Shown piece after piece: positions 1 to 64,000 of a stretch of DNA of 64,000 bases; the first letter of the stretch is position 1, and every line of letters starts with the position of its first letter. The notes under the pieces were generated by a model. That model saw nothing but the letters and a program-made list of their open reading frames with translations, ran no database searches and was not told where the DNA came from. Location: contig JAWQFM010000024.1 in NCBI GenBank assembly GCA_033442325.1, positions 1,020,596 to 1,084,595 of the forward strand, in the 5' to 3' direction. Both the position numbers and the translations under genes were made by a program. The stretch comes from Salpingoeca rosetta. Lineage: Eukaryota > Protista > Choanoflagellata.

Positions 1-104
1 TGTGTGTGTGTGTGTGTGCGTGCGTGCGTGTGTGCGTTTGCCTTGTGGCACACTCTGCCATGACGCTCTCGGCATTGCAGCTCCCTCTCACCAACGTCCA
101 TGTG

Positions 105-136
<32 letters not shown>

Positions 137-151
137 CACACACACACATAG

Positions 152-8879
<8,728 letters not shown>

Positions 8880-9338
8880 CACGTGTTCCTTGTGAGGGGT
8901 TGTCTTCTCTCGCCGTGTGTATTGAACGAACCAAGTGTTATGTTACAGCAAACACCTTTCATGACAAGGGAAAGCAGTGGTGGATAAACGGGGTGCGGCA
9001 GCAGGGAGGGGAACGTGCTGTGTACAATCAAGACCCAAAGCGGCGACAAGCAAGCAGGCGCAAATATAAAAAAAAAACCGACAATGGTGAATGATGTCAA
9101 GTGACAATGATGACGACGACGATGGTGGTGATGATGATACAGTATAGCGGTGGCAGCAATGTCTTTCCTCATGAGGACTCGCTGCTCTCTCCAGAGGCAC
9201 AAGCGTACAGTAACAAAGCAAGCAAGAAACAAACACAAGAAGCAAAGCAGACGCATGCCAGTTTGCCTGCAGGCAAGACAAGTAACACATGTTGTGGCGC
9301 ACAACCAACAACCAACAAACACTGTTAGCCCTGTGCCG

Positions 9339-9727
9339 TCAGTTCTGCTTTTGGCGGTTGACTGGGCGAAGCACGGAGCAGCAGTGAAACTTGGTAAAGT
9401 CGAAGACAACCTTGTTCTTCTTGTGGTGTGTCATGGGCTTGAACGCTGCGTCTGTCAACAGATGCGCAGACGTGTACTGGTGGTAGTGGTACACCGGCTG
9501 CATGCTCTTCTCGTCAATCCCAGATAGCAGCACGGAGAACTCAATGTCCTATGGCATGGTGATGGTGACGTGGGTCGTGGTCGTGGTGAGCACGTACGTT
9601 TTTGTTGGAACGGACAGTCGTGGTGGGGCGTTGAGTGTGTGAGCCAGTCGAGCGTCAAATGGGTTCAAGGGTTCAAGCACGACGCAGACAAGCTGAACAA
9701 TATCCGATGCCTGCAAGGCACAACGCA

Positions 9728-9788
<61 letters not shown>

Positions 9789-10744
9789 TCGTACGCACAC
9801 AGTACCTGTGCATGCAACTTCTCCCAGTTTTCGTTGAGCAGCGGGGATTCGCTGTCAATGACGTGCACACAACTCCACATCACAGGCATGGCGGCCGTCT
9901 CGTGCGCAACCTCAAAGGGTGAAAGAGGGGTTAATGATCAAAGCAAGCCACCCGGTGCATCGGTTTGTGTGTTGGGATGTGAGAATAGGCTCATGCTGCA
10001 AACATCAGAGTGACGCAACATTCAAACTTGGAAAACACGCAGCCGACACGCAGAAGCACACGCAAGGGTGTCATGATTGTTGAGGATTGTCGGTTGGTAT
10101 CCTTCATCCGTTTCAACTCACCAGGGGCAGGCGGATAAAGCGTCTGCGTGCAGACCCGTGCTGCAGACGGGGCGTGAATCCCATCGTCACTTGCACGCGA
10201 GCCTTTGGAGACAGAAGGAGGGCGTTGACATTGAAGAATTTGAGGGTGTGGCGTAGCGGCAAGGCGTTGATGGCAATTGCACACGTGTGCGACAAAGACA
10301 AGCAAAGCACCAGGTAGCGAGTGCGTGGCATGGTCATGACGTGAACATGCAACACTCGAACAAGAAGTGTTGTCCGTATTCTCCTCAACTTCTTTGAGTG
10401 TCCGTTCAACGTCAACTTCAATGGAAGAGTACAAGCACGAAAGCACCCACACATGCACAAATATATTCACACACGCGAGCGCACACACAGACACGCGCGC
10501 GCACAGATAACATGCGTTCCATTACTGCGGGCTTGAACGCTCGTACCTGAAGAATGCGACGCGATGTGCCATAGAGGTTTCCGATGCGAAACTCGAGTGT
10601 CTTGCGTGACGTGATCTCACGATTGTCGCCCATGCATATCCTGGCATGGATTGATCGATTGGTGTGGGCACATCAGACAGGGTAGCGGTGTGTGTTGTAA
10701 AGGCACATCCACGCGTGCATGTTGTAAAAGGCGCGCGCGCGCGC

Positions 10745-10811
<67 letters not shown>

Positions 10812-12613
10812 GTGTGCGTGTGTGCGTGTGTGCGTGTGTGCGTGGTGCACACGATGCATATGCAGGTACACACAAGCCCGCACACGTACCACTTGGAAAA
10901 GAGAATAAAGGGTGGTCGTTTCGAGAGACGCATGATGAAGAAGCCGAGGAATGCAAGCCGAAGCAGAGTTCCGAGGACAGATACCGCCTGTTGATCAACA
11001 ACCAGTCGTTGTAAGCGCTCGCACCGGGCAGCACGCCAAATAAATAAATTGCATGCAGGCAAAGAGCAAGCGCCCGAGCACGAACGCAAGCTCACACCAC
11101 AAGCACAGAAGCAGTGACGATTGTACATACACAAACACACGCACACCAAACAGACGCACACGCACACCAAACAGACGCACACGCACACACATACCCACAC
11201 ACGCACACACATGCGCACAGTCTCTCTTACACAACACAGACACATACAGCACTCACCATGGCTGTTACGTAGACTGCGCCGTCCATACTGAGCCTCACAG
11301 CACACCAATCGTCGCTGTTGGTGAGGAGAAGCGAGAGCATGGATTGGAAGCACTGCCATGCTGTTGCACGCCGTGTGGCAACCTCAGCGCTGCCGGATGT
11401 GGCTGAGCACGGTGCGTCATCACGCACGTGGGCATGCAGGCCGAAGTAGAGCAAACCGGATGCAAGGAACGCAATCATGACGATGATGAGCACCAGCTCC
11501 GAGATGGTGCGAAACATGTGCCGCGCGTGGTGGGTGTACCGCAGGTAAGGGCTGAGCCCAAGGCCCTTGACGCGCGTGCGCGCGTGACGGGAGCCACTGC
11601 CTTTCATTGCAGCGCTGCTGTGAAGGAAGAAGAGCGGCGAGCTGCCGTCGTAGTCCGCATGCGAATGGGAGAGCGCATATCGGCGCTCCCGGCTGTCCTT
11701 CGCACCGCCAAACCTGTTCCGCAGCCAGCGCAACGGGCCACGCCCATCTGTGCCAGTCTCCTCAGATTGCTTGCGCGCACGCGCGCCTTTGGTATTGTTG
11801 GATGACTGCGTGGATGCAGCCAGCGCCTCGGGGCGTTCGTTGCGAACAGACACAACCCTGCCGACGGGCACGCGCGTCTCGTCCTGCTGCTGGCTGGCGG
11901 CGGGGCCAGGAGGGGTGGACGTGGTGGTGGGCGGTGCCGCGGTGGCGCCGTTACTGAGGTTGAAGATGGCGCTTGGCTTGTGCGCATCGCCGTCAAGGAA
12001 GCGCTGTCCGCTGCCGCGCGGTGTGCTGCCGACGGAGCTATCACCTCCGTGTTCCGTGAATGCCCCGAGATGGTCGTCATGCGAATAGGAGGAGTTATGT
12101 GTGTCTCGTGTGTGCGGCCCGGATGAGCCGTCACGCCCACTGGGTGACTGCTTGTTCGATGACACCGCTGTGTGCTGGCGATAGCGCCGCCGCTGCTGAT
12201 GCTGTTCCAGGTCCTGGGATGTGACGCTGGCTCGCGTCTGCTCAAACATGCGAAAGGCGTCTGACCCAGCAGAGTGGCGGTGTGCTGGCTCGTTTCCGAG
12301 CGACTCCACTGACACGCGAGCCGCGTGTGCGTGGGAGGGGCTGGTGGCGGATGCGTACATGGCTGAAGGGTACATCACTTGCGAGCCCGCAGTGACGTCG
12401 AGGACGGAGTGGCTGTCGTCATTGTGGTGGTGCTTCTACATGGTGAAGGTGGATGCATGCAGTGAAGGAGGGAAGGAAGGGAAGATGTAGGAAGGAATGT
12501 GTGAGTGTGACGGGTGGAGTAAGGTGAATGGTGCTCGCATGCACAACCGCATAAAAGCAAACGTGCACTGACAGGCAAGGCATAAGGATGTGTGTGTGTG
12601 TGTGTGTGTGTCT

Positions 12614-12700
<87 letters not shown>

Positions 12701-12849
12701 TGTCTGTCTGTGTCGATCCCGTCATGGTTCCCTGTCGCATAGAAGGGGGGGAAGGAGGGTGCAAATCTCTCTCACACACGCACACACTCGCTCACGCACA
12801 CACTAGCTCACGCACACACCTTGCGACGGCGAAAGAAGAGGTTTGGCAT
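9339..12849 (-). CDS. Inward-rectifier K+ channel (Kir)-like protein with a non-canonical selectivity filter
   Basis: Exons approx. 12849-12820, 12435-11257, 10987-10890, 10640-10548, 10202-10122, 9910-9806 and 9548-9339 join in frame. They encode M1 ([21 protein letters not shown]), M2 ([33 protein letters not shown]), [31 protein letters not shown] and FDFTKFH. These match the Kir cytoplasmic-domain motifs FRVGNL, HxIDxxSPL, FEIVVILEG and VDYSRFH. Confidence 0.85.
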
Positions 12850-13320
12850 GGTGCTTGTCCTTGTTGCTGTGGGGAATGCTGGTGCTGTTGCTTGCAAGCA
12901 AACAAGGACGTGTGCAAGAAGGACCGGCTAGCTAGTGGGGGCGTTGTTTTTGTCGTTGCGGATTTGTTTTGCTTTCTTTCTTTCTTTCAATCTCTTCGCC
13001 ACAAACCAACAAGCAAAGGAAGCAAGAAGCAAGCAGCAGCACGCACTCCACTGACAACACCACAATCTACACAACCAAAACAAGCAGGCAAGCAAGCAAG
13101 GGAACACACACGGGAGACAGGCACAATCTACACAAGCAAGACAAGCAACAAGCAAGCAACCAAGCAAGAAGCAGGCACACATGACACACAGCAAGAGGCG
13201 GGGAAAGGCAGAGCAGCATCGATCACGCGAGAACTTGCTGCACATCCTTCATTTACCCCCCCCCCCATCCCAAACACACACACACAGATGTGCGCACGCA
13301 CGCATGCACGAAGGTGCGTC

Positions 13321-15884
<2,564 letters not shown>

Positions 15885-15970
15885 GCTTTCAAGGTTGTTG
15901 TTTTGTTGGCATTAGGGGGGGGCAGTGGATGAGGAGAATTGTGAATGATTTCCTACAGAAATCAGCACCG
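15885..15970. promoter_or_regulatory. Very short (86 bp) divergent intergenic region, a putative bidirectional promoter for the elongase and IMMP2L
   Basis: Lies between the predicted start codons at 15884 (-) and 15971 (+). Confidence 0.55.
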
Positions 15971-18002
<2,032 letters not shown>

Positions 18003-18812
18003 GCATCGTGTGGCTGGCTGGTCTGGCTGTTGACCATCTCCTGCTTCGTACCTTCATGTACACAACTCTCTGGCTGTTCATATCGTCAAACCACACTGGT
18101 TCTCATTACGGTCAACTTCCTTTCATTCCTGATACCGTGTTCTGCGTGTCTGTGTGATCGACTTTCCCATTATATTGCATCAGTGAATCCCGTGGCGTGT
18201 GTTGTGTCACATCACATCATCGCAGCGCATCGCGCCATGCCTCCCCGTACACAGCTTGCCGAATGCAGACATGCGAATTACTAATGGCAGGCTGTTGGCA
18301 CGCATGCAGTGGGGCAGCAATCATTCTATCGTTGCTTTGAAATGTGGGGGCTGTCATGACGAAAAAGTTGCGCACATCTGCTGGCAAAATTGCGTTCGGA
18401 TTTCAACAAAGGAAGCAAGAGGACTGATTGAAGAAAGGCTAGGTCAGATCTGGCGTGTGGGGCGTGCAGCTCACGAACGCGCCAGCACCGCCAGAGCCAA
18501 CAGGCACACGTCGTGAGGACGGCGTTGTGGTGGGGAGGGGGAGGGGAGGTGGCTCGCAACAAGAACACACCACTCATTATCGAACCACTGACGAGAGGCA
18601 GAGCAACCAACAAAGCAGTGCCTTAGCAATTTGTTGTGGGGTCCTCTCCTTCCAAATTAGTGGTTGTGTGGGACCTCAGCAAATGTCATTTTTCCTTTCT
18701 GCACCCATGACACCAGTGACCACAGCATCGACAACGACGACGACGACGACAACAACAACCAACAACAACCAACAACAACCAACAACAACAACAACCAACA
18801 ACAACAACAACC

Positions 18813-18859
<47 letters not shown>

Positions 18860-18922
18860 GAGCTGCAGTCAGCACCAACCATCTCCAAACCCTTAGCATC
18901 CACTCTTCATTACTTTGTAACC

Positions 18923-19446
18923 ATGGCATTCCTCCGGAGACAAGCTCGGCCATCACCACTCGAGCCTCATCCAGTGACACTCAGCGCCACTCGGGAGCAA
19001 CAAGTCCACATTCTTGCCTTCCTTCTCACAGAGTCGTTTACTGCGTTGCGAGCGAAGCTGCCACCGGCAGCCATCTGCAAGATGGCGGAACTTGCCGTCG
19101 TCGCCCTCAGCAGCCAGCGCATCGCGTACCACGCGCCGTCGCACATCTTCAACGTGACACCAGAGGACATCAAGGCGGACCCCATCTCGTTTTTGGCACG
19201 CGTGTTCCACGCCACGGCGTTTCTTCAGGCCGACGACTGCATTGCGCCGTATCTTCTGCCCATCCTGCAGCGGGCACGCCTCATCCCCTTGCCGCCAGCT
19301 GCGGACCTTCGGCAGGAGGACAGGCAACAGCAACACCAGCAGCACTTGCACCTGTACCTGCACAAGAGCAAGACAAGCTCGCATCTGCAGCCAACCACGA
19401 CTACGCATGGTGTTGGCAGCATGGAACGCAGTGACGGCGCCATGGC

Positions 19447-19486
<40 letters not shown>

Positions 19487-21418
19487 GATGATTGCCAGTC
19501 TCGCCGGCGCCGGCACAGGCAGCACTCGGATCCAAGCAGGCAGCGCACCCCGAGCGACGACAGCTACATGCAGGACTTCTCCATCCAAAGCATCCAGGCC
19601 ATGCCGCAGCTGATGCCTTGTGCTGGGTCGCACGCTGCACGGAAGCGAGGCCTGTGTCAACCGCACGCCCTCGCGCTCATGGCCGGCATCGACGTAGGTT
19701 GTTACAAACAGAAGAAGGCCTCTTCCTTGTCTCCTTCCACAACCTCGGCCTCCCTCTCCCCGTCACCGACTCCATTCCCCGTCTTCTCTTCTTCCTGGGG
19801 CATTACCGGGGAGGAGGACGAGGTACAAGTGCACTGGCCTGCCGACCATCCCCACCGCGCACGGCGTCGCCGCTCGAGATCCAACGAGTCCCAGGCCGAG
19901 CGTCCGCGACAGCACATGCTCGGCGATGACCTGCGTGCTCACCACAGGCGGCTGGTCAGGAGTGCCAGCAAGTCCACGTCGTCATACACCACGGCAACCA
20001 GCACCGCCTTCACCCCTGTGCCTGTGGAGGCTGCGGTATTGGCGCATGGACGCGGAGAAGGCCGCCCCGGCATGAGCGTGAGGGCGGCCGTTGCCCGCGT
20101 CATGTCGTGGTGGCGTGAGGACCTGCAACAGACGCACGGCATCAAGAGCACCGGCCGGCACCCGCACGAATCCATCCTGCACGGCTACACGGGCGCGCAC
20201 ACGCCGGAGGTGCGCCGGGAGAAGCGGGAGATTGCGCAGCGCCTGTGCTACAGGGTGTTTGGCTACACGGCCGGCGAGGTGATCCCCTTTGAAGCTGATG
20301 CTCCGGGCCTGAACGAGTTCATCGCGTGCGTGGTGGCCATGGACATGCTTGGGCCCTGGCTCAACGAGGTGCACCTGCTGCACGTGTGCGCGTGCTTGCG
20401 TGCATGTGTACCGTTCCGCACCCACGACGCCATGACCGAGCTGTACGCCACGTGCGTGCGCATCTGCGACGAGGACCTGCCCTTCCTGCAGGTGCTGCCG
20501 CGGTCGTGTCTCGAGAAGAACATGCGGCACATTGTGGAGAGCGCGTGCCACACGGCCGCGTACGTGCACGAGCACTTCTCCGCTGAGGATCCGCGTGTGT
20601 TCCTGGCACACCTGTGGAAACAGCTTCCGGAGCGGCACGCGTCTTTGCGCGATGCAGACGCGCACACGCTCAAGGACTGGGCTGGCGCCATGGCGGGCAC
20701 TGTGAGCTACCTCGACTATTTGCTGGAGGAGCCGGCCCGCATCTTCCCGCGCTTCGGCGACGCGCGCACAGCTGAAGAGCAGCAAGAGCTTGAGCAGCGC
20801 GCGGTGACGAACATGGCGATTGCGCACAGCGTGGTGTCTTCGCGCCTGATCTGCGCCAGCGCCATCCACGCCGCCCTGAGCTGCTCCCAGTTTGCAGCGG
20901 AGGTGGACACCATGCCCCTCCAGCAGCTGTTTGCACGAAACGCAGCCACCGCGAGCAGCAAGACGGCCGGCACTGCCGCGGGTGGTGATAGCGATGAGGT
21001 GTTTGCTCGTCTTCTCAAGGGCGACTTGCGGGCTGGCTCGGACCACGTGGCTGTGGTGGAGGCACTGCTCCAGCACGGCTTCAACGACTTTGCAACGGAC
21101 CGCTGTGACACCTGCGACGTCGCCTTGGACGTGTACCGCGCCCTCACCACCGCGGACGCCGAAAGCGTCAGCGCGGGGCGCAGTGGTGTACCCACGACGG
21201 CGATGGGCGACGACAACGACAAGCCTGTCGGAGGTGCAGCGGGGCTGCAAGAGCAGCACGCGGGATGTGGGCACGACCAACAGCACGAAGGGCTTCGTCG
21301 GTGCTTGAAGCTGTGCTTGCGGTATCACCGCGGTGAAATGCATGTTCGCTCGTTTCACGCAGAACTGCCCGCGTGCGTGGCTGATGCGGTCGCTCGCTTC
21401 GTGCACACGTGTGTCTGA
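18923..21418 (+). CDS. Intronless hypothetical protein with a degenerate HD-like domain, resembling a conserved cyanobacterial/algal family
   Basis: A single uninterrupted ORF. The likely start is ATG 18923 (aaccATGG); in-frame ATG 18683 is an alternative. Motifs: YHAPSHIF...SFLARVFHAT, VFGY..GEV...GLNEFIACVVA, CLRACVPFR, FLAHLWKQLPE, RIFPRF. A ~300-aa low-complexity insert separates the two conserved halves. Confidence 0.8.
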
Positions 21419-21612
21419 GTGCTTGCGTAAGTGGATGAAGATGGTGGGTGGTGGTGGGGTGGTGGCTGTGGTGGATGTTGTGACTGTCACATCACCACGT
21501 TCACTGCATTTTATTTTGTCTTCGCTGGTGCATTTCTGGACAGCGTTGTTTGCTTAGGCTGTGTTGAAATAAACTGTAGCTGTCTCTGAAAACCTTATGC
21601 CGTGTGGGTTGC

Positions 21613-21669
<57 letters not shown>

Positions 21670-21964
21670 TGTGTGTGTGTGCGTGTGTGTGTGTGTGCGC
21701 GCGCGTGTGTGAGTGAGTGTGTGTATGAGTGAGTGTGCATGACGGAAAGCACAGTATGGCCTTATAGCTGAGGCAATCAATCATTTAATCGGGTGTCAAT
21801 CAGAGGGAACGAACGAAACGTGAGGTGCGTGAGATGTGGTGGTGGTGGTGGCGGTGTGGCGTGTATGCACGGCAATTCTAATGCTCATGCAAATGCTATG
21901 AAAGCGAGGGAGTGGGAGTTTAGGTTGAACGGGAACAGTGGTGTGGAGGTGGAGACTGCCGCTG

Positions 21965-22647
21965 CTACATGTTGCCAAGCCGGGACTTGATCTGCCGTGT
22001 ACAACGACGTGATTTGTGATGTGGGTTTGACATACGTGTGAGTGCCGTCATGTGGGTGAGGAGAGCAACGCCAAAAAGAAGAGTCACGGATTCACACACA
22101 CGCACGCACAGACACAGGCAGATGGACGGACGGACAGGCAGACAGACAGACAAACAGACAGACAGACGGACAGACAGACGGACGGACGAACATGCAAACA
22201 CACACACACACACACATAACACACACACACACACACAACACACACACACACACACACAACACACGTGCTGCACCTTGTGAAAGACGACCATATCGAGGAC
22301 CGCGAAGCTGCGCACCACTTTCATCTCGTTTGAAGTTTCGCTGAACCGCCAAAAGTTAATCTTAAACGCTGATGGGCCAGCGCACGAGCAATGGCGTGTG
22401 AGTGCGGTTATGATGTGTCAGCACCAACGTGAGAGGATGAAAAGGCAAACGAAAGAAAAGAAGTTACAGAGTGTCACAGCGCAGCAAGGGGTGACGAACA
22501 AGAGTCTCGAATGAAACACGACCGTGTACACACTTGAACCACAGACGTACACAGACACGGACACAGACATGGAAGCACACACACACACACACAGACACAC
22601 ACACAGACACACACACAGACACAGACACACACACAGACACACAGACA

Positions 22648-22688
<41 letters not shown>

Positions 22689-23729
22689 CGCTGTCTGCTT
22701 TCAAAGACGCCGGCGTGGTTGCCCAGAAATGCTTCGCCTTCATCAAACGTCACTTCGTCGAAACGGGAGGCATTGAACAGCACCTCCATATGGCGGAGGG
22801 GCACGTAAATCGTGTCGTTGCCCTGTAGTTGAGGAGGGGGATACAGCAGAGATGGAGGATCAGGGCAAGAGGCAGAGGAAGGTTAGCAAGTGCATATGAT
22901 GGAACAAACAAAGGGGCAGGTGTGGAGGGATGCAGCAAAGTAGACGATTGCGGAGGGGCCAGGGTTTTGAAGCTCAGGAAGGATACACCAACACACACAC
23001 ACGCCACACACATCCACGCACACACACACACACATCCACACACACACACACATTCACACACACACACACACAGATAGACAGAAAGTCAGTCAGTCTCACC
23101 TTGAAGACGGCGGCTTCATACACGTTATCGGCGCGACATAGGCTCAGCATGGATGGCTGTAGTGCCGAGGACGCCAGCATCAACAAAGTGTCAGGTATGG
23201 TGGTGGTGGTGGCGAGCACAGGTTAAGGGTAGATGAGCGCGGTCACCAACGGCAGCAGCAGTGTGAAAGACATGCAAGAGCGCAACGGCGACGATTGCGC
23301 GCTCGACAACACACGCACCTTGTGCAGTGTTGGCTGGGCGGGTTGAATGAACGCGTTTGTGTGGTCTGGTTGTTGCGTGGTATGTGACACACGTGTGCAA
23401 TACTCGTGAGTGAATGAAAAGATTCGCTTGATGGTGTGAGAAGGATGTGGGAGGGGTGACGCTAGTGGCAAGCGGGAGGGAAGAGGGAGTTGAGAGGGAG
23501 GAGAGGGAGAGAGATGAGTGGGAGAGAGAGGGAGGGAGAGAGGAGAGAGGCAGAGAAGGGAGTGGGAGAGTGGGAGTTCTGCACAGACACACAAGCACAC
23601 AAACAGAGACAGACACAGACAGAGAGACAGAGAGACAGAGAGACAGAGAGACAAGCAGACACAGGCAGATAGGCAGATAGACACAGAGAGGCAGATAGAC
23701 AGACAGACAGACAGGCAGACAGACAGACA

Positions 23730-23809
<80 letters not shown>

Positions 23810-23886
23810 GTACTTGTGCCAAGCATGTGTGGCTTCTTGAGCGCGTGTGCTTGCACGACGGCGCACAAGTCCTCGTCTTGATCCAT
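21965..23886 (-). CDS. Small (~145 aa) six-exon hypothetical protein
   Basis: GT-AG exons join in frame: [24 protein letters not shown]|[16 protein letters not shown]|[19 protein letters not shown]|[45 protein letters not shown]|[32 protein letters not shown]|IKSRLGNM*. No family recognised. Confidence 0.7.
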
Positions 23887-23984
23887 GGCGATGGATGTGT
23901 CAAAGGCACCAAATAAACAACAGCAGTGCAGCGACCAACGACACCTGGAAGGACAGCAGGCAGGGCTGTAAAAATTTCACAACG

Positions 23985-24035
23985 ACTGAATTCAGCATAC
24001 ACAACTGAATTCAGCATACATAACTGAATTCAGTT
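23985..24035. promoter_or_regulatory. Triple 19-bp tandem repeat with palindromic core CTGAATTCAG in a divergent promoter
   Basis: ACTGAATTCAG starts at 23985, 24004 and 24023. The third copy extends to the 14-bp palindrome AACTGAATTCAGTT. It sits between start codons at 23886 (-) and 24080 (+). Confidence 0.6.
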
Positions 24036-24079
24036 TGTGCACGCAACGGAAAGCACAGCAAGCAGGGCAAGCAAGCAAG

Positions 24080-29685
<5,606 letters not shown>

Positions 29686-29703
29686 TCGATGCGCCCACAC
29701 ACA

Positions 29704-29738
<35 letters not shown>

Positions 29739-30243
29739 GCGCGCACACACACATACACACACACACACAGTTAAATACGTGTATGTTAGCTGCGTGGAGG
29801 TGCACATTATTGTTTGTTTTTGCTGTTGTTGGCTTCCATGGATTGTTGTTGTTACTTGTGGTTGTCGATTCTCTCCCACAGTCTTGTCCGCATTCTTGGA
29901 TGTGGTTTGCCACGAGCTTTGTTCCATGTGGTTTTGGTTTTACTCATCAAGTCAAATGCAAATGAACACTTTACAAAAAGCAATTTAGCAACGCACACAC
30001 ACACACACACACACTCTCTCTCTCTCTCTCTCTCTCGCTCTCTCTCTCACTCACTCAACATTTCTAACATTTCTGTTTCTACAATGGGTCAGCAGCACAA
30101 CAGTCCCACACAGACACGCGCGCACACACACACACATGCACACTGACGCACATAGACACACACACACACACACATGCACTTTGACGCACACAGACACACA
30201 TACACAGACACAGACAAACACCAAACAACCCCGGCCTCTCCCA

Positions 30244-43270
<13,027 letters not shown>

Positions 43271-43836
43271 CCCTGGTGGGCCGTCAATCGTGCAGCAGAA
43301 GGCGATTTCAAGGCACGCAGGTAGGTGGTCGGTCAAACGGCCTGCGGCGACAATCCACCACCAACCAACCAATCCACCAACCAAGTCGCTCGCCTGTCGG
43401 TGTTTCTTCTTTCTCGTTGGTCTGTGCTCGTGGTGTTTGTGGATGACGCAGTCAATTGAGGCGTCTGCGTATGCGTGTGGTAGTGTGTGTGTGTGTGGTG
43501 TGTGTTCGGGTGCTCTGCTGTTATTGCTGCTCGCTGGTTGGTGTGTGCGAGTCTGAGCCTTGAGCCTCGTCCTGTGCAGGTTTGTGTTGGCTTTGGTTGC
43601 TTGGTTGGGGATCATCAAAACCAAAACGTAAAACGGAAACAACACAACGGTGTAATTCGGAGGACCGAAGAGTGGCAAACTCGTCCGGCGGTGGATCAAA
43701 CATCAGCGCGTCTAAGTGCGTACTAACAGGCACAACCTTGTGCGAAACATGGAAACCACAAAAAACCAAAACACATTCCAGGCAAGCGAGCAGGCAAAAA
43801 CACGTCGCACACTTCAAGCAGCAGCCATGACTGAAT

Positions 43837-44833
43837 TCAGGCGAAGATGTCATCGTCGTCATCGCCAAAGATGTCGTCAAGCGCCGCCTTTGCTGTTGTC
43901 GCCTTCTTCGTCGTCCCTGTTGCTGCAGTTCCTGTCTTCTTCTTTGTCTTGGTGGCCTTCTTCTTCGTGGCTGCGGTGGTGGCTGCGGTGGTTCTGCTGC
44001 TCTTTTTGGCCGCGCCGACATCGCTCGCGCCGTTCGTGCCAGCCGTATCGGCAGCAGCACCAGTGCCTGGTGTTTGTGCGGGTGTATGTGGTTTGAGTGA
44101 GTGAGTGAGTGAGTGAGTGAGTGAGTGAGTGAGTGAGTGAGTGAGTGAGTGAGTGAGTGAGTGAGTGAGTGAGTGAGTGAGTGAGTGAGTGAGTGAGTGA
44201 GTGAGTGAGTGAGTGAGTGTGTGTGTGTGGTGTGTGTGAGTGAGTGAGTGAGTGAGTGAGTGTGTGTGTGTGTGTGAGTGAGGTGGGAAAGTGTGTTGCA
44301 GTGTGTGTTGCAGTGTGTGTGTGAGTACAATTGAGGTACTGCTATATTATCAGCCACGCATATGCCTTCCACCCACACCGCGCTCAACTTTGAAGTAGGC
44401 AGCGTACCGTTGGCCTTGGTCGCCGCCTTCTTTGCCTTGGAGGAGGTGGCTGCCTTCTTCGTCTTGGCCTTGGACTTGGCCTTGGGCTGGGCTGGCGGCA
44501 GGTCGCTGAAGATGTCGTCATCATCACCACCGAACAAATCATCGTCCGTCTTCATCTCCGGCTTCCCGTTTGCTGTTGCCTTCGCGGCTGGCGTCGTTGT
44601 TGTTGCCTTCTTCATGGGCGCAGCGGTGGTGGCTGGTTTGCCGCTGCTTGTGGTGGCTTTGCCCTCCGTCTTCGTTGTCACAGCAGCGGTGGCGTCTGCT
44701 TCCTTTGTTGCTGCAATCTCCTTGGCAGCAGGCTGCTCATGTGTGCAACGCATGTTGCATGTGTGTGTGTGTGTGTGGACGGGTTGTGGATGGGAAGTCA
44801 AGTCAACCAGTTGATGAACCCTCGCGCTTGCCT

Positions 44834-44905
<72 letters not shown>

Positions 44906-45538
44906 GCACACACCCGCACACGCACGCGTGCGCACCACCTTGGTGGGAGAAGGGGAGAAGCCAAAGTCCCCGTCGTCATCATCGTCAGCCTGCAAAGCAC
45001 CAGCACAGCAACATGGTGAGCGGCAAAGGCGGGAGTACGGGTCACAGTTTCTCACACCACGAACTACAAACAGCGAGTTGACCGACCACGCCAAATGCAG
45101 TTCAGCACGACAGCGCGACAACGCACCTCGCCGAAGATATCGCCGAGTCCAGCCTTCTTCTTCATGGCGGTCGCTGTTGCACCACTCTCTTCCTTCTTCG
45201 CATCCAATGGCTTTGATGCCGGTGATGATGATGTTGCTGCTGCTGATGTTGTTGCAGCTCGCTTTGGCGTCGATGTTGTTGCTGCAGCTGCACCCCTGCC
45301 GCTGCGGCGGCGGGAGGTGCGGGTGGGCAGCCGACGCGTGCCCTTCTGCACTCGCAGAGGTGGCGGTGGTGGTGGTGGTGCGGTCGATGAGGATGGACAC
45401 AAATGGAGTGGGTGCATGCATTGTGTGTCAACATGGCGTGCTTAAATAGATGTGCAGACAGACAGAAGCGCAGACAGACACACAGGCAGACAAACACAAA
45501 CAAACAAACACACACACACACACACCACACACACACAC

Positions 45539-45579
<41 letters not shown>

Positions 45580-45788
45580 GGATCTTTGCGCGCGTCTTGG
45601 CGGCGGATGTGAGGGTGTGGGTCGTGGTCATGGGCGCATCGAAGGAGGCCTTTGGGCCCTCAGTCCTCTTCTGCTCGCAGGGAATTGAAGAGACCGCAAA
45701 GTGAGATGATACAGGCAGAAAGGGGGGGGGGGGTTAACGACATACGTGCGCAGGCACACAGACAGACAGACGGACAGACAGACGGACA

Positions 45789-45830
<42 letters not shown>

Positions 45831-48800
45831 CGGACGGACAGACAGACAGAAAGACAGACAGACAGACAGACAGACAGACACACAGACACAGACACACACA
45901 CACACACACACACACACACCCAGACAGAGACAGAAAGACGCACGGGGGTTGGCTGGTGGTCGCCCGGCTTGCGGATGGAGCCCGCAATGGCGGCGCCGAG
46001 AGATGAAATCTTCTTGTTGGCGCTCGACGAGCGGGCTGGCGTCTGGAGAATGAGGTGCAGGGGTCACGGTAAAGATGATAAGCAAAGGGGGGGGGGGACA
46101 AAGGGAGTGATAAATGACAGTAGCCACACATGGATGCATACAAGGGCTCGCGCAGGCAGATATAAGACACACAGACACAGACACAGACACAGACACAGAC
46201 ACAGACACAGACACACACACACACACAACGAACCGCAAAGAACGAATCGTCGTCATCATCGTCATCATCACCGCCTCCAAAGAGGGACTTGGCCTTTGGT
46301 GCAGCAGCTGACGATGATGGTGGTGCTGCCTTTGGCTTCGGCGATGAGGTGGCGGCGGGCTTTGAGCTGCCAAACAGGTCATCATCGTCCTCCTCATCTT
46401 CATCATCGCCAAACATGCTGGCAGCACGTCGCGTTGTCGTTGTCGCTGTCTTGGCGGCCGCTGCTGGCAGCGGTACGCTCTTCTTCGCTGGCTTTGGTTG
46501 TGCAGCAAACAAATCATCATCGTCCTCATCATCAACCATGCTGTCGTCAAACAGCGATTTCGCCTTGCTCGCCTTACCCATCGCCGTACTGCCAGTCTTT
46601 GCCGCCCCAGCCTTGCTCGGCTCTTCCGCTGCTTCTGCACCTGCCTTCGTGCCTGCGCTCTCGCCATGCTCATGCTCAGGTTCGGTGGCTGCCTGCTTCG
46701 ATGCCGCCGGCTGCTGCTGCTGTCGCTTCTTCAGTGCACTGGTCAGGTCGGCTGTCACCCCGAGTCCCATCCCACCAAACGGCCGCCGCTTCGTGGCCTT
46801 CACGTCTTCCTCTTCCCCGCCACCATCACCACCCGTGCTCTCATCCCCCTGCAGCAGCAGCTGCTGCTGTTCTGCCTTGGTTGCACCGGCAGCGCCAAAG
46901 CCGCCCTCGTCACCTTCACCCTCACCCTCGTCGTCGTCGTCGTCGTCGTCGGTGGCAAACAGGCTCTTGCCCTTGCCACCGGTCTTTGGCTTGGTTGCTG
47001 CTGCTGTTGCGGTTGGCGCTGCACCAAACAGCGTGTCGTCATCCTCCTCATCGTCCGAGAGATCAAACAGGCTCTTCTTCACCTTTGGCTTCGTGGCCTG
47101 CAAAACGATAACATGGCATGAAGAGGGGTGGTGAAGATGTGAACGGCATGAGGAGTGTTGGGTCTGCCTGATGAAGAAAAGGTACTGGAGGAGGGCTCAC
47201 GTGACGCAATAGAGGCATGCGTATCTCATTCGCACGCGCATGGCAACACAAACATCGACACCGGCGCAGTTGAACATGCAAGCACAGGCCACCACCACCA
47301 CCACAATACGTTATCACCACCGCCAGCACCACCGCCACCGCACGATATCATATCACATGCAACACCAGCCGGTTCATCTGCCCACCTTTGCCTCTGCCGT
47401 TGGTCCTGTGACCTCATCATCACCACCTGCAGCAGGTGTGGGCTGTTGCTGCTGCTGCTGCTGCTGCTGTGTGACGCGTGGGAGCGGGGCAAAGAGGCTG
47501 TCTGCCTCGTCGTCATCATCATCATCGTCACCACCAAACAAACTCAGCGGCTGTGAACAAGACATGCAGGTGACAGGCGTCAATTGCGGGCGGGAGTTGA
47601 AGGTTACGCAACACCCCTGTTGGTTTCAGGTGGCAATCAAAACAGCAGACAGGCACACACACGCACACACATGTTTTGTCTCCCCTCTCCTGTGCGCGCC
47701 ACCTCGCACCTTTTTCTTTGCGGGGGCGGACACGGGCGCAGCAGCCGGCTTGGCAGCAGACATGAAGTCGCCGTCATCATCATCGTCATCGTCATCACCT
47801 TGGCCAGCAAAGAGACCACCAACACGCGCAGCAGCAGCGGATGCCCCTGTCTTCGCTTTCTTCCCTTCATCCTTCTTCACCTTCTGCTGCTGCTGCTGCT
47901 GCTGCTGCTTCTGCTGTGTCTGCGCTGTGGCAGCGCGGTCACCTCCACCCACATCTTCATCGTCGTCATTCTCCTCCTCCTCCTCCTCGTCGCTGGATGG
48001 TGCCTGCCGCGTGCGCGCCTTCATCGCCTTCATCAGCTCCCCCATATGTGGCAGCGCCATCGCCCCGCCTGGCGGCTTGAGCTGCGATGACTCATCGTCA
48101 CCACCAGCAGCAGCCTCACCATCGGCGCCTTCCTCCGACGCTTCCTGCTGCTGGTGCTGGTGCTGGTGCTGGTGCTGGTGCTGGTGCTGCTGTTGTGTGG
48201 GGATACCCAGACCCCATTCGTCGTCGTCGTCATCATCATCGTCGTTGTCGCCAAAGAGATCAAGACCACCACCAGCCTTTTTCTTCTTCGTTGGTTGCTG
48301 TGCAGCTGCTGTTGGTGCCGCCGCCACTGTCACGTCGCCAAAGAGATCATCATCATCGTCATCATCATCGTCGGAATCGTACATGCGCACAGCACCGGGC
48401 GGTGGCAACTGCTTTGGAGCGAGTGCATGGGAGGAAGGGGAAGAGGGACGAGTAGTGGGAGGGATGCAGATACGCATGTGCGCAGATGATGTGCGCGCGG
48501 ATGGGTGTGTATGAATGTGCGGTAAGCGTGGGGAGGGTTTTGATGGGGCAGGATGGGGAAGTGGAATTGTGTCCACACGATGGCTGAGCAGGACAAAAGG
48601 CTGGACAGACACACGTTGACACATATCAACCATCCAAGAATCACAACGAGGAAGCAAATGCATGCACTTGCACCACATCACGACACTGCACTGCACGACT
48701 CACCATGGTGCGGGCAGGTCCAGCCATGGCGCTCTCCCCGCCTTGCTCCTGCTCCGTGCCATCAACATCAATGTACTCATCATCACCACCGCCACCTGCT

Positions 48801-49302
48801 GCTGCTGCTGCTGTTGTCGCCGATCGTGGCTGCATCGCGGCCTCGAAATCGTCTTCGTCCGAGGAGTCATCGAAGTTCAGGACGTTACTCGTCGCTTCAG
48901 ACCCGCTGCCGTCCTCAAACGGATCCGCAACTGATCAGCAACGACAAAGGCAAGTGGCCGGGGGGGGGATGAGGACGTGACAAATGTGTGAACGAGCGTG
49001 AGCGTGCGCGCGTGTGCTGAAAGAGCAAGATACTGGCAGGCACATGCGTGGACCATGCACGCAACCACGCATGCACCGAACCAACACCACCATCATCACC
49101 ACGTGAGCGTGCTACCTTGCTGTGTCTCTGCTGGTGCTGCGAGGGACTCTGCCTCGTCGGCCTCCGAGACGACGGACGACGCGTCGCTGTGGTCGTCATC
49201 AAGCACAGCCTCCTCTTCCTCCTCCTGGCAGCACGCGCACCGGGCACAAGGGGGGGGGGAGGTTGAGGGTGTGCGCATGTGTTAGTGCGTGGGGAAGTGC
49301 AG

Positions 49303-49367
<65 letters not shown>

Positions 49368-49684
49368 TTGGGCCGGCGAGTGTGTGTGGGGAGGGGGGGG
49401 TAGAAGGGAAAGAGGAGAGACATTTTTTCCCGGTGAGGGGATGAGAGGGTATAAAGGAGGAGAGAGAAATCGCGTATCCGTTGGGAAGAATCCCGGACGA
49501 AAGTACAGTTTGCGAAGTCAAGGTATTGGTCTATGCTTATTCCGCTGGAAACTTATACTAAATAGGGGCTCAGTAGCGGAGTGNNNNNNNNNNNNNNNNN
49601 NNNNNNNNNNNNNNNNNNNNNNNNNNNNNNNNNNNNNNNNNNNNNNNNNNNNNNNNNNNNNNNNNNNNNNNNNNNNNNNNNNNC

Positions 49685-49756
<72 letters not shown>

Positions 49757-50223
49757 CACACACACACACAGACACACACACACACACATGCACACACATG
49801 TACGGCTTCGTGCCTCTACCTTGATCTCGTATGTGGTGATGGTCTGCATGCGCGGTCCGTCTGGGTGCTGTTCCGGCGCCGTATCGTCGTCGTCGTCGCT
49901 GTGATCGTTCGGCACTTCAACTTCTTGCTCAACCAGGTCAAACGCTTCGTCAAACACCTGGTGATGGTGATGGTGATGGTGGTGGTGGTGGTGACGGTAA
50001 GTCACACGGCAGCGCAGCACAAAGCATGCGCGAGCGTCAAGAGACATCAGCGGCAGACATTGCCCGCAAAAACATGCACAAACACGCAGACATACACCAC
50101 ATACAAACACTGTGCTGTGTCTACCTTGAGGCCGAGGAAGACGGACTGCTTAAACTTTGGGATAATCTCTGCCTCTTTTTCCTCCTGTGTTTTCTCCTCT
50201 GTCTTCTCTTCAGGCGCCTCAGC

Positions 50224-50285
<62 letters not shown>

Positions 50286-51910
50286 TTGGTGGTGATGATG
50301 GTGATGATGATGATGATGATGGATACGAGGATGGTACTATTGTGTCATGGAGTGCAGTGTGGTGGCTGAAGTGTCAGGCAAACACGCACACACACACATA
50401 CATACACACATGCGTGCAACATAGTTGACATCCCATTCACCATGGGCGTGGTGTTGTACCTTCTGTGGGCTTTTCAATGTCTGTTGTGTCTTCGTACACG
50501 CGGTTCTCAATGAACTGCGATCACATGTGGGCCGCGAGTCATGTGAGCGATGTAATGCGTTGATATAATCAGTGCAATCACACACACACACAAACACAAA
50601 GCGACATACACACAGACACAGACACAGACACAGACACAGACACACGAACACACAGACACAGACGTGCAGCGCACCTGTGAGTTGGAGAGCATGAGGAATT
50701 CGTTGAAGACGTTTGACACGCGCACGTCTGTCTCCCGCGTCTCTGCAACGAGCGAATCCACGGCCTTTTCCACCTCTGATGTCTTTGACAACACGCGGCG
50801 GGAAAACTGCACACGCGCATGTGTACATGGGTGATGGCATGCACCATGAGAATGCACGACAAGTGCAACGCCAGATCAGCGTGTGATATGATCGCGAGTA
50901 GCGCAAACACACACACAGACACACAAGCGTAAACACACACACATACACACACAAAAGCGTACGCACACACACGCACACACACACACAGACAAGCGTAAGC
51001 ACACACACACATACACACAAGCATAAGCACACACACATACACACACACACACACACACAAAATCGTACGCACACACACACACACACACACAGGAACAGGT
51101 CTGTCATACGTCTTGGAGGTATTTGAGGAGGCCACAGTCGGCCGCGAGGGACCAGCGGGTGCTGGCGGCCCGCATCTCCTGCAGCGTCCACGCACGCTCC
51201 CAGTTCTGCGCAAAACACACGCACACGCGCGCACGCACATATGAGCGGTGGTGCGGACAAGCGGTGATGCTGGCAAGGGACAGCGCGCACACACGCACAC
51301 AACTAAACTAAACAAGCAAAGAGCACGCACCTTTTCTCCATCTTGCTGCTGTTGCTGCTGTTGTTCACCTGCAGAGATCAACCGTGAACGTAAGATGTTG
51401 AGCGTGTGATGACTGACACAACACCTAACCAGATCAAGCACGCGTGCAAACCCGTCTCCGCTCGTGGGCACTGTCCATGCTCATGTGCGCTGACCACGCA
51501 TGGGATCCCCTTCGCACAGAAACGCAGCAAACACACCTTGAGCGGGTGCACCGTTTGGCGTTCCATTCATGCTTGCCGCCGCTGGCTCCGTCGTCGTCGT
51601 TGTAGTTTGAGGTGCTGCTGCTGGCGGCGCTGGTGGTGCTGGCGGCGGCGGCGGCGGCGCACCGCTTCCATTGGCAGGAGGAGGTGGAGGAGGTGGAGGT
51701 GGCGGTGGTGGTCCGCCTGTCGAGGTTGCAGGTGGTGGTGGAGGCGGTGGTGGCGGGGGAGGCGCCCCTCCATCTGCACATCATGGTTTGAGTGGCGACG
51801 ATGATTGTTGTTTCGTGATGGATTCCATCGTGTGTGTGTGTGCATGTGCATGTGTGTATGTGCATGTGCATGTGTGTGTGAGTACATGTGTGTGTGTGTG
51901 TGGTGTGTGC

Positions 51911-51951
<41 letters not shown>

Positions 51952-52226
51952 CAGTCTTGCATGAGTACTGTCCTCGTGCACACATTGAGAGAGATGCAGA
52001 TCGACAGGTACACACACACACATACACACACACACATACACACAACAGACACATACACACACACACACACACACACAGACAGACAAAAACACACAGACAC
52101 GCACAACAGAGACAGACACGCAGACAACACAAACAAACATCAGAGACAACAAACAAAACGACCTTTACCCGTGGCTGGAGGAGGAGGTGGCGGCGGTGGC
52201 GGTGGAGGTGGTGGTGGAGGTGGCAT
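43837..52226 (-). CDS. WASHC2: WASH complex subunit 2 (FAM21) with a polyproline N-terminal extension
   Basis: Head domain [31 protein letters not shown]|FSRRVLSKT...[15 protein letters not shown]|FIENRVYE is the FAM21 signature. A long acidic tail carries many LF/IF+acidic (LFa) motifs and a CPI-like [11 protein letters not shown]...RRLPTR. It ends ...DDDDIFA*. Part of the gene lies in the gap at 49584-49683. Confidence 0.92.
44094..44261. repeat. (GTGA)n intronic microsatellite
   Basis: Seen directly, in the last FAM21 intron. Confidence 0.95.
49584..49683. other. Assembly gap (100 N)
   Basis: Run of N within FAM21. Confidence 1.
50225..50320. repeat. (GAT)n microsatellite, (ATC)n on the sense strand, abutting an acceptor
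   Basis: Seen directly. Confidence 0.95.
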
Positions 52227-52619
52227 CACTTCCTCTCTGTCTGTCTCTCTCTGTCTCCCTCTGCTGTGTCTCTGCTGTGTCTCTCTGTATCACTTCTCAC
52301 TTCGCTGTCTCTCACGTTCGCCGCACACAAGCCTCGCTCGTTTCCTTGTCCTTGCTCTGCTTTGTTGTTGTTGGAGGAGAGGAGTGGATGTCGTCGTCGC
52401 CTGCTGGTGACGTCGCTATATCTTTGTCTGTCGCTGTCGTTAGCGCACAACAAAGGAAAAAATTTAAATTCTTCAACAAAACGAACAGTCCTCTGCTGTT
52501 GACTGCGGCTGCCACACCCACATCCAACCACAACATCCAACCACCAAGACAGCAAGACAGCAAGACAGCAAGACCGCAAGACAGGAGCGCATCGTGCGGT
52601 GGTGGTGTAGACCTGAGTC

Positions 52620-52673
<54 letters not shown>
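52227..52673. promoter_or_regulatory. Divergent intergenic region / putative bidirectional promoter for FAM21 and TMC
   Basis: 447 bp between head-to-head start codons. Contains an AT-rich patch (AAAAAATTTAAATT ~52457), a (CAAGACAG)-like tandem ~52546-52582 and a (CA)n tract just upstream of the TMC ATG. Confidence 0.5.
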
Positions 52674-62554
<9,881 letters not shown>

Positions 62555-62598
62555 CATGGCATGACACGCGTGTTGGTTCCATTCGCTCATCCAACACA

Positions 62599-62678
<80 letters not shown>

Positions 62679-62953
62679 CGCACACACATTCGCTCTGCTT
62701 TGTCGTTTTGTTTGTAGCTTGTGCACAATTCACCTTTTCTGTATGACTAGAGACATGGTTTTGTTCATGTCATGATTATTAGACACCGCTGTTGCTTGTT
62801 CTTCAGACACGCGCGTTTGCTTTCGTTTTTGTTTTATTTGGGGTTTGGCCGTGGTTGAGTGATGTGACGTGACACACCAGCAGACAATCAACACGAAACT
62901 AGCAGATTGAACACAAGCATTCTGGCGCAAAGAGAGGGAGAGAAAGAGGAGCA

Positions 62954-63030
<77 letters not shown>

Positions 63031-63153
63031 ACACAACACTCAAATCAACTAGCAAGTGCAAAAGACGATCACATCACAACGTCCCCCACCCCTCTTCTGT
63101 TTGCCTAAGCCATCGCACACGTGCTGGTGTCAGGCCGTGCCAGCAGTTCACAC

Positions 63154-63936
63154 CTACACCTCTGCGTTGAGCACGCGCATGACGTCATCGAAGAATGGGA
63201 TGCGGTTCTCGCGATCCCAGAGATGACCGAGACGCACCAGCACAAACTTCTTGGAAGGAATGATCATGAGCATCTGCCCTTTGTAACCCTCGGCAATGAT
63301 TGCCTCATGCGGAATGCACTGCGTCGTCCACGCGCTCTCCTCAATGTGTTGCGCAATACACGCGGTGCGCGGGTCCTGCTGCAGTTGCGTCACGTTCTCG
63401 CGGCCGGCGGGTGGGTGCCACCATCCGCCAGAATAAATGTCATCGGTGACAGTCAGGCGCTTGAAGGTGAAGTCGCGAAGATATGACGCCGGCACCACTT
63501 GCTGCTCACCCCAGCGGCCGTGCTGGTATTGGAAGAAGCGTGGTGGAGGTGGAGGAGGAGAGGGTTGACGTGGCGTGGATTAGCGATGACAACCAATGTG
63601 GCAACCATGCCCGTGTGTGTGTGTGTATGTGTGTGTGTGTGTGCGTGTGTGTATAATATGTGTACGTGTGTGTGCATGCATGCATGCAACGTGTACGCGT
63701 TAGAAGGAGCGCAAGTGGAGTGATGTGATGGGATCATGAAACCAAGTTGCTCTAAGACATGCTCCATGTCCAAGGTTCTCCCTTTCCTTGAATGGCAAAC
63801 TCACCTGCAAGTGGAGGACGCCGAAACGTGCCCAGTCGCGGGCGGTGGCAAACCCAAAGCTGCTGCCAACAAAGATGCCCTCGCTGTCCGTCTCCAGCAC
63901 AAACGACTTTGCCCCAATGGGTGCAAACAGCTGATA
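63154..63936 (-). CDS. Beta-lactamase-related serine hydrolase (6-aminohexanoate-dimer hydrolase-like), 3' part only
   Basis: Last two exons: LFAPIG...ETDSEGIFVGSSFGFATARDWARFGVLHLQ|HGRWGEQQVVPASY...YSGGWW...AEGYKGQMLMIIPSKKFVLVRLG. These are typical C-terminal motifs of this family. The SxxK motif lies outside the window. Confidence 0.85.
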
Positions 63937-64000
63937 CAAGCAGTTGAGGGATGAGAAGTATGGGTGGTGAGGCACAAGGTACACAGGGACATAAGAACTG

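What the first reader, a model, noticed from the sequence alone, without database searches (positions are those of the whole stretch)
11257..11500. Kir-fold channel whose K+ signature TIGYG is replaced by TNSDD
Seen: between M1 and M2 the spliced protein reads ...[53 protein letters not shown]|AVSVLG. TNSDD is encoded at 11322-11308 within one exon, so a skipped exon does not explain it. Known: Kir channels have PC...AFLFSIETQTTIGYG.RC, with GYG/GFG forming the K+ filter and an E-R salt bridge behind it. Here the pore-helix register and flanking cysteines are kept, but GYG, the Glu and the Arg are gone and acidic residues occupy the filter. The M2-cytoplasmic domain is intact. Inference: a Kir scaffold converted to a non-K+ channel, possibly Ca2+/Na+-permeable or non-selective given a potential ring of Asp, or a silent regulatory subunit. 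This could be an undescribed channel class in animal relatives.
Basis: partly seen in the sequence, partly recalled or inferred. Interest (0 to 1): 0.85.

Follow-up and report, generated by a model that had tools for sequence, protein, structure and literature searches.

The report
Choanoflagellate Kir-like channel without GYG filter
A transcribed Salpingoeca rosetta gene encodes a protein with the full inward-rectifier potassium-channel architecture, but the K+ filter TxGYG is replaced by an acidic T-x-S/T-D-D-W loop that is conserved in other choanoflagellates, so it is a real, undescribed channel variant whose ion selectivity is untested.

Summary
The gene is S. rosetta PTSG_08486 (598 aa, minus strand, 7 exons). 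My splice model equals the annotated protein. Transcript contigs from two studies show all six introns removed as annotated, with the TNSDD exon uninterrupted.

Pfam finds only IRK_C. The transmembrane part hits no Pfam or PDB sequence. Profile-profile alignment (E 4e-43) and two AlphaFold models (one built from GYG-less sequences only) give M1, pore helix, loop, M2 and a Kir beta-domain. The closest structure is KirBac3.1 (Z 20).

TNSDD lies in the TxGYG columns, with a register uncertainty of about one residue.

It is not a one-off. Monosiga brevicollis, Choanoeca perplexa, C. flexa and two environmental relatives carry LLT[GNS][ST]DD[WL]. The pore helix and loop are the best conserved segment. 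Two intron positions are shared.

A wider GYG-less clade, probably choanoflagellate, separates from 106 relatives, nearly all GYG-bearing.

New here: the cavity position of Kir2.1 D172 is Arg, a clade-specific change.

S. rosetta also keeps at least two canonical TIGYG Kir genes.

Ion selectivity is inferred, not shown. The scan noted another GYG-less Kir on other DNA of this genome. This is a new variant of a known kind.

The parts
12820..12849 (-). CDS exon 1 (Met1-Lys10) of PTSG_08486
   Evidence: joint 12435/12820 in RNA contig
11257..12435 (-). CDS exon 2 (residues 11-403): disordered N-terminus, N-terminal beta-strand VKGLGL, slide helix/M1, turret, pore helix, TNSDDW loop, start of M2
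   Evidence: X4 contig with 0 mismatches
11425..11550 (-). Slide helix plus M1 (residues about 306-347)
   Evidence: AlphaFold helices
11320..11361 (-). Pore helix [14 protein letters not shown] (residues 369-382); C372, F373, S378, L381 and T382 are invariant in the orthogroup
11305..11322 (-). Filter-position loop T382-N-S-D-D-W387, in the columns of TxGYG
10890..10987 (-). CDS exon 3 (residues 404-436, first 2 nt of Trp436): rest of M2 and the M2-CTD linker [14 protein letters not shown]
10958..10960 (-). Arg413 codon, at glycine-hinge+4, the column of Kir2.1 D172
10547..10640 (-). CDS exon 4 (residues 436-467)
10122..10202 (-). CDS exon 5 (residues 468-494)
9806..9910 (-). CDS exon 6 (residues 495-529)
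9339..9548 (-). CDS exon 7 (residues 530-598 plus TGA stop)
9381..10597 (-). IRK_C cytoplasmic beta-domain (residues 451-585, across exons 4-7, introns included)
   Evidence: Pfam PF17655 32.9 bits; Kir2.1/Kir3.2 cytoplasmic-domain fold Z 17-19

Best explanation
PTSG_08486 is a functional, expressed member of a choanoflagellate branch of the Kir/KirBac superfamily. It keeps the whole Kir machine: an N-terminal strand, slide helix, M1, pore helix, M2 with both glycines, and the IRK_C cytoplasmic gating domain. Its conduction pathway has been rebuilt in two places. First, the carbonyl-cage filter TxGYG is replaced by a loop T-[G/N/S]-[S/T]-D-D-[W/L], which would put four to eight carboxylates and four hydroxyls at the outer pore. 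Second, the cavity-lining 'rectification controller' position (Kir2.1 D172) is Arg. It therefore cannot work as a K+-selective inward rectifier. Most likely it still assembles as a tetramer gated through its cytoplasmic domain. Ion passage or ion binding would then be governed by side-chain charges, giving a non-K+-selective pore with an outer acidic divalent/cation-binding ring. Shown: gene, transcript, fold class, loss of GYG, conservation of the new motif and of the Arg. Inferred: tetramer, conduction, selectivity.
For: The gene model equals the deposited protein and the spliced RNA contigs. IRK_C is detected. KirBac3.1 aligns at E 4e-11 from M2 to the end. hhalign of clade profile against GYG-bearing profile gives probability 100%, E 4e-43, over 254 columns from M1 to the C-terminus, with T-G-T-D-D opposite T-V-G-Y-G and hinge Gly, lower Gly and Arg423 all aligned. 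AlphaFold gives pLDDT 86.7 with a 150-sequence alignment and 89.2 with an alignment of GYG-less clade members only (one, P0014, has a residual AGYG). Both give M1, a pore helix ending at T382, a loop, M2 and a beta-domain. Fold matches are KirBac3.1 (E 1e-19, Z 20.1), Kir2.1/Kir3.2 cytoplasmic domains and Kir6.2. Orthologues in Choanoeca perplexa, C. flexa, Monosiga brevicollis, a TARA scaffold and a JGI contig carry LLT[GNS][ST]DD[WL]. The pore helix and loop are 36% invariant, against 10-25% for the other regions. Intron positions are shared. The orthogroup (SH-aLRT 98) and the wider GYG-less clade (99) are separate from 106 relatives, nearly all of which carry GYG. A basic residue or Gln (R, K or Q) stands at hinge+4 in 8 of 10 clade members, and R/K never occurs there in 121 others. 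From the literature: acidic filters give non-selective or Ca2+-selective pores in the same pore fold (NaK TVGDGN, PMC9822992; CavAb TLDDWSD, PMC8677417), and disease-associated mutations in GIRK channels abolish K+ selectivity (bioRxiv 10.1101/2021.08.18.456735 abstract).
Against: No functional data exist. The transmembrane half has no detectable sequence similarity to any Pfam or PDB entry on its own. hhalign confidence over the five filter columns is low, so the register may be off by one (one search gives the shifted version). The Arg ring in the cavity would repel cations and may mean a blocked or non-conducting pore. The pore-loop motif differs among the wider clade (VTGSNEG, VGSNDG, ATGFAGE, APAGYG), so there is no single shared selectivity. 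The tetramer prediction gave no answer. Expression in the one raw RNA run that covered it is low (11 reads).
Confidence: 0.45

Rival explanations
1. It is a non-conducting Kir-fold protein (a pseudo-channel). The pore is permanently closed or plugged by the Arg413 ring. The protein acts as a sensor, scaffold or extracellular cation-binding receptor that uses the conserved cytoplasmic domain for signalling.
For: Loss of every K+-coordinating feature. A clade-specific basic residue at the cavity position that is hydrophobic, Thr or Asp in 121 GYG-bearing relatives. Variable loop motifs across the wider clade. Low expression.
Against: The pore helix and loop are the most conserved part of the orthogroup. 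This is unexpected if the pore had no role in handling ions. M2 keeps both gating glycines and the hydrophobic L417/I421 stripe that matches the Kir bundle-crossing gate.
Confidence: 0.27
2. It is a modifier subunit that co-assembles with the canonical TIGYG Kir paralogues of S. rosetta and changes their selectivity or silences them, like weaver-type or dominant-negative subunits.
For: S. rosetta has at least two canonical Kir genes, at C2:1.708 Mb and C2:1.397 Mb. Kir subunits commonly heteromerise (established knowledge).
Against: The transmembrane domain is too divergent to match the IRK model at all, whereas the canonical paralogue scores 1e-26. The clade is a separate deep branch. No co-expression or interaction data exist, and this was not tested here.
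Confidence: 0.12
3. It is a pore with reversed or mixed charge selectivity, for example anion-permeable because of the Arg ring. That would be unprecedented for a tetrameric P-loop channel.
For: A conserved Arg/Lys at the cavity-lining column.
Against: The invariant Asp-Asp at the outer mouth and the pore-helix dipoles favour cations. No anion-selective P-loop channel is known (own knowledge).
Confidence: 0.08
4. It is an annotation or assembly artefact, or a decaying pseudogene whose filter has drifted.
For: Only that the TM region matches no HMM.
Against: The ORF is intact over 7 exons. Spliced transcripts come from two independent studies. Full-length transcript-derived orthologues have the same architecture. 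The motif and intron positions are conserved.
Confidence: 0.03

Closest known systems
KirBac3.1 / KirBac1.1 (prokaryotic inward rectifiers)
   Same: These are the best sequence and structure matches: E 4e-11 from M2 to the C-terminus, Foldseek E 1e-19, and Z 20.1 over 254 residues. The architecture is the same: N-strand, slide helix, M1, P-helix, M2 and IRK_C.
   Different: KirBacs carry T[IV]GYG and a hydrophobic residue at hinge+4. This protein has TNSDDW and Arg413. It also has a 290-residue disordered N-terminus and a longer turret and post-filter loop. Its TM domain does not score with the IRK or Ion_trans_2 models.
Animal Kir2.x and the canonical S. rosetta Kir (G000:C2:1707990-1709326)
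   Same: IRK_C domain, two M2 glycines nine residues apart, and a basic residue before the RP linker. M1 reads [11 protein letters not shown], against the AFLASWLLFG recalled for Kir2.
   Different: The canonical paralogue reads FLFSVETQTTIGYG, with Asp at hinge+4 and IRK Pfam E 1e-26. The studied gene has lost GYG and the pore-helix Glu (now Ser378), has no Arg after the filter, and has Arg instead of Asp in the cavity.
NaK (TVGDGN) and CNG-type non-selective P-loop channels
   Same: The same pore fold: the TM domain matches NaK at Z 9.5. The filter begins with Thr at the end of the pore helix and contains Asp (PMC9822992 for the NaK sequence).
   Different: NaK keeps both glycines of the filter and has no Kir cytoplasmic domain. 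No sequence similarity is detectable. This is a functional analogy only.
BacNav-derived Ca2+-selective filters CavAb TLDDWSD / CaChBac TLDDWAD
   Same: The motif Thr ... Asp-Asp-Trp follows a pore helix (sequences from PMC8677417).
   Different: There is one extra residue between Thr and Asp-Asp. Those filters sit in 6TM Ion_trans channels, and P0001 shows no Ion_trans hit. Trp is Leu in Monosiga. This is a resemblance of motif, not homology, and it was not tested structurally.
GIRK2 weaver-type selectivity-filter mutants
   Same: A Kir scaffold with a damaged GYG that loses K+ selectivity (bioRxiv 10.1101/2021.08.18.456735 abstract; the weaver G156S detail is from own knowledge).
   Different: Those are single pathological substitutions. 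Here the whole loop is replaced and is conserved between genera.

Membership tests
Kir/KirBac superfamily | IRK_C cytoplasmic immunoglobulin-like beta-domain (Pfam PF17655) | tested here: met
   32.9 bits against a cut-off of 22.5, residues 451-585. 12 of 18 clade sequences match. The fold matches Kir2.1/Kir3.2 cytoplasmic domains at Z 17-19.
Kir/KirBac superfamily | IRK transmembrane domain by sequence model (Pfam PF01007) | tested here: not met
   No hit at E<=10 for P0001. 0 of 18 clade members hit at E<=1. The canonical S. rosetta paralogue scores 1e-26.
Kir/KirBac superfamily | M1, pore helix, loop and M2 topology, continuous with the cytoplasmic domain | tested here: met
   hhalign covers M1 to the C-terminus, E 4e-43. 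AlphaFold with two different alignments gives the same elements. KirBac3.1 matches at Z 20.1. This rests on prediction, not on a solved structure.
Kir/KirBac superfamily | K+ signature T-x-G-Y/F-G | tested here: not met
   TNSDD stands in those columns. Nearly all of the 106 non-clade relatives in the tree carry GYG/GFG.
Kir/KirBac superfamily | Pore-helix Glu/Gln and post-filter Arg behind the filter (Kir2.1 E138-R148) | tested here: not met
   That column is Ser378 in the orthogroup, against Q (90) or E (9) in the others. The post-filter position is Cys/Ala.
Kir/KirBac superfamily | Neutral or acidic cavity residue at glycine-hinge+4 (rectification controller) | tested here: not met
   Arg413. 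R/K/Q is found in 8 of 10 clade members, and R/K is absent from 121 others.
Kir/KirBac superfamily | Homotetramer | tested here: inconclusive
   Complex prediction on 4 copies of residues 300-432 scored 0.13 against a mark of 0.32, 'no answer'.
Kir/KirBac superfamily | K+-selective, inwardly rectifying current | not testable with these tools
   Needs electrophysiology.
Voltage-gated-like Ca2+/Na+ channels with T-x-[DE]-x-W filter (Ion_trans) | Ion_trans (PF00520) pore domain | tested here: not met
   No Ion_trans or Ion_trans_2 hit at E<=10. Only the DDW motif resembles it.
NaK/CNG-type non-selective P-loop channels | T-[VI]-G-[DE]-x filter with retained first glycine | tested here: not met
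   The loop is T-N-S-D-D in S. rosetta and T-G-[ST]-D-D in orthologues. The glycine, where present, is one position earlier.

The most novel reading that the evidence does not exclude
The T-x-[S/T]-D-D-W loop forms a side-chain (carboxylate) selectivity filter on a Kir scaffold. That would make a 2TM, cytoplasmic-domain-gated Ca2+/divalent-selective or divalent-sensing channel class in the closest relatives of animals. It would have converged on the Asp-Asp-Trp solution of Ca2+-selective BacNav derivatives, with the cavity Arg ring tuning conductance as the Q/R site does in AMPA receptors.
Probability: 0.15. Interest if true: 0.85.

Novelty: new variant of a known kind. Interest (0 to 1): 0.62.

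Why it matters
Kir channels are textbook K+-selective pores, and the GYG cage is thought to be nearly untouchable. This is a natural, conserved and expressed lineage that kept the entire Kir gating apparatus and replaced both the filter and the cavity charge. Nature has in effect swapped the filter on a well-understood scaffold. That makes it a direct test bed for how much of K+ selectivity and rectification lies in the filter and how much in the scaffold. It also adds an uncharacterised channel type to the ion-channel toolkit of choanoflagellates. The only survey found says Kir channels were seen in most choanoflagellate species but 'not analysed' (PMC11287247). S. rosetta is genetically tractable, so the question can be tested.

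Tried and rejected
1. Skipped GYG exon. Rejected: the RNA contigs join exon 2 directly to exon 3, the 269-nt intron is GT/CA-rich, and the transcript-derived Choanoeca orthologue has the same layout.

2. Sequence search of the TM/pore profile (A4) against PDB gave no hit at E<=10. The TM assignment therefore rests on profile-profile alignment and predicted structure.

3. Complex prediction, four copies of residues 300-432: 'no answer' (score 0.13). This is evidence neither for nor against a tetramer.

4. Word-based protein searches found almost nothing beyond the query itself. The exhaustive HMMER search was what revealed the family.

5. The metagenome scan with the motif pattern found only the JGI contig already known.

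6. dN/dS was not attempted.

7. The species of origin of the wider clade members P0004 and P0008 (EukProt, Trinity 'comp' names like the Choanoeca entry) and of P0007, P0013 and P0014 (Logan) could not be established.

8. The pore exon of the S. rosetta C26 Kir-like gene was not found with either profile.

9. Durell & Guy 2001 on KirBac filter variants could not be read.

Full report
**What is in the window.**
The finding lies in the 3' part of exon 2 of a minus-strand gene. I located the splice sites by sequence and joined seven exons: 12849-12820, 12435-11257, 10987-10890, 10640-10547, 10202-10122, 9910-9806 and 9548-9339. The product is 598 aa. It is identical to the deposited protein 'hypothetical protein PTSG_08486 [Salpingoeca rosetta]', which UniRef names an inward rectifier potassium channel.

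**Transcription and splicing.**
- Contigs of two runs from different studies (X4, 2024; X7, 2011) were laid on 9300-12900. They carry every annotated joint with CT..AC ends, which is GT..AG on the minus strand.
- The X4 contig spans 11256-12435 without a single difference at depth 27.
- No run shows an additional exon between M1 and M2.
- A stranded raw RNA run (X16) gave only 11 reads, all in exons with the first mate on the plus strand. This fits a weakly expressed minus-strand mRNA.
- A contig over 10175-10525 shows some retention of intron 4.

**Family assignment.**
- Pfam detects only IRK_C (32.9 bits, residues 451-585) and no transmembrane family.
- phmmer against PDB sequences gives KirBac3.1 at E 4e-11, aligned from M2 (about residue 401) to the end. 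Kir2.2, KirBac1.1, Kir3.1 and Kir6.2 follow.
- A profile of the TM region alone finds nothing in PDB at E<=10.
- None of 18 clade sequences hits IRK or Ion_trans_2 at E<=1. The canonical S. rosetta paralogue's TM exon scores 1e-26 on IRK.
- A profile-profile comparison of the GYG-less clade (A2) with 42 GYG-bearing relatives (A6) gives probability 100% and E 4e-43 over 254 columns, from M1 to the C-terminus.
- In that alignment CFTALVSLLLTGTDD lies opposite CFFFSVQTFTTVGYG. So T-x-x-D-D occupies the T-V-G-Y-G columns. The hinge Gly, the lower Gly and the basic residue before the RP linker are aligned in M2.
- hhalign's per-column confidence is high in the pore helix and low (2-5) over the five filter columns. 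A 150-sequence MAFFT alignment shifts the loop by one residue. The register is therefore good to about one residue.

**Predicted structure.**
- AlphaFold2 on residues 295-598 with the 150-sequence alignment gave pLDDT 86.7.
- A control used an alignment containing only clade members and their fragments, none with a canonical T-x-GYG motif (P0014 keeps a residual AGYG). It gave pLDDT 89.2 and the same elements.
- The elements are a long slide/M1 helix, a pore helix 369-382 ending exactly at T382, a loop NSDDW..., M2 396-425, and a beta-sandwich domain.
- Foldseek matches KirBac3.1 (E 1e-19), Kir2.2, Kir6.2 and GIRK2 over nearly the whole length.
- VIA-align on the clade-only model gives KirBac3.1 Z 20.1 (254 residues) and Kir2.1 and Kir3.2 cytoplasmic domains Z 17-19. 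The TM half alone matches generic tetrameric pore modules such as Kv, NaK, TRPV and NavRh at Z 8-9.6.
- These are predictions, and AlphaFold knows the Kir fold, so they support but do not prove the topology.

**Relatives.**
The exhaustive HMMER search with residues 290-598 found 678 proteins at E<=1e-3.
- The closest are P0002 (Choanoeca perplexa transcript, E 1.5e-52), P0003 (Monosiga brevicollis XP_001745107, 1e-30), fragments P0028 and P0005 (Choanoeca flexa), and P0015/P0152 (a TARA Oceans metagenome scaffold). One search added P0155, a JGI contig 80% identical to C. perplexa.
- Their filter-position sequences are LLTNSDDW (S. rosetta), LLTSSDDW (TARA), LLTGTDDW (both Choanoeca and the JGI contig) and LLTGSDDL (Monosiga).
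- Within the TM region the invariant residues cluster in the pore loop: C372, F373, S378, L381, T382, D385 and D386.
- For the three complete orthologues, the pore helix and loop are 36% invariant (44-60% pairwise). The other regions are 10% (M1), 10% (turret), 15% (M2) and 25% (cytoplasmic domain).
- The introns after ...VTAM and after ...FSKW (phase 2) stand at the same positions in the TARA and JGI genomic contigs.
- This pattern is what purifying selection on a working pore loop predicts. It is the opposite of a decaying filter.

**Wider clade.**
- P0004, P0007, P0008, P0013 and P0014 group with the orthogroup in a quick maximum-likelihood tree of 114 sequences. Fragments P0006, P0096 and P0156 are similar by sequence but were not in the tree.
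- The clade has SH-aLRT 99 and the orthogroup 98. Long branches are a caveat.
- It stands apart from 106 relatives, nearly all with T[IVL]G[YF]G.
- Loop motifs in the wider clade differ: VTGSNEG, VGSNDG, ATGFAGE, LSAPAGYG. The common denominator is Thr-Gly after the pore helix, often followed by amide or acidic residues.
- A few other sequences among the 106 have also lost GYG independently (TKLANP, SLSVG, TVDYS). Atlas clusters from green algae and diatoms have IRK_C but rarely the IRK TM model. GYG-less Kir-like proteins may therefore be more widespread than is recognised.

**A second remodelling.**
- In M2 the column four residues after the glycine hinge is Arg413. That column is Asp in Kir2.1 (D172, own knowledge), in the canonical S. 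rosetta Kir and in the eukaryote-type P0124.
- It is R in six clade sequences, K in one and Q in one. It is never R or K in 121 non-clade sequences, which have F, T, V, L or M there.
- R413, L417 and I421 repeat the D172, I176, M180 stripe of Kir2.1.
- From established Kir and KcsA structures this column lines the water-filled cavity just under the filter. That it does so here is inferred, because I had no coordinates.
- Four guanidinium groups there would disfavour cations and abolish polyamine/Mg2+ rectification.

**Genomic census.**
S. rosetta has at least five Kir-like genes:
- two canonical genes, at C2:1.708 Mb (FLFSVETQTTIGYG) and at C2:1.397 Mb (SIETLTTIG | ..GYG, split by an intron);
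- the present gene;
- a paralogue at C13:0.241 Mb belonging to the GYG-less clade (SASIAGYTDTD);
- a divergent gene at C26:0.661 Mb whose pore exon I could not find.

The scan's own notes list another first-stage finding of a 'Kir-family channel lacking the TxGYG filter' on another piece of this genome (s1-443244). It is probably one of these paralogues.

**Mechanism.**
- Shown: an intact, expressed, conserved Kir-architecture protein without any K+-coordinating signature, with a conserved acidic loop and a conserved cavity Arg.
- Inferred: it tetramerises (homology only; the complex prediction gave no answer) and is gated by its cytoplasmic domain.
- It cannot select K+ by the canonical mechanism. 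Loss of K+ selectivity after mutations in GIRK channels is documented (bioRxiv 10.1101/2021.08.18.456735). Acidic filters on the same fold give non-selective (NaK TVGDGN, PMC9822992) or Ca2+-selective (CavAb TLDDWSD, PMC8677417) pores.
- I rate an ion-handling pore with non-K+ selectivity at about 0.45, a non-conducting pseudo-channel at about 0.27, a heteromeric modifier at about 0.12, anion or other selectivity at about 0.08, and artefact at about 0.03.

**Novelty.**
The locus tag occurs in no paper of the library. Searches for choanoflagellate Kir channels returned only passing mentions. [quoted passage not shown] The protein is in public databases as a hypothetical or IRK_C-containing protein. 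I therefore class it as a new variant of a known kind: a member of the Kir superfamily by fold and cytoplasmic domain, but not a Kir channel by the defining filter.

Noticed in passing
window 10958-10960 (-), Arg413: The cavity-lining 'rectification controller' column (glycine hinge+4, Asp in Kir2.1 and in the canonical S. rosetta Kir) is Arg here. It is R/K/Q in 8 of 10 clade members, and R/K never occurs there in 121 GYG-bearing relatives.
   Followed up: yes
G000:C13:239886-243173 (L011/L013): A second S. rosetta gene of the GYG-less Kir-like clade, with pore region ...FSASIAGYTDTDL.... Its closest relative is P0006.
   Followed up: partly
G000:C2:1707990-1709326 (L004/L016) and G000:C2:1396827-1397039 (L005/L015): Two canonical Kir genes with TIGYG. 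The first has Asp at hinge+4 and IRK Pfam E 1e-26. So the genome holds both canonical and remodelled Kir types.
   Followed up: partly
G000:C26:659793-662903 (L003/L014): A fifth, divergent Kir-like gene with an M2 end and IRK_C start (...MAVRKLMKPRTAITFTRKLVV...). Its pore-loop exon was not found with either profile.
   Followed up: partly
window 13321-14198 (-): The upstream neighbour is an ELO/GNS1 fatty-acid elongase gene (Pfam E 3e-11 and 1e-6). One of its open frames contains a run of about 45 Asn codons next to the HxxMYxYY-type motif. Whether the run is coding or intronic was not checked.
   Followed up: partly
window 10175-10525: An RNA contig of run X4 covers intron 4 unspliced at about 0.3 of the exon depth. 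This is partial intron retention or pre-mRNA.
   Followed up: no
window 12771-12801 (intron 1): Five reads and one contig match only this 30-nt GT-rich stretch, with T>A at 12792 and unrelated flanks. They are probably transcripts of a similar repeat elsewhere, not an alternative exon.
   Followed up: no
L018:2360-2372 and L019:1030-1045, 1235-1245: Environmental relatives (a TARA scaffold and a JGI contig) have introns at the same two codon positions as S. rosetta introns 2 and 3.
   Followed up: yes
P0069, P0132, P0093, P0061, P0108, P0147: Several other Kir/KirBac-like proteins outside the choanoflagellate clade have also lost GYG (TKLANP, SLSVG, TVDYS, SLQTD, QGMAG). Atlas clusters from green algae and diatoms carry IRK_C but seldom the IRK TM model.
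   Followed up: no
window 9720-9796, 10725-10846, 11100-11250, 12590-12720: Every intron of the gene carries long (CA)n/(GT)n microsatellites.
   Followed up: no
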